Source: Escherichia phage mistaenkt. Taken from it: a DNA stretch of 64,000 bases. The stretch is from sequence record MN850587.1. The stretch is one strand, 5' to 3'. A program made the position numbers and the translations under genes. Numbering within the stretch: position 1 is the first letter of the stretch; every line of letters starts with the position of its first letter. This document shows positions 1-64,000 of the stretch, in pieces. The notes under the pieces were generated by a model. The model ran no database searches. It was not told where the DNA came from and worked only from the letters and a program-made list of their open reading frames with translations.

Positions 1-583
1 TACCGGACATTTCAAAGCCACCTTTTAGGACTTTACCAATGTCAAACAGGCAACAGTTAATACCACCAAATACCAAATCTCTCAGGTCATGAATGTAGAT
101 GAAACCTGCTTCAATAGCTTCAAGTTCTTCTGGTGTCAAGTGATACTGCTTGAAGATTTCTTTAGTCAGGTAGCCACGAATGATAGAACCTTTTGTAGAG
201 ATTAAGCTACTGTCAAAGTTAGCATTCTCACGGTCACCTAAGAAGAGGGTATCTTTGGTCTTCTGATAGAGTTCATCCCAATTCTGTGCAACCTCTTTAC
301 GATAGTTACGATAGGTTGAATAAGATTCATAAATCTCGTGATTAACTTCTGCTAAAGCCCCTTCAACAATGCTGTGAATGTCATCTACAGAAATCAGCAA
401 AGTATTCTGGTTAGAAGCCTTTACAAGAATCCGCATAAAAGCTGACTCAAGAGCATGGACAACCTCTAACGGGAGTTCTTTATAGCCAACTCGGTTAGCT
501 GACTTTGTAACTGCTGCTAGGACTTTCTTAATATCTGGTTCTTCAAGTGAGCCATTCTTTTTAATAATTTGTACTTTGACCAT
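1..583 (-). CDS. nrdD: Anaerobic (class III) ribonucleoside-triphosphate reductase, N-terminal portion; gene continues off the left edge
   Basis: ATG at 581-583 preceded by AAGGAG; ATP-cone-like N-terminus then IHDLRDL...GGINCCLFDIGKVLKGGFEMSG, which matches the conserved NrdD block as I recall it from E. coli NrdD; C-terminus not in window. Confidence 0.75.
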   Translation of the reverse strand, partial: MVKVQIIKKNGSLEEPDIKKVLAAVTKSANRVGYKELPLEVVHALESAFMRILVKASNQNTLLISVDDIHSIVEGALAEVNHEIYESYSTYRNYRKEVAQNWDELYQKTKDTLFLGDRENANFDSSLISTKGSIIRGYLTKEIFKQYHLTPEELEAIEAGFIYIHDLRDLVFGGINCCLFDIGKVLKGGFEMSG

Positions 584-601
584 TTGTGCTCCTTTATATA
601 C

Positions 602-623
602 GAAAAAGGTCTCCGAAGAGACC
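602..623 (-). terminator. Intrinsic terminator-like hairpin (GGTCTC-TTCG-GAGACC plus T-run on minus strand) just upstream of nrdD
   Basis: Perfect 6-bp stem, 4-nt loop, followed on the minus strand by TTTTT; same stem-loop recurs at 4709-4732. Confidence 0.5.
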
Positions 624-629
624 CTTATA

Positions 630-836
630 TTAATTCTTTTTGAAAATCTTCTCAACAAACTTTTTGAGTTTGCCGCTAATGTCAAGATGGATTTCTAGAA
701 TCTCAAAGATTACCCATACTAGCATAGCACCAAACAAAGCACCTTGTTTGATATCAATAAACAGGTTCACAAAGAAGAAACCGAGTACAATCATCGGTGC
801 ATCAACTGTGAAACCTTCCCACAAACGCTTAAGCAT
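630..836 (-). CDS. Small hydrophobic protein (68 aa), unknown function
   Basis: ORF track; hydrophobic core IVLGFFFVNLFIDIK...FGAMLVWVIF suggests membrane helices. Confidence 0.4.
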   Translation of the reverse strand: MLKRLWEGFTVDAPMIVLGFFFVNLFIDIKQGALFGAMLVWVIFEILEIHLDISGKLKKFVEKIFKKN

Positions 837-1071
837 TGTTCACCTCTGCCATAAAGTCTTGTAGTGTACCAACCGGAGTCAGGACAGTATCTTCAGTCTT
901 CATAATGAACGGCATCTGACGAACTGGCATCTTTGCAATATCCATCAGGTCTGACAGTTCATAGTCCTGTCCTAACATTCTTACAATGTGGTCAATACCA
1001 CGAGCCTTCGCAAAGTTCTTTGCAGTTTCACACTGAGGGCAACCAGTTTTGGAGTAAATTACGTAAGTCAT
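829..1071 (-). CDS. Glutaredoxin/NrdH-like redoxin (80 aa)
   Basis: N-terminal CPQC active-site motif (YSKTGCPQCETAK), size and position immediately upstream of nrdB. Confidence 0.75.
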   Translation of the reverse strand: MTYVIYSKTGCPQCETAKNFAKARGIDHIVRMLGQDYELSDLMDIAKMPVRQMPFIMKTEDTVLTPVGTLQDFMAEVNNA

Positions 1072-2144
1072 TAAGGAACCTCTAAATATCCTGAGTTTAA
1101 ATCATCTACAACGGTATTCAACAAGTACGCACCGTTTTGCTGTTCTTGGTTAGCATTCTGCTCTTTATCAATTTCCATCTTCTTAATCATGTATTTCAAA
1201 GGTGGTTCTTTAGGAGCTACGAAGTCTCTTGGAATACCAAACATATCATACAATGGTGCAGCATTATAGTAAACCCACTCATGTAGAAGTTTTGTATTCA
1301 AACCAACTACGGCACGACCTTCAGAGAAAATATAATAAGACCATTTCTCTTCACTTTCAACTACTTCATCAAGAATTACTTTGATTTCTGGAAGAACCTG
1401 ACGGAAAGCTTCTTGCCATTCTTCATCTTTCAAAGTCTCTTTCAGTGCTTCAATGTCAATCTTCGTGTGAAGGATTTCATCAAGCATAATTTTCTGTACT
1501 GCCTGAGCAATACCTTGGAACTTATCTTGTGCATCAAGTGCAAAGGTACATGCAAAGGATGCCATAAAGGATACACCTTCCAAGGCAGTTACTGCAAAGA
1601 GACCTTTCAAAATTACTTTGTGAAAGTGTAAAGGGTCTTTCTCAAGCAGTGAATCACGAACATAACTTAGACGATAGTTGATACCTTCGTCAAGTAATTC
1701 TTCCAGTGCTCTGTTCACAGTCTTCAGACGGTCTTGTACAGCAGCATTCTGGTTAATCTCATCAAGGATTGTCTCAGGATTCTTAATACACTGGCGAACA
1801 ATCTCTGAATAAGTCAAGGCATGAAGGTTCTCAATTTCAGATTGCTTCATGATTGCCGTTGCGTAGATATCATCAGAGATGAATGGTGCAAAAGCAAATG
1901 CCAAACTCTTAGCAACCTGTGTATCAGCTTCCCACTGCCACTTAATAATCTCAAGCATTACACCAGACATTGATTCTGGAACACTTTCAAAGTCTAATCG
2001 TGACTGCTCAAACGGGAACTCATCTTCAGACCAGTCTTGTGCTTTCTGCTGTTTGTACAGTTCAAAGATTTTTGGATAGTGTTTGTTGAGTGAGTCAAAA
2101 GTTTTTCGCTCACCACCTAAAAAGATTGGATGTTGGTTAATCAT
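1071..2144 (-). CDS. nrdB: Ribonucleotide reductase class Ia small (beta) subunit
   Basis: 357 aa; ferritin-like diiron/tyrosyl radical protein pattern (EIENLHALTYSEIV, HTKIDIEALK), adjacent to nrdA. Confidence 0.88.
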   Translation of the reverse strand: MINQHPIFLGGERKTFDSLNKHYPKIFELYKQQKAQDWSEDEFPFEQSRLDFESVPESMSGVMLEIIKWQWEADTQVAKSLAFAFAPFISDDIYATAIMKQSEIENLHALTYSEIVRQCIKNPETILDEINQNAAVQDRLKTVNRALEELLDEGINYRLSYVRDSLLEKDPLHFHKVILKGLFAVTALEGVSFMASFACTFALDAQDKFQGIAQAVQKIMLDEILHTKIDIEALKETLKDEEWQEAFRQVLPEIKVILDEVVESEEKWSYYIFSEGRAVVGLNTKLLHEWVYYNAAPLYDMFGIPRDFVAPKEPPLKYMIKKMEIDKEQNANQEQQNGAYLLNTVVDDLNSGYLEVP

Positions 2145-2416
2145 AATGGTAGGTTTCCTGTTTCATAAAATTCTCTGGCTTCTGACGCTGTTAAAACTTG
2201 CCAACGGTCAACTTTAAACATATCAAGAGACCTTGCATAAGTGTTGCTTGGGTTAAAGCAATCAATGTAACGAAGATGCTCTTTCCAAGAACCATCTGGC
2301 ATTTTAACTTTCAGATGATAGTCTGCAATATAATATAGAGACTCTCTTGGAATATAATACAGATACAAAGCACAGTTTGGTTCTCTGTTCCTTGCATCTT
2401 GAATGAGTTCTAACAT
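2141..2416 (-). CDS. Hypothetical protein (91 aa) between nrdA and nrdB
   Basis: ORF track; start overlaps the nrdB region (ATGA-type coupling). Confidence 0.45.
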   Translation of the reverse strand: MLELIQDARNREPNCALYLYYIPRESLYYIADYHLKVKMPDGSWKEHLRYIDCFNPSNTYARSLDMFKVDRWQVLTASEAREFYETGNLPL

Positions 2417-2425
2417 GGTTTCTCC

Positions 2426-2446
2426 AAAAGGGGCTTTACAGCCCCC
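2426..2446 (-). terminator. Hairpin GGGGC-TTTACA-GCCCC with T-run on minus strand, between nrdA stop and next ORF
   Basis: Inverted repeat read directly; may be attenuator or processing site rather than full terminator. Confidence 0.35.
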
Positions 2447-2453
2447 TGTTTAG

Positions 2454-4688
2454 TTAAACTCCGCAACCTTCACAGTAAGCGTCTTGGAGTGCTGACTTAC
2501 CAACACCAATACGACTGTTAAGGTAGTACATAGTTTTCATCCCAACTGAGTTAGCATAAATCATGTACTTCAAAGCTTGCTCTAATGATACCTTTTTCGA
2601 TTTTGAATAGTCAACATAGAAATCTGAAGAGATAGCTTGACCAGTGAATTTTTGAACAATTGCATAGCAATCAATCATATCAAAGGTGTCAATATCCCAA
2701 GCAATTTCATAGACATACTTCAACTCTTCGTAATCTGGAACGATAAATAAAACGTTACCAGTTGCTGACTTCTTGGTTAAGATGAAGTCACGAATTGGGT
2801 ACAAACCATTTGTCGTATTAGTTGCCAGTGAAGAACTCTCATTAGGCATGTAAGCCTCAAGTACAGAGTTTCTGATACCACCATTTGCTTTAATACGGTC
2901 TGCTAAGTCATCCCAATCATAACGAAGTTTTGCATCGTGTTTTGTATCAATCTTCCTGTTAGCTGTCTTCGGAGGAACCCAACCTTCAGGATACTTGGTG
3001 AACTTCATATATTCAGGTACACCACGCTCTTTTGCAAGTCTTAGTGAAGCCTCATGCAGATAGTAAGAGTGCATCTCTGCAAGTTCATGTAGCTTCGTTT
3101 TACCTGCTCTTGAAGAATAGTTCACGTAGTTCTTCGCAAGGTAGTGAGCCACATTCGTAAGGCCAATCCCAACAGAACGACGTTTCTGAACGTGGTTACG
3201 CATTGACGGATACGGATAGTCCATAAGGTCAATAACGGAGTCAACCATTGCAAGAGCATAATAAGCAACGTCAGCGTATTCATCTTCTGTGATTCTCCCT
3301 GCTACCAGACTAGCTAAGAAGCAAAGAGCAACTTCACCATCTTCTTTAGGTGCTGTGTAACTGTAAAGGTCACGTTCATCTTCAAACCCGTAAACTGGCA
3401 GTATAATTTCCATGCACAAGTTAGACATTTTCAAAGCTTCTTTAAACGGTGTGTGTGTGTTCGCATTGTTCGTAAAGAACGGATACACACGACCTGTGGC
3501 ATAACGTTGCTGGATGAACAGCTTGGCAACTTCACGAGCCTTAACACGTTTATGCTTAACACCTGAATGCACTGCGTGACCGACTGCCATAGCAAACTCA
3601 TCAGCAGATGCTGTGTAGAACATGTCATAAAGCTTTGGAGCGTCCTTGTAAGAGAACAGCAACCAATCTGTGTCATACTGTACACACTGCCAGAAATAGT
3701 CATTTGCACCAAATGAATAGTCCATCTCATTAATACGCTTCGAAGGAACCGTTGTAGGATGCTTCAAACGCAGTAAATCTTCAATCTGCGGGTCTAGGGC
3801 AGTATAGAAGTTGTTAGCTGAACCACCACGACTCTTCTGCTTATTGGCCTCTACAGCAGCACGTACAAGCTTGTAGTAAGGAAGCTTACCCATGTGTTCA
3901 ATGGTGTTTTGACGAATACCATCACCAATTGTACGGGTCTCCATAAGCATACCAATACCAGCTTGCTTGGTGGTCATATCATAAGCTACCTTAGTAGCAA
4001 TGCCAAGAGACTCAGCAGTGTCATTAGCCTTGATTAAGCAGCATGACGCATAACCTGACTTAGTAGCACGTAAACCATTCAGATAAGGCGTAGGGGCGTT
4101 AATCTTCAGGTCAGACAGGTAAGTGTACAGCTTGATAACATCTTCCAGTCTACGGTGCTTAGGTTGTCTCTCAAAGGCTTTCATAGCCATACCCATAAAC
4201 ATAAATTGTGGGGATTCAAACAGACGACCTGACTTGATATCTCGGATGCCATACTTGTCACGGAACTGTTTCAGTACTGCATAACCGTAAGAGATATCTT
4301 TTGAGTGAACAATGTGACCTTGTAAATAGTCAATCTCTTGTTCGGTGTAATCCATGTGTTCCCACAAACCCATTTGCTCCATCTTCATAACGAAGTTGAA
4401 CAGTTGAGGAACTTTTGTGAAACCACCAAAGGCTTCTTTGTAGATGATACCAAGGAGTAATCGACCAGCCATATCAGAGTACTCTTGAGTCTGCTTATCA
4501 ATACAAACGTCAATCATAGCTTGGTGCATCTCTTTGGTAGAGCAACCTTCATAAACACGCTTCATGGCTTCCATAGTTACTTCTGACCAAATGATTCCTC
4601 GTTTGTCAGCCCATGAAGCCCATTTGTTTAAACGTTCTGGTTCGAATGGCACGATTGTACCGTCAGATTTGCGAATGGTCTTAATCAT
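2454..4688 (-). CDS. nrdA: Ribonucleotide reductase class Ia large (alpha) subunit
   Basis: 744 aa; N-terminal ATP-cone (MIKTIRKSDGTIVPFEPERLNKW), overall RNR large-subunit character, operon with nrdB and glutaredoxin. Confidence 0.9.
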   Translation of the reverse strand: MIKTIRKSDGTIVPFEPERLNKWASWADKRGIIWSEVTMEAMKRVYEGCSTKEMHQAMIDVCIDKQTQEYSDMAGRLLLGIIYKEAFGGFTKVPQLFNFVMKMEQMGLWEHMDYTEQEIDYLQGHIVHSKDISYGYAVLKQFRDKYGIRDIKSGRLFESPQFMFMGMAMKAFERQPKHRRLEDVIKLYTYLSDLKINAPTPYLNGLRATKSGYASCCLIKANDTAESLGIATKVAYDMTTKQAGIGMLMETRTIGDGIRQNTIEHMGKLPYYKLVRAAVEANKQKSRGGSANNFYTALDPQIEDLLRLKHPTTVPSKRINEMDYSFGANDYFWQCVQYDTDWLLFSYKDAPKLYDMFYTASADEFAMAVGHAVHSGVKHKRVKAREVAKLFIQQRYATGRVYPFFTNNANTHTPFKEALKMSNLCMEIILPVYGFEDERDLYSYTAPKEDGEVALCFLASLVAGRITEDEYADVAYYALAMVDSVIDLMDYPYPSMRNHVQKRRSVGIGLTNVAHYLAKNYVNYSSRAGKTKLHELAEMHSYYLHEASLRLAKERGVPEYMKFTKYPEGWVPPKTANRKIDTKHDAKLRYDWDDLADRIKANGGIRNSVLEAYMPNESSSLATNTTNGLYPIRDFILTKKSATGNVLFIVPDYEELKYVYEIAWDIDTFDMIDCYAIVQKFTGQAISSDFYVDYSKSKKVSLEQALKYMIYANSVGMKTMYYLNSRIGVGKSALQDAYCEGCGV

Positions 4689-4708
4689 TATTTTAGAGTC
4701 CTACAGGT

Positions 4709-4732
4709 GAAAAAGGGTCTCCGAAGAGACCC
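4709..4732 (-). terminator. Intrinsic terminator-like hairpin (GGGTCTC-TTCG-GAGACCC plus T-run on minus strand) just upstream of nrdA
   Basis: Same stem-loop core as 602-623; followed on the minus strand by TTTTTCAC. Confidence 0.5.
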
Positions 4733-4740
4733 ATTAGAGA

Positions 4741-5076
4741 TTAAATGCTAAAGATTTGTTTACTTTGCCAAAGTTCATAGAACTTGTGAGAAACCTTAGT
4801 CAGTGAAGCTTTTGACATTGCGTTGCAGTACCACCAACGTTTAGTTTCATCAAACAGTTTTTCAAGGTCTTCGTGCAGGTTATCTTCCATTCGTGAAATA
4901 ACAAAGTTACCACGCTTCTTACCAGTAACACGACCAAACTTGATATCACTTCGCCCTTTACAATCCTCTGTGTACATCACTATGTCACCGAACCGTAAAG
5001 GTTTGTCAAACTTATCTACTCCAAGTTCAACGCCAGCTTTTACATCTTCAATTGTAAGCTTATTTGCTTTAGACAT
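4741..5076 (-). CDS. Hypothetical protein (111 aa)
   Basis: ORF track only. Confidence 0.45.
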   Translation of the reverse strand: MSKANKLTIEDVKAGVELGVDKFDKPLRFGDIVMYTEDCKGRSDIKFGRVTGKKRGNFVISRMEDNLHEDLEKLFDETKRWWYCNAMSKASLTKVSHKFYELWQSKQIFSI

Positions 5077-5401
5077 GATATTTATCCAAGTTTCGTTTCA
5101 GGTAAAGCCACCCATCATCAGTGCGCTCAACACCCATGAACAGTGGAGCCGTTACAACCTTTCCAAACGTATTGCGATGTTGACAAATCTCATAAGAATA
5201 CGTTTTCTCAATGTTTAGGCCATATTTGAAAAGCACTGCTTTCAAGACCTGTTCATTATCCAGTAAAGTTTCTGGTGTCTCTCCATATTTTACTAACAGT
5301 GAATCATTCATAAACACTGTCATAGAGAGATTATAGTTTGAGAAATGGCTCTTTGGAGCCACCTCTTCAGTATTAATGTTCTGTGAATCCATTATAACCA
5401 A
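5069..5401 (-). CDS. Hypothetical protein (110 aa)
   Basis: ORF track only. Confidence 0.4.
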   Translation of the reverse strand: MVIMDSQNINTEEVAPKSHFSNYNLSMTVFMNDSLLVKYGETPETLLDNEQVLKAVLFKYGLNIEKTYSYEICQHRNTFGKVVTAPLFMGVERTDDGWLYLKRNLDKYHV

Positions 5402-6128
5402 CCCCTTTTAACCAATTCTTCAGGTTATTTGCATCATAGTTCAGTTTCGGGTATGAGGTCACATGGAACTTCTCACCGTCATAGTAAACAATATCTGCAA
5501 GCCATAATCCGTTTTCTCGGCAGAAGTCTTTGTCTGCTTTCGAACTGATTGGTCGAACTTCTGTGAAGTCACTCAATCCAAGGTCTTTCAAACTTCCTAC
5601 AAGACCTTTACAGATAACGCATGTGTCAGATGTTACCACGAACAATTCTTTGCTTTCAAGTTCCGCGATGAACTCTGCAAGCTGTACTTTAGGAAGATTA
5701 GACTGCTTCATAACCTTCTTATCAGACTCACGGATAATGGCGTACCATTCTTTTCCGTCAATCGTTGAAGCACGTACACGACATTCATCACCAGTACGCT
5801 TTTCGATATCTGCGAGACGTTTCAAAGCTTCTTCGTAGTTATCAGTATACTTCAGGTTGTTATTCTCACAGACTGCTTTCATAGCTCCGTCATGGTCATG
5901 CTGTGAAAGGTAAATCAGTCCATCAAGAACATACTGTAAATCTGCCTGAGCATCAAGAGCCTCAATAGGGTCTTTTTCATCAACAGCTTTCAAAAGCTCT
6001 TTGGCTTCTTCTAACATGCAAAGTGCTTGACTACGCATCGAAGACCAGTACTCAGGTGTATAAGGAGTCAACGGGGTCTTACCACAACGCTGATTCCAAG
6101 TTAGAACGGATTCTCTGGAATTAAACAT
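5373..6128 (-). CDS. Two-part protein: N-terminal all-alpha MazG-like NTP pyrophosphohydrolase-like region, C-terminal thioredoxin/glutaredoxin-like region with CxxC
   Basis: N-terminal acidic helix pattern LEEAKELLKAVDEKDPIEALDAQADLQYVLDGLIYL; C-terminal VVTSDTCVICKGLVG (CxxC); functional call is inference. Confidence 0.35.
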   Translation of the reverse strand: MFNSRESVLTWNQRCGKTPLTPYTPEYWSSMRSQALCMLEEAKELLKAVDEKDPIEALDAQADLQYVLDGLIYLSQHDHDGAMKAVCENNNLKYTDNYEEALKRLADIEKRTGDECRVRASTIDGKEWYAIIRESDKKVMKQSNLPKVQLAEFIAELESKELFVVTSDTCVICKGLVGSLKDLGLSDFTEVRPISSKADKDFCRENGLWLADIVYYDGEKFHVTSYPKLNYDANNLKNWLKGVGYNGFTEH

Positions 6129-6337
6129 TAAACCTCCTGAAACAGTTTCTGCTGAGACTCAATATAATCCAGTCTGCCTTTCAGTTCAACACGTTTGTTA
6201 ATCAGGTGCTGAATCTGGGACTCAAGAGCCTCCATTTCGGACTCCGTAGCTGCTTTAGCTTTGACAATTGCATCTTTCAGTGCTGCAATGTGGCTGTCAA
6301 TTTTAGCTACGTGGTCATTCTTAATTTTGTTAAACAT
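6128..6337 (-). CDS. Small coiled-coil protein (69 aa)
   Basis: ORF track; heptad-like charged/hydrophobic pattern. Confidence 0.4.
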   Translation of the reverse strand: MFNKIKNDHVAKIDSHIAALKDAIVKAKAATESEMEALESQIQHLINKRVELKGRLDYIESQQKLFQEV

Positions 6338-6341
6338 AATC

Positions 6342-6842
6342 TTATTCTCTCTCGTTAAGTTTCATGATTTTATGGATTCTCTTCTCAGCATCTTCATAAG
6401 TCTCTTTGGTAAGAAACTTGATTGCTGCAATGTTTGCATTGTAGAAGAGTCGAAGCTTGGAGTCAATCCTTTTTGTCATGACGTCAAACTTATGTTGGAG
6501 GTTAGCTTCTCCGTAGACCAACCCACCTCGCGTATAATAAGTTTGCACAATATAGAAGTCAAACTCTTTTTCACCGAAAGTTTCAATATCTTTCTTAATG
6601 TACTCAGAAGAGGTCTGGTAAACCATCCAGTCACTCTCTTTTGTCACAATCTTACGTCTGGCCTTTCCAGCTACTTTCTTCTTGGTGACATTGTTAAACT
6701 GCTTCTTACCAATGTAATACTGTCCAGTCTTTTTGCAGTACACTAAGTAAACGAAACCAAAATACTTAGCGGGGTCAATCTCCCCGCACAGTGAAATCCA
6801 ATGCCCATATTCAGGGCAATTGCCAAAACCTTTAATCTTCAT
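6342..6842 (-). CDS. GIY-YIG family homing endonuclease (166 aa)
   Basis: GFVYLVYCKKTGQYYIGKK matches the GIY-(10-11 aa)-YIG motif; free-standing between replication genes. Confidence 0.65.
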   Translation of the reverse strand: MKIKGFGNCPEYGHWISLCGEIDPAKYFGFVYLVYCKKTGQYYIGKKQFNNVTKKKVAGKARRKIVTKESDWMVYQTSSEYIKKDIETFGEKEFDFYIVQTYYTRGGLVYGEANLQHKFDVMTKRIDSKLRLFYNANIAAIKFLTKETYEDAEKRIHKIMKLNERE

Positions 6843-7884
6843 TCATAACAGGCTCCCAACCATATTTAGCAAATGTGAAGTCATCTTTCGGATTACGCTC
6901 TTGATAGGCAATCCAGAAGTGCTGGTGCATAAGTTCAAGAGGTGTTCTTGTGACCACTTGACCATCCCATGATTCATAAGTATATGACTCTTTCTTAGCG
7001 TAAAGTTCATAGATAGCATCAAGACACTCTTTGTAAGTCTCTTTACCTTCCAGAGCGTTCATTACAGCAACTTTCCCTGCACCCTTAAGGCCAAAGTAGT
7101 TATCTGCGTTGTCTCCTGCTACAGCTTGATAGCAGAGGAATTTGAAGCCTACACCAACAGTCTTTTTAGCTTTCGGCTTAGACTTGATAGGGCAATCCCA
7201 AATATTACCTACGTTACCGTCTGCAATGAAAATCAGAGGGGCTTTCTCGTAAGTCATATCAATACAGTAAGTTCCTTCCGCTTGGCGAAGGTCTTTATCA
7301 ATACTCATAAGAGCAGCCTTCTTACCCATCTTCTCAGCTTTTGCAATAACAATGGAGTCAGCTTCAAAGCCACCTTTGAGAAGCTTAAACTCAGGTCGTG
7401 ACAGAAGATACTCACGACAAGCAACTAAATGCGTAGGGGTTACTGATTCTTTACGGTTACCTTGATACTGGTGTTCAAGACCTTTAATGTCTTTGTGTTT
7501 ATGTACACCTTTCTCAGTGAGGTATCCCATCCAAGTTCGCTCTTTACCAACAACTTTCAACCATTCCTGAAGAACTTGTTGAGTTGCCATAATAGCTTCT
7601 TTTTCACTCTTAGCTTCTTTCCAAGATTGTCTTTCCCATTCATCTTCATCGAATGCAAGACCAAGTTCCTCTGTTAGAACTCTCTGGTCAGATAGCCATT
7701 GATTAGCATCTTTAGCACTTTCAAAGGCATCAGACTCTTCAGCAGTGAGTTTATTCACATACTTGTACTTTGCTTTCTCAACGACACAGGCTCCCTTGTA
7801 AGCAATACTGTCAGAGTCAATAAAGACATGTGTCACAGTATCTGGGAGTTTTGTTAACGTGTACTTTTCCATTTGTATCTCCAA
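6832..7884 (-). CDS. 5'-3' exonuclease / flap endonuclease (RNase H-like)
   Basis: 350 aa; N-terminal HVFIDSDSIAYKGA resembles the FEN/5'-nuclease acidic active-site start, GLKGAGKVAVMNAL resembles the H3TH region; position among replication genes. Confidence 0.55.
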   Translation of the reverse strand: MEIQMEKYTLTKLPDTVTHVFIDSDSIAYKGACVVEKAKYKYVNKLTAEESDAFESAKDANQWLSDQRVLTEELGLAFDEDEWERQSWKEAKSEKEAIMATQQVLQEWLKVVGKERTWMGYLTEKGVHKHKDIKGLEHQYQGNRKESVTPTHLVACREYLLSRPEFKLLKGGFEADSIVIAKAEKMGKKAALMSIDKDLRQAEGTYCIDMTYEKAPLIFIADGNVGNIWDCPIKSKPKAKKTVGVGFKFLCYQAVAGDNADNYFGLKGAGKVAVMNALEGKETYKECLDAIYELYAKKESYTYESWDGQVVTRTPLELMHQHFWIAYQERNPKDDFTFAKYGWEPVMNED

Positions 7885-7887
7885 TAC

Positions 7888-7916
7888 GAAAAAGCCCCAT
7901 ACTAAGTACAGGGCTT
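7888..7916 (-). terminator. Hairpin AAGCCC...GGGCTT followed on minus strand by TTTTTCGTATTGGAGATACAA then ATG
   Basis: Inverted repeat plus T-run; shares the tail motif TTTTTCGTAT(T/G)GGAGATA with the element at 12206-12233. Confidence 0.4.
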
Positions 7917-7934
7917 TGTAGTAACTACTGAGAA

Positions 7935-8852
7935 TTAATCTTCAGTATCGAAATCTTCTTCGTCGTCGTCATCTGGGTCTGGCATATCATCGTCGTCATC
8001 GTCAGAGTTAGTATCTTCAGAATCCTTCGCATCTTCTTCGGTGATTTCACCGTTATCTTCAACGCCATCCAGACCAAGCAGAGCCAGTTCATCTTCATCC
8101 AGTTCAGGCTCACCGTTACCACCTGTACCACCAGTGTACGGAACCAGAGTATCAATGATAAACTGTTCCTGAATCGGCTTCGTCAGAACGTTGCTTTCAA
8201 AAGTGTAGAAGTGAGTTGCAAGAATCACACTACCAAATGAACCGTTGCCGACTGCGATATCTGGGTGAATAACATCATAAGTTTTGTCGTCATCGTGTTT
8301 GTCAGAATGTTGAGCCTTGATTTTCTTCATCGGCTGTTTAACTGCAACACGCTTACCGTTAACTTCTTCAATCAGCATAACAGGGAATGACTGTTTCGCT
8401 GTCCAGACTGCACCATCTTTATAAGCAGCAGCACGACTTACTTTCAGAATGTGATAAGTGTCTGCTTCAAATGGTGGTTTGCAACCGAACTTCTCTTCAA
8501 AGTCATCTGCATCAACAGCTTCAGTTGTAACCTTATCCCAACCATCAGGATTCTTTTTAGACTTGGTGAACTCTTTGAAGAGTTTGTTACCATCTTTTGC
8601 CAGAATTGAAACACTGTAGTTACAATCTTTGCCTGGGAATTTCTTATCAACTGATTTACCTTTTCCCGGACGTGGAATAGTATTCAGGTAGTAGAACCAA
8701 ACATCTTTTAGCAAGTAACGCAGAGTCTGACGTTCAGTACCGTTGTATTTTTCTACCGGAGATTTCATTTTAACAACTTTAGACATTCTTAAATCCTCTT
8801 TCTCAAAATTATTTCTTTCAAACTTGAAGGAGTACAATCTTACAGACTTCAT
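7935..8852 (-). CDS. Putative ssDNA-binding protein with strongly acidic C-terminal tail
   Basis: 305 aa; C-terminus DDDDDDMPDPDDDDEEDFDTED typical of phage SSB tails; position next to primase-helicase; alternative start near 8783. Confidence 0.45.
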   Translation of the reverse strand: MKSVRLYSFKFERNNFEKEDLRMSKVVKMKSPVEKYNGTERQTLRYLLKDVWFYYLNTIPRPGKGKSVDKKFPGKDCNYSVSILAKDGNKLFKEFTKSKKNPDGWDKVTTEAVDADDFEEKFGCKPPFEADTYHILKVSRAAAYKDGAVWTAKQSFPVMLIEEVNGKRVAVKQPMKKIKAQHSDKHDDDKTYDVIHPDIAVGNGSFGSVILATHFYTFESNVLTKPIQEQFIIDTLVPYTGGTGGNGEPELDEDELALLGLDGVEDNGEITEEDAKDSEDTNSDDDDDDMPDPDDDDEEDFDTED

Positions 8853-8871
8853 ACTCCCTTGTCAAACACTT

Positions 8872-9009
8872 TTAAGCAGATTTTTTAGCTGCTTTACGTG
8901 CTGTCTTACCAGTGCGAACACGTTTTGCTTCGTAGTGTGCAGCAGATTTACCAGCAGTTGCTTTCAGTGAATCGCCAAATACTTTTTCAAACGCTTTAGA
9001 ATGTTTCAT
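8872..9009 (-). CDS. Unlisted small basic ORF (45 aa, MKHSKAFEKVFGDSLKATAGKSAAHYEAKRVRTGKTARKAAKKSA)
   Basis: Below the 60-aa track cutoff; ATG overlaps the stop of the upstream ORF (ATGA); Lys/Arg-rich. Confidence 0.3.
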   Translation of the reverse strand: MKHSKAFEKVFGDSLKATAGKSAAHYEAKRVRTGKTARKAAKKSA

Positions 9010-9287
9010 ACAACTCTCCGATAAATTTCGTATTCAAATGTTTTGTCAGTCAACTTAAACATATATCCAGTATCATTGTCAACAGAAACTAAGATTCCAT
9101 CAAGGCCAATCTCAATCTCTCTGTGCTCTAACTCAACCGTATGCCCTTCGTTGATGAGTACTTTACAGAAATTGTCTATACGAGTCAAGCACTCTTTTTT
9201 AAATTTTACTGAATTTGTTTCTTCATAGAAGGGCGTAAAGCCCTCCTTAAGATACGCATCAGTCAGTTTCAAACGGGCAGTCATCAT
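9006..9287 (-). CDS. Hypothetical protein (93 aa)
   Basis: ORF track only. Confidence 0.45.
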   Translation of the reverse strand: MMTARLKLTDAYLKEGFTPFYEETNSVKFKKECLTRIDNFCKVLINEGHTVELEHREIEIGLDGILVSVDNDTGYMFKLTDKTFEYEIYRRVV

Positions 9288-11256
9288 CTTCTCCGTCTTC
9301 GTTTAATACTGGTGGAATAGTATAACTTTGACGTTGCTCTTGAGTGTAAATCTCTCCAGTCTCACGGTCAAAGACTTCATCATCATAATGCGGCATAGAG
9401 TCATCGTAGTGGTCATCGGCTTCACCAATACCAAACTGCTGACGAATATTCTCTGCTGCACCATCAATATCAACACCACTACCAGCAGCCTTGATAAGAC
9501 GGCCTGTATCTGGATTATACCAAGTGTGACCAGCAATACCAGTTGACTTACCATGACGACGACATTTCGTTAACTTGATTTTGGTCAAGTTTTTCTTAAC
9601 AGGGTCTGGGTCAACCTTGTTACGCATTAACAGAATGTTGTTCATGGAAATCTGGAAGTATGCACCAGAACCCTTGATATCCTCTTCAGAAATATCACCA
9701 CCTTCAGAGTTAGCCTTCTGACCACCTGCACTCTTACGAACGTGACAGACGTTTACCTGTGCATATTGGTAACGCTTGCAACGACGCAACAGTTCAGACA
9801 AAACTTCTTCTTCATCCGTATCAGAACGTGACAGAGCCAACGTGATAGGGTCAAGAATAATAATCTTACAGTCTAAGCTGTTAACCAGATAGTCAACAAA
9901 CTCTAACAGGTTATCTTGGTCGATTGCCCCTTGGTGGTCAACGATATGGATACGACGACCAGCAGACAACTCAGCATGTGCAACCTTGATTTCATCCCAA
10001 TTACGTTCATCGTAAGGAATCTCTGAAATCTGTTTGCTAAGGTGAATTGCACAGAGCATCTCCATTAACTCTTCGTAAGTATCTTCTACAGGAATCACAC
10101 CGATATTGTAATCAGTTTCCTTCCAAGCAGTATAAATCATTTCACGAGTGTAAGCTGATTTACCTACTGAAGATGGTGCTGCCAGAGTTGTAATCTCACC
10201 TAAACCGTAACCGCCATAAGTCAGTCTGTTCAAATCTCCGAAAGATTCTGGGAATGGAATCAGTGGAATCTGACCACGATTCTTCATTGCCTCAAAACCA
10301 TCTGCGAAGTTCTTGATACCAGCAGGGCAGTATCGAGGTGCATTATAGATACGCTGTTTAAATCCTTCCAGTACTGTATCTTTCTCTTTATAAAACTTAG
10401 TCCACCATTCATTCAGGTCTTTGACACCTTCTGGATACTGGAATAAGCGAACCTTCTCAATCGGAAGAATACCAGCAGCCTCTTTAGTGGCTTTTGCACC
10501 TGCTTCGTCGTTATCAAAGCACAGGTAAATCTCATCAAATGATGTGATGTACTGATAGTTGTCTTTGATAGACTTAATGTTTGCACCTGATGGAACAGAT
10601 ACGTGACAGTAATTCTTACGACGAGACTTATCTTTAATTGCCAGAGAAGTCATGTAGATTGCTGTAGCACATTCCATCTCACCTTCCCAGATGAAGAGAC
10701 GGTTACCACCTTCTGGAGCAATCCATGAACCGAACATTGCCAGTTCACCTTTAATGTCACCTACACCACCTGAGAAGTCTTTCAGCTTACCACGAAGATG
10801 CTCTTTCGGATGGTCTTCTGGGTAACGGTGACGAACACGGTAACCTACATGCTCAAGCTTTCCATTTTCATCTTTCTTGTAAGTTGGGTAAAAGTGTGCA
10901 TCAATTTCACCTTCACCATCTACATCAACCTTGATACCAAGACGGTCAAGCACCTTTGCAGGAATCTTACGGTCTTTCAAATCCATTGCTTCAAGGTTAT
11001 CTTTTACATCGTCTAAATCCATACCACGGAAAGTACGATTTTTATTGTCTGAACCAGTAGAATAAGTACTCACAATTTGCCCTTTATCAAAATCCCACTC
11101 TGGAAAACCCTTGTTGCAACTAAAGCAAGTCATCGAATAAGAATCATCGTCATGATGATAGATTGAACCAGCATCTGATGAACCACACTTAGGGCAAGCA
11201 CAATGACCAACAAACTGACCAGCTTCCTTCAATTTACGACCTTTAGACATTAGCAC
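9259..11256 (-). CDS. Bifunctional DNA primase-helicase (zinc-ribbon/TOPRIM primase fused to DnaB-like helicase)
   Basis: 665 aa; N-terminal Cys4 zinc ribbon (CACPKCGSSD...CFSCNKG), central TOPRIM-like region, C-terminal Walker A (LAAPSSVGKSAYT) and RecA-like helicase motifs. Confidence 0.88.
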   Translation of the reverse strand: MLMSKGRKLKEAGQFVGHCACPKCGSSDAGSIYHHDDDSYSMTCFSCNKGFPEWDFDKGQIVSTYSTGSDNKNRTFRGMDLDDVKDNLEAMDLKDRKIPAKVLDRLGIKVDVDGEGEIDAHFYPTYKKDENGKLEHVGYRVRHRYPEDHPKEHLRGKLKDFSGGVGDIKGELAMFGSWIAPEGGNRLFIWEGEMECATAIYMTSLAIKDKSRRKNYCHVSVPSGANIKSIKDNYQYITSFDEIYLCFDNDEAGAKATKEAAGILPIEKVRLFQYPEGVKDLNEWWTKFYKEKDTVLEGFKQRIYNAPRYCPAGIKNFADGFEAMKNRGQIPLIPFPESFGDLNRLTYGGYGLGEITTLAAPSSVGKSAYTREMIYTAWKETDYNIGVIPVEDTYEELMEMLCAIHLSKQISEIPYDERNWDEIKVAHAELSAGRRIHIVDHQGAIDQDNLLEFVDYLVNSLDCKIIILDPITLALSRSDTDEEEVLSELLRRCKRYQYAQVNVCHVRKSAGGQKANSEGGDISEEDIKGSGAYFQISMNNILLMRNKVDPDPVKKNLTKIKLTKCRRHGKSTGIAGHTWYNPDTGRLIKAAGSGVDIDGAAENIRQQFGIGEADDHYDDSMPHYDDEVFDRETGEIYTQEQRQSYTIPPVLNEDGEDDDCPFETD

Positions 11257-11434
11257 CTCTGCGTTGTAGTTCTGCTTTTAAGCCATTTTCAATCTTGTCT
11301 AGCTCGTGAATCTCTTCTGCAATCTCTTTCCGTCTTGAAGCGACCCTTTCAAGTCGCTCCATCATAACTTCTTTGGAAAGAGATGAGAGTTCCACCGAAC
11401 GATGGTCAACAACTTCTAAATTATTTACTCTCAT
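11243..11434 (-). CDS. Small coiled-coil protein (63 aa)
   Basis: ORF track only. Confidence 0.4.
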   Translation of the reverse strand: MRVNNLEVVDHRSVELSSLSKEVMMERLERVASRRKEIAEEIHELDKIENGLKAELQRRGANV

Positions 11435-11445
11435 CTTTATCTCTC

Positions 11446-12189
11446 TTATTTAATGATAATAGCTTTCAGCTTATTTTCGAGGTCTTCAAGGCTACCATTG
11501 TTTTGAATAATGTCACGTTCAAATTTGGTAGAAATCCCATTTTCTGATTTATGTGATGAAACCTTAACCAGATTGTCTCTTTTTACCTCAATGATTTGGC
11601 TGTCAAAAGACTTTAAGAACTCTGCTTCATGGTCAAAACGTAAGTCACTAATCAGTGCAATACCATACTGGTTAGCTTTTGAGCATGATTCAAAGAACCT
11701 TTCCATTCTTTCTGCAAGGTCACGAATCCAGAACTTCTCTCCAAGAACTTTCCTGACAACTTCAGTTCCCCAGATTTGTTGAATCTGACGTGAAGAGAAT
11801 TTGTAAGTTTTACTAAGTCCCATTCTGGTTAACAGAGTTGGTTTAGCAACCTTCTTCAGTTCCATGATTAATCGTCCAGTTAGCTCACCACATAACTTGA
11901 CGTCAAGATGCAAGTTTTTGTGTGGGAATACCTGTTCAAGTGACCATTGAACTGCAAAGTACAGGTCAGAGAATCTTAAGTTGAACTTTTGAGGTGTCTC
12001 TTTAGTTTCACCATACAAATCGTTCCAGTCAAGGCCAAAGATGTATGCAGCAGATTCTTTTAAACTGTCTGCAAAAGCAAAGATGTGAACATTGCAACCT
12101 TCCTCATCTTGAAGGAAGTTCTTTACCAACATGCAGGAAGTGTCCTTACCAGAACGAGCCTTTCCAGTAAATGCAATAATACTTTTCAT
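11446..12189 (-). CDS. Deoxynucleoside monophosphate kinase
   Basis: 247 aa; N-terminal P-loop IAFTGKARSGKDT resembles the start of phage dNMP kinases. Confidence 0.7.
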   Translation of the reverse strand: MKSIIAFTGKARSGKDTSCMLVKNFLQDEEGCNVHIFAFADSLKESAAYIFGLDWNDLYGETKETPQKFNLRFSDLYFAVQWSLEQVFPHKNLHLDVKLCGELTGRLIMELKKVAKPTLLTRMGLSKTYKFSSRQIQQIWGTEVVRKVLGEKFWIRDLAERMERFFESCSKANQYGIALISDLRFDHEAEFLKSFDSQIIEVKRDNLVKVSSHKSENGISTKFERDIIQNNGSLEDLENKLKAIIIK

Positions 12190-12205
12190 ATACCATTATC
12201 TCCAT

Positions 12206-12233
12206 ACGAAAAAGCCCCCAATTAAGGAGGCTT
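12206..12233 (-). terminator. Hairpin AAGCC...GGCTT with downstream T-run on minus strand, upstream of the dNMP kinase gene
   Basis: Inverted repeat read directly; imperfect. Confidence 0.3.
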
Positions 12234-12249
12234 TGGGAAAACAATTCTA

Positions 12250-13053
12250 TTAGTGAATCTGCGTAGAATCAAGCTTTTCTTTATCAGACAGAGCCTGAAT
12301 AGTTGCTACAAATTCATCACCAAAGTGGATGGCAATCTTGTCTTGAAGAACTGCTGCACCAGTTTGCATAATCACTTCTCGCAGGGCTTCACCACTTACG
12401 TTACCAGCAATCTGCTCTACAAACTCAATAGGTGCATCAATCAAACCTGCAACTTCAAACAGAGCGTGAATGCTCATCACGGTGATGATTGAAGGAACCA
12501 GAGCAGTCAGTTTGACTTGAATCTCATCAAGGCCACGTTCAGCTTCATTGTCAACAACCTCTTGAAGTTGCTCTTTGGTCAGTTTCACCATTTCCTGTGA
12601 ACGCTCAAAGATATCTGCAAAACCCCAATCAAGTTTTTCATAGCGTGGAAGTTTCTCTTGAACACGCTTCTCAAGTACAGCCATCACACTTGCAATTGAG
12701 TTGATAATCAGGTTGAAGGTCTCGTCTTCAGTGAACTCAAGCAGTGCTTCTTTCTCTTCTTCAGAGAGAACTTTGTAGTCACCAGTTTGCATCTTGTCAA
12801 AGACATAACCAGCAAAGGCATCTACACCAACAGCTACTGAAGCCAGAGCCAGTTGACGGTTATTCAGAAGCAGTTCAACCTGCGAGCGAAATGCTGACTC
12901 ATCAGAGATTTCTGCATTAACCTGATAAGATTCAGGAGTTGCTTGTGAACTGAAGGTATTGCTACGCATAACGATAGCAAGGCTTTCAACAGTGTTCAGC
13001 ATAAAGTTACTATCAATACCTTTGGAGGCCAGCATTTCATTTACAGTAGTCAT
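12250..13053 (-). CDS. Hypothetical protein (267 aa)
   Basis: ORF track only. Confidence 0.5.
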   Translation of the reverse strand: MTTVNEMLASKGIDSNFMLNTVESLAIVMRSNTFSSQATPESYQVNAEISDESAFRSQVELLLNNRQLALASVAVGVDAFAGYVFDKMQTGDYKVLSEEEKEALLEFTEDETFNLIINSIASVMAVLEKRVQEKLPRYEKLDWGFADIFERSQEMVKLTKEQLQEVVDNEAERGLDEIQVKLTALVPSIITVMSIHALFEVAGLIDAPIEFVEQIAGNVSGEALREVIMQTGAAVLQDKIAIHFGDEFVATIQALSDKEKLDSTQIH

Positions 13054-13054
13054 A

Positions 13055-13477
13055 TTAATTCTCTCTCATTTTGTTAAGTGTTTGTCGTGATAACTTTAAG
13101 CTTTCTGTAGAGGAAAAGTCAAGAACTTTTTCAGACCTTGGGAAGTAATGTCTATCCCATGAACTTTCTACATCGCTAATCAGTGTTGCTAGGTTATCTA
13201 AGTCTGTTCCGTTTTGCAACTTCTTTTTTAAAGAATCTATCAAGAAGAGTGTATCTTTTGCTTTACGCCTCTCAGCAGATATCTCCTTCATATGCTCAAA
13301 GACTGAACATTTCATTCTTTCATCGTAACCTTCGGAGAGTTCAATCTCATGTTGAACATCAACCATTCGACGGTGATGGTAAGCGTATTCCTTTTGAGCA
13401 GCAATGTCAAGTTCTTCCAACTTTTTTAAAGCTCTCATGAAGTCAGCTATGTCTGGGTGAACAAACATTCTCTGCAT
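13055..13477 (-). CDS. Hypothetical protein (140 aa)
   Basis: ORF track only; first gene of the minus-strand block, divergent from the polymerase gene. Confidence 0.5.
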   Translation of the reverse strand: MQRMFVHPDIADFMRALKKLEELDIAAQKEYAYHHRRMVDVQHEIELSEGYDERMKCSVFEHMKEISAERRKAKDTLFLIDSLKKKLQNGTDLDNLATLISDVESSWDRHYFPRSEKVLDFSSTESLKLSRQTLNKMREN

Positions 13478-13734
13478 AATGCCCTCTTTTAAGTACCTAT
13501 TAAACTTAATCTGTTTTCTTTACGTATTCTATACGTATAACTTTAAAGCTTCTTAAAAGCTATTAAAAATCTTTTAAGGGTTTTAAAGAAACTGTATAGT
13601 TAATCTGTAAAGGGAGTCTTTTAAGTTAAAACCCACTTCGCAAAGATTAACACCTTGTCAAGTGAATTGTCAACTTGCTTTTTGAAACTTTTTGCAGTAA
13701 TGTATTGAGTCAATGATTTTGAGAGGGAGTAAAA

Positions 13735-16434
13735 ATGGAAAACGTAGATTTTGAAAACTTGCACTTGGTAGGTGATACCGAAACTGATGGGTTACTCCTT
13801 GAGTTCACAAAAGCACACGTAATGGCATTTGCAGATTACAAAGATGACAGTGACGAACCTGCTGTGTGGGTCTTCACTGATGAACCTATTCTTGGTCACA
13901 AATGCACTAAGTACATTAAAGGTGGTCTTCGTGAAGGTGTAGAGTTTGCTCTTAAGGCAAAACGTCTCTGCATTCATAACGGCCTTGGCTATGACTGGTG
14001 GGTGTTCAATCACATTGCACCGGACTTATGGAACTTTGATAATCCGAAGTGTAAACCTTGGGGAGACTTCTTTCAGGATTCTCTTATCCAGTCTCGTGTT
14101 CAGTGGATGGATAGACCTACACCGAAAGGTTACAAAGGTGCTCATGGTTTGGCTGCATGGGGTGCTCGTGTTGGTGTTCGTAAACCAGAGATTGAAGAGT
14201 GGGGTGTTTGGAATGCTGATATTCTGAACCGTGTTGTTGAGGATATTCGAATCAACGCCAAAACTAAACGTGCTCTTGATAACGAATACCTGAAGCTGAA
14301 GAAGTGTGGTGTAGACACTTATGAAACCTACATGCGAGCTAAAGAAACATCTTTCTGGATGAGTCAGCAAGCTATCAACGGTTGGAAAGCTGATATTGAA
14401 CTTATGCAGTTCCATGTCAAAGAACTTGACAGAATGACTGATGAATTAGCTGCTGAAGTTGAGCCTCATCTGCCACCGACTATCAAGACGAAAGGTAAAG
14501 TTACTGGTGAAGAGTTTGCAAGGGCTTGGAACGAGTATGTTGAGACATTTGGTGAAGCAGATGGTTTGAAGCGTATCACTAAGTATCCAAAAACTAAGTT
14601 CCGTCAGCAGGTTCGCAATGGTGAGATGCAGACTTACGCTATCAAACCTTTTGGTAAGCCAACTACCAAGATTTTCAACATTGAGAAGCGTAACTGCTAC
14701 ACTCCAACTAATACGGTTACTGGAGAAGAGTACAAAGAAGGTTTCGTGGCAATGAAAGATGCTCGTGCAGTTTGTAACGAGTTGAATGCTGCGATTGATA
14801 AGAAGTGCAAAGACTGGAAGCCAGTTAAAACTGTGAAGACTGTGAAGTACTACAACAATCACGTAGTAAATCACTTTGAACTTGAGTCAAGTCGTTACAC
14901 AGGTTTGATTGATGCACCTTATACACCGATTGAGTTTGAAGTTTCACGTATGACTCAGGTTGCTGTTGTGAAGGATTATCTGAAAACTCTTGGCTGGATT
15001 CCTGATGACTGGAACTACAAGAAAGATTCTGATGGTCGTCCGGTGAAGGTTTGTCGCTTCAAAGACAACAAGAAGATGATTCGTAAACATCCTAAATGGC
15101 AAGAGATGGTGGAACGTTGCGGATTGAACTATGTTGAACATGAAGGTGTACAGTACATCGAACACAACTGGTCTGTGAAGAAGTACACAGATTTGCTTGA
15201 ACCTTGCTTGATTCGTACTTCACCGAAACTAACTGAATCATCTTACGATACGATTGAAGGTGAACTTGGACAGAAGATTGCGAAGTACTATACTTTAATG
15301 CACCGACGCAGAACTATCGAGAACTCAAAGGATGACGAAAAAGGTTGGTTAAACCAGATTCGTCCAGATGGTCGTTTGAGTGCTGGTGCAATGGTGTTTG
15401 GTACTTCAACTGGACGTATGACACAATATGGAATTGTGAACGTACCTTCTGGGGCTGCTGTTTATGGTGAACCAATGAGGGCAGTCTGGATTTGTGAAGA
15501 GGGAACCAACGTAGTATCCGTTGATATGAACTCTGCACAGCTTGTTTTACTGTGTAACTTTATGGGCGATAAAGAGTTCACCAAAGCGGTAACTCAAGGT
15601 AAAGAAGAGATTGAGTTTATCCGTCAGGAAGATGGCAGATATTACTGCAAACACTTTGACGAATACCTGAATCCAGAAGTTGATAAGTATCTACGTTATG
15701 ACTCTGAAAACGACTTGTACGTAGTTTATTCAGGTACTGATGCTCATACACTGAACAGCATCTACTTCAGCTTGAACGAAGAACAAGATATATTGACTTG
15801 TCGTATGACTCAGGATGAAAATCTTCTTCACGAAATTAGTAAAGGTCGTAAGAAAGCTAAGAATGGTATCTATGCGTTACTGTTCGGTGCTGGTGATGAG
15901 AAGTTTGCTAAGACGATTAAAGCTGCGACTACTCAAGAAGGTGCATTAACTAAACAGACTTACTTTGTTCGTTTACCGAAGATTAAGAAACTGTTAGATG
16001 ACTTGGAAGCTGACTTTAAAGCAACTAAGAAAGCACTCGAAGAGGTATTTGGTAAGACTGCTGCAATTGCTAAAGGTGGTTTTGTCAAGGTTGCTGGAGC
16101 ATGGTTGTGGTGTAAGTCTCCACACAAACTGTTGAACTACTTGCTGATGGGTTCAGAAGCACAAGTTCAGAATGAAGCAATCAACCTTGCATGTCGTCGT
16201 ATGATTGATGAAGGTTTGATGAAGTTGAATGGTCGTAAGCCAGCTATCGGTGCTCGTTTACTCTGTGCATATCACGATGAAACAAGTTGGGAATGTCCAG
16301 AGAGCATGACAGCAGAAGTTAAGGCTGTAACTGACTGGTACTACGGACAAGCTTCTAAGAACTTAGGGCTTCGTAAAGAAACTCTGGTAACAGGGACTGG
16401 TAAAGTTGGTAAGTCTTGGTATGAGGTGCATTGA
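13735..16434 (+). CDS. Family A (Pol I-like) DNA polymerase with 3'-5' exonuclease domain
   Basis: 899 aa; Exo I motif DTETDGL at N-terminus, motif B RKKAKNGIYALLFGAG, motif C YHDE; GAGGGAG RBS. Confidence 0.92.
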   Translation: MENVDFENLHLVGDTETDGLLLEFTKAHVMAFADYKDDSDEPAVWVFTDEPILGHKCTKYIKGGLREGVEFALKAKRLCIHNGLGYDWWVFNHIAPDLWNFDNPKCKPWGDFFQDSLIQSRVQWMDRPTPKGYKGAHGLAAWGARVGVRKPEIEEWGVWNADILNRVVEDIRINAKTKRALDNEYLKLKKCGVDTYETYMRAKETSFWMSQQAINGWKADIELMQFHVKELDRMTDELAAEVEPHLPPTIKTKGKVTGEEFARAWNEYVETFGEADGLKRITKYPKTKFRQQVRNGEMQTYAIKPFGKPTTKIFNIEKRNCYTPTNTVTGEEYKEGFVAMKDARAVCNELNAAIDKKCKDWKPVKTVKTVKYYNNHVVNHFELESSRYTGLIDAPYTPIEFEVSRMTQVAVVKDYLKTLGWIPDDWNYKKDSDGRPVKVCRFKDNKKMIRKHPKWQEMVERCGLNYVEHEGVQYIEHNWSVKKYTDLLEPCLIRTSPKLTESSYDTIEGELGQKIAKYYTLMHRRRTIENSKDDEKGWLNQIRPDGRLSAGAMVFGTSTGRMTQYGIVNVPSGAAVYGEPMRAVWICEEGTNVVSVDMNSAQLVLLCNFMGDKEFTKAVTQGKEEIEFIRQEDGRYYCKHFDEYLNPEVDKYLRYDSENDLYVVYSGTDAHTLNSIYFSLNEEQDILTCRMTQDENLLHEISKGRKKAKNGIYALLFGAGDEKFAKTIKAATTQEGALTKQTYFVRLPKIKKLLDDLEADFKATKKALEEVFGKTAAIAKGGFVKVAGAWLWCKSPHKLLNYLLMGSEAQVQNEAINLACRRMIDEGLMKLNGRKPAIGARLLCAYHDETSWECPESMTAEVKAVTDWYYGQASKNLGLRKETLVTGTGKVGKSWYEVH

Positions 16435-16946
16435 TGCAAGATTGTGGTTTTACTCATGAGCAATTAAAATCATGGATTCACTACGACCCCTTAACAGGTG
16501 TCTTAACTTGGATTGGTAGACCTCCTAACAGTGGTAGGGTGGTTATAGGCAGTCAAGCTGGGTCAATCAAAAGGACAAAATCTGGTGTGTATCTTCATAC
16601 ACAGATACTAGGTTACAGGACAGGGAATCACCGTATTGCTTGGTTCTGGATGACTGGAAAATGGCCTGATAAACATATTGACCATAAGGATGGAGATGGT
16701 CTAAACAATGCTTGGGAGAATCTTAGAGAAGCCACGAAAGAGCAGAACATGGCTAACAGGAGACAACCTAGAACATCAAAGAGTTTAAAAGGCACAAGTA
16801 GAAGCAAATCTGGAAAGTGGATTGCACAGATTAACCATAATGGAAAGACTAACCATATTGGCACATACATGACCGAGCAAGAAGCCCACGAAGCTTACTG
16901 TGAAGCTGCTATAAAACTCCACGGAGATTTTGCAAAACTTAGTTGA
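16431..16946 (+). CDS. HNH homing endonuclease with C-terminal AP2-like DNA-binding domain
   Basis: 171 aa; HIDHKDGDGLNNAWENLREATKEQN (HNH); C-terminal GKWIAQINHNGKTNHIGTYMTEQEAHEAY (AP2-like); start overlaps polymerase stop (ATGA). Confidence 0.7.
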   Translation: MMQDCGFTHEQLKSWIHYDPLTGVLTWIGRPPNSGRVVIGSQAGSIKRTKSGVYLHTQILGYRTGNHRIAWFWMTGKWPDKHIDHKDGDGLNNAWENLREATKEQNMANRRQPRTSKSLKGTSRSKSGKWIAQINHNGKTNHIGTYMTEQEAHEAYCEAAIKLHGDFAKLS

Positions 16947-16998
16947 CAAGGTGCTCATGGAAGAGTACCTTATACTATATATTGTATAGGAGACTTGT

Positions 16999-17199
16999 AT
17001 GACTATTTCAGAAATTGAAGTTCAACTGCAATGTGCTGGATATTCTCAAAGTGAGATTGAGGCTATGTGCATCATCATTTGCAGTAGCCATAAGCACCTC
17101 AAGCTTTCTAATGAAAATCTTTTCAAGGTTGATATTTTTATCGCTGGGGGCAAGATTATCAAGGATAAGACAGGCTACCTTAAAGGTGAACGTCTATGA
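16999..17199 (+). CDS. Hypothetical small protein (66 aa)
   Basis: ORF track only. Confidence 0.35.
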   Translation: MTISEIEVQLQCAGYSQSEIEAMCIIICSSHKHLKLSNENLFKVDIFIAGGKIIKDKTGYLKGERL

Positions 17200-17405
17200 G
17201 CCATCGTGGAAGAACTCATCTTGCCATGATGCAAGGGGCTTCAAAAGAGACTATCAAGAATCGGAAGAAAACTCTTTTTGACAGAATGAATAGACTCATT
17301 GATAATGCAAGTCTACCTAACTCTGAAAAGGTTTTCTTGAAAGGGAATCTGAAGAGTATTGCACAGGAACTTATTGATATTGAATTTTGGAGACACCAAA
17401 AATGA
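17196..17405 (+). CDS. Hypothetical small protein (69 aa)
   Basis: ORF track; ATGA overlap with neighbour. Confidence 0.4.
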   Translation: MSHRGRTHLAMMQGASKETIKNRKKTLFDRMNRLIDNASLPNSEKVFLKGNLKSIAQELIDIEFWRHQK

Positions 17406-17653
17406 GCAATAAAGAGCAAGAAGCTTTAGCAATCTTCAAGAGTGAAGACAAATCAATAGCTTTTGTCTCAGAGGCTTGGTGCAGAGATTTGGGGTATGAT
17501 TGGTATCTCTTCTTATGCGCTAAGAAAGATGTTAAGCCAGTTGATGAAACCCGATTCAAAGAACTGTATAATGTCTGCCAAGATGGTTATGAAGAACATT
17601 ACAAAGGTTCTTTGAATCCTGTAAATTCAAAAGCTTCAGATTTATTTTATTGA
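17402..17653 (+). CDS. Hypothetical small protein (83 aa, start MSNKEQEALAIF)
   Basis: ORF track, start trimmed to the ATG overlapping the upstream stop. Confidence 0.4.
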   Translation: MSNKEQEALAIFKSEDKSIAFVSEAWCRDLGYDWYLFLCAKKDVKPVDETRFKELYNVCQDGYEEHYKGSLNPVNSKASDLFY

Positions 17654-17663
17654 GAGGTTTAAA

Positions 17664-17909
17664 ATGTTAAAATTATTGATACCAGCTTTAGCAGTCCTAC
17701 TGGTTGGGTGTAACCCTTCTTATGAGAATAAGGATGCTTCTTACAGACTTCCTCCAGAAATGCAAGACTGCAAGATTTATAAGCCTAATGGTGATGCCAT
17801 TAGCAGGGATGTTATTGTAGTTCGCTGCCCAAATTCTCAGACGACAACTTCTTACAAGTATGGGAAGAATAGTCAGTCACACGCCACAGTTTTTGATGAG
17901 GGATATTGA
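17664..17909 (+). CDS. Putative lipoprotein (81 aa)
   Basis: N-terminal signal peptide with lipobox (LLIPALAVLLVGC). Confidence 0.5.
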   Translation: MLKLLIPALAVLLVGCNPSYENKDASYRLPPEMQDCKIYKPNGDAISRDVIVVRCPNSQTTTSYKYGKNSQSHATVFDEGY

Positions 17910-17910
17910 T

Positions 17911-18117
17911 ATGCAGGTTCTGGTAAACTTTATCTATAAGTATGAAAACATCTTCAGCACTATGACTGTAGCTCAACGCAATCCAGTTATTCCCCGAGAA
18001 GGGGAGACTGTTGAGATTAATGATTGGAACTACAGAGTTGAAGAGGTCAAGCATAAACTTAAAGATGGTTATGACCACCAAGTTGTAAATGTGTATTTAA
18101 AAGGTAAGTGGCAATGA
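17911..18117 (+). CDS. Hypothetical small protein (68 aa)
   Basis: ORF track, start trimmed to ATG at 17911. Confidence 0.35.
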   Translation: MQVLVNFIYKYENIFSTMTVAQRNPVIPREGETVEINDWNYRVEEVKHKLKDGYDHQVVNVYLKGKWQ

Positions 18118-18356
18118 GTAGAGAAGACCAGTTAATTGATATGCAAAATGACAAAAATGAGGCAATATCCATAATCCCAATATTGTGGGGGCATGACTGC
18201 ACATATGGTAACTATCTGTGTGTTTGTGAAGACCGAAACATTGAACCCGTAAGCCGTAATGAGTATCAAAAACACTTAAAGGCTCTTGACAATTACTTCA
18301 CAGATAATAAATGCTCTCAGATTTCAAGTGAGGTCTTGCATGAAGATTTTTATTAA
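18108..18356 (+). CDS. Hypothetical small protein (82 aa)
   Basis: ORF track only. Confidence 0.4.
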   Translation: MAMSREDQLIDMQNDKNEAISIIPILWGHDCTYGNYLCVCEDRNIEPVSRNEYQKHLKALDNYFTDNKCSQISSEVLHEDFY

Positions 18357-18437
18357 AGTTATTGATGAAGATTTTGGAGGGTGCTCTTGGCACTCATTTT
18401 TCACAAAAGGTTGTCTAGCTTGTGAGGCACGTAATAA

Positions 18438-19538
18438 ATGACAATTCTGTACAAACAAAATAAAGATGGTTCTTTCAACGTCTGGTCATGCGTTGCTGTA
18501 GGTGACAAAGTGGTTACCACGTATGGCAAAGAAAACGGTAAAATGATGTTTGAAGAGTACACAGCAGAACCGAAGAACATCGGTAAAAAGAATGAGCGTA
18601 ATGCTGAACAGCAAGCTCTCTTTGAAGTTACTGCTAAGTATAAGAAGCAAGTTGACCGTAAAGGTTATGCTTATTCAAAATCTGCTGCACAGGAAGTTGA
18701 GAAGGTTGGTGTACAGCTTGCTCATGATGCTTCCAAGGTTAGCCACAAAAAATATCTGAAATTTCCTGCTGATGCTCAACCGAAACTTGATGGTGTTCGT
18801 TGCAGAATTTCAAGGGATGTTGATTCAGTAAGCTTCACAGCTTATTCTCGTGAAAATACTGTTTACAATGTGCCTGAAGAGTTAATTCCTGATTTGCTTC
18901 TCATGCTTAAGTGTCACCCACAAGTTGAAGACTTTGACGGTGAGATTTATGCTCATGGCTGGGACTTAGAAGATATTGTATCCATGATTAAGAATGCTGA
19001 CAATCCAGACCGTCACCTTCTTAAATTCTACTGGTATGATATCTGTGACAATACTAAATCATGGCCTGAGCGACGAGAGGTTATTGATAACTCACCTATC
19101 GTTGAACTTGGTGATGCTTGCAGGGTTGTTCCTGTACAGACTATCCGTGTAAACTCTTGGGAAGAGTTCGACAAAGCCCATGATAATTGGGTTAAGCTGA
19201 AGTTTGAAGGGGCTATGTACCGTTCAATCTCTGAAGAATCTTTCTACGAGTGTAGTCACCGTTCATACTTCTTAATCAAGCATAAGAAGATGCACACTGA
19301 AGAGTTTAAAGTAACTGGTGTGAAGACTGATAAGCGTGGACATGGTAAGTTTGTTGTAGAGACTCTTCCTAACGTCTTTGTGGATGTTTCATGGAAGACT
19401 ACCCATGAGAAGAAACAGTATCTTGCTGAACACCCTGAAGAGTTTATCGGGAAGCCTTTGACGGTTCAGTTCCAGAAGATGACTCGCAAGGGGTCTTTGC
19501 AGTTCCCTGTTGGGTTAGTTATTAGAGATTATGAATAA
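18438..19538 (+). CDS. ATP-dependent DNA ligase (candidate)
   Basis: 366 aa; KxDGxR nucleotidyl-transferase motif I (PKLDGVRCRI), motif III-like FDGEIYAHG, motif IV-like EGAMYRS, motif V-like LIKHKK. Confidence 0.6.
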   Translation: MTILYKQNKDGSFNVWSCVAVGDKVVTTYGKENGKMMFEEYTAEPKNIGKKNERNAEQQALFEVTAKYKKQVDRKGYAYSKSAAQEVEKVGVQLAHDASKVSHKKYLKFPADAQPKLDGVRCRISRDVDSVSFTAYSRENTVYNVPEELIPDLLLMLKCHPQVEDFDGEIYAHGWDLEDIVSMIKNADNPDRHLLKFYWYDICDNTKSWPERREVIDNSPIVELGDACRVVPVQTIRVNSWEEFDKAHDNWVKLKFEGAMYRSISEESFYECSHRSYFLIKHKKMHTEEFKVTGVKTDKRGHGKFVVETLPNVFVDVSWKTTHEKKQYLAEHPEEFIGKPLTVQFQKMTRKGSLQFPVGLVIRDYE

Positions 19539-19544
19539 AAGTTG

Positions 19545-19572
19545 TTGACATACTCTCTCCGGTAGTTATACT
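19545..19572 (+). promoter_or_regulatory. Sigma70-like promoter TTGACA-N16-TATACT upstream of the secreted-protein gene
   Basis: -35 TTGACA at 19545-19550, -10 TATACT at 19567-19572; a 9-bp inverted repeat (CCGGTAGTT / AACTACCGG) brackets the -10 and predicted start. Confidence 0.45.
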
Positions 19573-19622
19573 AGCAATATAAAATTTGATATAGGAACTA
19601 CCGGATGAGTTAGGAGAAGAAA

Positions 19623-20003
19623 ATGAAAAAGATTATGGTAGGTGTCATTCTGGCAACTCTGAGTTTTGGTGCATCAGCTATGAAGATGCCTGAAGCAGAC
19701 TTTAGCAAGGTCTCTACAGAGGCTTGTCAGATTGTTCGTAAAGTCGTAACAGATGCTGGAGAGTTGGCTAAACCGTTATCTTCTCCAACTGTCATGGAAA
19801 TGTCTGACCGCATCACTGATTACAATTATCGTGTGATGGCAGATTACTACGAAGCTGTCTCTGATGCTATGGTCACTCAGGATATTGATTTGCTTGATGA
19901 CAAAGACATTGAGAAGGTTGAAGACACCAAGCGTGACATGATGGATGAAACTTTCAAAGGTGTTCATTATTTTGTTGAAAAGCGTACTTGTGTAGGTCTA
20001 TGA
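19623..20003 (+). CDS. Putative secreted/periplasmic protein (126 aa)
   Basis: N-terminal signal peptide MKKIMVGVILATLSFGASAMK; GGAGAAG RBS. Confidence 0.5.
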   Translation: MKKIMVGVILATLSFGASAMKMPEADFSKVSTEACQIVRKVVTDAGELAKPLSSPTVMEMSDRITDYNYRVMADYYEAVSDAMVTQDIDLLDDKDIEKVEDTKRDMMDETFKGVHYFVEKRTCVGL

Positions 20004-20004
20004 T

Positions 20005-20208
20005 ATGAAGAAGAATCGTTGCAAGAAGAACTATGGAGAAGTGCTTGACGATGAAGGTCATGTCATCTTCCGAGTTTACTGTGCAGATGACTCTGAAGTA
20101 GATAAAGCACTTGATGACTATATCAACGGTACTCGTGAAAACGTCAGAGCAACAAACATAGATTCATTGATTGACACTTCCAGAAAACGGAGGAAGAAAG
20201 ATGAATGA
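20005..20208 (+). CDS. Hypothetical small protein (67 aa)
   Basis: ORF track only. Confidence 0.35.
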   Translation: MKKNRCKKNYGEVLDDEGHVIFRVYCADDSEVDKALDDYINGTRENVRATNIDSLIDTSRKRRKKDE

Positions 20209-20500
20209 AGTCTTTGACCCTTACGCCCCACAAGATAAGTGGGAAGCTGATAGAGAGTATGAGATGGAAAGTTATATCTGCCCAATGGATGTAGACGAAA
20301 TGAGAGAGTTCGTTGCATTCCGTTTTGAAAAAGAAATTGAGAAAAGAAAACTTTCTCAGGCACAAGTTGCAAAGATTTGTGATATCTCTCAAAGTCGTGT
20401 TTCCAACATAGTCAATGGTACTGGAAAGATTACCCTTGAATACATGTTGAAAGCTTGTGAAAAACTTGGTGTTAACTTCAACTTAAGGCTGTCAGATTAA
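20201..20500 (+). CDS. Helix-turn-helix (XRE-like) DNA-binding protein
   Basis: LSQAQVAKICDISQSRVSNIVNG is a classic HTH; start trimmed to ATG at 20201 (GGAAGAAAG upstream). Confidence 0.55.
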   Translation: MNEVFDPYAPQDKWEADREYEMESYICPMDVDEMREFVAFRFEKEIEKRKLSQAQVAKICDISQSRVSNIVNGTGKITLEYMLKACEKLGVNFNLRLSD

Positions 20501-20501
20501 T

Positions 20502-20861
20502 ATGAAACGTGAAAATGCAATCTTCAAAGGTAACTTTGCAATTGGCTTCTATGGGAAACCTACCGAAGCTGAGAAGGTGTGGGGGCATGAGATTCTTGAA
20601 GAGATGATTCCAAAACTCCAAAAAGGAGAAATAAAACATTCTGAAAAGAATCGTGTGAAAGGTTATATGGCAATTGGTTCAGCTATATCCAACATCAAAC
20701 TTGAGACGACATGTGCAAAAGATGTTCGTAACTCATTTATAAAGGAACTCTTCAACAACCTTGATGGTGTAGATGCTACCGCTATCTGGCTTGATGTTGA
20801 TGGTGCTAAGTATACAACTTTCGTATTTAAAAATGAGGATATCAAATGTCTCTTCCCGTAA
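20502..20861 (+). CDS. Hypothetical protein (119 aa)
   Basis: ORF track only. Confidence 0.45.
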   Translation: MKRENAIFKGNFAIGFYGKPTEAEKVWGHEILEEMIPKLQKGEIKHSEKNRVKGYMAIGSAISNIKLETTCAKDVRNSFIKELFNNLDGVDATAIWLDVDGAKYTTFVFKNEDIKCLFP

Positions 20862-21346
20862 AAATTGACTTGTTCTTCGGATACAATCTGATGACAGGAT
20901 GTATGCTTAGTCTTCCAAAGTCTCCTTATCGTACTGAGAAAGGTGCTGTGAAACGTGCTGCACACTACAATAATGACTTAGGTCGTTTGCAGACGATTTA
21001 CAAGTGGCTTGAAGAAGATGGTCGAGTAAATGAGTACTTCCATAAACTTCGTATGGCTAACGAAGAAAATAAGATGGGCTATGAACTGTTCCCACGTCTT
21101 TACAAAGTGACTTCACCAACTTCTCAAACTTGGAATGAGAAGTCTATTGAGGGTTACAAAAAGGTCACAATGTCTCCGTTTAGTAGTGGTGCAGAGTTTG
21201 AGAAGCTACGTGAGATAATTTATCAGACTGTTGCAAAGCGTGTTGCAAAGGGTCTTTCTTATAATGAAAAGATTGACTGGAACACTCAAAAGGTTATACA
21301 ATTCTTTGCATACGATAATGACAAACAAACTTTTGTAGAGGTTTAA
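20846..21346 (+). CDS. Hypothetical protein (166 aa)
   Basis: ORF track only. Confidence 0.45.
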   Translation: MSLPVKIDLFFGYNLMTGCMLSLPKSPYRTEKGAVKRAAHYNNDLGRLQTIYKWLEEDGRVNEYFHKLRMANEENKMGYELFPRLYKVTSPTSQTWNEKSIEGYKKVTMSPFSSGAEFEKLREIIYQTVAKRVAKGLSYNEKIDWNTQKVIQFFAYDNDKQTFVEV

Positions 21347-21347
21347 C

Positions 21348-21866
21348 ATGAAGATTGGAAATAGCTTAACAGAGCCAGAAGCAATTCTACTTAAGGGTGT
21401 TATCAAAGAACATCTGAAAAATCGTAGACTTCAAGAGGGCACAATCCTTATTGAGACAAACTATGAAGCTGGAACGATTGAGTTTCTTGATGAAGATACT
21501 GGTGATGCACTTTGCCTTTTACCAACTCACCTCTTCACTACTGAATTTCGAGATTCTAAATCAATCTCTGTGAAGCTGGTTCCAAGCATTGAGTTGTATG
21601 AAGGTATGCAATACCCACGTAGCTTCAAAGCTTTACTTAACATCTTCATAGACGACATTGTAGATTTAGTAAGGCCAGAAGCTGGTGAGTATGTAATTAC
21701 TGCTGAGTGTCAGAATAGCAGCTACATCACTCTCGCTGGTAATCTCTCAACGATGAACTTCTTAGATTTCATCCCGAAACACTTTGAAGACTTCCTTTCA
21801 TCGTGTGGTGATGACCTTGATTTCATTGTAAAACTGGAACAAGAATATAAGGTGAATAAGAAATGA
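21348..21866 (+). CDS. Hypothetical protein (172 aa)
   Basis: ORF track only. Confidence 0.45.
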   Translation: MKIGNSLTEPEAILLKGVIKEHLKNRRLQEGTILIETNYEAGTIEFLDEDTGDALCLLPTHLFTTEFRDSKSISVKLVPSIELYEGMQYPRSFKALLNIFIDDIVDLVRPEAGEYVITAECQNSSYITLAGNLSTMNFLDFIPKHFEDFLSSCGDDLDFIVKLEQEYKVNKK

Positions 21867-22159
21867 AAATCTTTAAAGTTGAACACTGTTACATGCAGAG
21901 TGGTGAGCCAATTCGTTGTCCACATTGTGGTGGCACAGACTTCCAAGGTGAGGTTACAGATATCATCTCTGGTCATGTAGCAGAAGAGTATACTCGTTGC
22001 CGTGGTTGTATGAAGATTGTTTCATTTTGGGCTTATGGAAGTTATGAGCCACACCCACACATTATTTACCATCCAGTTAAAGTGGTTAAGAACGTCATCA
22101 ACTGGTTTATCATTAAGGGTTTTTCAAATGATTCGTTTAGTATTTGCAAGTGGTCGTAA
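21863..22159 (+). CDS. Small zinc-ribbon protein (98 aa)
   Basis: CPHCGG...CRGC pair of CxxC motifs. Confidence 0.4.
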   Translation: MKIFKVEHCYMQSGEPIRCPHCGGTDFQGEVTDIISGHVAEEYTRCRGCMKIVSFWAYGSYEPHPHIIYHPVKVVKNVINWFIIKGFSNDSFSICKWS

Positions 22160-22673
22160 AGGTGAGTTTGGTACTCCTGATGGGATGCCTTGGGAACGTA
22201 ATCGTGAAGATATGAAAGAGTTTAAAAAGCTGACTCAAAACCAGCTTGTAATCATGGGTAACGAAACTTTCAAGACTCTTGGACGAAAACCTTTACCAAA
22301 TCGTGAGAACATGATTCTGACAAACAACCTCCCATATTACGGGATAGACTTTGATAATGATGGCTTTGTATTTGCGAAGGTTGACCCAGATTCTTTTGGT
22401 GCATTCTTGAAGAAGATTGACAGCCAGATTGATGAAAACGTATGTGTGATTGGTGGTGCAAACATCTTAAAAGCAGCTTTACCGTTTGCTGATGAAGTTT
22501 ACCACACAGTTATCTATGAAATTACTAAAGAGCCAACTGTGTATCTTCCTGAAGAGGGATTCTTTGAGTATTTACACGAGCCTGAACTCTTTGCTAGAAT
22601 ACAGGCTAAACCTCTGGCTGATAAATCTGGGGTTGTAAATTTCTATGTTCCACAAGTAAGAGGACGTTTCTGA
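22128..22673 (+). CDS. folA: Dihydrofolate reductase
   Basis: 181 aa from ATG 22128; GMPWERNREDMKEF, VIMGNETFKTLGRKPLPNRENMILT and VIGGANIL match DHFR signature regions; immediately upstream of thymidylate synthase. Confidence 0.8.
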   Translation: MIRLVFASGRKGEFGTPDGMPWERNREDMKEFKKLTQNQLVIMGNETFKTLGRKPLPNRENMILTNNLPYYGIDFDNDGFVFAKVDPDSFGAFLKKIDSQIDENVCVIGGANILKAALPFADEVYHTVIYEITKEPTVYLPEEGFFEYLHEPELFARIQAKPLADKSGVVNFYVPQVRGRF

Positions 22674-22674
22674 T

Positions 22675-23571
22675 ATGTCACAAGCAGATGTAAGCTACAA
22701 AAATATTCTGAACCATGTTTTAACAGTTGGTGAGCAGCGTAAAACCCGAACTGGTTCTGTAATTTCAACGTTCTCACCTCCAGAGTTTCGTTTTGATATG
22801 CGTACTGGTTTCCCTTTACTGACCTCTAAACAGGTTCTGACCAGACAAGTTATCGGGGAAGCTTTATGGTTCTTGAACGGTGAGAATAAACTTGGTCATC
22901 TTCGCTATCGTACTTGGGGAGAAAACGATGGAGAGCGTTGGACAATCTGGACAAATGACTTTGAACGCTGGCTTAAAACAACCTATGCAAGTGAGCAAGA
23001 TTGGTTAGATGATGCAGGTGGACGAATCTACGGTGTTCAGTGGAGAGCCTCAGAAGGTCATGGTGGCGTTACAGTTGACCAGCTAGACAATCTGATTACC
23101 AAGATGAAAAAGTCTCCTACAGACCGTTACATGCTGGTTAACGCTTGGAATGCTGCTGATATCTCAGCTAACACAATGGCATTACCACCTTGTCATGTAC
23201 TTTTCCAGATTTACATCTCGAATACTGGTGAAGTGGATTTAAAATGGTATCAACGTTCTGTAGACAGCTTTTTAGGTTTACCATTTAACATTGCATCTTA
23301 TGGTTTTATCTTGGAAGTGCTTTGTAAGATGACTGGATATACACCTCGTTACTTGATTGGTACTTTTGGTGATACTCAGATTTATCAGAACCATATGAAT
23401 CAGGTATTCCAGCTTTTAGGTAATGAAGAGTTTCCTGCACCGAAGTTTGAGATTGTTCAAGATTTGAAATGTCTGGATGACCTCAAGCATATGACTGCAA
23501 GTGACTTTATCGGTGGTTTCAAAGATTATCGACATGCAGGGAAGATTGAAGCTCCCTTGTCAGTAGGTTGA
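22675..23571 (+). CDS. thyA: Thymidylate synthase
   Basis: 298 aa; active-site region ALPPCHVLFQIY with catalytic Cys, R-x-x-x-W folate-binding pattern. Confidence 0.9.
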   Translation: MSQADVSYKNILNHVLTVGEQRKTRTGSVISTFSPPEFRFDMRTGFPLLTSKQVLTRQVIGEALWFLNGENKLGHLRYRTWGENDGERWTIWTNDFERWLKTTYASEQDWLDDAGGRIYGVQWRASEGHGGVTVDQLDNLITKMKKSPTDRYMLVNAWNAADISANTMALPPCHVLFQIYISNTGEVDLKWYQRSVDSFLGLPFNIASYGFILEVLCKMTGYTPRYLIGTFGDTQIYQNHMNQVFQLLGNEEFPAPKFEIVQDLKCLDDLKHMTASDFIGGFKDYRHAGKIEAPLSVG

Positions 23572-23582
23572 TAGATACAAAA

Positions 23583-23606
23583 AAGGCTCCTTTTTACGGG
23601 AGCCTT
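23583..23606. terminator. Bidirectional intrinsic terminator between convergent thyA and the minus-strand structural block
   Basis: AAGGCTCC-8 nt loop-GGAGCCTT with T-runs on both strands. Confidence 0.7.
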
Positions 23607-23610
23607 AAAC

Positions 23611-23985
23611 TTATTTTTTCTTAGCATTTTGAGTGTTCTGTTCAGTGATTGCTTGCAAAGCCGATACAGACTGTGCTAGGTTATTAACACTGTCAGAGAA
23701 TTTATCAAGGGTTTTGGTCAACTTGGCGTTTTCACCCTTTACGTTCTCTAGCTGAACCTTCTGGTTCTCCATGCCTAATTGCAGGAGTTTCATGTCAGAC
23801 TGTAAATCACGAATAGCTGAATAGTTGCTTTTGTTGTAACTATCAAGCTGTTGTAACTTTGTCGAAACGGAAACTTCCTGCTTCCCACTAGACACCTGCA
23901 TTGTAGTGTACATACCAATTACACTGAAGATACCCACAACAATTGCACCAATATTATTTTTGAAAGCATCCTCTAACCATCTCAT
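23611..23985 (-). CDS. Membrane-anchored coiled-coil protein (124 aa); possible lysis-related (holin/spanin-like) or tail-fibre accessory protein
   Basis: N-terminal TM segment IGAIVVGIFSVIGMYTT followed by coiled coil; function is inference from position. Confidence 0.35.
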   Translation of the reverse strand: MRWLEDAFKNNIGAIVVGIFSVIGMYTTMQVSSGKQEVSVSTKLQQLDSYNKSNYSAIRDLQSDMKLLQLGMENQKVQLENVKGENAKLTKTLDKFSDSVNNLAQSVSALQAITEQNTQNAKKK

Positions 23986-24179
23986 TCTTTCTCCCCTTTA
24001 AAGGCTTTTTCCAAGTTATTAACAAATTCATCATCAATAGGCGTATCTGTCTTACTCGCAAGGTATCTTGCAAGTCTGAAGAAGGCTTTCTCAATCATGT
24101 ATTCACTCAGAAGGGAAAGAACGAGTTTCCAGAGGAAGCTACCCAAGTTTTTTAAGAGGATTGCTAGGATAGTCGGCAT
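23982..24179 (-). CDS. Small hydrophobic protein (65 aa)
   Basis: ORF track; hydrophobic N-terminus. Confidence 0.35.
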   Translation of the reverse strand: MPTILAILLKNLGSFLWKLVLSLLSEYMIEKAFFRLARYLASKTDTPIDDEFVNNLEKAFKGEKE

Positions 24180-24258
24180 TATGTCACCTCATCAGCCAAG
24201 ATGGTGAGAATACCTATGAAAATATTAACACCATCTTAACATTTAGTCAACAAATTGA

Positions 24259-26460
24259 TTACGCCGTTCTAACCCATGCCATCAATCTGATAAACAAGTT
24301 CACAACACTGAATGCTGAACCAGAACCTGTACCACCAGTGTTACCACTAACTGTGTGGGTGTGAGCACCAATACCAACTGTGTGAGCATGGTTACCAGCA
24401 GAAGCAGCAGAACCACTTACAGAGTGAGTATGAGCACCAGTAGTGTTAGAGGTCTTCGTACCATAGTCAAAGCTACTCGTTGTAGCGGAGAAGCTGTGAG
24501 TGTGTGAAGGAATATGCCCTACAGATAATGTCACAGTGTCTGCACCACCAACTGACTTCACATCTGAACCATTCGCTGCACCGATTCTAACTGTTCTACC
24601 TACACCCTCATTCAGATACGTCCAAGTCATACCTGCAAGAGTTGTGTTAGGGTTCTGGTTAGTAGCAAACCATGTTACAATCCCAACTGGATAGACTTTC
24701 TTAAGGTCTGTTGAAGATGTAACAGCCGTAGCAATCTTCTGGTCAGTTTCTGCTTTGGTGTATGCACCAATTTCAGAAGGTGTTGGTTTCTGTGCTTCTG
24801 TATAAATCTTAGACCAATCTGCTTCAAAACCATAGCTATCCCTAGCCGACCTGTACCACATCCCACCATTTTTATAGTTGAATTTCAACTGAGCAGACGG
24901 TGTTGATGATGCACCCTGATACATATGGTAGACCAGTTGTGTTGAGCCACCAGTTGAAAATGTAACATTGTACAAACCTGTCTTGGCATTCCATGCTACG
25001 CCATCTCCACCATTCTGTTCAGTGGCATTGCCTGATGAGCCAGCAAGCATAAATCTAGAGTTAGCTGCTGTCTGTGTGAAGTATCTCGCATCCAAGTTAC
25101 CCCAATCAGAAGGTTTCACCTGTCCAGTAATCTGTAAAGATTTAGACAGAAGAATCTCATCAGACAAGTCAATTCTCGCACCAGTTAAGTAGTTATGGAA
25201 AGATGCAACCACAGAGCCATTTGTACCACAACCAACATACCACTTATTAGTGTTATCAGTGTTCTTTCCAACAATGTAAGAAGCATTGTTCTGGACTTTG
25301 CTGTAAATCCTTAAAGCTTCACCGTCAGACTGAATATTTTGTTGAAGGGTGAATGTGTTAGCTTCATTCTTCTTAGCAAGGTTAGCATATGTACCAACCA
25401 ACACATAACGAGAGTCAATGTTAGCCCAATCTGTAGGCTGAACCTGTCCAGTAATTGCAAGGCTCTTGTTCACTCTGACCATGTTATCAAGCAATACATA
25501 GGTATCATTTGAGATGTTTGTCAATACAACTGAGTTGCTACCATCTGCATAGTTACCTACAGCCCACTTCATAGAAGCATCTGTGTTCTGACCTTCAATG
25601 TAAAGTGCTTTACCAGTTGTCAAGTTCTTCAGGGTTAATCTTGCACCGTCACCAAGTAACGTTGTAGTCCCTCTGAAGGTGTTGTTTCCAGTAATCGTGT
25701 TAGCTGCTGCCAACTGAACAAATCTTTGGTCTGCTGCATCACGAGTATAGAATCTTGCATCGAAGTTTGCAAAGTCTGAAGGAACAACCTGTCCAGCAAC
25801 TTGAAGCTGCTTGTTAATACCTACAGAACCAGTACCAAGAACAATATTAGTATTCTGTTTGGTGTTTGCAATAGTAACGTCAGAACCAGAACTCAAGTTA
25901 CCAATTGTGAACCTTACAGCGTTTGCTGTATCACGACCTTCATAATACAATGCAGCCGCAGCAGTGTTCTTCAAAGTCAAACCAGCATTATCTGTCTGGA
26001 AAATCTGACTTGCTGTAAAGGTATTTTGAGTTCCCTTGATAGCAAATCTTGCATCGTTCTCATCATTAGTTCTCATCCCAAGTTCATTGGGAGATGGCTT
26101 ATTCAGAGTGTGATAAACAGTTGCACTTCTTGAAGCATCTGCAATAGTCAGTTTAAGACCATTTGCATTAAGCTTGAAAGTTTTTGCAGTGTCACCGAAG
26201 ACAATTTCGGAGTTACCTGTTGGGTCAAGTAAATCTTTTCCCCCATAGGTAAGCTTCACAATTCCTAAATTACCTGTCATGGTTCCACCAACTAATTGCA
26301 GAAATCTTTCCAGTCTAAATGATGCAAGGAAATCTGCATAAGTCATTCTACGGTCTTCATCACCTAGCATCTCAGTTCTTTTCTTAACTCTGACATGCAA
26401 TAGGTCATCAGAACGAATCTCACTAATCGAGTTTAATTCACTCAATTTAAATTCTGCCAT
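24259..26460 (-). CDS. Long tail fibre protein with His-rich (HxH repeat) C-terminal tip
   Basis: 733 aa, T/S/N/G-rich beta-type sequence; C-terminus ...HTHSVSGSAASAGNHAHTVGIGAHTHTVSG...WVRTA; last gene of tail module. Confidence 0.8.
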   Translation of the reverse strand: MAEFKLSELNSISEIRSDDLLHVRVKKRTEMLGDEDRRMTYADFLASFRLERFLQLVGGTMTGNLGIVKLTYGGKDLLDPTGNSEIVFGDTAKTFKLNANGLKLTIADASRSATVYHTLNKPSPNELGMRTNDENDARFAIKGTQNTFTASQIFQTDNAGLTLKNTAAAALYYEGRDTANAVRFTIGNLSSGSDVTIANTKQNTNIVLGTGSVGINKQLQVAGQVVPSDFANFDARFYTRDAADQRFVQLAAANTITGNNTFRGTTTLLGDGARLTLKNLTTGKALYIEGQNTDASMKWAVGNYADGSNSVVLTNISNDTYVLLDNMVRVNKSLAITGQVQPTDWANIDSRYVLVGTYANLAKKNEANTFTLQQNIQSDGEALRIYSKVQNNASYIVGKNTDNTNKWYVGCGTNGSVVASFHNYLTGARIDLSDEILLSKSLQITGQVKPSDWGNLDARYFTQTAANSRFMLAGSSGNATEQNGGDGVAWNAKTGLYNVTFSTGGSTQLVYHMYQGASSTPSAQLKFNYKNGGMWYRSARDSYGFEADWSKIYTEAQKPTPSEIGAYTKAETDQKIATAVTSSTDLKKVYPVGIVTWFATNQNPNTTLAGMTWTYLNEGVGRTVRIGAANGSDVKSVGGADTVTLSVGHIPSHTHSFSATTSSFDYGTKTSNTTGAHTHSVSGSAASAGNHAHTVGIGAHTHTVSGNTGGTGSGSAFSVVNLFIRLMAWVRTA

Positions 26461-26474
26461 TATACAATCCTCTT

Positions 26475-26495
26475 AAAAGGGGCTAAAAAGCCCCT
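26475..26495 (-). other. Hairpin GGGGC-TAAAAA-GCCCC in the gap between the two tail-fibre genes
   Basis: Inverted repeat read directly; attenuator or processing site. Confidence 0.3.
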
Positions 26496-26502
26496 GTAAT
26501 AA

Positions 26503-27651
26503 TCAAGCAGTTCTCTGCCATACATATAGAACAAATGATGGCTGTTCAATGTTAAATGCCTGACCAGAACCAGTTGAGCCAGTTGTACCAGAGTGAGAGT
26601 GTTCACCTGCACCTGTAACAGTTACAGTAGCAGTATGCGAGTGGCTACCAATTGATACAGAGTGGCTATGAGCACCAATCGCTACAGTATGAGTGTGCGC
26701 ACCAATCGCTACAGTGTGCGTATGGTTGTTAGCGGTTGTCAGAGTGGCTCTTGGGTCATAGTCTGCACCAACTACTGAAAGTCCCGGATGACTCCCTGGG
26801 TCATAACCACGGTTAATCCACGTTGTCTGAGTGAATCCAGCAGAACTCGTAGTTTTATTACCATAGTTAAATGATGATGTGGTCTTAGTACCATAATCAA
26901 ATGTTGTAGTGCTTCTATTCCCATAGTCAAATGAACTGATTGAAGCAGTTGCACCATGTGAGTGACCACCACCTGTAACGTACACTGAGTGAGTGTGAGC
27001 AGGGATGTTATTAGCTGTCAATGCAGCAGTCTGAGAACCAAACGTAGAACCTGCTGGTCTCGAAGCACTATCATAGCCTACAAGTGCTCTACCTCTTGAA
27101 ACTAGCTCCCAAGTACCTCCACAAATCAGGTAAGTAGATGGGTTAGCAGCATTCATAGACAAGTGGATAGTACCCACTGGATACGAAGCCTGAACAGCCC
27201 TGTATAGACTATTAACTGCTCTTGCTGTAGCATACTTATCAGCATCTTCATTATATGCGTTAGAGGCTAACCAGTTCTGAACATTACCCAAGCCAACTTG
27301 TGATTTAGTTGTATTGTGAGGGTTGTTCTTGTCATTAATGTGAGCCTGAATAAGTTGATTAACTTCATCAGAAGACATAATCTGTAAGTTCGCTCTTGCT
27401 TCAGCTACGTCAACGATATCTGATAAGTTATTTGCAGCGACAAGCTGTAAAGCGTTTAATACGTTACCTAACTCAACCTGAACCTTTGTAACACCGTGAG
27501 GGTTATTTCTCAAGGATGCGTGAGGGTCAAGTAATTGTTCAAGTGTACATCTTTTGTCTTCAATACCTTGTTTAAGGTGGAAGATATCACTTAGCTCAAT
27601 TGGTAACGACGCTTGAGGCAAGGCACTAATTTGAATTTCACCTACTGCCAT
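26503..27651 (-). CDS. Second tail fibre protein with His-rich (HxH repeat) C-terminal tip
   Basis: 382 aa; C-terminus ...NNHTHTVAIGAHTHTVAIGAHSHSVSIGSHSHTATV...YVWQRTA, paralogous to the tip of the 733-aa fibre. Confidence 0.75.
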   Translation of the reverse strand: MAVGEIQISALPQASLPIELSDIFHLKQGIEDKRCTLEQLLDPHASLRNNPHGVTKVQVELGNVLNALQLVAANNLSDIVDVAEARANLQIMSSDEVNQLIQAHINDKNNPHNTTKSQVGLGNVQNWLASNAYNEDADKYATARAVNSLYRAVQASYPVGTIHLSMNAANPSTYLICGGTWELVSRGRALVGYDSASRPAGSTFGSQTAALTANNIPAHTHSVYVTGGGHSHGATASISSFDYGNRSTTTFDYGTKTTSSFNYGNKTTSSAGFTQTTWINRGYDPGSHPGLSVVGADYDPRATLTTANNHTHTVAIGAHTHTVAIGAHSHSVSIGSHSHTATVTVTGAGEHSHSGTTGSTGSGQAFNIEQPSFVLYVWQRTA

Positions 27652-27653
27652 TA

Positions 27654-27968
27654 TTAGCCTCCGATAAATTCATAAGTGTACTGATTAGTTGTGCTTGTTG
27701 GAGCAGTACCTGTCACGGTATTAATAAGGTTCCATCCAGCCGATACTAAATCAGGTTGCTCGGTAGCAAAGCTTCTTACTTCGCCTACAATAGCTGTTGT
27801 CCCATTTGCTCTTTCCAACAAATAGTTTAAAATATAGTTATACCATTGACGACCCATTGGTTCGCCACGAAGTAAACCTGTTGCCTGAATCTCAGGAGGT
27901 GGTAACACTTTTAACTGGTTACCATCAGCGTCTACATCATCTGTAGCCCATCTTACTGCATCTGCCAT
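27654..27968 (-). CDS. Tail/baseplate-associated protein (104 aa)
   Basis: ORF track; position only. Confidence 0.4.
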
Positions 27969-28825
27969 TATGAACTTCCTTCCTGTTGAGATTTATCTTT
28001 TCTGCCTTTGATGATTTGTGCAACTTCAGCCATTACACCATATTCACCACCTGCAACCGTTTCTTTACCGACAATAAAGTTGTCGTTACTGTTATTCGTT
28101 CTGCTCACATTCATATAATCTTTTGAAGTGCTTCCAGCAGTTCTATCAATTCTGAAATAACCGTCTCTTACACCTGCATCTGCTAAACTACCTAACAAGT
28201 TAGCCTCAAGAGAACCACCTGTGTTATTCGTTACAAGACCTCTGTTGTTATCTGTTACGAACCAGTTATCTTTGTCATCAACGATGGCTAAGGCTGAGTC
28301 AGCAACCTCTACAGGTGTCCAAGCAGTACCATTCAAAGTTACATCTCTTAAGATGACTGCTGAACCAATTGTTGTTGCAGCAATCCTTGAAAGTGTGTAT
28401 GCTGTATCTAGAACGTTATTTCTCGTGTTAACACGAATAACAATACCACCAGTCATCGGTGTGATATGTTCAAATACCTGTGAAAAGGTAGCATTGTAAA
28501 GTGTCATTACGGCATTTTGAAGAAACGCTGGAGTTGTGTCAGAACGTCTTAGGAAAATTTGGATATACAGCATTGCACGATATGAATCGTCATCAGCACC
28601 AAGAGGTCTAGGGACTTTAATCAAAGCCCCGATATTATCTAATTGCTGACCAATAGCTGTACGGATATTACGTTCTGTGTGCATCTGCCAAGTAATATCC
28701 TCTAACAATTGTAACTCATCTGTAATAGATTTCAATAGACTAGTGTAAATAAACTTTTCTTTGAATTGAGTTACAGTTCTTTCATCCAATGTTTTGTAAT
28801 AGACGTCTTCAATCTTTTCAAACAT
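27968..28825 (-). CDS. Baseplate protein (285 aa)
   Basis: Position downstream of the J-like baseplate gene in a Mu/P2-like order; inference. Confidence 0.45.
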
Positions 28826-28827
28826 TG

Positions 28828-30296
28828 TTACTCCTTAGTGATAGTGTACTGGCTGCTTTCCCATACCGTATACTGGTCACCATCAACTGTGATTCTTGAA
28901 GTAGTATACTGGTCATCTGTTGGTGGAACTGCTTGGTTATTTGAAAGGGCAACTTTAATCTCATTGATTTCAATTCCCTGAATAACATCATAGATGTATC
29001 CATAGATTCTGTTAGGAATCACGTCATTACCAACTTTCAGAGTTCTACCATAATCGTTAATACCCTGTACAATACTGTCATGGATATCTTCTTCAGGGAT
29101 TGTCAAGCTTTCTTCATCATACAACTCGTAAGTTACCTTAACAAAGACATACTTAGGTGTTGGTCTGCTGAAGTAAACGTTATGAGCCAAACCTCCAAGG
29201 TCGTATGCAGTACCAAAGATGGAACCATAAGCCCTGATACCAGCAGGTTTAGTATCCCAGATAGCTTGAGCAACGTTATCATTCTGACCACCTACAACGA
29301 CAATCTTGAAAGATTTCGGAGGAATACCATCAGAAGTTGTTGTCTCAGTGTCGTTCTCAACACCTGAAGCATCTGAAACACCCTGAACTCTCTTGACAGC
29401 AGCAACGATAGCGTCTAAAGTACCTACACCAGTAACGGTTAAAGACTCTAGGTAACGTTGACGAAGTTCTGTATCAGTTTCTTCATCACGTCCTGTTGTC
29501 AGGTCGTATCTGTTAAATACACTATCAAGACCGTCTACAGTTGTTTCAATTTCAATCAGTGTTCCTGCCAAAGCTGGAATAGCACCAACCTGTTCAGCAA
29601 CTACATCGTGGATTGTAGTAATCTTTGTAAAACTTAAGAAGGTCGTTGCAGTAACAACCATAGGGTTTGTTCTGGCAATAATATCTCCTTCATCTTTATA
29701 GATTCTTAGGGATGAGCCATCATTAATAACCTCAGCTTTAGCAACAATACCACCATTAATAGCATCTGCAAGTTCGTTTAGCAGAGTTGTGATAGTATCC
29801 GAAGAAGTAGGCTGATAAGAGAAAACAACGTTATCAATAATAATAACATAGTTTGCATCAGTACGTAAAGAGTTAACTTCTAAAACTGCTTCAACACAAT
29901 AAGATGGTGTCAAGGTGAATGTAGAAACTGGATAGAAAATATTACCAGCAGTACTTCTCAGTCTTGTTGTTGCAGGAATTGAAGCACCAGTTGTACCAGT
30001 AAATTCAGCCTGTCCTCTTGTAGCCTGAGCGACATATCTGTAGATTGCGTTTAAGGCTGTGATATCATCTAGGTTGAATCCTTCAGCTTTGTCAATAGTG
30101 TTACCATCATAAATCTCAGACAGAACTTCATGGGTATCTGCCAAGGCTCTTGCTACTGATGCTAAGAACAGACCTAACTGGCTGTCTTCAGATACATCAA
30201 GGTTTGGGGAGATATCTCTTAAAAGTCTTGCTTTGATATTATCAAAGATTTCTTGATATCTCAATGTTTGTAATCCTGTTGCGGTTAATCCAGCCA

Positions 30297-30297
<1 letters not shown>
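28828..30297 (-). CDS. Baseplate wedge protein (J-like)
   Basis: 489 aa; size and position; inference from gene order. Confidence 0.5.
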
Positions 30298-33453
<3,156 letters not shown>

Positions 33454-33454
<1 letters not shown>

Positions 33455-35694
33455 TATTCTTCCTCTGGGTAACTTGAGTTAAGAAGGATATCTTCTTGGT
33501 TCTTGTCCATGATATCAACCGTCTTAGTAGCAATCTGCTTACCATCCAGATTGAATGAAACATTCAGAGTCTGTCTAGTCTGCATAGGGAAACCAGAAGG
33601 TGTCATCATCATTGGGGTTTGGTTGAACTTCGTTGCAAAGTTATTTAAAGACTCTGACAAGTTGTTCATGATAATATCCCAATTGGACATTCCATTATCA
33701 ACAAAGCTGCGATTGCCTTGAGCATCTACAGAATATTGTGCAAACTGTAGCTGTCCATTCTGGTCAAAGAACATTGGACGTTTCGGGTTGGTAATGCTTG
33801 CTACGGCATCTTCAAAAGGTTTTGGAAGGTTTACTTCACTGAATCTACCATTATTCTTTCTGTCTGTAGAGCCAGATAGCATTAATGATGAACCAACTGT
33901 ACCAAGAGCCATTCTTGTTGCTGATACTCCTGCAACACCTGCTGCTTCAGATGCGGCTGCTGCACCACCTAAACCAAACTTCTTCATGATTTTTGCAAAG
34001 ATACCTTCTTCAAAGATACTCTTGACAAATGCTACAGTACCGCCAAAGATTTTTGCAACCTTCGTGATAGCGGCAATTGCAACACCAATCATAGCAAAGG
34101 TTGAAACTAGTTCAGCAGAATCCTTGATAAGTTTCTGTTGACTTGCATCCAAATCCTTGTACCATGCCATTGCAGAGTAATATAGTGAAGATGTTCTATA
34201 CATGATATCTGTTACGAAGTCAAGTAAGTTACCAGCACCTTTTAACAGGTAACCAATCACTGTACCGAGTGCTTCAGCAGTACCCATAGAACCTTGTAAG
34301 AACATTGCAATGGATTGTGAAAGCTGTGAAATACCGTCGCTAGAGTTGTTAAACAATGCAACTAACATGTTATCCCACATAGACTTTGCTTGACCCATTG
34401 AGGTAGCTGTCTGCTTAGATACGGCATTCATACCACCTGCTGCCTGTACCAACTCAGCCATCTTTTCAGATACCTTTGGAAGTACATCTTCAGCAAGGAG
34501 TTTACCGTCCTTCATCATCTTATCAAGTTCTTGTGGTGTCTTACCGATAGCGTCAGCAAATAGCTGTACAGCACCTGCCAAACGGTCACCTAACTGACCA
34601 CGGAGTTCTTCAGCCTGAATCTTACCCTTAGAAGCCATCTGCTGGAAAGCAACCATGATACCTTTCAGGTCTTCGTCTGTTGCACCCCTGATACGGGAGA
34701 ACATCGCAGCGTTCTTATAGAACTCCTGAGTTCCTTGGAATCCAAGAGCAGGTTGAGCACCAGCAGCAAAGTTTGCGTATTGCTTCATGGTCGCTGTGTA
34801 GTTCTGTCCAATCTGATGAGCGAACGATGCAGCGAACATTCTAGCTTGCTGTGTATCTGCTCCGAAGATAGCTGTTGAGGCTAACTGTGCAGACTGTCTT
34901 TTAACACCTGCATCAATTGTCTTCTGAGCCAATTCTAAGGCTGCATAAGCTGAAACAAAACCACCAATCATCTGACGTAGAGATGAGTTAGCTCTTTCCT
35001 GAAGCCAAGCTGATTCTCTGACTGACTTGAGTCTAGCATTTTCTGCAATAACCCAACGCTTGGTAACGTCAATGAGCTTCTTGACTTCCATCTCATATTC
35101 ACCGACTTTACCAGTTCCCTTATATTTGTTATAAAGACCTTGCAGGTTTCCTCTGAAGGAAGCTGCCATTTGGTTACCTTGTCCACCAATAGTTTCAAGG
35201 CGACGTGTCAGACCAGAATAGAAGTTGTTGTTAAACATTCTTTCCATCTGTCTCTGAGCAATATCAGGTCTTGGAGGTCTTGGGTTACCACTTCCACCAG
35301 TAGGAGGGAAACCAGTACCACCCTTTCTACCACCACGAACAGTGACTTTTCCATCAACTTTCATAGCGTCTCTTAAAGCTTTATTAATCTCCTTGGCAGT
35401 TTTTCTACCTTGAGTTTCCAGTCTTTTAAGAGATTTTACACCTTGTGAATCAAGGTTAAGGGAGTTGTTGAGTGCTTTATTGATTCTGCCCGAAGCAGTC
35501 TGAGCGTTTTTTACAATTCTGTTTAATGCTTCTTGTGAAGACTTATTAGGTTTCACGTCAAAGGCTTTGTTAATATTACGTTCGATTCGTTGAGCAGACT
35601 GCATAGCCATCTTTTCAACTCTCTGCAAACCTTTAACAACCTTTTCACTGAAACCCAACTCCACAATAAAGCTATCAACTGTATATTGTGCCAT
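33454..35694 (-). CDS. Tail tape measure protein
   Basis: 746 aa, alpha-helical/coiled-coil N-terminal half and Gly/Ala-rich hydrophobic segments; sits after the chaperone pair. Confidence 0.75.
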
Positions 35695-35933
35695 TAAATT
35701 TTACCTGCCCTTCTAAGTTCGTTATAAGCAATTTCTTCTTTGTATGACCTCTGGATTTCTAAATACTGTCGCAGAGATAATAAATCAGAGAAAGTCATTG
35801 AGAAGAGTTGGTCGAGTGTTTCTTTACACCCTTCCATACCGTAAATAGCAAGCACAAATTTCATCTCATCTGCTTCTTCATAAGTTGCTGCTACAGCCCC
35901 ATCAGTCAATGGGGTCTGCATAGCACTACTCAT
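35694..35933 (-). CDS. Tail assembly chaperone, downstream frame (T-like part of a G/GT-type pair)
   Basis: 79-aa ORF in the -1 frame relative to the upstream chaperone ORF; reachable by -1 slip at 35972-35978 with no intervening stop. Confidence 0.5.
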   Translation of the reverse strand: MSSAMQTPLTDGAVAATYEEADEMKFVLAIYGMEGCKETLDQLFSMTFSDLLSLRQYLEIQRSYKEEIAYNELRRAGKI

Positions 35934-35935
35934 GC

Positions 35936-36346
35936 TTACTGAGAAGTTAGGCTTTTGAAAATGCTTGCTTCGAAAAAACTTCCGAAATTAGTCTCCAGAG
36001 CAAATGCTAAGAAGTCAATAAATTCACCGTAGTTTGCTTGGAAGTATTTATCTACGTTTAGAGGGAAGTCATCTACAGTTGCACCTTGGAATAACAGAGC
36101 AGCCATTGAATCAATATCGAGTTCATCAATACGGTCAAAGCAAGCCTCTACTAATTCTTTAAAAGGCACTGCTGTTACACTTTCTTCACCATCTTTCTGC
36201 TCTTTCCCAGATAAACTTGAAAACATCTGAGCAATTGTCGGTACAACAACTTTACCAAGTTTCATCGACATTTTAATACCATCTCTTGCACCTAGCAGGA
36301 CAATATTCACTTTCTTACCATTAATAATTTTTGATTCTGTCTTCAT
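35936..36346 (-). CDS. Tail assembly chaperone (G-like)
   Basis: 136 aa, between tail tube and tape measure; contains slippery heptamer near its 3' end. Confidence 0.55.
   Translation of the reverse strand: MKTESKIINGKKVNIVLLGARDGIKMSMKLGKVVVPTIAQMFSSLSGKEQKDGEESVTAVPFKELVEACFDRIDELDIDSMAALLFQGATVDDFPLNVDKYFQANYGEFIDFLAFALETNFGSFFEASIFKSLTSQ
35972..35978 (-). other. Candidate -1 programmed ribosomal frameshift site (T TTT TTC in frame as agT-TTT-TTC)
   Basis: Heptamer read directly; -1 frame continues without stop into ORF 35694-35933. Confidence 0.5.
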
Positions 36347-36379
36347 TGTGATTCCTTAAATTTCTTAGGTTCTATAAAC

Positions 36380-36411
36380 GAAAAAAGGGAAGACCTTTTA
36401 CAGTCTCCCCC
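36380..36411 (-). terminator. Terminator-like hairpin downstream of the tail tube gene
   Basis: GGGGGAGAC...GTCTTCCC imperfect stem followed on minus strand by TTTTTTCG. Confidence 0.4.
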
Positions 36412-36425
36412 TTATTAGGATGTTC

Positions 36426-36872
36426 TTAAACACTTGACGCAGGAATCGTAGAAGTGTAGTCTAGCTTCTCACAACCAAAAATCCAAGTTTTAGAGTTCTG
36501 GTCACGACCAAGTTCAATCTGTGGCAGTTCCTGCAACCATGCGTTAATACCAGTTGCCAGAACAGAACCAGATGGGTCGTAGATTACGAAGTTAGAAGAG
36601 ATATCTTCTTCAAGTTCCATGTCATCTTGTTTAGCTTGAATCGCAGAAAGCATCTGGTTAGAGAGTGAAGTCTGCATTAGCTCAATCTCAATAGTACCTG
36701 TCTTGTCTGCGTTTCTTGTCAGAGCTACCTGACCACCTGCACCAACAACTGGTGTAACAAGTGGAGAAGTTCTCTGTAGACGTAAGAATGAATCTGGGGC
36801 AAAGCCTTCGATGGCAATACCATTCCAGCTACACACAACGTCTTTAGGGGAATATTGCTGATACATAGCCAT
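36426..36872 (-). CDS. Tail tube protein
   Basis: 148 aa, immediately downstream of the sheath gene; position-based. Confidence 0.55.
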   Translation of the reverse strand: MAMYQQYSPKDVVCSWNGIAIEGFAPDSFLRLQRTSPLVTPVVGAGGQVALTRNADKTGTIEIELMQTSLSNQMLSAIQAKQDDMELEEDISSNFVIYDPSGSVLATGINAWLQELPQIELGRDQNSKTWIFGCEKLDYTSTIPASSV

Positions 36873-36887
36873 TCCAATTTACCTCTA

Positions 36888-38240
36888 TTATTCGTAAGCC
36901 ACTGTACCTTTCAAGTCAACATCCAAGATAGCACCTGCTAAGATACCTGCGAAGGTAACGTCTTTCAGGATACGAGCTTTCTTGTCTGCCAAAGCAACTT
37001 GAGAGGCTTTAGGAACATTAACTGTGTAAGATGACAGGAAGTTTCTGTTAACTGCTCTTTGCAGAGAGGTTTCAATGACCTGACGAATACGGGTAATACC
37101 AGTATCATCATAAGTAATCTTACCACCCTTCTGATTAATTAGCAAGTCTCTCAGAGAAGTTTTCAAGTCAGATTCTAACCAGTCAACACCACGGATGATA
37201 TCAATCCATTCACCACCAGAGGTGATACCTCTACGTACAACTGGAACACCGCCATCAAGGTCGATGAAGTTGCAGTGACGTACATCCAAAGCGGATTTCT
37301 GAATGCTTGTCAGAGGTCTCTGATTAGCTGGCTGAAGAGATGCTTCAATACCAGTCAACTGAGCGTTACCCCAAGCAATTGAACCTGCATCATACGGAGC
37401 ACCATAAGCAATGTAAGCCATTTCTGGGTAGTCATAGCTGGCAGAGTGATGCCACAAGCAAACTGTACGAGTGTACATGCTCTTAGCAAGCTGTGCAGGA
37501 ACATCAGAAGCTGATGCCAGTTCGGTTCCTTGCAGTGCAGCTACATCAGAGTTAGCTGTGAAGAAAATCTTCTTACGAGCCTGAATCTCTGAAGCCATTG
37601 CCAAGACGAACTGTGCAGTTCTGTCTTCAGCAGAAATGAAGTACCAGTCAGTTGAGTACGTTTCAATTGCAGCCAGAGCACTTGCAGCAGTATCAGCAGT
37701 TGTACCAGCGATTGACACAGAACTTGTTGTTGATGTAACTTTTACGAAGTCATTGTCACCAGCTTTTGTAACAATCATGGTTGCAGAGCTACCAGTACCT
37801 GTTACGTTGATATTAACATCATCTTTGATTGTTGGGTCAGCTTCAATCTGGCCTTTAAACTGCGTCAGGACAATCAGAGCAGTGTCATCAGCTTGAGCAG
37901 TGTGTTGGTATGGCTGAGAAACCCCACCACCTACAGCAATCGTCAGAGAGTAATCTGTGCTTTCAGTTACTTCGTCTGGGATTGAGACTGTATACTGCAT
38001 AGCACGTCTACCAATATACAACTGAGTAACCTTTGGAGTTTGGCTCCATAGCTGTTTTGCTGCTTTATATGCAGCAGTGCTTTCATCGAAATCTTCAGCA
38101 ACTTCAGTCAGAGAAGTATAGCCACGAACCCTTTCTTCAAAGTTGTCTGTTGACGCTAAGAATAATGGTAGACCAAAACCTTCTCTCGTAGTTCCTGCGG
38201 TGTTCAATGTAATATCTACATTAACAATTGGATTCCACAT
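36888..38240 (-). CDS. Contractile tail sheath protein
   Basis: 450 aa, followed by a tube-sized gene, chaperone pair and tape measure; position-based. Confidence 0.6.
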   Translation of the reverse strand: MWNPIVNVDITLNTAGTTREGFGLPLFLASTDNFEERVRGYTSLTEVAEDFDESTAAYKAAKQLWSQTPKVTQLYIGRRAMQYTVSIPDEVTESTDYSLTIAVGGGVSQPYQHTAQADDTALIVLTQFKGQIEADPTIKDDVNINVTGTGSSATMIVTKAGDNDFVKVTSTTSSVSIAGTTADTAASALAAIETYSTDWYFISAEDRTAQFVLAMASEIQARKKIFFTANSDVAALQGTELASASDVPAQLAKSMYTRTVCLWHHSASYDYPEMAYIAYGAPYDAGSIAWGNAQLTGIEASLQPANQRPLTSIQKSALDVRHCNFIDLDGGVPVVRRGITSGGEWIDIIRGVDWLESDLKTSLRDLLINQKGGKITYDDTGITRIRQVIETSLQRAVNRNFLSSYTVNVPKASQVALADKKARILKDVTFAGILAGAILDVDLKGTVAYE

Positions 38241-38840
38241 TTATTTTACCCCTTTGGAGTCTACATCTAGATGGATAGTATATTCTGGTGGCTCCTGTCC
38301 TTCCTCATAAACCAACTCACCATCAATGATAACGCGCTCAATAATACCGCCACGTTCATCTTTCAAGACTGAGTTCATTACAAGGGTTACAACAAGAGGT
38401 GCAGAATTTTCGAAATCTGTATTAAGATAAGTGTAATCATTCGGGATAGCTCCAGTATCAAGTACCGTAGCACCTGTCTGTTCAATCAATAAATCCCTTG
38501 TGGAACTCATCTCTAACCTTTGTTTTAGCTCCAGCATAATACTGTGAGCACCTTTACCATTTACAGTAATTAGTACGGGAATCTGAAAAGCAATTCGATA
38601 ACAAACTACATCATCTTCCACGAATTTATCAAGTAGCCAACCATAAGGTGTTGTAGCATCTTGGCAATATACTGTAATGAATGGCTGGTCAGGTTTTAAA
38701 CCTTTATCATTAGAGTTGTCAGAAGGGTAAGCCCTAATAACGTTTGGTCTGTTATTCTTATCACGCGCTAATCGGTGACCAATAACATCTACCAAAGTCC
38801 TAACAATCCCTTTCTCAAGTTCTGATGTTTCTAACTGCAT
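38241..38840 (-). CDS. Virion structural protein (199 aa)
   Basis: Position between capsid and sheath genes. Confidence 0.4.
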   Translation of the reverse strand: MQLETSELEKGIVRTLVDVIGHRLARDKNNRPNVIRAYPSDNSNDKGLKPDQPFITVYCQDATTPYGWLLDKFVEDDVVCYRIAFQIPVLITVNGKGAHSIMLELKQRLEMSSTRDLLIEQTGATVLDTGAIPNDYTYLNTDFENSAPLVVTLVMNSVLKDERGGIIERVIIDGELVYEEGQEPPEYTIHLDVDSKGVK

Positions 38841-39216
38841 TCATTTTATCCCTTCTAATAATGATATATTCATAATGGGATGTGTAAGCTAATTGATTTG
38901 ACCAGTCCATTGTCATAAATACTTCATACTCGTGACCATCAATCATCACAATATCTGATTCAGTCCAATCAACATCGTCAGATGTTCTCAACTTAGCTAC
39001 AGTATAAAGGATTCTGGTATCAGTCAGACGAATACCTTCAGGTAAAACAATCTGTGTACCATTCTTTACAGAACCCTTAATATATGGTTGGATATTACCT
39101 TTGCAGTTAATCTCAACAATGTCTTCTGAAGCTACCCAATCACCATCGTTATTGTAATAACCATCCTCAGATACTTTACGCTTAACTACAAAGCGGTGTC
39201 TGTTTAAGAGTCTCAT
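38815..39216 (-). CDS. Virion structural protein (133 aa)
   Basis: Position. Confidence 0.4.
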   Translation of the reverse strand: MRLLNRHRFVVKRKVSEDGYYNNDGDWVASEDIVEINCKGNIQPYIKGSVKNGTQIVLPEGIRLTDTRILYTVAKLRTSDDVDWTESDIVMIDGHEYEVFMTMDWSNQLAYTSHYEYIIIRRDKMNAVRNIRT

Positions 39217-39695
39217 TTCTTAATACCCTTTTTAGTAGAAATTTTATAAGCAAGTTGGTCTCTTAAATCACCTGTCTCAACAAGAGGTGCGTTAAAACCT
39301 TTTTTCTTGACTGTGGAAGGTGCGTTAGGAGGAAGGATGGCAGTATTACCGAAACCTCTTTTAATTGACTTCTGAGCACTCTTTGCAAATGCTTCCAAAG
39401 TATTTGTGGGGTCTACGTTAAGACTGCTAAGTTGCTTATAGAGATTCTTCTTAGTCTGCTCTAACAAGGTCTGTCTGTTTAGCATCATAGTGATTTCAAA
39501 CAACCTACGATATACTTTACCAGAAGCTGAGGGAACCCCAATAACTTCGTGTAAATACATTAAAGCAGGATAAGAAAAACCAGAGCTATGTTGACCTTGT
39601 TCTTGAAAATACCCAACTTGAGCATTAGCCGTATGCAAGTTCTTCATAGCCCCGACTAATTTAGCTCTCGCGGGGTGAATAACCCTTTTAACCAT
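39213..39695 (-). CDS. Virion structural protein (160 aa)
   Basis: Position. Confidence 0.4.
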   Translation of the reverse strand: MVKRVIHPARAKLVGAMKNLHTANAQVGYFQEQGQHSSGFSYPALMYLHEVIGVPSASGKVYRRLFEITMMLNRQTLLEQTKKNLYKQLSSLNVDPTNTLEAFAKSAQKSIKRGFGNTAILPPNAPSTVKKKGFNAPLVETGDLRDQLAYKISTKKGIKK

Positions 39696-40147
39696 TATTC
39701 ATCTCGCTCGATAATAAATACGCCATTGACATTAGGGCAGAAGTCTCTACCATGATATCTAGCAGCATCGCCATATTCAGTATATTTCTTGACAGAGCAA
39801 GGATTCTGTTGACGCCTGATATCAATATCACACTGACTAATCCCACCCGCATAAGGTAGACCAGACACTGAACTTTTAATCAGGTCGTCGTAGACAGCTT
39901 TTAGAGACTTGAATCTGGAAGAGTTACGTAAGTAAACACCACCAACTTTCTCATCTCCCATCTTGGCTACTTGAAAGAGTAAATATTTAAGAGCTTTGAT
40001 GGCTGCTTTCTTTTCGTCTTTACCAGATTCCACATAGAACCACTCTAGCACCGACTGTTCAATAAGAAGTTCATCGTTATTGGTGTCGGTGCAGAGGATT
40101 CTTACTCTATCAAGAGGGTTATTGGCTGGGTCGCCTGTATAACACAT
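39695..40147 (-). CDS. Virion structural protein (150 aa)
   Basis: Position directly after the capsid gene. Confidence 0.4.
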   Translation of the reverse strand: MCYTGDPANNPLDRVRILCTDTNNDELLIEQSVLEWFYVESGKDEKKAAIKALKYLLFQVAKMGDEKVGGVYLRNSSRFKSLKAVYDDLIKSSVSGLPYAGGISQCDIDIRRQQNPCSVKKYTEYGDAARYHGRDFCPNVNGVFIIERDE

Positions 40148-40168
40148 TTATAACCCTCCTTTCAAGTA

Positions 40169-41281
40169 TTAGTCTTGTGGTGCAGCGTCAGAACGAACGT
40201 CTACCAGCAACTGAGGACGTGTGCAGTATGGCAGCATGTAAGAGTGAGCTTCGAAGTCAATACCTTCGTCACGGTCTTTTTCGTATTCGAATACATACAG
40301 TTCCTGACCAAGAGTATTTGCGTAACCCATCTTCGGACATGGGCCATATGCAACTTCGAAGATGTTGTTAGCTTCACCCAACATAGAAACGTTAGGGAAC
40401 GCATGACCAACACCTACAGTGTTTGCTACGCCGTCGATGCTTACCAGAACGTGAGTCTTACCACGCTTATCTTGGAACTTACCGTTGTACTGAACGAACT
40501 TCACACCACCGTAGTAGAATGTGTTCATGTGAGCCTGAACTCCATCAGTACCACCAGTTCTCAGAGAGCCAGTAATCTGCTGCCAAGCCAGCGGAGTCTG
40601 CTGTGCAAGGTATGCGTCACGAATCTTCGGATGCTTGATAAGCTTGCTGAAGAACAGACGGTCAACAACAATGTGAATTTCTTCACCGTTGATTACAGTA
40701 CCAACTTTAGCTTCATCTTCCATGTGCATACGAAGTTCTTCGATAGCAGCGTCGATATCAGCGTTTGGATTGTCAAGGTCGAAGTAAACAGTCTTCTTCT
40801 CAACGTCGAACTGCTTGAACAGGTCAGCGTACAGAACACCGTTAGCGTCGATTACTTTACCCTTCAGAGCTTGCATGAACAAGAACTCACGAGTAATATC
40901 GAACTTGGTACGAATCTTCATCAGCTTACGAGCACGAACGATAGCTTCAGTAGTCAGTTCGTTTGCAGTGCCTGGCTGACGTACACCCTGAATCTCATCA
41001 GGAGTAATGCTTTCCACTTCCTTGAAGTACATCATTGGGAAGCTAATCTGCTTAACTCTTTCTGGAGCACTCGTCTCAGCTTTACGGCTGGTACGGTCTA
41101 CTGCATCCAGTAAGCTAATGTCAGACTCAGTTAAATCCATCAGGAAAGTAGTCTGAGTAATTGGGGCAGAACGGAAAAGACCCAAACCGGAAATATAACC
41201 GTAAGTATTTGGGATAGACTGGACTTCACCAGTCAGGTCAGCAAGGAAAAATCTGCTTTTTTCAGAATTAGTTAATGCCAT
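40169..41281 (-). CDS. Major capsid protein
   Basis: 370 aa, downstream of protease/scaffold and a small decoration-sized gene; position and size. Confidence 0.65.
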   Translation of the reverse strand: MALTNSEKSRFFLADLTGEVQSIPNTYGYISGLGLFRSAPITQTTFLMDLTESDISLLDAVDRTSRKAETSAPERVKQISFPMMYFKEVESITPDEIQGVRQPGTANELTTEAIVRARKLMKIRTKFDITREFLFMQALKGKVIDANGVLYADLFKQFDVEKKTVYFDLDNPNADIDAAIEELRMHMEDEAKVGTVINGEEIHIVVDRLFFSKLIKHPKIRDAYLAQQTPLAWQQITGSLRTGGTDGVQAHMNTFYYGGVKFVQYNGKFQDKRGKTHVLVSIDGVANTVGVGHAFPNVSMLGEANNIFEVAYGPCPKMGYANTLGQELYVFEYEKDRDEGIDFEAHSYMLPYCTRPQLLVDVRSDAAPQD

Positions 41282-41311
41282 TATAAAATTCTCCAGAATG
41301 TCTTATTGTTA

Positions 41312-41689
41312 TTACAGGCCAGTTGGTACGAAATCAATGCCTTTTGCTTTCAGAGCCGCCTTAACTGCGTCGGCATCAACATCTTCAGCCAGAGTTAAGA
41401 GGTCTTTCAGTTCAGCATCACGGTAGATACCAACAACTTTCAACTGACCGTGGTAAGACAGTTGCAGGTCTGCGTAGAAGTTAACGATGCAAACAGAATC
41501 AGCCTGAGCTTCTTCACCAGTTGCAACTTTGGTTCCATCTGCTTTCAGAACTTCACCTACACGGTATTCTGTAGCAGCGACTGGAGCGTACTCTTTACGA
41601 GAGTGACCTGTTGGTGTAATCTGTTCCCAAAGAATGATATCATTCAGTGGTTCTCTGTTACCTAAGTGAGTAAAACCTTCATATGCCAT
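41312..41689 (-). CDS. Head decoration/accessory protein (125 aa)
   Basis: Position between protease and capsid genes. Confidence 0.4.
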   Translation of the reverse strand: MAYEGFTHLGNREPLNDIILWEQITPTGHSRKEYAPVAATEYRVGEVLKADGTKVATGEEAQADSVCIVNFYADLQLSYHGQLKVVGIYRDAELKDLLTLAEDVDADAVKAALKAKGIDFVPTGL

Positions 41690-41701
41690 TATTTGTGTTC
41701 C

Positions 41702-56867: not shown

Positions 56868-56888
56868 CGGGGCGAAAGCCCCTTTTTA
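56868..56888 (+). terminator. Intrinsic terminator GGGGC-GAAA-GCCCC plus T5
   Basis: Perfect 5-bp GC stem, GNRA-type loop, T-run. Confidence 0.7.
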
Positions 56889-56906
56889 ATTATTTAAGGA
56901 TAGATA

Positions 56907-57281
56907 ATGAAGGCGAAGAGTGGAAAAGACTTTTACTGCTTCCTACAATCCTATGTACAAACAATTGAAGAAGGCGAGAGATATAATCTTGAAGATGTTA
57001 TCCCAACTCCTTTGACGTGGCACACTAGTAAATGGCCTGAAACGGATATCCAACCAACCACTGCAACCTTCAAATACACCCCTAAAATTGACCTACCAGA
57101 TTCTGAGGGATTACTCTACCCAATGTTTCACATTGTCGGTCTAGGCACTTTCCTCATGGATATTCAGTATGTGATGGGTAAGGGATATAAAATCGAAGGT
57201 GTAGTTCTTGGTGATGTTTCTCCGCAACACAAAGGCTACTTCAGATTAAATGCAAGATTAGAGGCTAATAAAAATGATTAA
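56907..57281 (+). CDS. Hypothetical protein (124 aa), paralogue of the N-terminal part of the next gene
   Basis: Shared blocks with 57274-57906: LTWHTSKWPETDI / LTYSSPWPEADI and FLMDIQYVMGKGYKIEGV / FFMDLQYAIINGKDVDTV. Confidence 0.5.
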   Translation: MKAKSGKDFYCFLQSYVQTIEEGERYNLEDVIPTPLTWHTSKWPETDIQPTTATFKYTPKIDLPDSEGLLYPMFHIVGLGTFLMDIQYVMGKGYKIEGVVLGDVSPQHKGYFRLNARLEANKND

Positions 57282-57906
57282 GGCAAAAACATATCCAGAC
57301 TTCAAAGAGTTCGTTAAAGGTTTTATTGCGAACGTTAAAGCTGGTAAAAGATATGACTTCAGAACATATCAGGAAGCTATTCTCCCACTGACTTACAGTT
57401 CACCTTGGCCTGAAGCAGATATTGCAGAGGTGACCAACTTTGCTTATGAGCCAGCCTATACAGTCCCATTCAGTCCAGAACTTCTATACAGTGTTGGCGC
57501 TCAAATGAGAACTGCTGATTTCTTCATGGATTTGCAGTATGCAATCATCAACGGTAAAGATGTTGACACTGTTTACTGTGAATGGCTTGCAAGAGTTAAA
57601 CCCTTCTCAATGCTTAACGCAAAACTGAAAGATTCTGTAGTTCCTCCAGTAATAACTACACAGCCACAAAACGTTGAAATCACTGAAGGTGAGACTCTTG
57701 AGTTGAGCATCGTGGCTACTGGAGCAACTGGTTACCAGTGGAAGAAAGGTGCTGACAACATCTCTGGAGCAACTTCAGCAACTTACACTAAAGAGAATGC
57801 AACAACTGCTGACGATGCCGGAACATACACTTGCGTAGTTACTGGTGCAGGTGGTTCTGTGACTTCTAACGCAGCTACTGTTGTGGTTAACGAAGTAGGA
57901 GGTTAA
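57274..57906 (+). CDS. Protein with C-terminal Ig-like domain (210 aa)
   Basis: C-terminal PPVITTQPQNVEITEGETLELSIVATGATGYQWKKGADNISGATSATYTKENATTADDAGTYTCVVTGAGGSVTSNAATVVV is a typical Ig-like pattern; N-terminal part paralogous to 56907-57281. Confidence 0.5.
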   Translation: MIKAKTYPDFKEFVKGFIANVKAGKRYDFRTYQEAILPLTYSSPWPEADIAEVTNFAYEPAYTVPFSPELLYSVGAQMRTADFFMDLQYAIINGKDVDTVYCEWLARVKPFSMLNAKLKDSVVPPVITTQPQNVEITEGETLELSIVATGATGYQWKKGADNISGATSATYTKENATTADDAGTYTCVVTGAGGSVTSNAATVVVNEVGG

Positions 57907-57908
57907 TA

Positions 57909-58373
57909 ATGCAACTCTCTGATAAGGGGCTTGCAGCAATTAAGTTCTTTGAAGGGCTTCGTCTAGAAGCCTATAAAGACTCTGCTGGAATCCCAACAAT
58001 CGGGTACGGTACAATCCGTATTGGTGGTAAACCCGTTACGATGGGTATGAAGATTACTGCTTCACAAGCTGAACAGTATCTGCTTGCAGATGTTGAAAGC
58101 TATGTTGGTGCAGTGAACAAAGCTATCAAGGTTCCAACTTCTCAAAATGAGTTTGATGCTCTCGTTGTAGAAACTTACAATATCGGTATCACAGCTATGA
58201 GAGATTCCACTTTCATCAAGCGTCACAATGCTGGTAACAAAGCTGGCTGTGCTGAAGCTATGCAGTGGTGGAATAAGGTAACAATCAATGGTAAGAAAGA
58301 AGTTTCTAAGGGTCTGCAAAACAGACGCCGTTTAGAAGCAAAAATTTATCTTGACGCTGTTTATCCGAAATAG
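57909..58373 (+). CDS. Endolysin, phage lysozyme (glycoside hydrolase family 24-like muramidase)
   Basis: 154 aa; N-terminal LAAIKFFEGLRLEAYKDSAGIPTIGYGT matches the catalytic E...D...T region of GH24 phage lysozymes. Confidence 0.85.
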   Translation: MQLSDKGLAAIKFFEGLRLEAYKDSAGIPTIGYGTIRIGGKPVTMGMKITASQAEQYLLADVESYVGAVNKAIKVPTSQNEFDALVVETYNIGITAMRDSTFIKRHNAGNKAGCAEAMQWWNKVTINGKKEVSKGLQNRRRLEAKIYLDAVYPK

Positions 58374-58381
58374 TAGATTTA

Positions 58382-58406
58382 GAGGCTCCTTCGGGAGCCT
58401 TTTTTA
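58382..58406 (+). terminator. Intrinsic terminator GGCTCC-TTCG-GGAGCC plus T6 after the endolysin gene
   Basis: Perfect 6-bp stem, tetraloop, T-run. Confidence 0.8.
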
Positions 58407-58411
58407 TTTCT

Positions 58412-58822
58412 ATGGAGAAAACTATGAAGATTTGGGCTAGTGATGTTGGAACTTTCAAATACACCCGTAGTGGCATGAAGGTTCGTATCAGTGGAAGCAA
58501 GATTGTAACGTTGGGTGAGAAGGTTTATACAAAGTTTATCATAGAAGTGATTGAACGTTCACCTATCACGATTGCTAACAAGGGTTTCTTTATCAATGAG
58601 GTTTATAATGTTGATGAAAACGGTTTTTTCAGCCCACTTGGTGAGAGCAGCCTCGACATTATTTCAGAACACCCCTTGACAAGAGAGCAACTTTCCGGTT
58701 ACTATAAAAGCCTACTTGAGAAGCAGAAAGCTTTGCATCAGGGTGAGGCTAACTACCACAACAACCAGTGCATCAAGCTTCTGGACAAGATTGAAAAAGC
58801 TGAGAGAGGTTATTATGAATAA
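58412..58822 (+). CDS. Hypothetical protein (136 aa)
   Basis: ORF track only. Confidence 0.45.
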   Translation: MEKTMKIWASDVGTFKYTRSGMKVRISGSKIVTLGEKVYTKFIIEVIERSPITIANKGFFINEVYNVDENGFFSPLGESSLDIISEHPLTREQLSGYYKSLLEKQKALHQGEANYHNNQCIKLLDKIEKAERGYYE

Positions 58823-59210
58823 AGAGATTCCTGTAAAAGTTGACACATCTCGCCACAACACGGTTGACCCCAACAAAGGACTTGTTGATTGTGTGATTTT
58901 CCAGTCTAACGGAAACCTAAGTCTTCGTTTTCTTAAAACTGGAAACACACTGCGTCGTGTTCGTGATGATGAAGATGGTTGCCCTGTATTTGGTTGGTAT
59001 GATGTAGAGTTCCCGTTCTATGCTATCCACTACCCAGATGGTCAGGAGGATTGGACTACCCAATCAATCTTTGATGAACTGAATGGTGTTCCTGTAGAAC
59101 TGGAAGTTGAGAAGGAGCCTGTAGAGCTAACCTTCACTTTTGTCACTGAAGAAAAAGTTGGTGACATTTCTGTTACCGAAGCTATTCAGGTCACACAGGT
59201 AATTCGCTAA
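58815..59210 (+). CDS. Hypothetical protein (131 aa from ATG 58815, MNKEIPVKVD...)
   Basis: ORF track trimmed to the ATG with GAGAGG RBS. Confidence 0.45.
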   Translation: MNKEIPVKVDTSRHNTVDPNKGLVDCVIFQSNGNLSLRFLKTGNTLRRVRDDEDGCPVFGWYDVEFPFYAIHYPDGQEDWTTQSIFDELNGVPVELEVEKEPVELTFTFVTEEKVGDISVTEAIQVTQVIR

Positions 59211-59503
59211 TGAGTCGTTTACAGGTTGTCTTTCCGATTTGTGACTTTGTTCTTGAACGAGAGTTCGACCTGTACGAAGAAATAACCGACGACATGACTT
59301 GGAGTGTCGTTGAAGAGGCTATCAAGAAACTTTATGGTGGCCTCTTAAATCCCGCCAACAAGAAACTCACCACTAAGCAGGTGTCTGAACCGTACACTAC
59401 GTATGATGCCTCAAAGACACCTTTTGAGAACACCTGCTTTGAGTTACTTATTGGTGGTAACAAGGTTAACTATTTCTTCGTCAGGGAATACCGTGATGAC
59501 TAA
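59210..59503 (+). CDS. Hypothetical protein (97 aa)
   Basis: ORF track only. Confidence 0.45.
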   Translation: MSRLQVVFPICDFVLEREFDLYEEITDDMTWSVVEEAIKKLYGGLLNPANKKLTTKQVSEPYTTYDASKTPFENTCFELLIGGNKVNYFFVREYRDD

Positions 59504-59840
59504 GTTACACGTTGTTGTTTACAAGAGCTTTGCGGATATGCAGAATGCTTTGACTTCACAAGTTGATAAGCACCGTTCAAGGCTCTTTATCATGTGTGAT
59601 TTAGGAGATTACCAGCAGCCTAAAGAGTTTAAGTACAAAGATGGTGTCAGAGTCTTACAGTTTGAGGATAGCGTAACAGTTTTCGTCAAGCATGACCTTC
59701 CAGCAAAACACATAGGCATGTTGGAGTACTACATTTACCGCCATACAAATATGCGTGGTGATAACATCAAGATTTCCTCTTTAGAGGTCTTTGAAACTCC
59801 TAACACACAACTTAAAAAATATTTAGTGAGGAAACTATAA
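59496..59840 (+). CDS. Hypothetical protein (114 aa from ATG 59496, MTKLHVVVYK...)
   Basis: ORF track trimmed to ATG overlapping the upstream stop. Confidence 0.4.
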   Translation: MTKLHVVVYKSFADMQNALTSQVDKHRSRLFIMCDLGDYQQPKEFKYKDGVRVLQFEDSVTVFVKHDLPAKHIGMLEYYIYRHTNMRGDNIKISSLEVFETPNTQLKKYLVRKL

Positions 59841-60430
59841 TGTCTGAAGAAGTAAAGCCAGAGAATCAAGAAGAGTTTATGCCACAAGTTACCCTTGTAC
59901 AACACTTTGGTAACATTGAAGGTATTCTTGCAGCATTCCAACCAACTGTTAACTCACCTGCAAAGGTTTGTACAGTGACTATGAACGTTAACAACATCTC
60001 TGCGTGTGTTATTGAAGAAGTTCAGTACTTCAAGTATAACGACAAAGAAGTTGATGCAGCACTTTTGAAGTATCGTGCAACTCTTGACAAGGATATTAAC
60101 CACCGTGACGTAGTTTCACTGTTTGGTGACTTGCATAAGCTGCTTGAAAAGGTTCTGAAACGTACATACTACATGAACAGTGGTGCAATTATCACTACGT
60201 ACATTTCTCCTTGCATTACTGAACCAGTTCTGACAGACGATGCGCAGTTCTATGTGACTGCTGCTTCAAGTCCTGATTGGTGGATGAAAAATAATGCTCT
60301 GAAGACTGTTGTTGAAGCTATCCGTGAGCACATTCCTGGGTTTAGTCCTTGGCGTGGTGCTAAAGATGACTTTATCTCCATGCTTGAGAATGAACGAAAC
60401 AGACGTAGTGCATTGCTGCCTAAAAAATAA
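59840..60430 (+). CDS. Hypothetical protein (196 aa)
   Basis: ORF track only. Confidence 0.5.
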   Translation: MSEEVKPENQEEFMPQVTLVQHFGNIEGILAAFQPTVNSPAKVCTVTMNVNNISACVIEEVQYFKYNDKEVDAALLKYRATLDKDINHRDVVSLFGDLHKLLEKVLKRTYYMNSGAIITTYISPCITEPVLTDDAQFYVTAASSPDWWMKNNALKTVVEAIREHIPGFSPWRGAKDDFISMLENERNRRSALLPKK

Positions 60431-60508
60431 GCTTGACAGCAGTATACAGATTTCTATATGATGGGGCTACTTAAGGGTAGTCCCTTTTTCATATGCGGGG
60501 AAAGTAAA

Positions 60509-60730
60509 ATGAAAAAATTTACAACACTTGGTGAGTACTGGATGCTTGCTGCTACAGAATCCTACAGGAAAGCCAAAAAGACTAAGCAGTGTTACGATAA
60601 GAAAGCTGAAGGTGATATTCTGTACTGCACAGTGCATGATGGAATACCTCATGTTACACCAAGAGGTAAAACTTTCAAACGTCTGATGGATATTGAGTGG
60701 AATGCTCGTTTAGAGAGGGTAGCAAAATGA
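60509..60730 (+). CDS. Hypothetical small protein (73 aa from ATG 60509)
   Basis: ORF track trimmed to MKKFTTLGEYW start. Confidence 0.4.
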   Translation: MKKFTTLGEYWMLAATESYRKAKKTKQCYDKKAEGDILYCTVHDGIPHVTPRGKTFKRLMDIEWNARLERVAK

Positions 60731-61233
60731 TTTACGAAGATAGCCGTGATGTAATTTCTTATCAGAAGTCTCAACACCATGTTTCTATCAAGATTGTCAA
60801 GCCAAATGGTGAAGAGGGTGTAATATCCCACTTCGGAGGTGACAATTGGTTTGGCACAGGGTGCTTTGAAGGTTACAGTAAAGAATACCTGAAAGCATTC
60901 TACCGAGACTTTAGTAATGACTACAATGAACTGATTGAAGTGAAGAACAAGTGTACAGCCAGTGAGTATAAAGTAAGAGGTTGGGCTGGTATGATTCTGA
61001 TGCTTGGCATCTTCCTTCTGATGATTTGTGCAATTTCCTTCATGGGATTCTACAACCAAGATTTAACACTGAATCAGACTGAGAAGAAAATCGGTGAAAT
61101 CTGGTTCTTGTATGTACTTCCAATTGCTGGTATGATTGCTGCCTATTGGAAAATGAAGGTTCATAAGAAACGACTTGTGGACGCTGAGAATAAATTTGAA
61201 GAGGTAAGTAAAGAATGCAACCTAAGATTTTAG
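60727..61233 (+). CDS. Membrane protein (168 aa from ATG 60727)
   Basis: Hydrophobic segments GMILMLGIFLLMICAISFMGF and IWFLYVLPIAGMIAAYW. Confidence 0.45.
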   Translation: MIYEDSRDVISYQKSQHHVSIKIVKPNGEEGVISHFGGDNWFGTGCFEGYSKEYLKAFYRDFSNDYNELIEVKNKCTASEYKVRGWAGMILMLGIFLLMICAISFMGFYNQDLTLNQTEKKIGEIWFLYVLPIAGMIAAYWKMKVHKKRLVDAENKFEEVSKECNLRF

Positions 61234-61307
61234 CTGTATGTATCCGTTATGCAATTGCTGATATGATTAATCAAGCAATCCTGAAAGATGCTTATAAGGA
61301 GTGATAA

Positions 61308-61535
61308 ATGATTAAGACACCTATCCAGCCATTTGGCTTTAGCTCTCTTAACGAACTGAAAGAGCACCTTGACAAGAACTACTACAACGAACAACCTGTA
61401 ACGGTTCTCAAAGCTGACCTTTCAAAACTTCTGGACATTGCTATTGAAGCTACTGTAGAATCAAAACCAGAAGTTGAGAAGAAAGCTGAAAAGAAAACGA
61501 AGAAGACTGAAAAGAAATCTGAGGATTCTGAGTAA
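61308..61535 (+). CDS. Hypothetical small protein with Lys/Glu-rich tail (75 aa)
   Basis: ORF track only. Confidence 0.4.
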   Translation: MIKTPIQPFGFSSLNELKEHLDKNYYNEQPVTVLKADLSKLLDIAIEATVESKPEVEKKAEKKTKKTEKKSEDSE

Positions 61536-61587
61536 AATCTTGAAGGGGTTACTTGATAGCCCCTCTTAACCAAACAAGGTAGCAAAA

Positions 61588-62055
61588 ATGAAACTTAAAG
61601 AAATCGTTCGTAAAGCAATGCTGGACAACTCCACTAAAGATGAGATGTACAAAGAAATCTGTGATAAGCTGAACTGCTCAAGACATGCTGCAAAGGTTCT
61701 TGTCTCAAGTTTTATCTGGGAGTGTTCAGAGGCTTACATGAACTATGTAGCTTTTGAGAGTTCTAACTTGATAGGTGACATAAAGATTGGTACAGAGTTT
61801 AAAGAACCTGAAATGAAACCTTCAGTGAAAGTTGGTAACCTTTACCAGATTAAGGATTTCCAGACTGGACAGATTGTTGCAAAAGGTGAAGTGGAGTCTC
61901 TATACAGTGATGGTACATACCTCATTAAAATTTTTGAGTATGCCAAGTCATATGCTCATCTTTGTGGAATCAGATTCCTTGTGACTAAAGAAGATTTAGT
62001 TATGTCGTCTGGAGATAAAGCTTATTCTATACCACATTATGAAATTGTACGATGA
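61588..62055 (+). CDS. Hypothetical protein (155 aa)
   Basis: ORF track; GGTAGCAAAA upstream. Confidence 0.45.
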   Translation: MKLKEIVRKAMLDNSTKDEMYKEICDKLNCSRHAAKVLVSSFIWECSEAYMNYVAFESSNLIGDIKIGTEFKEPEMKPSVKVGNLYQIKDFQTGQIVAKGEVESLYSDGTYLIKIFEYAKSYAHLCGIRFLVTKEDLVMSSGDKAYSIPHYEIVR

Positions 62056-62735
62056 AGAGTCTTATGGGACACCTTCGCAAGATGAATTGGACGAACTTGA
62101 AAGATACGGTTCTCCTTCGGAAGAAGAGAAGGATTCAATCTGCTGAGTGGTCAAAAGTTACTAAGAAATGTTTTCAGGATTTGATAGATATGGAAAAACA
62201 ATTTGAGTTAGAGAGAAAGTACTTGGTACTGAGTTTGGGAGATATTGATAACTATCTTTCACCGGAATGCAGAGACCAGCTTCAACAAATTGTAATGTCA
62301 CTGAGACATTCAAGAGAGTTTGTAGATGGTAAAGAGCCACTAAAAGGTATCTTTGTTAAGGAGTCTTACCCGTTCTATAAAGATACTTTGCAGAAACTTG
62401 AAATGTACGTTAAACAGCAGAACCGTAAAGAGTTCACTATGGTTTCTCTTGGTGGACAACAAATGCTTGTGATGGAAGATATCAACCCTAAACGAGTTAA
62501 CAGAGGTATCTGTATCAAGGTCACAGGTAAAGAAGAGTTTATTGATGCTACGTACCTGAGCCACATCTTTGAAGGTGGAAGTGCAGTATTGAACCTGAAT
62601 GAGTATCACATCAGTTCACATCCAATTAAGGGTGACCAGATAATGCTTCAGGTAAGAGAACGTCACAATGGGTTCACACACTTCTTCCAGACGACTAAGA
62701 CCTCATTGAGAGCAATGCTCAAAGAAGTGATGTAA
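62052..62735 (+). CDS. Hypothetical protein (227 aa)
   Basis: ORF track; last coding gene before the repeat-rich region. Confidence 0.45.
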   Translation: MKSLMGHLRKMNWTNLKDTVLLRKKRRIQSAEWSKVTKKCFQDLIDMEKQFELERKYLVLSLGDIDNYLSPECRDQLQQIVMSLRHSREFVDGKEPLKGIFVKESYPFYKDTLQKLEMYVKQQNRKEFTMVSLGGQQMLVMEDINPKRVNRGICIKVTGKEEFIDATYLSHIFEGGSAVLNLNEYHISSHPIKGDQIMLQVRERHNGFTHFFQTTKTSLRAMLKEVM

Positions 62736-62743
62736 AACTATAC

Positions 62744-62791
62744 AGCCCCTTTATATGGATTCGATAGAGTCTATCTCATAGGGGCTTTTTA
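62744..62791 (+). terminator. Terminator-like structure AGCCCCT...AGGGGCT plus T5 with nested GATAGAG/CTATC hairpin
   Basis: 7-bp outer stem with long loop and T-run; read directly. Confidence 0.4.
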
Positions 62792-62869
62792 TTGAGTAAA
62801 ATAATTTTTATAAAATTTGGATTCACTCCGTTCATCTTGGGTCACCATATCATGTGATAAAATATCTAC

Positions 62870-63160
62870 CCTTCTTAACATCCTACTTAATCTTACTCTC
62901 TATATAGTTATATAGTACTATATAGTATCTTAGTCCCTTAACAGTGAGTCTCTATAGCTCTCTGTATAACCCTTCTATCTAGCCCTTCAAGAAGGTCTTT
63001 AAATAGCCCTCTAAGCAATCCTCTTCCAAACCTATATAATCACCTTAACCACCTCTTCATATCCCCTTAGAAGCCCCTATACCCATCTTAATCTCTATGT
63101 CAGAGATAGTACCCTCTATAGGGTGTTCACTAGGTTCTACTAATCCTCTATATAGACTGT
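62870..63160. repeat. Cluster of short TATAG-core direct repeats (TATATAGT, CTCTATAG, TCTATAGGGTG) in non-coding DNA
   Basis: Read directly: ctctatatagttatatagtactatatagtatc, gtctctatagctctctgtataac, ccctctatagggtg, ctctatatagactg. Confidence 0.6.
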
Positions 63161-63379
63161 TTTAGCTAACTAAACAGGTATCACCTTCTAAGGCTTATCC
63201 TACAAGGTCTAACACGGTATTAACAAGGTATCTAATAAGCCTGTATTTACCTGTTTTATACAGAATACTATATAGATATTTATGCAATTCTTAAAATTTT
63301 TATAAAATAGAACTGTCAAGTCATTTTTTAGGTGTTATGAAGGAACTCAAAAATATCTGTCTAGGATGTATATCTGCTT

Positions 63380-63575
63380 GGTAGCCCTTAACAGCCCTGT
63401 AACATCCCCTTTGCAAAATCTTAAAATATCATTAACAATTTCTTAACAGATACTACATCCTCTTAACATCTCTTCAGAGTTCTTAACAGTTCCTTAACAG
63501 AACTAACAAGGGTGTAACAAGTTCTTAACAGTTGCTACATAGACTTTACAGAATCTTAACAGATTGCTAACAAGA
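63380..63575. repeat. Array of at least 9 copies of CTTAACA(G) / CTAACAAG direct repeats
   Basis: Read directly: tcttaacaga, tcttaacatc, tcttaacagt, tccttaacag, aactaacaag, gtgtaacaag, ttcttaacag, atcttaacag, tgctaacaag. Confidence 0.7.
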
Positions 63576-63840
63576 GCTAAGTAGTTAAATGTTAAGAGTT
63601 ATTTTGTTAAGATAATTAACAAGCTACTAACAAGTCTTTAAAGCTTTTAACATACTATTAACATGGTCACTATCTCTCTGTCTATAGTTCCCTGTCCTTC
63701 TCAGTGATTCTCTAAACATACCTCTTAAAAGCCCTGTATAGCTCTTTATAGCCCCTTCTAAGGTTCTCACTAGTATCTATAGCCCAACTGACTGTATAGC
63801 TCTTTATATCCCTTTACAGGGGCTTATATAGGGACTCCAA

Positions 63841-63912
63841 AGATTCTAACAAGGTTGTAACATGGTCTTAACAAGAATTTAACAAGGTGCTAACAAGTCT
63901 CTAACAAGCATA
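63841..63912. repeat. Iteron-like array: six TAACAAG-type repeats at about 11-bp spacing
   Basis: Read directly: ctaacaagg ttgtaacatgg tcttaacaag aatttaacaagg tgctaacaag tctctaacaag, roughly one repeat per helical turn. Confidence 0.7.
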
Positions 63913-63963
63913 ACTATGTAGGAGTTGTTAAGAATTTGTTAAGAAAATGTTAAGGGGGCTAGC

Positions 63964-64000
63964 TTTTACGTAACTTTATAGCCCCTTTTACGTAACTTTA
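63964..64000. repeat. Direct repeat TTTACGTAACTTTA x2 at the window edge
   Basis: cttttacgtaactttatagccccttttacgtaacttta read directly. Confidence 0.5.

Follow-up and report, generated by a model that had tools for sequence, protein, structure and literature searches.

The gene at positions 20201–20500 (+ strand) of the DNA analysed here, a 64 000-nucleotide stretch of Escherichia phage mistaenkt (MN850587.1; hereafter the window), encodes a 99-residue protein with an XRE-type DNA-binding domain of the HTH_37 subclass. Because it is dispensable in a laboratory host and absent from Erwinia relatives of the phage, the protein is more likely an accessory, clade-specific factor than a master temporal switch. 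We give about an even chance to a model in which it is a dimeric DNA binder of the HTH_37 class that is made in mid-infection and tunes its own operon and/or divergent control regions, probably by repression. The gene is already known and carries an annotation in over 250 phage genomes; the helix-turn-helix (HTH) feature has been annotated, by similarity alone, since the Felix O1 genome paper (PMC3185647).

The open reading frame (ORF) starts with ATG at 20201, ends with a TAA stop codon at 20498–20500 and is intact; its coordinates coincide exactly with those flagged in an earlier model reading that was made without database searches (the sequence-only reading). A Shine–Dalgarno sequence (GGAGGAAG; 20189–20196, + strand) was read from the DNA within the 3′-terminal part of the preceding ORF, and its GGAGG core, located 7 nt before the ATG, provides a strong ribosome-binding site. 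Because tblastn matched the protein in 258 phage records (nearly all at 60–100% identity and four under 60%), the gene is judged to be a conserved real gene and not a chance ORF. The source phage is assigned by sequence comparison to Suspvirus (Ounavirinae, Felix-O1-like). The gene region shares 96–97% identity with Escherichia phages EP1 and EcSzw-2, about 93% with SUSP1 and SUSP2 and about 75–78% with Felixounavirus and Mooglevirus phages, and the window carries a 24-tRNA cluster, as does Felix O1.

The protein is 100% identical to an EcSzw-2 'putative transcriptional regulatory protein' and 99 and 77% identical to its orthologues in SUSP1 (AVU07_agp035) and Felix O1 (ORF85/Felix01p155), respectively. 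These two, the wV8 'putative transcriptional regulatory protein' and PHROG 1373 represent the same gene (77–100% amino-acid identity and the same length), and the ORF85 orthologues occupy the same position in the interval between the ligase and dihydrofolate reductase (DHFR) genes. Full-length relatives identified by exhaustive profile search formed only three clusters at 50% identity, all from Ounavirinae-type phages, beyond which the matches were to generic XRE proteins; tblastn against plasmids returned only unrelated 200-residue XRE regulators in Acinetobacter. The gene is core in the enterobacterial Ounavirinae (Suspvirus, Felixounavirus and Mooglevirus). No Erwinia phage was found among the 258 tblastn matches, including the 27–29 Erwinia Ounavirinae records that share flanking DNA. 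In these Erwinia phages (Kolesnikvirus), which have the overall genome plan in common with the enterobacterial ones, the ligase gene is followed by one ORF and then by DHFR, and the whole seven-gene block is missing. Six-frame translation of the complete genome of Erwinia phage Harbringer gave nothing matching the family or the HTH_37 profiles (best E > 1).

The sequence-only reading had described the HTH as unambiguous, and the family and structure comparisons bear this out. The protein matched the Pfam families HTH_3 (PF01381; E = 6.5e-12, 45.8 bits against a cut-off of 23, residues 45–93) and HTH_37 (PF13744; E = 8.5e-8, 32.3 bits against a cut-off of 27), the two matches together spanning residues 40–96, and it matched PHROG 1373 ('transcriptional regulator') with E = 7e-26. 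Alignment with 14 HTH_37 proteins in hhalign gave a probability of 99.7%, restricted to residues 30–99. From the hhalign, PDB and fold matches, the HTH_37-class domain was assigned to codons 30–99 (20288–20497, + strand), with the HTH motif at about residues 49–73 (nucleotides 20345–20419) and the recognition helix at about residues 62–72 (nucleotides 20384–20416). The AlphaFold2 model folds as a compact bundle of helices in which helices 2–3 form the helix-turn-helix; the helices of the XRE fold comprise residues 31–48, 53–60, 64–72 and 79–88, and residues 31–90 have pLDDT values of 81–88. Foldseek retrieved XRE structures with TM scores of up to 0.84 on the target (0.65–0.75 for the top-ranked matches) and r.m.s.d. 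values of 1.6–3 Å. Among solved structures, the closest are those of small XRE dimers, namely 2o38, Mycobacterium tuberculosis HigA2, 4ghj, 2a6c, HipB and the controller proteins of restriction–modification (R–M) systems. The best sequence match in the PDB is M. tuberculosis HigA2 (7ewc; E = 0.0017, 38% identity over about 60 residues). Scores against NCBIfam antitoxin models were far under the cut-offs (Y4mF, 29.6 against 71.65; HigA, 25.8 against 47.7; HipB, 16.2 against 79), and PADLOC returned generic HTH matches only (e.g. 'Control_protein', E = 6e-5). The gene is the sole ORF of XRE/HTH_37 type in the window and in SUSP2. Its recognition helix (I62-S63-Q64-x-R66-V67-S68-N69-I70) is invariant or nearly so among orthologues of 55–99% identity, and the DNA-reading surface is therefore under selection.

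The domain is preceded by an N-terminal extension (MNEVFDPYAPQDKWEADREYEMESYICPM; codons 1–29, 20201–20287, + strand) that is acidic (net charge of about −6), aromatic-rich, lineage-specific and predicted with low confidence (pLDDT of about 51–53 for residues 1–30 in AlphaFold2). The mean pairwise identity is 74% for this tail, 71% for the HTH motif and 47% for helix 1; being conserved to the same degree as the HTH motif, the tail should have a function of its own. In hhalign, residues 1–29 did not align to the N-termini of HTH_37 proteins or HigA2. The 'NVFxDLGF'-type N-terminal segment of HTH_37 (model positions 1–20) was not found, the Pfam match beginning at model position 21, and no homologues of the tail were found outside Ounavirinae-type phages. 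One protein, P0057, shares the N-terminus only and seems to derive from a frameshifted copy of the gene.

The gene is the third of an operon (19623–23571, + strand) that encodes a 126-residue signal-peptide protein, a 67-residue protein, the HTH protein, four small ORFs, DHFR and thymidylate synthase, and it lies in a DNA polymerase/ligase/DHFR/thymidylate synthase module. Gene order in the block is conserved throughout the enterobacterial lineages, even where protein identity falls to 55%. A predicted σ70-type promoter (TTGACA-16-TATACT; 19545–19572, + strand; 11 of 12 consensus positions) lies in the intergenic gap after the ligase gene, and the operon was read as being transcribed by the host RNA polymerase. 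Three genera share the −35 context (AAAGTTGTTGACAT). The promoter in the window ('type A') directly follows the ligase gene, whereas that of SUSP1, SUSP2 and Felix O1 ('type B') follows extra DNA; two genes are inserted before the type B promoter in SUSP1 and SUSP2, and Felix O1 also keeps a type-A-like element. The operon is closed by a bidirectional intrinsic terminator (23583–23606), which is annotated in phage ASO1A and corresponds to t79/t80 in Felix O1.

The ORF directly upstream of the HTH gene (20005–20208, + strand; 67 residues, phrog_4473) overlaps its start by 8 nt (ATGAATGA), and translational coupling of the two is therefore probable. The two genes adjoin in all lineages examined and are without overlap in one of them; overlaps of this kind are the rule across the operons of the phage. 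The 67-residue protein has no match in Pfam, NCBIfam or PADLOC. Its AlphaFold2 model consists of a β-hairpin and helices (pLDDT of 67) and has no significant fold match in Foldseek (best E = 1.9). A toxin-like nature of this protein was rejected, given that it has neither a family match nor a fold match. No toxin match was found in Pfam, NCBIfam or PADLOC for either neighbour of the HTH gene (20005–20208 and 20502–20861).

Information on expression and importance was available from two relatives. In RT-PCR of Felix O1, the flanking ORFs 80, 83, 84, 87 and 88 were maximal at 25 min ('middle'), and ORF85 itself is not in the table; the literature on Ounavirinae transcriptomics or on characterized HTH repressors of virulent phages yielded nothing usable beyond this table. 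The earlier placement of the gene among early genes is thus loosely right at best, since it sits in a replication and nucleotide-metabolism module with Felix O1 neighbours that peak at 25 min. In a CRISPRi-ART screen of SUSP1 (PMC11879866), knock-down of AVU07_agp035 scored 0.37 (p = 0.20, 'Not Fit'), against 2.72 ('Fit') for the DNA polymerase; false negatives occur in this screen, the primase/helicase also being scored as 'Not Fit'. The proposal that the protein is a transcriptional timing regulator is not supported in the sense of an important switch, as knock-down of the SUSP1 orthologue had no measurable fitness effect and the block is absent from Kolesnikvirus.

Candidate binding sites were sought in the window and in related genomes. 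No perfect palindrome with half-sites of 5–8 nt and a spacer of 0–12 nt recurs in the window, so that nothing points to a palindromic operator in multiple copies. The leading candidate operator of the HTH protein, as judged from its position and conservation, is an AT-rich near-palindrome (ATATAAAATTTGATAT; 19577–19592, + strand) that overlaps the predicted transcription start (+1). With up to two mismatches allowed, it has no second match in the window and a single one, at the corresponding position, in the complete SUSP2 sequence. All lineages read retain it ahead of the operon, whichever of the two unrelated promoter types they carry, and Harbringer lacks it. The element could equally be explained as an AU-rich mRNA leader, and it may act in the RNA or in translation: it is part of the 5′ leader and falls within a hairpin whose arms covary, suggesting a function at the RNA level. 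An inverted repeat that flanks the operon promoter was also considered as an operator and was rejected, as its arms differ completely between genera with the pairing kept. Across four lineages, 9 of the 16 pairs of this promoter hairpin show a compensatory change and one G–U pair is tolerated. The arms vary while the recognition helix is invariant, and the repeat is therefore a structural hairpin and not a conserved protein site.

A further set of candidate sites is provided by the motif CTTTTAAG, which was observed 17 times in the window (4.8 expected), 24 times in SUSP2 (6.8 expected) and five times in Harbringer (4.0 expected), which lacks the gene; this correlation with the gene comes from one phylogenetic contrast only, that with Harbringer. 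Inverted pairs of the motif lie in two divergent control regions (13486–13625 and 55672–55751) and include a 9+1+9 palindrome (TCTTAAAAGGCTTTTAAGA). The motif is conserved in Felix O1. We infer from this pattern that the CTTTTAAG inverted repeats may be the second candidate sites of the HTH protein.

In the mechanism that we propose, the HTH protein would dimerize like other small XRE proteins, and the dimer would bind one or a few specific sites on the phage DNA, the best candidate being the unique near-palindrome at +1 of its own operon (ATAYAAAATTTNATAT). The bound protein would modulate, and most likely repress, transcription as a local fine-tuning device comparable to the autoregulators of antitoxin and R–M controller systems, and the N-terminal tail may mediate oligomerization or contact with a partner. 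A plain DNA-binding model leaves the equal conservation of the tail unexplained. The R–M controller proteins C.BclI, C.Esp1396I and C.AhdI, which are among the structural neighbours, are likewise small dimeric XRE proteins. They are autoregulatory timing devices that act on palindromes at their own promoter, and by analogy the same mode may apply to the HTH protein. Unlike the operons of these C proteins, the phage operon contains no R–M genes and no C-box-like tandem palindromes, only the single near-palindrome.

Two other roles on phage DNA were weighed against this mechanism. The sequence-only reading had named the protein as a candidate binder of iterons, and the iterons themselves are real: the non-coding region 62875–63950 contains 26 forward and five reverse copies of BTAACA(R), mostly with 11 bp phasing. 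VIPR vrRNA arrays (YNNGG repeats, reported for SUSP1) were rejected as an explanation of the iterons, since none occur in the window. Binding of the protein to the phased TTAACA repeats, with a function at a replication origin, in packaging or at a terminus, would fit the strong clustering of the iterons, their identical spacing pattern in Felix O1, momo and SUSP2, the conservation of the recognition helix across these phages and the absence of any other recognizable XRE protein in the genome. Harbringer, however, keeps the same array without the HTH gene or the seven-gene block and without a homologue or XRE/HTH_37-type ORF in six frames, which argues against the protein as an iteron binder and also as a master timing switch; nor does any of the 27–29 Erwinia Ounavirinae records with common flanking DNA appear among the tblastn matches. 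Dimeric XRE proteins moreover usually recognize palindromes and not same-orientation repeats at 11 bp phasing; the array is flanked by convergent transcription units, an atypical setting for a transcription switch, and no iteron is present at the gene's own promoter. We therefore assign the iteron reading a very low probability. The reading of the protein as a lysogeny repressor or Cro of a temperate phage draws support solely from the fold, the HTH_3 class being common to lambdoid Cro and CI, and from the labels 'repressor' or 'lambda-like transcriptional regulator' that the orthologue carries in some GenBank records. Against it, no integrase, excisionase or ParAB gene is annotated in the complete RefSeq genome of SUSP2, and no integrase, excisionase or partition Pfam domain was found in the larger unannotated ORFs of the window. 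Neither a divergent repressor/cro unit or switch region nor a C-terminal peptidase or oligomerization domain is present, and the gene is co-directional with, and embedded in, a replication operon. An 857 bp probe (20005–20861) had no blastn match in 5,426 complete E. coli genomes, and there are therefore no prophage copies in them. Ounavirinae are virulent phages. The genome is strictly lytic, in line with its earlier description as lytic-looking, and the search for integrase or ParAB genes elsewhere in the genome that the sequence-only reading had called for found none in the complete relative. Because integrase and Par genes and prophage copies are all lacking, a lysogeny repressor, already disfavoured in the sequence-only reading, is very unlikely, and that reading is effectively refuted at the lowest probability of any considered here; the protein is by default best taken as a regulator of the lytic programme.

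The remaining alternatives to the proposed DNA-binding mechanism place the function of the protein in interactions with a toxin or with non-phage DNA. It may be an antitoxin-derived counter-defence protein of the HigA2 type, in which the tail neutralizes a host toxin (RelE/ParE-like or another abortive-infection effector) or another host protein and DNA binding is secondary. HTH_37 is the closest class, and M. tuberculosis HigA2 is the best solved sequence relative; the C-terminal 70 residues are homologous to HTH_37 proteins including this protein and Vibrio cholerae HigA2, although the link of HTH_37 to antitoxins rests on PDB naming and the literature. The general plan, a short flexible N-terminal segment followed by a dimeric HTH, is also alike (PMC5416850, PMC8420761), and a low-confidence tail before a C-terminal HTH resembles V. 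cholerae HigA2, in which the disordered N-terminus binds the toxin (PMC5416850, PMC11006873). The conservation, acidity and lineage specificity of the tail fit such a role, a gene that is dispensable in laboratory K-12 and confined to the enterobacterial clade is what would be expected of a host-specific accessory gene, and a phage antitoxin mimic has a precedent (PMC11481870). The 29 N-terminal residues nevertheless have no detectable similarity to the N-termini of HTH_37 proteins or HigA2, the tail being unrelated in sequence, longer and Ounavirinae-specific. The NCBIfam and PADLOC results give no antitoxin assignment above cut-off, no related gene was found at the DNA level in E. coli genomes, and the invariance of the recognition helix speaks for the importance of reading DNA. 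Unlike HigA2-type antitoxins, moreover, the phage gene has no cognate RelE/ParE-type toxin gene and lies in a replication operon of a virulent phage. Counter-defence of this kind is in our view fairly unlikely. A toxin–antitoxin-like pair with the 67-residue ORF, in which the HTH protein would neutralize its partner and autoregulate, would agree with the 8 nt overlap, which suggests translational coupling, with the adjacency of the two genes in every lineage examined and with a toxin-first order that resembles higBA (PMC5416850). It is quite improbable all the same, given that the 67-residue protein lacks any family or fold match, that such overlaps are usual throughout the phage operons and missing here in one lineage, and that knock-down of the putative antitoxin was not deleterious to the phage. 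The protein might instead regulate non-phage DNA, either host promoters during takeover or the control regions of resident prophages or satellites. A multi-copy operator is not evident on the phage, the gene is an accessory one that is limited to its clade and dispensable in a laboratory strain poor in prophages, and a conflict between SUSP1-type phages and a satellite has been reported (bioRxiv 10.64898/2026.04.26.720920), which makes anti-element functions plausible in this lineage. This support is purely circumstantial and candidate sites are present on the phage itself, and we regard a non-phage target as unlikely. More speculatively, and with a low probability, an HTH_37/HigA2-type scaffold, captured by a virulent phage and fitted with a newly evolved, highly conserved acidic tail, could serve as an inter-element weapon, the tail neutralizing an abortive-infection toxin or a defence or satellite factor of Escherichia, Salmonella and Citrobacter, or the HTH silencing a satellite or prophage. 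If true, this would account for a gene that is core in enterobacterial Ounavirinae, missing from the Erwinia relatives and dispensable on defence-poor K-12.

For the family, the practical value of the finding is modest, and the evidence suggests that the HTH gene is of limited importance. The temporal regulation of Felix O1 is unexplained, and Felix-O1-like phages have no RNA polymerase and no recognized sigma or appropriator proteins (Whichard et al., 2010). As the sole recognizable XRE-type protein resembling a transcription factor, the HTH protein is therefore an obvious first candidate for a part in temporal control. Ounavirinae are also widely used as biocontrol and therapy phages, and the conclusion that a gene labelled 'repressor' in these genomes is not lysogenic supports their safety classification.

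The non-coding stretch at the end of the window (62736-64000), which continues past the window end and is flanked by convergent transcription units, contains a field of BTAACA(R) iterons. Between 62875 and 63950 there are 26 forward and five reverse copies (e.g. CTTAACAG and CTAACAAG), usually spaced by 11 bp, and at 63846-63953 six forward copies are followed by three reverse copies in a head-to-head block. The iteron hexamer differs from the -35 consensus TTGACA by one mismatch. Candidate roles for the array are those of an origin, a packaging site or a terminus. The spacing pattern is common to the window, Felix O1, momo, SUSP2 and Erwinia phage Harbringer.

An octamer, CTTTTAAG/CTTAAAAG, is over-represented approximately 3.5-fold and is concentrated in two divergent control regions (13486-13625 and 55672-55751). 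The clusters include a perfect 9+1+9 palindrome, TCTTAAAAGGCTTTTAAGA, at 55672-55690, and the minus strand of each control region has, in addition, a tandem GTTGACAA-N4-CTTGACAAG (13651-13674 and 55779-55802). The octamer is kept in Felix O1; in the Erwinia relative it shows no enrichment. Adjoining the tRNA cluster is a 471-residue minus-strand ORF (53785-55200) that matches DUF7788 (E = 2e-41) and DUF2828 (E = 8e-29) and is annotated in SUSP2 as an 'RNA-binding protein'.

A VIPR system consisting of a RAMP-like protein and YNNGG-repeat RNAs has been reported for SUSP1 in a 2026 preprint. The whole window was searched for YNNGG-type VIPR repeat arrays and none were found. In SUSP2 (approximately 18958-19460 in locus L003), outside the span of the window, a C/G-rich repeat, CCCCTCTCCCCCTCTTACTCCCCCTCTCCCC, is present together with repeated CATTTT..TTGTGCAGGT units.

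The promoter of the operon that contains the HTH gene is embedded in a hairpin (19558-19605). Its -10 element and +1 position are enclosed by a 9-14 bp stem, with the 5' arm lying within the -35/-10 spacer and the 3' arm approximately 30 nt downstream; the arms covary between genera, and RNAfold gives energies of -20 to -26 kcal/mol. Promoters within hairpins were also located in related phages at 2917-2960 in locus L005 and at approximately 3360-3410 in loci L011 and L012. SUSP1 and Felix O1 show a variant in which the -35 element is enclosed by a terminator-like hairpin. The early region of SUSP2 (L003, 19839-25491), outside the window, contains about ten near-identical promoter/stem-loop cassettes with the common leader CCTAAACTGGAGATTCAAAAATG, an arrangement presumably reminiscent of the T4-type promoter/stem-loop cassettes.

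Seven small genes, the HTH gene among them, form a conserved block (19623-22159), the other members encoding a 126-residue signal-peptide protein, a 67-residue ORF, proteins of 119, 166 and 172 residues, and a protein of about 90 residues with CxxC...CxxC motifs. In the 67-residue protein (20005-20208) the last 15 residues, DSLIDTSRKRRKKDE, are invariant across all homologues; the corresponding DNA is doubly constrained, as the HTH gene has its Shine-Dalgarno sequence and its start there too. All seven genes are missing from the Erwinia Ounavirinae, and the block may represent a host-specific accessory module.

What the first reader, a model, noticed from the sequence alone, without database searches (positions are those of the whole stretch)
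35694..36346. Candidate -1 programmed frameshift joining the two tail assembly chaperone ORFs
Between the tail tube and tape measure genes lie two small ORFs (136 aa and 79 aa). About 40 nt before the stop of the first, the minus strand reads agT-TTT-TTC-gaa: a canonical X-XXY-YYZ slippery heptamer (T TTT TTC, at 35972-35978) in the zero frame. A -1 slip there continues without any stop codon directly into the downstream ORF (...FF-RSKHFQKPNFSVS-MSSAMQTPLTDGAVAATYEE...), giving a G/GT-type fusion as in lambda-like and other tailed phages.
Basis: partly seen in the sequence, partly recalled or inferred. Interest (0 to 1): 0.5.

Follow-up and report, generated by a model that had tools for sequence, protein, structure and literature searches.

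The report
Known tail-chaperone −1 frameshift site
The two small genes between the tail tube and tape measure genes of this Felix-O1-like E. coli phage are almost certainly joined by the classic programmed −1 ribosomal frameshift of phage tail assembly chaperones, a real feature but one already annotated in sister phages.

Summary
On the minus strand, T TTT TTC (35978-35972) lies in X XXY YYZ register in the 136-aa ORF. It sits inside the 52-nt stretch where a −1 shift can reach the 79-aa ORF without meeting a stop. The window is a Suspvirus (Ounavirinae myophage). The upstream ORF is a Pfam Phage_TAC_15 tail assembly chaperone, flanked by sheath and tube genes upstream and the tape measure gene downstream.

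Comparison supports the interpretation strongly:
- All 79 distinct relatives with the S/C-F-F motif (22 clusters, down to about 21% identity) encode it as NNT TTT TTY, with an open −1 frame of 69-119 codons.
- Synonymous variation stops at the heptamer.
- The downstream ORF's ATG has no Shine-Dalgarno sequence and is lost in several relatives, while −1-frame residues upstream of it stay conserved.

I found no stimulatory RNA structure.

The same site is already annotated as ribosomal slippage in Moogle and Michonne, as a joined CDS in Mushroom, and is mentioned in the Moogle genome paper. It is therefore already known; only the Suspvirus records lack the join.

Two loose ends remain. One metagenomic relative has the T6 run out of register. 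Published Sf14 virion mass spectrometry detected the downstream part but not the upstream part.

The parts
36888..38240 (-). Tail sheath gene (450 aa)
   Evidence: Pfam DUF3383 5.3e-24 and phrog_205 tail sheath 7.8e-119. Annotated as tail sheath in SUSP2 RefSeq.
36426..36872 (-). Tail tube gene (148 aa)
   Evidence: Pfam KPP10_Orf10 5.3e-07 and phrog_280. The Sf14 homologue gp40 is the modelled tail tube (PMC11821841).
36384..36413 (-). Terminator-like hairpin plus T-run between the tube gene and the chaperone gene
   Evidence: One search finds a 12-pair stem followed by TTTCGTTT. The Michonne record annotates a terminator at the equivalent position. Function is inferred.
35936..36346 (-). Tail assembly chaperone, zero-frame product (136 aa, 15.0 kDa), the gpG analogue
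   Evidence: Pfam PF21822 Phage_TAC_15 1.4e-21 and phrog_1613 4e-46. Its start has a normal Shine-Dalgarno sequence, −6.1 kcal/mol.
35972..35978 (-). Slippery heptamer T TTT TTC in X XXY YYZ register (codons AGT TTT TTC = S123 F124 F125)
   Evidence: NNT TTT TTY is invariant in 79 distinct relatives forming 22 clusters.
35949..35981 (-). Nucleotide block AAGTTTTTTCGARGCAAGCATTTTCAAAARCCT, near-invariant across Ounavirinae; dual-coding zone
   Evidence: Alignment A2. Synonymous-site test: 8 of 11 single-codon columns here against 2 of 27 elsewhere, Fisher p=1.3e-4. No credible RNA structure.
35694..35972 (-). −1-frame extension (92 codons; base 35972 is read twice), the gpT-like segment; contains the nominal ORF2 (35933-35694)
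   Evidence: phrog_4963 4.1e-53 for ORF2. The predicted fusion, join(36346..35972, 35972..35694), is 217 aa and 24.4 kDa.
35931..35933 (-). ATG of nominal ORF2; probably not a required start codon
   Evidence: No Shine-Dalgarno pairing: +0.7 kcal/mol, against a median of −6.15 for 46 ORFs. It is ATA in L030 and absent in Kolesnikvirus and LPML1-type phages.
33454..35694 (-). Tail length tape measure protein gene (746 aa); its ATG overlaps the stop of the −1 frame (TAATG)
   Evidence: Pfam TMP_3 4.3e-17 and phrog_4036.

Best explanation
This is the tail assembly chaperone gene pair of a Suspvirus (a Felix-O1-like myophage).

Proposed mechanism:
1. Most ribosomes translate ORF1 to its TAA stop and make a 136-aa (15.0 kDa) chaperone, the analogue of lambda gpG.
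2. A minority slip when tRNA-Phe occupies both the P site (UUU) and the A site (UUC) on U UUU UUC. Both tRNAs move back one base and re-pair with UUU UUU.
3. Those ribosomes continue in the −1 frame through RSKHFQKPNFSVS into 'ORF2'. The result is a 217-aa (24.4 kDa) fusion, the analogue of gpGT.
4. By analogy with lambda, the shared N-terminal domain coats the tape measure protein and the −1-encoded C-terminal segment recruits the tail tube protein. The slip frequency would then fix the ratio of the two forms.

What is shown here: the sequence anatomy, the family assignment, the conservation of the slip site and of the −1 coding capacity, and the lack of an independent start signal.

What is inferred: that slippage occurs on the ribosome, how efficient it is, and what the two products do. 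No downstream stimulatory RNA structure seems to be involved.
For: - **Anatomy.** The heptamer is in register inside the only 52-nt shift window, and the −1 frame is open up to the tape measure gene's start.
- **Family and synteny.** ORF1 matches Pfam Phage_TAC_15 at 1.4e-21. The gene order is sheath, tube, chaperone, tape measure.
- **Conservation in named relatives.** The window and 43 relatives (Suspvirus, Felixounavirus, Mooglevirus, Kolesnikvirus, an LPML1-type phage, Vequintavirinae) all have TTTTTTC in register plus an open −1 frame.
- **Conservation in distant relatives.** 45 further metagenomic loci at 21-51% identity all have T TTT TTY, with 69-119 codons of −1 continuation.
- **Codon choice.** Across 79 distinct sequences in 22 clusters, the codon before Phe-Phe always ends in T (AGT 60, TCT 17, TGT 2), and the first Phe is always TTT. 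In the same ORFs, 0.40 of Ser codons end in T and 0.46 of Phe codons are TTT.
- **Synonymous sites.** Outside the slip region, 2 of 27 invariant-residue columns use a single codon. From S123 onward the count is 8 of 11 (Fisher p=1.3e-4).
- **No independent start needed.** ORF2's ATG has no Shine-Dalgarno sequence. It is ATA in L030. The first −1-frame ATG is only 37 or 56 codons from the end in Kolesnikvirus and the LPML1-type phage, yet residues upstream of those ATGs are conserved.
- **Selection on the −1 frame just after the slip.** A motif [RK][YFH][WFQR]xP recurs there. L072 keeps Y-W through TAT>TAC, which is silent in the −1 frame but changes Ile to Thr in the zero frame.
- **Motif efficiency.** U_UU.C is the second most frameshift-prone tetramer in E. 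coli, and UUN codons are among the most frameshift-prone in heptamers (PMC4066793).
- **Expression.** Peptides of the ORF2 homologue gp42 were detected by mass spectrometry in Sf14 particles (PMC11821841), so the −1 frame is expressed.
Against: - There is no direct protein evidence for a fusion in this phage or in any Ounavirinae member I could find.
- In Sf14, gp42 (the downstream part) was detected but gp41 (the upstream part) was not. gp41 nevertheless offers four good tryptic peptides that the fusion shares. A fusion-only source does not predict this.
- No stimulatory stem-loop or pseudoknot lies within reach of the slip site. The consensus fold is −1.9 kcal/mol with no covariation, and single-sequence z-scores are near 0.
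- One relative (L121) keeps the T6 run and the −1 ORF but has the run one base out of register (TCT GTT TTT TCA), which breaks the canonical heptamer.
- The search that recovered the 45 distant loci selected for Phe-Phe at the protein level, so only the codon choices count as independent evidence.
Confidence: 0.85

Rival explanations
1. There is no recoding. ORF2 is a separate small gene translated from its own ATG (35933), probably by termination-reinitiation, because ORF1's TAA lies 2 nt upstream. On this view the heptamer is only the footprint of a conserved Ser-Phe-Phe protein motif.
For: - ORF2 has an ATG immediately after ORF1's stop in Suspvirus and most Felixounavirus genomes.
- SUSP1/SUSP2 RefSeq, CHB7 and Sf14 annotate two separate CDSs.
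- Sf14 virion mass spectrometry detected gp42 but not gp41.
Against: - The ATG has no Shine-Dalgarno pairing: +0.7 kcal/mol, weaker than all 46 ORFs of at least 100 aa on this strand.
- The ATG is ATA in L030. It is missing in Kolesnikvirus and the LPML1-type phage, where conserved coding sequence extends about 40 codons upstream of any ATG.
- A protein motif does not explain why the Ser/Cys codon always ends in T, or why the first Phe is always TTT in 79 of 79 sequences.
- −1-frame residues between the slip site and the ATG are conserved.
Confidence: 0.06
2. The same fusion protein is made, but by transcriptional slippage. RNA polymerase would add one extra U in the T6 run, giving a subpopulation of mRNAs in which ORF1 and ORF2 are in frame.
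For: - The slip site is a homopolymeric T6 run (T7-T8 in some relatives).
- In L121 the T6 run is kept although it is out of the canonical ribosomal register. Only a register-independent mechanism would tolerate that fully.
- The protein product would be identical, so the conservation data cannot exclude this.
Against: - From general knowledge, efficient slippage by bacterial RNA polymerase needs runs of about 8-9 or more (Thermus dnaX A9, Shigella mxiE T9). T6 is short.
- Selection for slippage should lengthen the run, yet the second Phe is TTC in 71 of 79 sequences, which caps the run at six.
- Tail chaperone frameshifts elsewhere use non-homopolymeric heptamers such as lambda's G GGA AAG. 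L122 carries G GGA AAG 9 nt after its T-run.
Confidence: 0.06
3. It is a chance juxtaposition: a slippery-looking heptamer happens to lie near the end of a gene whose neighbour is in the −1 frame.
For: In-register heptamers are not rare (44 per 14,901 codons). The same scan found two other such juxtapositions in this window.
Against: The codon-level conservation holds across 22 sequence clusters. Treating clusters as independent, the expected frequency is about 0.18 per lineage. Synonymous-site suppression and the diagnostic genomic position also argue against chance.
Confidence: 0.01

Closest known systems
Tape measure chaperone frameshift annotated in Citrobacter phages Moogle and Michonne and Salmonella phage Mushroom (Ounavirinae)
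   Same: These are orthologous genes at about 76-79% protein identity. The heptamer and the 30-nt context are identical, the synteny is the same, and the joined CDS has the same length class, 212-213 aa against 217 aa here.
   Different: In those phages the frameshift is also only predicted. ORF1's stop lies 9 nt further downstream in the Moogle group. The closest Suspvirus records (SUSP1/2, CHB7) list two separate CDSs.
Phage lambda gpG/gpGT (Levin, Hendrix & Casjens 1993; Xu, Hendrix & Duda 2004, 2013, 2014)
   Same: The gene pair sits immediately upstream of the tape measure gene. A −1 shift near the end of the first ORF gives a short major product and a long minor product (summarised in PMC5009743). 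From memory, lambda also needs no strong RNA stimulator.
   Different: Lambda is a siphovirus with heptamer G GGA AAG, and its chaperone belongs to a different Pfam family. I found no detectable sequence similarity. Function and ratio were measured for lambda but not here.
Phage P2 gpE/gpE+E' (Christie et al. 2002; cited from memory, not retrieved here)
   Same: It is a contractile-tail phage with the chaperone pair between the tube and tape measure genes. The −1 shift occurs on a U6-type heptamer (T TTT TTG, as I recall).
   Different: The protein family is different and the last base of the heptamer differs. The P2 frameshift was demonstrated experimentally.
dnaX and IS911/IS3-type bacterial −1 frameshift signals
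   Same: An X XXY YYZ heptamer and tandem tRNA slippage.
   Different: Those signals rely on an upstream Shine-Dalgarno-like element and/or a downstream hairpin or pseudoknot. Neither is conserved or predicted here.

Membership tests
Phage tail assembly chaperone with programmed −1 frameshift (G/GT type) | The gene pair lies between the major tail (tube) gene and the tape measure gene | tested here: met
   The order sheath, tube, ORF1, ORF2, tape measure is shown by Pfam and PHROG assignments and by annotation of relatives.
Phage tail assembly chaperone with programmed −1 frameshift (G/GT type) | The upstream ORF is a recognisable tail assembly chaperone | tested here: met
   PF21822 Phage_TAC_15, 77.8 bits against a cut-off of 22, E=1.4e-21. 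phrog_1613 at 4e-46. No solved-structure relative was found by sequence. The fold was not modelled.
Phage tail assembly chaperone with programmed −1 frameshift (G/GT type) | The second reading frame overlaps the end of the first in the −1 frame and lacks its own translation start signals | tested here: met
   The −1 frame is open from 35987 to 35694. There is no Shine-Dalgarno sequence at ATG 35933, and that ATG is not conserved.
Phage tail assembly chaperone with programmed −1 frameshift (G/GT type) | A slippery heptamer X XXY YYZ lies in zero-frame register within the overlap | tested here: met
   T TTT TTC at 35978-35972 is the only such motif in the shift window.
Phage tail assembly chaperone with programmed −1 frameshift (G/GT type) | The slip site and the two-frame arrangement are conserved among diverged relatives | tested here: met
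   44 of 44 sequences, 45 of 45 distant loci and 22 of 22 clusters at codon level. Of three loci found without selecting for Phe-Phe, two conform and L121 has the T6 run out of register.
Phage tail assembly chaperone with programmed −1 frameshift (G/GT type) | Two proteins, short and fused, are made in vivo at a set ratio, and both are needed for tail assembly | not testable with these tools
   The evidence is indirect only. Peptides of the downstream frame were detected in Sf14 (PMC11821841). The database used there did not contain the fusion, so no junction peptide could have been found.
Phage tail assembly chaperone with programmed −1 frameshift (G/GT type) | The chaperones are absent from mature virions (lambda paradigm) | tested here: inconclusive
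   The chaperone is not mentioned as a virion component in the Bas63 cryo-EM paper. Sf14 particle mass spectrometry lists gp42 as detected and gp41 as not detected. The Mass spectrometry methods section describes taking an aliquot of about 1e11 PFU and TCA-precipitating it, and the phage stock preparation it describes uses centrifugation steps only.
Stimulator-dependent bacterial −1 frameshift signals (dnaX / IS3 / IS911 type) | A stable stem-loop or pseudoknot lies 5-9 nt downstream, and/or a Shine-Dalgarno-like element upstream | tested here: not met
   The alifold consensus is −1.9 kcal/mol with 0 covarying pairs. Folds of the downstream 47-66 nt give z-scores of 0 to +1.2. The upstream GGAG is not conserved in Kolesnikvirus. 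The only strong hairpin lies about 50 nt downstream and is lost in Felixounavirus.
Programmed transcriptional slippage | A homopolymeric A or T run long enough for RNA polymerase realignment (about 8-9 or more in bacteria, from general knowledge) | tested here: not met
   The run is T6 here and in 71 of 79 relatives. RNA-level indels cannot be tested with these tools.

The most novel reading that the evidence does not exclude
In the Phage_TAC_15 family the frameshift may work without any RNA structure and depend instead on the conserved sequence just after the slip site. That sequence is the invariant 27-nt block in Ounavirinae and the −1-frame [RK][YF]W.P motif in distant relatives. It could act as an mRNA or nascent-peptide stimulator. 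Separately, and unlike lambda gpGT, the −1-encoded segment may persist in virions, possibly after cleavage from the chaperone domain. That would explain why Sf14 particles yielded gp42 peptides but no gp41 peptides.
Probability: 0.1. Interest if true: 0.45.

Novelty: already known. Interest (0 to 1): 0.15.

Why it matters
For genome annotation, the two 'tail assembly chaperone' CDSs in the Suspvirus records (SUSP1, SUSP2, CHB7) and the 'putative tape measure chaperone' CDSs in Sf14 should carry an additional joined CDS with ribosomal slippage at T TTT TTC, as their relatives Moogle, Michonne and Mushroom already do.

For biology, the result adds nothing new in kind. It is one more instance of the conserved tail-chaperone frameshift.

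The modest added value is the family-wide picture. The N-[FY]-x-[SC]-F-F protein motif of Phage_TAC_15 is really the footprint of a U UUU UUY slip site, kept across very divergent phages. This can help automatic frameshift callers.

Tried and rejected
- **Stimulatory RNA structure.** I folded the window's downstream region, both a 126-nt stretch and shorter segments, and ran RNAalifold on 11 Ounavirinae sequences. Nothing lies within range of the slip site. The one strong hairpin (about 35921-35893) is about 50 nt downstream and is not conserved in Felixounavirus. Family-wide, the 60 nt downstream give a mean z-score of only −0.76; only some GC-rich distant loci fold strongly.
- **Upstream Shine-Dalgarno-like stimulator.** A GGAG lies 14 nt upstream in the window but is absent in Kolesnikvirus. 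Rejected.
- **Solved structures.** A sequence search of the PDB with the 217-aa fusion gave no hit at E≤10.
- **Literature.** A search for 'TTTTTTC' with 'frameshift' and 'tail assembly chaperone' found 0 papers. Xu et al. 2004 is not held in the library. The Bas63 essentiality paper mentions frameshifting only in a reference-list citation on T7 gene 10 and does not mention chaperones. The Bas63 structure paper mentions 'chaperone' only in its reference list.
- **Bias-free search for relatives.** The 19-sequence N-terminal alignment was too divergent for the locus finder. A 6-sequence version worked and gave three new loci.
- **Sf14 supplements.** They hold no per-peptide mass spectrometry table.
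- **Not attempted.** I did not run structure prediction or the large protein-database searches, because the Pfam and PHROG assignments were already decisive.
Full report
**What the window is.** The 1.5 kb around the finding is 98.1-98.6% identical to Escherichia phages EcSzw-2, SUSP1, SUSP2 and CHB7 (genus Suspvirus, subfamily Ounavirinae). It is about 87% identical to some 250 Felixounavirus and Mooglevirus genomes. These are Felix-O1-like contractile-tail phages. On the minus strand the gene order is as follows.

| Gene | Coordinates (−) | Size | Assignment |
|---|---|---|---|
| Tail sheath | 38240-36888 | 450 aa | DUF3383 / phrog_205 |
| Tail tube | 36872-36426 | 148 aa | KPP10_Orf10 / phrog_280 |
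| ORF1 | 36346-35936 | 136 aa | Pfam Phage_TAC_15, E=1.4e-21 |
| ORF2 | 35933-35694 | 79 aa | phrog_4963 'tail assembly chaperone' |
| Tape measure protein | 35694-33454 | 746 aa | TMP_3 / phrog_4036 |

**Checking the observation.** The minus strand reads ...GGA AGT TTT TTC GAA GCA... in ORF1's frame. T TTT TTC at 35978-35972 is therefore an X XXY YYZ heptamer in register. It starts 40 nt before the TAA at 35938-35936. The −1 frame has a TAA at 35990-35988 and is then open to 35694. A −1 shift can thus only be productive inside a 52-nt window, and the heptamer is the only in-register slippery motif there. The predicted fusion is 217 aa and 24.4 kDa, against 136 aa and 15.0 kDa for ORF1 alone.

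Taken alone, the motif is weak evidence. In-register heptamers occur 44 times in 14,901 minus-strand ORF codons, which gives roughly a 5% chance for a 17-codon window. The same scan found two other heptamer-plus-long-−1-frame cases in the window. One lies in a spurious nested ORF. The other sits at an ATGA-type gene overlap.

**Comparative evidence in named phages.** I examined the window and 43 loci from Suspvirus, Felixounavirus, Mooglevirus, Kolesnikvirus (44% protein identity), an LPML1-type phage, and the rV5-like Vequintavirinae (25-31% identity). All have TTTTTTC in register and an uninterrupted −1 frame ending at the tape measure gene's start.

ORF2's own ATG is dispensable:
- It is ATA in one Felixounavirus (L030).
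- In Kolesnikvirus the first −1-frame ATG is only 37 codons from the end. In the LPML1-type phage it is 56 codons from the end.
- The −1-frame protein is nevertheless conserved well upstream of those ATGs (TPLTDxAV..TYEEADEMKF against CPRTEAAVDEGYKPDEATKF).
- In the window, the ATG has no Shine-Dalgarno pairing at all. The duplex energy is +0.7 kcal/mol, against a median of −6.15 for 46 ORFs on the same strand. That is weaker than every one of them.

**Comparative evidence in distant relatives.** A wider search of viral metagenome contigs gave 45 more loci at 21-51% identity. All have T TTT TTY in register, followed by 69-119 open −1 codons. That search selected for Phe-Phe at the protein level, so the independent evidence is the codon choice.

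Across 79 distinct sequences in 22 clusters (50% identity or more), one search shows:
- The codon before Phe-Phe always ends in T (AGT 60, TCT 17, TGT 2). Both serine codon families are used, but only their T-ending members.
- The first Phe is always TTT.
- In the same ORFs, 0.40 of Ser codons end in T and 0.46 of Phe codons are TTT. That gives about 0.18 per lineage by chance.

Within Ounavirinae, columns with an invariant residue use a single codon in 2 of 27 cases before residue 122. From S123 onward the figure is 8 of 11 (Fisher p=1.3e-4). The other Phe codons of ORF1 vary freely.

Just after the slip site the −1 frame carries a recurring motif:
- KHFQKP in Ounavirinae
- RRFRRP in rV5-like phages
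- RYWxP in many metagenomic relatives

In L072 the Y-W pair is kept by TAT>TAC. That change is silent in the −1 frame but changes Ile to Thr in the zero frame. This shows selection on the −1 frame right at the slip site.

A search that did not select for Phe-Phe yielded three new loci. Two conform. The third, L121, keeps a T6 run and a 101-codon −1 ORF, but the run is one base out of register (TCT GTT TTT TCA). Only a U_UUU tetramer remains there. This is a real exception, an assembly error, or a hint of a register-independent mechanism.

**Mechanism.** The best reading is tandem −1 slippage of two tRNA-Phe on U UUU UUC.
- In E. coli, U_UU.C is the second most frameshift-prone tetramer. UUN codons are among the most frameshift-prone A-site codons, and all-pyrimidine heptamers do well (PMC4066793).
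- I found no stimulatory element. The RNAalifold consensus over 11 Ounavirinae sequences is −1.9 kcal/mol with no covariation. Folds of the downstream 47-66 nt have z-scores of 0 to +1.2.
- The one strong hairpin (about 35921-35893) is about 50 nt downstream and is lost in Felixounavirus.
- The near-invariant 33-nt block at 35981-35949 is more simply explained by dual coding. Every zero-frame third position is a −1-frame first position.
- The roles of the two products (the short form coating the tape measure protein, the long form also recruiting tube protein) are inferred from the lambda paradigm (PMC5009743).

**Rivals.**
- *Independent initiation of ORF2* is contradicted by the missing Shine-Dalgarno sequence, the non-conserved ATG and the codon-level conservation. 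It gains some support from Sf14 virion mass spectrometry, which lists gp42 (the stand-alone 75-aa ORF2 homologue) as detected and gp41 as not detected (PMC11821841). gp41 has four good tryptic peptides that the fusion shares.
- *Transcriptional slippage* at the T6 run would give the identical protein and would tolerate L121. However, T6 is short for bacterial RNA polymerase (general knowledge), and the run is capped at six in 71 of 79 sequences.
- *Chance* is excluded by the conservation data.

**Comparison with what is known.** This is the conserved tail assembly chaperone frameshift first described for lambda G/GT and generalised by Xu, Hendrix and Duda (2004). That paper is cited in PMC5009743 and PMC10885494 but was not retrievable here. 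P2 E/E+E' is the contractile-tail precedent, cited from memory.

The orthologous site has been annotated before. [quoted passage not shown] The closest Suspvirus records and Sf14 still list two separate CDSs, so the finding corrects annotation rather than discovering something.

**Verdict.** The feature is already known, so interest is low (0.15). The residual points of interest are the apparent lack of any RNA stimulator, the family-wide post-slip motif, the L121 exception and the odd Sf14 mass spectrometry asymmetry.

Noticed in passing
window 47417-53618 (−), especially 48347-48422 and 47500-47592: There is a cluster of 24 phage-encoded tRNA genes. It includes tRNA-Phe(GAA) and tRNA-Ser(GCU), which decode the slip-site codons AGU UUU UUC. 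A phage-supplied tRNA-Phe could in principle influence slippage efficiency.
   Followed up: no
window 36384-36413 (−): A terminator-like hairpin (12 pairs) with a T-run lies between the tail tube gene and the chaperone gene. The Michonne record annotates a terminator at the same place. It may lower transcription of the chaperone and tape measure genes relative to the sheath and tube genes.
   Followed up: partly
window ~35893-35921 (−), inside ORF2: A strong hairpin, ACCCC(A)UUGACUGA(U)GGGGC, lies about 50 nt downstream of the slip site. The closing A-U pair becomes G-C in the Moogle group, a compensatory change. The stem is lost in Felixounavirus. It is too far from the heptamer to be a classical stimulator, and its purpose is unknown.
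   Followed up: partly
window 1101 (−), near the end of ORF 2144-1071, upstream of ORF 1071-829: A second in-register heptamer, T TTA AAC, lies 28 nt before a stop, and the −1 frame continues into the next 80-aa ORF. This is probably chance, because ATGA-type gene overlaps put the downstream gene in the −1 frame. A third hit, TTTAAAG at 3446, lies in a spurious ORF nested in the 744-aa gene 4688-2454.
   Followed up: no
L121:1827-2132 (IMGVR_UViG_3300027082_000009): This metagenomic relative of the chaperone has its T6 run shifted one base out of the canonical register (TCT GTT TTT TCA) but still has a 101-codon −1 ORF with the usual post-slip motif (HRRYRR). It is a natural exception, a tetramer-only slip site, or an assembly error.
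   Followed up: partly
L122:1848-1863 (IMGVR_UViG_3300025655_000030): This relative carries T TTT TTT followed 9 nt later by the lambda-type heptamer G GGA AAG. Both are in register and both lead into the same −1 ORF.
   Followed up: no
L091:427-1064 (Shigella phage Sf14, NC_042075.1): Published particle mass spectrometry lists the ORF2 homologue gp42 as detected and the ORF1 homologue gp41 as not detected (PMC11821841, Table 1). The search database held the two as separate proteins and not as a fusion. The asymmetry is unexplained, since gp41 has four good tryptic peptides.
   Followed up: partly
L008:1-672 (Erwinia phage phiEa104, NC_015292.1): The tail sheath gene is annotated as two adjacent CDSs in this record (35347-36114 and 36119-36706), although it is one gene in relatives. 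This is probably a sequencing frameshift or an annotation split.
   Followed up: no

Follow-up and report, generated by a model that had tools for sequence, protein, structure and literature searches.

The closest described relatives of the locus analysed here are two capsid decoration proteins of Felix O1-like phages, gp20 of Sf14 and Hex-Dec of Bas63, both of which were solved by cryo-EM in 2025 (PDB 9C2D, 9C3A and 9NCF) (PMC11821841, PMC12609058). They are monomeric, Hoc-like decoration proteins. The capsid-binding domain (CapBD) is formed by the N-terminal ~118 residues, consists of two pseudo-C2 lobes and plugs the centers of only the 60 pentamer-proximal (edge) hexamers of a T = 9 head; one to four Ig-like domains point outward, and a Hoc-like function has been proposed (PMC11821841, PMC12609058). 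In Sf14, R79 and R107 form salt bridges with D221 of the capsid protein, and gp20 was detected in the virion by mass spectrometry (PMC11821841). The Felix O1 counterpart, gp36, was found in the virion with a coverage of 44% (PMC3185647). As the Bas63 authors point out, the decoration gene is often mis-annotated as a "tail protein"; in their phage, the gene for one decoration protein lies beyond the structural module, at a distance of more than 10 kb (PMC12609058).

The window, a stretch of 64,000 nucleotides from Escherichia phage mistaenkt (MN850587.1), belongs to a Felix O1-like, Suspvirus-like phage of the Ounavirinae. A 3-kb stretch around the gene pair of interest, A and B, matches 252 phage records, and all the classified ones are Ounavirinae, with Felixounavirus, Mooglevirus and Suspvirus among the genera. 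The nearest relatives are Salmonella phage PC79-13 (97%), followed by CHB7, SUSP1 and SUSP2 (93%). The structural module lies on the minus strand, at ~24-47 kb, and is separated by a 24-tRNA array (47.4-53.6 kb) from a plus-strand block composed of gene U, A, B and the endolysin gene, which begins beyond the divergent intergenic region after the array (Table 1). The A stop and the B start overlap by 8 nt (57274-57281). Gene U was used as the synteny anchor for the comparison of loci, the CapBD gene or genes always being found after it.

Table 1. Features of the decoration locus and of the major capsid protein gene, in window coordinates.
Feature	Position	Strand	Remarks
Gene U	56271..56861	+	196 aa; phrog_4034; conserved; upstream of A
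Terminator-like hairpin, GGGGC-GAAA-GCCCC + TTTTT	56869..56887	+	Between U and A
AAGGA, Shine-Dalgarno-like	56896..56900	+	6 nt 5' of the A ATG; sequence reading
ORF A	56907..57281	+	Ig-less Hex-Dec CapBD paralogue; 124 aa; 14.2 kDa; phrog_4463
GAGG, Shine-Dalgarno for B	57261..57264	+	Within the 3' end of A; sequence reading
ORF B	57274..57906	+	Hex-Dec/gp20-type Hoc-like decoration protein, CapBD + one Ig-like domain; 210 aa
B capsid-binding domain	57274..57633	+	Residues 1-120
B R79 codon	57508-57510	+	Residue for the MCP D221 salt bridge in Sf14 (PMC11821841)
B R107 codon	57592-57594	+	Residue for the MCP D221 salt bridge in Sf14 (PMC11821841)
B single Ig-like domain (I-set / Ig_3)	57643..57888	+	Residues 124-205; corresponds to CHB7 gp95 Ig2
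GH24 endolysin	57909..58373	+	154 aa
Strong terminator-like hairpin	58381..58402	+	9-bp stem + T run; closes the A-B-endolysin block
Major capsid protein (MCP)	40169..41281	-	Binding partner of B by orthology

The first-pass annotation, made from the window's sequence, had placed A and B directly upstream of the endolysin and on the strand opposite to the main structural module. Both statements are correct: the downstream gene encodes a GH24 phage lysozyme (PF00959, 5e-39) and starts after a gap of 2 nt from the B stop, and the MCP gene is found on the minus strand, ~15 kb away. The same annotation regarded this location as odd for virion proteins. It is no anomaly, as the off-module position of the decoration gene is a conserved and published trait of Felix O1-like phages (PMC3185647, PMC12609058). 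B, which the annotation had placed in a late/lysis region, is a capsid protein with solved orthologues and is unrelated to lysis.

B is a known protein, the orthologue of Sf14 gp20 and Bas63 Hex-Dec. In phmmer searches, its residues 1-207 align end to end with the solved chains (E = 3e-184 for 9ncf_S, the 460-aa Bas63 Hex-Dec; E = 6e-159 for 9c2d_S and 9c3a, the 372-aa Sf14 gp20), and it matches phrog_3995 at 6e-120. The CapBD is ~90% identical to those of gp20 and Hex-Dec. B has both anchor residues, R79 and R107, and so does every intact orthologue in the alignment; the sole exception is a frameshifted sequence (P0093). On the capsid side, the MCP of the window matches 9ncf_A and 9c2d_A at E ~1e-235, and the equivalent of D221 of Sf14 gp34 is conserved within the motif KIRDAY. 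The identification of B is based on the solved orthologues, the conservation of R79, R107 and the MCP aspartate, and the detection of orthologues in virions by mass spectrometry. Almost certainly, B acts in the way described for gp20 and Hex-Dec. Binding and anchoring to the MCP were shown for the orthologues and, at ~90% identity, are expected here; likewise, the edge hexamers of a T = 9 capsid, occupied in Sf14 and Bas63, would by orthology be the sites of B. A B monomer would then plug the center of each of the 60 edge hexamers with its CapBD, held by R79 and R107 on D221 of the MCP.

The C-terminal Ig-like domain that had been noted in B was recovered above the Pfam gathering thresholds (Ig_3, 39.1 bits for a cut-off of 30; I-set, 33.5 for 23.7; Ig_2, 32.3 for 27; residues 124-205). 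The expectation that an Ig-bearing protein would decorate the virion is also borne out for B, by the cryo-EM structures and virion proteomes of its orthologues. The domain presumably projects outward, like those of T4 Hoc, and its role is probably weak adhesion to surfaces or particle-particle interactions.

The number of Ig repeats is variable. In the 24 U-anchored IMG/VR loci and the GenBank relatives, B is 210, 294, 377 or 461 aa long, corresponding to one, two, three or four repeats; one-Ig forms are common, most of the 43 B clusters being ~210 aa long. Compared to gp95 of CHB7, which carries two Ig domains, B has an identical CapBD and an exact in-frame deletion of 252 nt, with a junction that falls in the repeated linker PPVITTQP. 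The remaining Ig is Ig2 of gp95 (85/90 residues), Ig1 being removed. Judged on its sequence, the B of the window lost an Ig repeat that its nearest two-Ig relatives still have. Such an exact deletion of one repeat within a repeated linker points to unequal recombination between repeats as the way in which the Ig number shifts between one and four, the present phage carrying the one-Ig form.

B itself is therefore nothing new: two structures of this decoration protein were determined in 2025, and B is one more allele with one Ig. The upstream gene, A, is different. A and B had been described as tandem paralogues on the basis of shared sequence blocks, and the pairwise alignment gives a significant similarity (BLASTP, 33% identity over ~120 aa, E = 4e-16). 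A matches phrog_4463 at 3e-74, and the two families recognize each other (A with phrog_3995, 5e-15; B with phrog_4463, 3e-14). Among the PDB chains, A matches 9c2d_S at E = 1e-13 (phmmer). An AlphaFold2 model of A reached a pLDDT of 81 and a pTM of 0.80 when distant relatives were included in the alignment (pLDDT of 62 with close orthologues and B sequences only), and the only significant Foldseek matches of this model in the PDB are 9c2d_S and 9ncf_S, with TM scores of 0.71-0.74. According to the model, A keeps the CapBD fold over its full length. No display domain was found: A ends at residue 124 and gave no Pfam match, and its family (51 protein clusters, 72-98% identity) has no member longer than 124 aa, the full-length ones having 122-124 aa and a few being shorter fragments. 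Neither A nor U gave a match in Pfam, NCBIfam or PADLOC. A holin or other membrane lysis protein was also considered for A and rejected, as no transmembrane helix is predicted and the maximal Kyte-Doolittle mean over 19 residues is 1.38, below 1.6; in the alignment, the hydrophobic stretch of A falls on the core helix of the CapBD, a soluble domain.

A is the orthologue of Sf14 gp21 and of Felix O1 ORF37, both directly upstream of the decoration gene. It is present in ~93% of the 252 related genomes: by tblastn, two separate matches, as expected for A plus B, are seen in ~234 records, and a B match alone in ~18. The adjacency of A and B was checked in 23 of the 24 U-anchored loci and in CHB7, Sf14 and Felix O1. 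The four-Ig relatives L021 and L026 carry A as well. Across 24 genomes, the pairwise Nei-Gojobori dN/dS of A is 0.13, for a mean dS of ~0.75 (~0.75-1.2 across the three genera); in the same genomes, the values are 0.04 for the B CapBD, 0.13 for B Ig1, 0.08 for U and 0.09 for the endolysin. The A protein is hence under purifying selection, yet it evolves faster than its paralogue.

The changes in A are not evenly distributed. The position of R79 in B is a glycine in every A orthologue. At the position of R107 there is a glutamine or an aspartate, according to where the gap is set, and in no case a basic residue; a neighboring conserved K109 remains. Lobe 2 of A (residues 69-120, with the conserved sequence PMFHIVGLG...GDVSPQHKGYF) is 73% invariant across the three genera and 31% identical to B; for lobe 1, the two values are 58% and 43%. 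This pattern indicates, as far as alignments go, that the fold was kept and that its surface is new and under constraint, unlike what is expected from decay.

In a neighbor-joining tree, the A clade and the B clade were each recovered in 200 of 200 bootstraps, with congruent internal branching. Moreover, a divergent metagenomic phage of 87 kb has the same U-A-B-lysozyme order, its A being ~43% identical. The duplication is therefore old. When 1.84 billion representative proteins were searched with a profile, only 12 CapBD family members were retrieved. The five most distant ones (P0099-P0103) have a homologous CapBD, with profile E values of 7e-10 to 7e-5, followed by various extensions: Big_2 in P0099 and P0100, a Big_2-like domain in P0102, one I-set Ig in P0101, which stands in a different gene context, and a K/S-rich tail devoid of Ig in P0103. 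Four of these five lineages have a single CapBD gene directly after a U homologue and no A-type gene; where the downstream side is visible (L037 and L038), the single gene also precedes a lysozyme. An ORF of 141 aa upstream of P0101, starting with MLKAKQYDSFEEL, may be a separate paralogue devoid of Ig, although its profile score is only 2.8 bits.

It had been proposed that B gained its Ig domain after the duplication. The direction was probably the reverse, as the single CapBD genes of the outgroups already bear a C-terminal extension. In the simplest reading, a display module was present in the ancestral gene from the start, and A would be the derived, truncated copy. This polarity is deduced from the synteny of the outgroup single genes and not from the tree, in which the monophyly of A and B with respect to P0099 and P0100 received 8 of 200 bootstraps.

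Natural losses of A were also found. In phages REP5, Tf and EcF-vB and in one IMG/VR locus (L008), A is replaced by a remnant of ~192 nt, in which the start ATG has become ATA and ~180 nt are deleted internally, with indels that vary between genomes; the 3' end, with the ribosome-binding site of B, is kept. This remnant, by its sequence features, is one ancestral loss, accounting for ~7% of the records, and it follows that A is dispensable for propagation in the laboratory. In Salmonella phage SP3_SHan-2021, unique in this respect among the 252 records, a single chimeric gene is present, A-type over its first ~47 residues and B-type over the remainder, joined in the shared WPExDI block. An unequal crossover may have produced this chimera, or else it may have arisen in the assembly. 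The lineage that lost A and preserved its 3' end, together with the chimera, would fit with A being a decaying or non-functional copy, or an upstream cistron that only sets the translation of B. Such an explanation is, however, very improbable and largely excluded by the selection data: dN/dS stays at 0.13 at a dS of ~0.75-1.2 over three genera, an uninterrupted ORF of 122-124 aa is found in nearly all the 51 clusters and in 23 of the 24 anchored loci, lobe 2 is highly invariant, and the A/B pair is retained in the much more divergent 87-kb phage.

The two hairpins at 56869-56887 and 58381-58402 correspond to the Felix O1 terminators t38 and t35 (PMC3185647 Table 2), and the stem between U and A is conserved in all the relatives. 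In the RT-PCR time course of Felix O1, the transcripts of ORF36 (B) and ORF37 (A) are highest at 60 min, as are those of the portal, tail and fibre genes, whereas the two flanking genes, ORF35 (lysin) and ORF38 (U), reach their maximum at 25 min (PMC3185647 Table 3). From this shared peak it appears that A is transcribed late, together with B. The stop/start overlap of A and B is kept in every lineage, taking the form ATGA in Felixounavirus and Mooglevirus. This overlap and the GAGG inside A suggest that the two genes are translationally coupled. A programmed frameshift fusing A to B was also considered and discarded, B being in the +1 frame and no canonical slippery site preceding the overlap; an A_AAA_AAG-like string in Felixounavirus would shift into the wrong frame.

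The tight block that A forms with the endolysin gene, bracketed by terminator-like hairpins, raises another explanation: A may have taken on a task that does not involve the capsid, for example a late host-directed function or the timing of lysis, its paralogy with B being merely historical. No holin has been identified beside the Felix O1 lysin (PMC3185647), and a lobe 2 strongly diverged from B but highly conserved among A orthologues would be compatible with such a recruitment. On the other hand, A has no transmembrane helix and no match in Pfam, NCBIfam or PADLOC, its timing in Felix O1 is that of B and not that of the adjacent lysin (PMC3185647), and all lineages have kept its overlap with B. 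A capsid-unrelated job seems unlikely to us.

Published virion data do not show A in the particle. Among the 17 top proteins in the mass spectrometry of the Felix O1 virion, gp36 is listed and gp37 is absent, while four proteins of 9.7-13.7 kDa were detected (PMC3185647). The capsid asymmetric unit of Sf14 is composed of only gp34, gp33 and gp20, though the phage encodes an intact gp21, the orthologue of A, and gp21 is also absent from the table of structural products (Table 1 of PMC11821841). Neither the Sf14 nor the Bas63 paper reports density on other hexamers (PMC11821841, PMC12609058), and A is not present in the PDB entries solved for these two phages. The text of the VpaE1 report implies only gp54, gp58 and gp68 as virion proteins beyond the Felix O1 set, and the wV8 virion paper deals with the tail fibre only. 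The words "paralog" and "duplication" do not occur in the Sf14 and Bas63 papers, the former never naming gp21, and a full-text search for a paralogue of the Ounavirinae decoration protein retrieved no paper. "Non-virion", as used here for A, means absence from the published lists (Felix O1, Sf14 and, indirectly, VpaE1). The absence of A from the published lists and maps argues against a stoichiometric second decoration protein.

A second decoration of low copy number or a labile one, devoid of Ig and capping the sites left free by B, would be harder to see. Candidate sites are the 20 facet-center hexamers on the 3-fold axes or the hexamers near the portal. Icosahedral averaging would smear an A monomer bound to a 3-fold hexamer or at a unique vertex, and low occupancy or loss during CsCl purification could also cause A to be missed. 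Such a role would be in agreement with the complete CapBD fold and with late expression along with B and the morphogenesis genes; moreover, the altered but conserved lobe 2 could fit the different geometry of D221 in the 3-fold hexamers, as observed in Sf14 (PMC11821841). Against it stand the lack of density on the other hexamers in both structural papers (PMC11821841, PMC12609058), the absence of A from a Felix O1 list in which similarly small, low-copy proteins were detected (PMC3185647), and the replacement of the basic anchor R79 by glycine. We consider such a labile or low-copy second decoration unlikely.

Overall, the best explanation, with a probability of about 0.6, is that B decorates the capsid and that A, as we infer, is a late accessory protein with a capsid-related partner. 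The pair goes back to the hexamer decoration gene of Felix O1-like phages, which was duplicated in tandem long ago. A is a complete CapBD deprived of a display domain; its transcription is late and joint with that of B, and its translation is probably coupled to that of B. It has retained the fold, but in place of the R79 anchor it has another residue, and lobe 2 has become a different, strongly conserved surface. This protein may be non-virion or only transiently bound, its putative partners being the hexamers of the unexpanded procapsid, the facet-center hexamers or B itself. Rather than forming a stable second decoration, A would tune decoration or assembly, being helpful and not essential. 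A more specific and tentative proposal, possible but not the one to be expected, is that A acts as a placeholder or occupancy regulator at a capsid state or site that B cannot recognize. The skewed hexamers of the procapsid, the 20 facet-center hexamers and the symmetry-breaking hexamers at the portal might, with the same reserve, be such sites. If true, this would explain the presence of Hex-Dec on only 60 of the 80 hexamers and would be a new kind of capsid decoration control, based on a paralogue.

What is new here is that most Felix O1-like phages, which are used in Salmonella typing, therapy and biocontrol, carry a second, conserved, late-expressed and Ig-less CapBD protein. It is named in neither of the two structural papers and is missing from both capsid models (PMC11821841, PMC12609058). 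The genes of A and B are both widely mis-annotated as "tail protein". A offers an experimental handle on how Hoc-like proteins select particular hexamers. The CapBD itself appears as a modular anchor, naturally fused to I-set Ig, Big_2 or disordered tails, which is of relevance for phage display on heads.

Among the known systems, Sf14 gp20 and Bas63 Hex-Dec are the closest to B: they are orthologous, share R79, R107 and the MCP D221 as well as I-set Ig repeats, and occupy the same gene position, between U/A and the endolysin. The difference is in the number of Ig domains, one in B compared to three in gp20 and four in Hex-Dec. A, on the contrary, resembles these two proteins in the CapBD only (~33%), lacking the Ig domains and the R79 anchor. 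The more distant metagenomic CapBD proteins (P0099-P0103) differ in that each is encoded by a single CapBD gene, without an A-type paralogue, and carries another display module.

T4 Hoc, like B, is monomeric and non-essential, binds the hexamer center and is made of a string of Ig-like domains (PMC11821841, PMC12609058). It is likely a functional analogue of B. The architecture is inverted, as the capsid-binding domain of Hoc is C-terminal and that of B is N-terminal, and the Hoc-like PHROG matches cover only the Ig domain of B (residues 127-205). To our knowledge, no Ig-less paralogue of Hoc has been described. According to the Bas63 authors, the CapBD fold of Hex-Dec is larger than, and topologically distinct from, that of T4 Hoc (PMC12609058). 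The comparison with pb10 of phage T5 (PDB 5LXK) gives a similar picture: no homology was detected between its capsid-binding domain and B, and the match to 5lxk_A (E = 1.8e-7) is confined to the Ig domain, residues 133-205.

The capsid-binding domain (CapBD) of the Hex-Dec-type decoration protein encoded by gene B is combined with differing C-terminal modules in distant metagenomic relatives. In P0099, P0100, P0102 and P0103 (loci L032, L039 and L035-L038), it is joined either with domains of the Big_2 type or with a tail rich in lysine and serine, and there is no I-set Ig domain. Across these fusions, CapBD thus behaves as an anchor module for the capsid. Immediately upstream of P0101, a distant CapBD-Ig protein, lies a 141-aa ORF whose N-terminus, MLKAKQYDSFEEL, resembles the CapBD start; its match to the family profile is weak (2.8 bits only), and it is a candidate independent Ig-less paralogue. 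In GenBank and UniRef, homologues of B and of A, its Ig-less paralogue, are commonly named "tail protein" or "major tail protein", and the category of PHROG 3995 is tail. This label is known to be wrong for B, and on A it seems to have spread through similarity.

In the phages REP5, Tf and EcF-vB and at locus L008, gene A is reduced to a common remnant of ~192 nt, with ATA where the start ATG is expected, a large internal deletion and indels that differ from genome to genome. The 3' end, which is the site of the ribosome-binding site of B, is retained. The remnant marks a sublineage of Felixounavirus in which A was lost.

Two further genes are irregular. In Salmonella phage SP3_SHan-2021, alone among the 252 related records, A and B are replaced by a single gene for a 292-aa protein: residues 1 to ~47 are A-type, and the remainder is B-type with two Ig domains, the junction being the WPExDI block common to both. 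Either natural recombination between A and B or an artefact of assembly gave rise to this gene. In P0093, a B-type NCBI protein of 209 aa encoded on a 109-kb contig, CapBD and the start of the Ig domain are normal, and the residues that follow are unrelated. This looks like the result of a frameshift in a Hex-Dec gene or of an error in sequencing.

Positions of the features discussed
Feature	Location	Coordinates
A remnant, REP5	L003	2306-2497
A remnant	L008	4592-4783
A remnant, Tf	L041	706-897
A remnant, EcF-vB	L042	
141-aa ORF	L033	1739-2164
A/B gene, SP3_SHan-2021	L002	2501-3379
Same gene	MW296865.1	54543-55421
First hairpin	window	56869-56887
Second hairpin	window	58381-58402
24 tRNA genes with small ORFs between them	window, minus strand	47417-53618
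DUF2828/vWA gene	window	53785-55200

Terminator-like hairpins flank the A-B-endolysin block on both sides. Transcription of A and B in Felix O1 peaks at 60 min, whereas that of the genes on both flanks does so earlier, at 25 min (PMC3185647). This difference implies that the first hairpin is the site of a late promoter, so far unrecognised, or of regulated read-through.

The tRNA array has the structural module on one side and the gene for the DUF2828/vWA "RNA-binding protein" on the other. Such arrays are typical of Felix O1-like phages.

What the first reader, a model, noticed from the sequence alone, without database searches (positions are those of the whole stretch)
62870..64000. 1.1-kb non-coding region packed with iterons (CTTAACAG / TAACAAG arrays and TATAG repeats)
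Beyond the last gene there is a coding-free stretch with three repeat families: TATAG-core repeats (62870-63160), at least nine CTTAACA(G)/CTAACAAG copies (63380-63575), and six TAACAAG-type repeats at about 11-bp periodicity (63841-63912), ending with a TTTACGTAACTTTA duplication at the window edge. Helical-turn periodic iterons are characteristic of replication origins or binding arrays for an initiator or partition-like protein. In linear phage genomes such regions also occur near packaging sites and terminal repeats. No cognate binding protein is identifiable in the window.
Basis: seen in the sequence. Interest (0 to 1): 0.65.

Follow-up and report, generated by a model that had tools for sequence, protein, structure and literature searches.

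The report
Phage genome-end repeat with phased motifs
The repeat-packed non-coding stretch is the physical end of a Felix O1-like phage genome: a 580-bp direct terminal repeat, already known for this phage group, filled with a short motif repeated about once per DNA helical turn, and most likely a docking array for the DNA-packaging machinery rather than a replication origin.

Summary
TAACA occurs 27 times in 580 bp (2 expected). TATAG occurs 15 times in the 589-bp left flank (0.8 expected). Thirteen of 21 neighbouring TAACA gaps are exactly 11 bp.

The window is an Ounavirinae (Felix O1-like, Suspvirus-like) phage. The region lies between two convergent gene blocks, at the Felix O1 ORF23/24 junction.

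The TAACA arrays fill window 63380-63959. By homology this is the phage's short direct terminal repeat (DTR).
- Two relatives' GenBank records carry exact 592- and 579-bp end repeats with these edges.
- Five records start or end at the same nucleotides.
- The same edge words give 613 bp in Ro111lw, matching its published PhageTerm value, and 614 bp in UAB_Phi87, where 608 bp was measured experimentally.

The edge words are identical in 13 phages. Motif columns are more conserved than spacers. Indels come in 11-bp units. Erwinia phages keep the TCTTAACA arrays in a DTR that mostly cannot be aligned.

Best reading: a T7-type genome end whose phased motifs bind a still-unknown packaging or processing protein. 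No small terminase was found. The replication-origin and partition readings are not supported. The DTR is known; its internal architecture seems undescribed. Interest is modest.

The parts
62052..62735 (+). Last gene of the + strand block (homologue of Felix O1 ORF24; phrog_4330, function unknown)
   Evidence: ORF list; PHROG hit 4e-103 and no Pfam hit; synteny with SUSP2, CHB7 and Felix O1.
62744..62792 (+). Terminator hairpin (AGCCCCT...AGGGGCT followed by TTTTT) closing the + strand block. It contains the GGATTCGATAGAGTC element.
   Evidence: DNA fold -8.1 kcal/mol, z = -2.7. A terminator is annotated at the homologous place in Michonne.
62793..63379 (.). Left flank of the terminal repeat: degenerate units of about 10-12 bp rich in CTATATAG/CTCTATAG (TATAG family), a few TAACA copies (62876, 62939, 63210, 63221), and an AT-rich palindromic word AATTTTTATAAAAT at both ends (62803 and 63295)
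   Evidence: TATAG/CTATA 15 against 0.78 expected; motif map; Fourier peak at 11.7 bp, above all 200 controls.
63369..63393 (+). Left edge word TATATCTGCTT|GGTAGCCCTTAACA. The terminal repeat starts at 63380.
   Evidence: Identical in the window and 12 other Suspvirus, Felixounavirus and Mooglevirus genomes. It is the first base of the ECP2307 record, the last of CRP22, and within 1 nt of the end of EcSzw_1. The surrounding 126 bp (63367-63492) is the only part that aligns to Erwinia phages.
63380..63959 (.). Inferred direct terminal repeat (DTR), 580 bp. The window holds one copy.
   Evidence: Exact end repeats of 592 bp (ECP2307), 579 bp (CRP22) and 444 bp (Erwinia phage M7) at the homologous place. 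The edge words give 613 bp in Ro111lw, equal to the published PhageTerm value, and 614 bp in UAB_Phi87, against 608 bp measured by Bal31 and run-off sequencing (PMC6454146, PMC4837284).
63389..63572 (+). Array A1: 12 direct copies of (T)CTTAACA(A/G)(G), with gaps of 11, 33, 11, 20, 20, 11, 9, 11, 11, 31 and 11 bp
   Evidence: The same gap series occurs in Felix O1.
63590..63622 (.). Two inverted copies (TGTTAAG at 63590 and 63605). The second forms the perfect dyad TTGTTAAGATAATTAACAA (63604-63622) with the first copy of array A2.
   Evidence: The block GTTATTTTGTTAAGATAATTAACAAG is invariant in 10 of 10 aligned phages.
63617..63663 (+). Array A2: four direct TAACA copies (63617, 63628, 63648, 63659)
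63680..63835 (.). DTR centre: 10-bp units of the TATAG type (CTGTATAGCTCTTTATAGCCCC, twice, 58 bp apart) and no TAACA
   Evidence: families D4, D6, D8.
63847..63908 (+). Array A3: six direct (C/T)TAACA(A/T)G copies at exactly 11-bp spacing
   Evidence: (D3).
63926..63954 (-). Array A4: three inverted copies (TTGTTAAG, TTGTTAAG, ATGTTAAG) at 11-bp spacing, abutting the right edge
   Evidence: conserved in the aligned relatives.
63946..63963 (+). Right edge word AATGTTAAGGGGGC|TAGC. The terminal repeat ends at 63959.
   Evidence: Identical or nearly identical in all genomes checked. The records of H12, CRP22, HP1 and Ro111lw start at this base, and ECP2307 ends at it.
63960..64000 (+). Start of the right flank: 22-bp tandem units CTTTTACGTAACTTTA(TAGCCC), two copies before the window ends. 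In relatives the flank runs about 0.5 kb further to the stop of the first - strand gene.
   Evidence: D13. CHB7 has three copies and a 1.73-kb intergenic region. TAGC(A/T)TTTACGTAACT is conserved in 10 of 10 aligned phages.

Best explanation
What it is: window 62736-64000 is most of the roughly 1.7-kb non-coding junction that holds the physical ends of a Felix O1-like (Ounavirinae) phage genome. Window 63380-63959 is the short, exact, non-permuted direct terminal repeat (DTR, 580 bp). Positions 62793-63379 and 63960 onward are its two flanks, each bounded by the 3' end of a gene block transcribed towards the DTR.

Shown, by homology to relatives:
- the position and edges of the DTR;
- the invariant edge words;
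- the selective conservation of the TCTTAACA(A/G)G units, their phasing of about one helical turn and their orientation. Direct copies run inward from the left edge and three inverted copies run inward from the right edge, so both virion DNA ends begin with G..CCC(CC)TTAACA.

Inferred mechanism:
1. Replication and recombination produce head-to-tail concatemers with one DTR per junction, as in T7.
2. A phage protein, still unidentified because no small terminase is recognisable, coats one face of the DTR through the phased TAACA units and marks the junction for the large terminase.
3. The conserved, roughly mirror-symmetric edge words are cut on opposite strands.
4. The DTR is duplicated by strand-displacement synthesis, so every packaged genome carries it at both ends.

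I put the identity as the DTR region at about 0.9. I put the packaging or junction-processing role of the arrays at about 0.5.
For: Identity as the DTR:
- Exact end repeats in ECP2307 (592 bp) and CRP22 (579 bp) have edges that map to 63380 and 63959.
- The Erwinia phage M7 record has an exact 444-bp repeat at the homologous place.
- The records of H12 (for which PhageTerm reported a DTR, PMC11737134), HP1, CRP22 and Ro111lw start at 63959. EcSzw_1 ends at 63380.
- The edge words predict 613 bp in Ro111lw, equal to the published 613 bp (PMC6454146).
- They predict 614 bp in UAB_Phi87, against 608 bp measured by Bal31 and run-off sequencing (PMC4837284).
- Felix O1 itself has the same words 569 bp apart in its ORF23/24 gap.

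Arrays under selection:
- The edge words are identical in every enterobacterial-phage genome checked, although the region as a whole is only 78-88% identical.
- Motif columns are 0.96 conserved against 0.865 for spacers (P 3e-12). Most indels are whole 11-bp or 22-23-bp units.
- Every DTR has 19-22 direct and 3-5 inverted copies.
- M7 and phiEa21-4 keep 13-14 direct and 7 inverted copies of the same TCTTAACA unit, in the same layout, in a DTR of which only the first ~110 bp aligns to the window.
- The phase is 10.4 bp.

T7 analogue, checked directly: ACCTAAAG heptamers at 13-bp spacing lie beside the 160-bp terminal repeat.

No small terminase: neither Pharokka annotation of a relative nor PHROG/Pfam searches find one. 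TerL is of the T4-like Terminase_6 type.
Against: - No reads or virion DNA for this particular phage were available. The DTR is inferred from relatives, and the window holds only one copy.
- No binding protein was identified. The 66-aa protein upstream of terL is a helical hairpin with no informative fold match.
- The edge symmetry is imperfect. The cut lies 8 nt from TTAACA at the left edge and 6 nt at the right. The M7 record's edges are offset by 2-3 nt relative to the aligned enterobacterial edges.
- The function of the analogous T7 arrays is itself unproven, so the analogy does not establish function.
- A DTR can host additional functions, so an origin or another role is not excluded.
Confidence: 0.6

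Rival explanations
1. Iteron-type replication origin: the phased TAACA repeats bind a phage or host initiator that melts an adjacent AT-rich stretch and starts DNA replication. It could coexist with the DTR.
For: There are many same-orientation repeats at helical-turn spacing. The region is the most AT-rich of the window, at 33-35% GC. An AT-rich patch lies at 63290-63335, just left of the arrays.
Against: - No DnaA box or IHF site occurs in 62736-64000.
- The two neighbouring genes tested have no recognisable function, so no initiator is apparent. The primase/helicase and DNA polymerase genes lie about 35-40 kb away, at a divergent junction.
- The region lies where two transcription units converge, the opposite of the usual origin layout.
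- The arrays begin and end at the DTR edges, and inverted copies abut the right edge. That fits end recognition better than origin melting.
Confidence: 0.12
2. Binding array for a function at the DNA ends other than packaging. Examples are protection of the incoming linear ends from host exonucleases, control of DNA ejection (like the repeat-rich injection-stop region in the T5 terminal repeat), or promotion of DTR-DTR pairing to form concatemers.
For: The arrays sit at both physical ends and face inward from each terminus. Conservation indicates protein binding but does not say which protein. [quoted passage not shown]
Against: No direct evidence supports it. Felix O1-like phages are not reported to inject in two steps. 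No Chi sites occur in the region. The T5 comparison rests on my recollection and was not tested here.
Confidence: 0.12
3. Neutral satellite-like DNA: replication slippage in a gene-free junction generated the repeats, and only the edge words are functional.
For: Copy number changes by whole 11-bp units between relatives. The region diverges faster (78-88% identity) than the neighbouring structural genes (95-97%).
Against: Motif positions are significantly better conserved than spacers (P 3e-12). The gap series is identical in the window and Felix O1. The same unit and layout persist in Erwinia phages whose DTR is otherwise mostly unalignable. The dyad at 63604-63622 is invariant.
Confidence: 0.06
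4. Plasmid-like partition centromere, or a transcription element (promoter cluster or non-coding RNA).
For: Eleven-bp iterons recall plasmid centromeres such as R1 parC (my recollection, not tested). A few weak sigma-70-like matches exist.
Against: This is a virulent phage. No partition genes are annotated in the relatives' stretches viewed, though I ran no dedicated search for them. Promoter-like sites number 6 against 4.8 expected, and there are no terminator-like sites inside the region. No Rfam family matches in the window or in CHB7. The neighbouring genes are transcribed towards the region, not away from it.
Confidence: 0.03

Closest known systems
Direct terminal repeats of Felix O1-like phages (UAB_Phi87 608 bp, vB_EcoM-Ro111lw 613 bp, Felix O1 'short terminal repeats', Erwinia phage M7 444 bp)
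   Same: It is the homologous locus. It lies in the same gene gap (Felix O1 ORF23/24), has the same edge words, a length in the same range (569-614 bp) and the same motif arrays (PMC4837284, PMC6454146, PMC3185647).
   Different: The published accounts I could read give only the length and existence of the DTR. None describes the phased TCTTAACA arrays, the conserved edge words or the flank repeat families. For this window's own phage the ends are inferred, not measured.
Phage T7 terminal repetition with its neighbouring short-repeat arrays (SRL/SRR of Dunn and Studier 1983, named from my own knowledge; sequence checked here)
   Same: T7 also has a short, exact, non-permuted DTR at a concatemer junction, associated with many copies of a 7-8-bp unit in one orientation at regular spacing. 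ACCTAAAG lies at 13-bp spacing at T7 175-340, with copies inside the 160-bp repeat and before the right repeat.
   Different: The unit sequence is different and the spacing is 13 bp, not 11. In T7 the arrays lie mostly beside the repeat; here they fill it. T7 has a small terminase (gp18) and its own RNA polymerase, and early promoters follow the left array. Here both flanks are gene 3' ends. There is no sequence or demonstrated protein homology.
Small-terminase recognition arrays (lambda cosB R sites, SPP1/P22 pac regions)
   Same: The concept is the same: several short binding sites, some inverted, next to the terminase cut site, assembling an oligomeric DNA-binding protein on bent or wrapped DNA.
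   Different: Those systems have an identified small terminase and far fewer sites, and they produce cohesive or headful ends rather than exact DTRs. Here there are 24-27 sites and no known binding protein. This comparison is from established knowledge and was not tested here.
Iteron replication origins (lambda ori, P1 oriR, R6K and pSC101-type plasmids)
   Same: They also have multiple direct repeats in helical phase within an AT-rich non-coding region.
   Different: Those origins have a cognate initiator gene nearby, DnaA or IHF sites and an unwinding element. None of these was found here, and the arrays coincide with the terminal repeat.

Membership tests
Short exact direct terminal repeat (T7-type, non-permuted genome ends) | The same sequence is present at both ends of the linear virion genome | tested here: met
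   Met in relatives, not in this phage's own DNA. The first 592 bp of ECP2307 equal its last 592 bp, and likewise for 579 bp in CRP22 and 444 bp in M7, all with 0 mismatches. The edges map to window 63380 and 63959. The window contains only one copy, so it cannot be tested on the window itself.
Short exact direct terminal repeat (T7-type, non-permuted genome ends) | Fixed termini at a defined nucleotide, reproducible between isolates | tested here: met
   Independent records start or end at the same aligned base: H12, HP1, CRP22, Ro111lw and ECP2307 at the right edge; ECP2307, CRP22 and EcSzw_1 at the left edge. The predicted 613 bp equals the published PhageTerm 613 bp. The predicted 614 bp compares with 608 bp measured by Bal31 and run-off sequencing (PMC4837284).
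Short exact direct terminal repeat (T7-type, non-permuted genome ends) | Twofold read coverage over the repeat and read-start pile-ups at its edges in this phage's own sequencing data | not testable with these tools
   No reads are available for the window's source.
Short exact direct terminal repeat (T7-type, non-permuted genome ends) | Large terminase belonging to a DTR-generating clade | not tested
   The window's TerL (45372-46988, - strand) has Terminase_6N and 6C domains. PMC4837284 reports that Felix O1-like TerL proteins form their own DTR cluster. I built no tree.
Iteron-type replication origin | Multiple direct repeats in helical phase | tested here: met
   There are 22 same-strand copies, 13 of 21 gaps are 11 bp, and the Fourier peak is at 10.4 bp.
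Iteron-type replication origin | Host-factor sites (DnaA boxes, IHF) together with an unwinding element | tested here: not met
   There is no TTWTNCACA and no WATCAANNNNTTR in 62736-64000. An AT-rich patch lies outside the arrays at 63290-63335.
Iteron-type replication origin | Cognate initiator gene next to the iterons | tested here: inconclusive
   The two upstream genes have only unknown-function PHROG hits and no Pfam hit. The downstream small genes in relatives are annotated as hypothetical. Replication genes lie far away at a divergent junction.
Iteron-type replication origin | Origin activity (initiation of DNA synthesis) | not testable with these tools
   This needs marker-frequency analysis or plasmid replication assays.
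T7-like short-repeat arrays at the concatemer junction | Many copies of a 7-8-bp unit, one orientation, regular spacing, in or next to the terminal repeat | tested here: met
   See the window arrays, and the T7 control. This is a resemblance of architecture only: unit, spacing and placement differ, and there is no homology.
Plasmid partition centromere | Cognate centromere-binding protein and NTPase genes | not tested
   I ran no dedicated search. None is annotated in the whole SUSP2 genome or in 44 kb of H12, and these are virulent phages.

The most novel reading that the evidence does not exclude
The phased TCTTAACA lattice and the mirror-like edge words may be the recognition system of a terminase that works without a conventional small subunit. 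In this reading an unidentified Ounavirinae protein, or the TerL N-terminal region itself, polymerises along one face of the 0.6-kb repeat and positions two opposite-strand nicks. This would be a junction-recognition mode not described for myoviruses, and perhaps one shared with unrelated large phages: an IMG/VR 169-kb contig carries a similar array and the same GGGGGCTAGCTTT word.
Probability: 0.3. Interest if true: 0.5.

Novelty: new member of a known kind. Interest (0 to 1): 0.3.

Why it matters
Felix O1-like phages are widely used for Salmonella and E. coli typing, biocontrol and therapy. How they recognise and cut their concatemers is still unknown, and no small terminase has been found.

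Pinning the DTR to the nucleotide helps in four ways:
- It corrects many GenBank records that are opened arbitrarily or that annotate spurious small genes in this region.
- It tells genome engineers which 1.7 kb must be kept intact.
- It defines invariant edge words that can be used to orient new assemblies.
- It gives a concrete DNA bait, the phased TCTTAACA lattice, for finding the missing recognition protein.

It does not reveal a new kind of element. The DTR of this group is published, and phased repeats at short DTRs are known from T7.

Tried and rejected
1. Rfam scans of the window region and of the complete junction in CHB7 found nothing meaningful.
2. The sigma-70 promoter and terminator scan showed no excess: 6 promoter-like sites against 4.8 expected.
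3. Single-strand folding of both DTR edges showed no special hairpins. Only the gene-end terminator and the small dyad at 63604-63622 fold.
4. The search for a small terminase or binding protein failed.
   - PHROG and Pfam searches of the 66-aa gene upstream of terL, and of the two genes next to the region, gave unknown-function hits or none.
   - Homologues of the 66-aa protein exist only in close relatives.
   - Its AlphaFold model (pLDDT 84) is a helix-loop-helix hairpin with no PDB match better than E = 5.
   - The Cro/C1-type HTH protein at 20201-20500 is real (PF01381), but nothing links it to the arrays.
5. The PC79-13 'repeat_region' of 127 bp at both record ends looks like an assembler overlap and not a true DTR. 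I did not use it as evidence.
6. The UAB_Phi87 GenBank record is not opened at its termini, so I located the edge words inside it instead.
7. A scan of IMG/VR for three TTAACA units at 11-bp spacing stopped at its 120-locus limit. Most hits were single chance matches. Dense arrays were Ounavirinae, plus one 169-kb contig.
8. BME3, a myovirus of another subfamily (Stephanstirmvirinae) with a published 342-bp DTR, has no TTAACA array. The motif is therefore not general to myovirus DTRs.
9. Literature searches found DTR lengths for the group but no description of the arrays. One search meant to retrieve T7 packaging-signal (pacB) papers mostly matched 'PacBio'.

Full report
**The observation.** The stretch after the last + strand gene (stop at 62735) has no ORF longer than 47 aa.
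- TAACA/TGTTA occurs 27 times in 63380-63959, against 2.0 expected from the window-wide density (binomial P 5e-22). In 5000 shuffles the mean was 2.3 and the maximum 10.
- TATAG/CTATA occurs 15 times in 62791-63379, against 0.78 expected.
- The six copies at 63847-63902 are exactly 11 bp apart.
- Overall, 13 of 21 neighbouring same-strand gaps are 11 bp. The rest are mostly 9, 20, 31 or 33 bp, so the long-range phase is 10.4 bp. Fourier power is 8.9, against a maximum of 6.1 in 200 coding pieces of equal length.
- No other place in the 64-kb window has such a cluster.
- The TTTACGTAAC duplication at the window edge is exact.

**Where we are.** The window is a Felix O1-like myovirus (Ounavirinae). 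Its closest relatives are Suspvirus records: 95-97% identity over the structural genes, but only 82-88% in this region.
- In every relative the region is a 1.6-1.7-kb gap between two gene blocks that converge on it. Terminators are annotated on both sides in Michonne.
- It is the ORF23/ORF24 gap of Felix O1.
- The window ends about 0.5 kb before the first gene of the opposite block.

**What it is.** Several GenBank records begin or end inside this gap at the same nucleotides.
- Two independent records carry exact repeats at both ends: ECP2307 (592 bp) and CRP22 (579 bp), each with no mismatches. Their edges correspond to window 63380 (GGTAGCCCTTAACA...) and 63959 (...AATGTTAAGGGGGC).
- H12, HP1, CRP22 and Ro111lw start at the right edge. 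EcSzw_1 ends at the left edge.
- The Erwinia phage M7 record has an exact 444-bp end repeat at the homologous place.
- The literature confirms that this phage group has short direct terminal repeats. The values are 608 bp in UAB_Phi87 by Bal31 digestion and run-off sequencing (PMC4837284), 613 bp in Ro111lw by PhageTerm (PMC6454146), and 'short terminal repeats' inferred for Felix O1 (PMC3185647).
- The two edge words I derived are 613 bp apart in Ro111lw, equal to the published value. They are 614 bp apart in UAB_Phi87 and 569 bp apart in Felix O1.

I therefore take window 63380-63959 to be the 580-bp direct terminal repeat (DTR) of this phage. The TAACA arrays are the DTR itself. The TATAG family makes up its left flank and centre. 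The TTTACGTAAC units start its right flank. This is inferred by homology, because no reads of this phage were available.

**Evidence that the repeats are functional.**
- The edge words TATATCTGCTT|GGTAGCCCTTAACA and AATGTTAAGGGGGC|TAGC are identical, or nearly so, in all Suspvirus, Felixounavirus and Mooglevirus genomes examined, while the region as a whole is 78-88% identical.
- In a ten-genome alignment the TAACA columns are 0.96 conserved against 0.865 for the spacers (Mann-Whitney P 3e-12). Length differences come mostly as whole 11-bp or 22-23-bp units.
- Each DTR holds 19-22 direct and 3-5 inverted copies.
- The gap series is the same in the window and in Felix O1.
- The Erwinia phages align with the window only over 63367-63492, around the left edge. 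Yet their DTR has 13-14 direct and 7 inverted copies of the same TCTTAACA unit in the same layout.
- A small dyad, TTGTTAAGATAATTAACAA (63604-63622), lies in a block that is invariant in the ten aligned phages.

**How it probably works.** Direct copies run inward from the left edge and three inverted copies run inward from the right edge. As a result, both ends of the virion DNA begin, 5' to 3', with G..CCC(CC)TTAACA.

This rough mirror symmetry is what one expects if one nuclease specificity nicks opposite strands at the two edges of the single DTR in a concatemer junction, followed by strand-displacement synthesis that duplicates the repeat. That is the classical model for T7-type ends (established knowledge, not shown here). 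The symmetry is imperfect: the cut lies 8 nt from TTAACA at the left edge and 6 nt at the right, and the M7 edges are offset by 2-3 nt.

The 10.4-bp phase puts all units on one face of the helix, which suits cooperative binding or wrapping by an oligomeric protein. I propose that the arrays are the recognition lattice for the packaging or junction-processing machinery.

The protein is unknown.
- No small terminase is annotated or detectable.
- The 66-aa gene just upstream of terL is confined to the subfamily. It models as a helical hairpin with no informative structural match.

**Rivals.**
- Replication origin. There are no DnaA or IHF sites and no recognisable initiator among the neighbouring genes tested. 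The region sits at a convergent junction, far from the replication genes. The arrays respect the DTR edges. An origin is not excluded as a second function.
- Another end-specific role, such as end protection, ejection control or DTR pairing. This is possible, but there is no evidence for it.
- Neutral slippage DNA. The conservation pattern contradicts this.
- Promoters, terminators or RNA genes. There is no excess of promoter or terminator matches and no Rfam match.

**Comparison with what is known.**
- The locus is homologous to the published DTRs of Felix O1-like phages, so the element itself is known.
- What I could not find described is its internal architecture (literature).
- The nearest mechanistic analogue is T7. 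I confirmed on the T7 sequence that ACCTAAAG heptamers at 13-bp spacing lie beside the 160-bp terminal repeat, with a few copies inside it. The unit, spacing and placement differ, and there is no homology.
- BME3, a myovirus from another subfamily with a 342-bp DTR, has no TTAACA array.

**Verdict.** The origin/partition interpretation is not supported. This is a new, well-resolved member of a known kind of element, of modest interest. Its main value is an exact map of the ends and a defined DNA bait for finding the missing recognition protein.

Noticed in passing
whole window 1-64000; also L005+L006 (entire SUSP2 genome), L021, L002, L016, L017: GATC is completely absent: 0 sites against 209 +/- 15 expected in the window. 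It is also absent from every Ounavirinae stretch fetched, including the Erwinia phages. Many 6-bp palindromes are missing too (CTGCAG 0 vs 23, ATGCAT 0 vs 16, CAGCTG 0 vs 15, GAATTC 0 vs 9). This suggests strong subfamily-wide avoidance of Dam/MboI-type and other restriction sites.
   Followed up: partly
L075 7230-7560 (IMG/VR contig IMGVR_UViG_3300021399_000003, 169 kb): This phage contig has no BLAST match in GenBank phages. It carries an 11-bp-phased TTAACA array followed by inverted TGTTAAG copies. It also has the 13-nt word GGGGGCTAGCTTT, identical to the right DTR edge of the window. The next gene is sigma-factor-like. It may be a distant user of the same end-recognition signal.
   Followed up: partly
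relatives: warpig and SUSP2 DTR (alignment); CHB7 L020 about 3070-3095; also L107: A 22-23-bp palindromic mini-insert, (C)TAGGGATTGGTAACAATACCAAT, sits at different positions in different genomes. It looks like a tiny mobile or hairpin-forming insertion. It is absent from the window's DTR.
   Followed up: no
window 62755-62790; CHB7 L020 2843-2877 and 3170-3200: A roughly 35-bp element, GGATTCGATAGAGTC(C/T)...ATAGGGG, occurs three times in the junction: inside the terminator after the last + gene, about 100 bp right of the DTR, and just before the terminator of the opposite gene block.
   Followed up: no
window 62803-62816 and 63295-63308: The 14-nt AT-only palindromic word AATTTTTATAAAAT occurs at both ends of the left flank. 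The second copy is conserved in relatives (seen in L112 and L107).
   Followed up: no
window 46995-47195 (- strand), directly upstream of terL (45372-46988): A 66-aa protein conserved in and restricted to the subfamily (phrog_4397, function unknown). It is predicted to be a long helix plus a short helix. It sits where T7-like phages encode the small terminase, but nothing else supports that role.
   Followed up: partly
GenBank records of relatives over window 62736-64000 (e.g. P219, pEC-M719-6WT.1, ESh19, H12, UAB_Phi87): Many records annotate one to seven small 'hypothetical protein' genes inside the DTR and its flanks. Frame-breaking 1-nt indels and motif-level conservation in the alignment suggest these are spurious calls.
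   Followed up: partly
OR687644.2 (PC79-13) positions 1-127 and 86760-86886: The annotated 127-bp 'repeat_region' at both record ends lies inside the true DTR (about window 63523). It looks like an assembler k-mer overlap, not the biological terminal repeat.
   Followed up: partly
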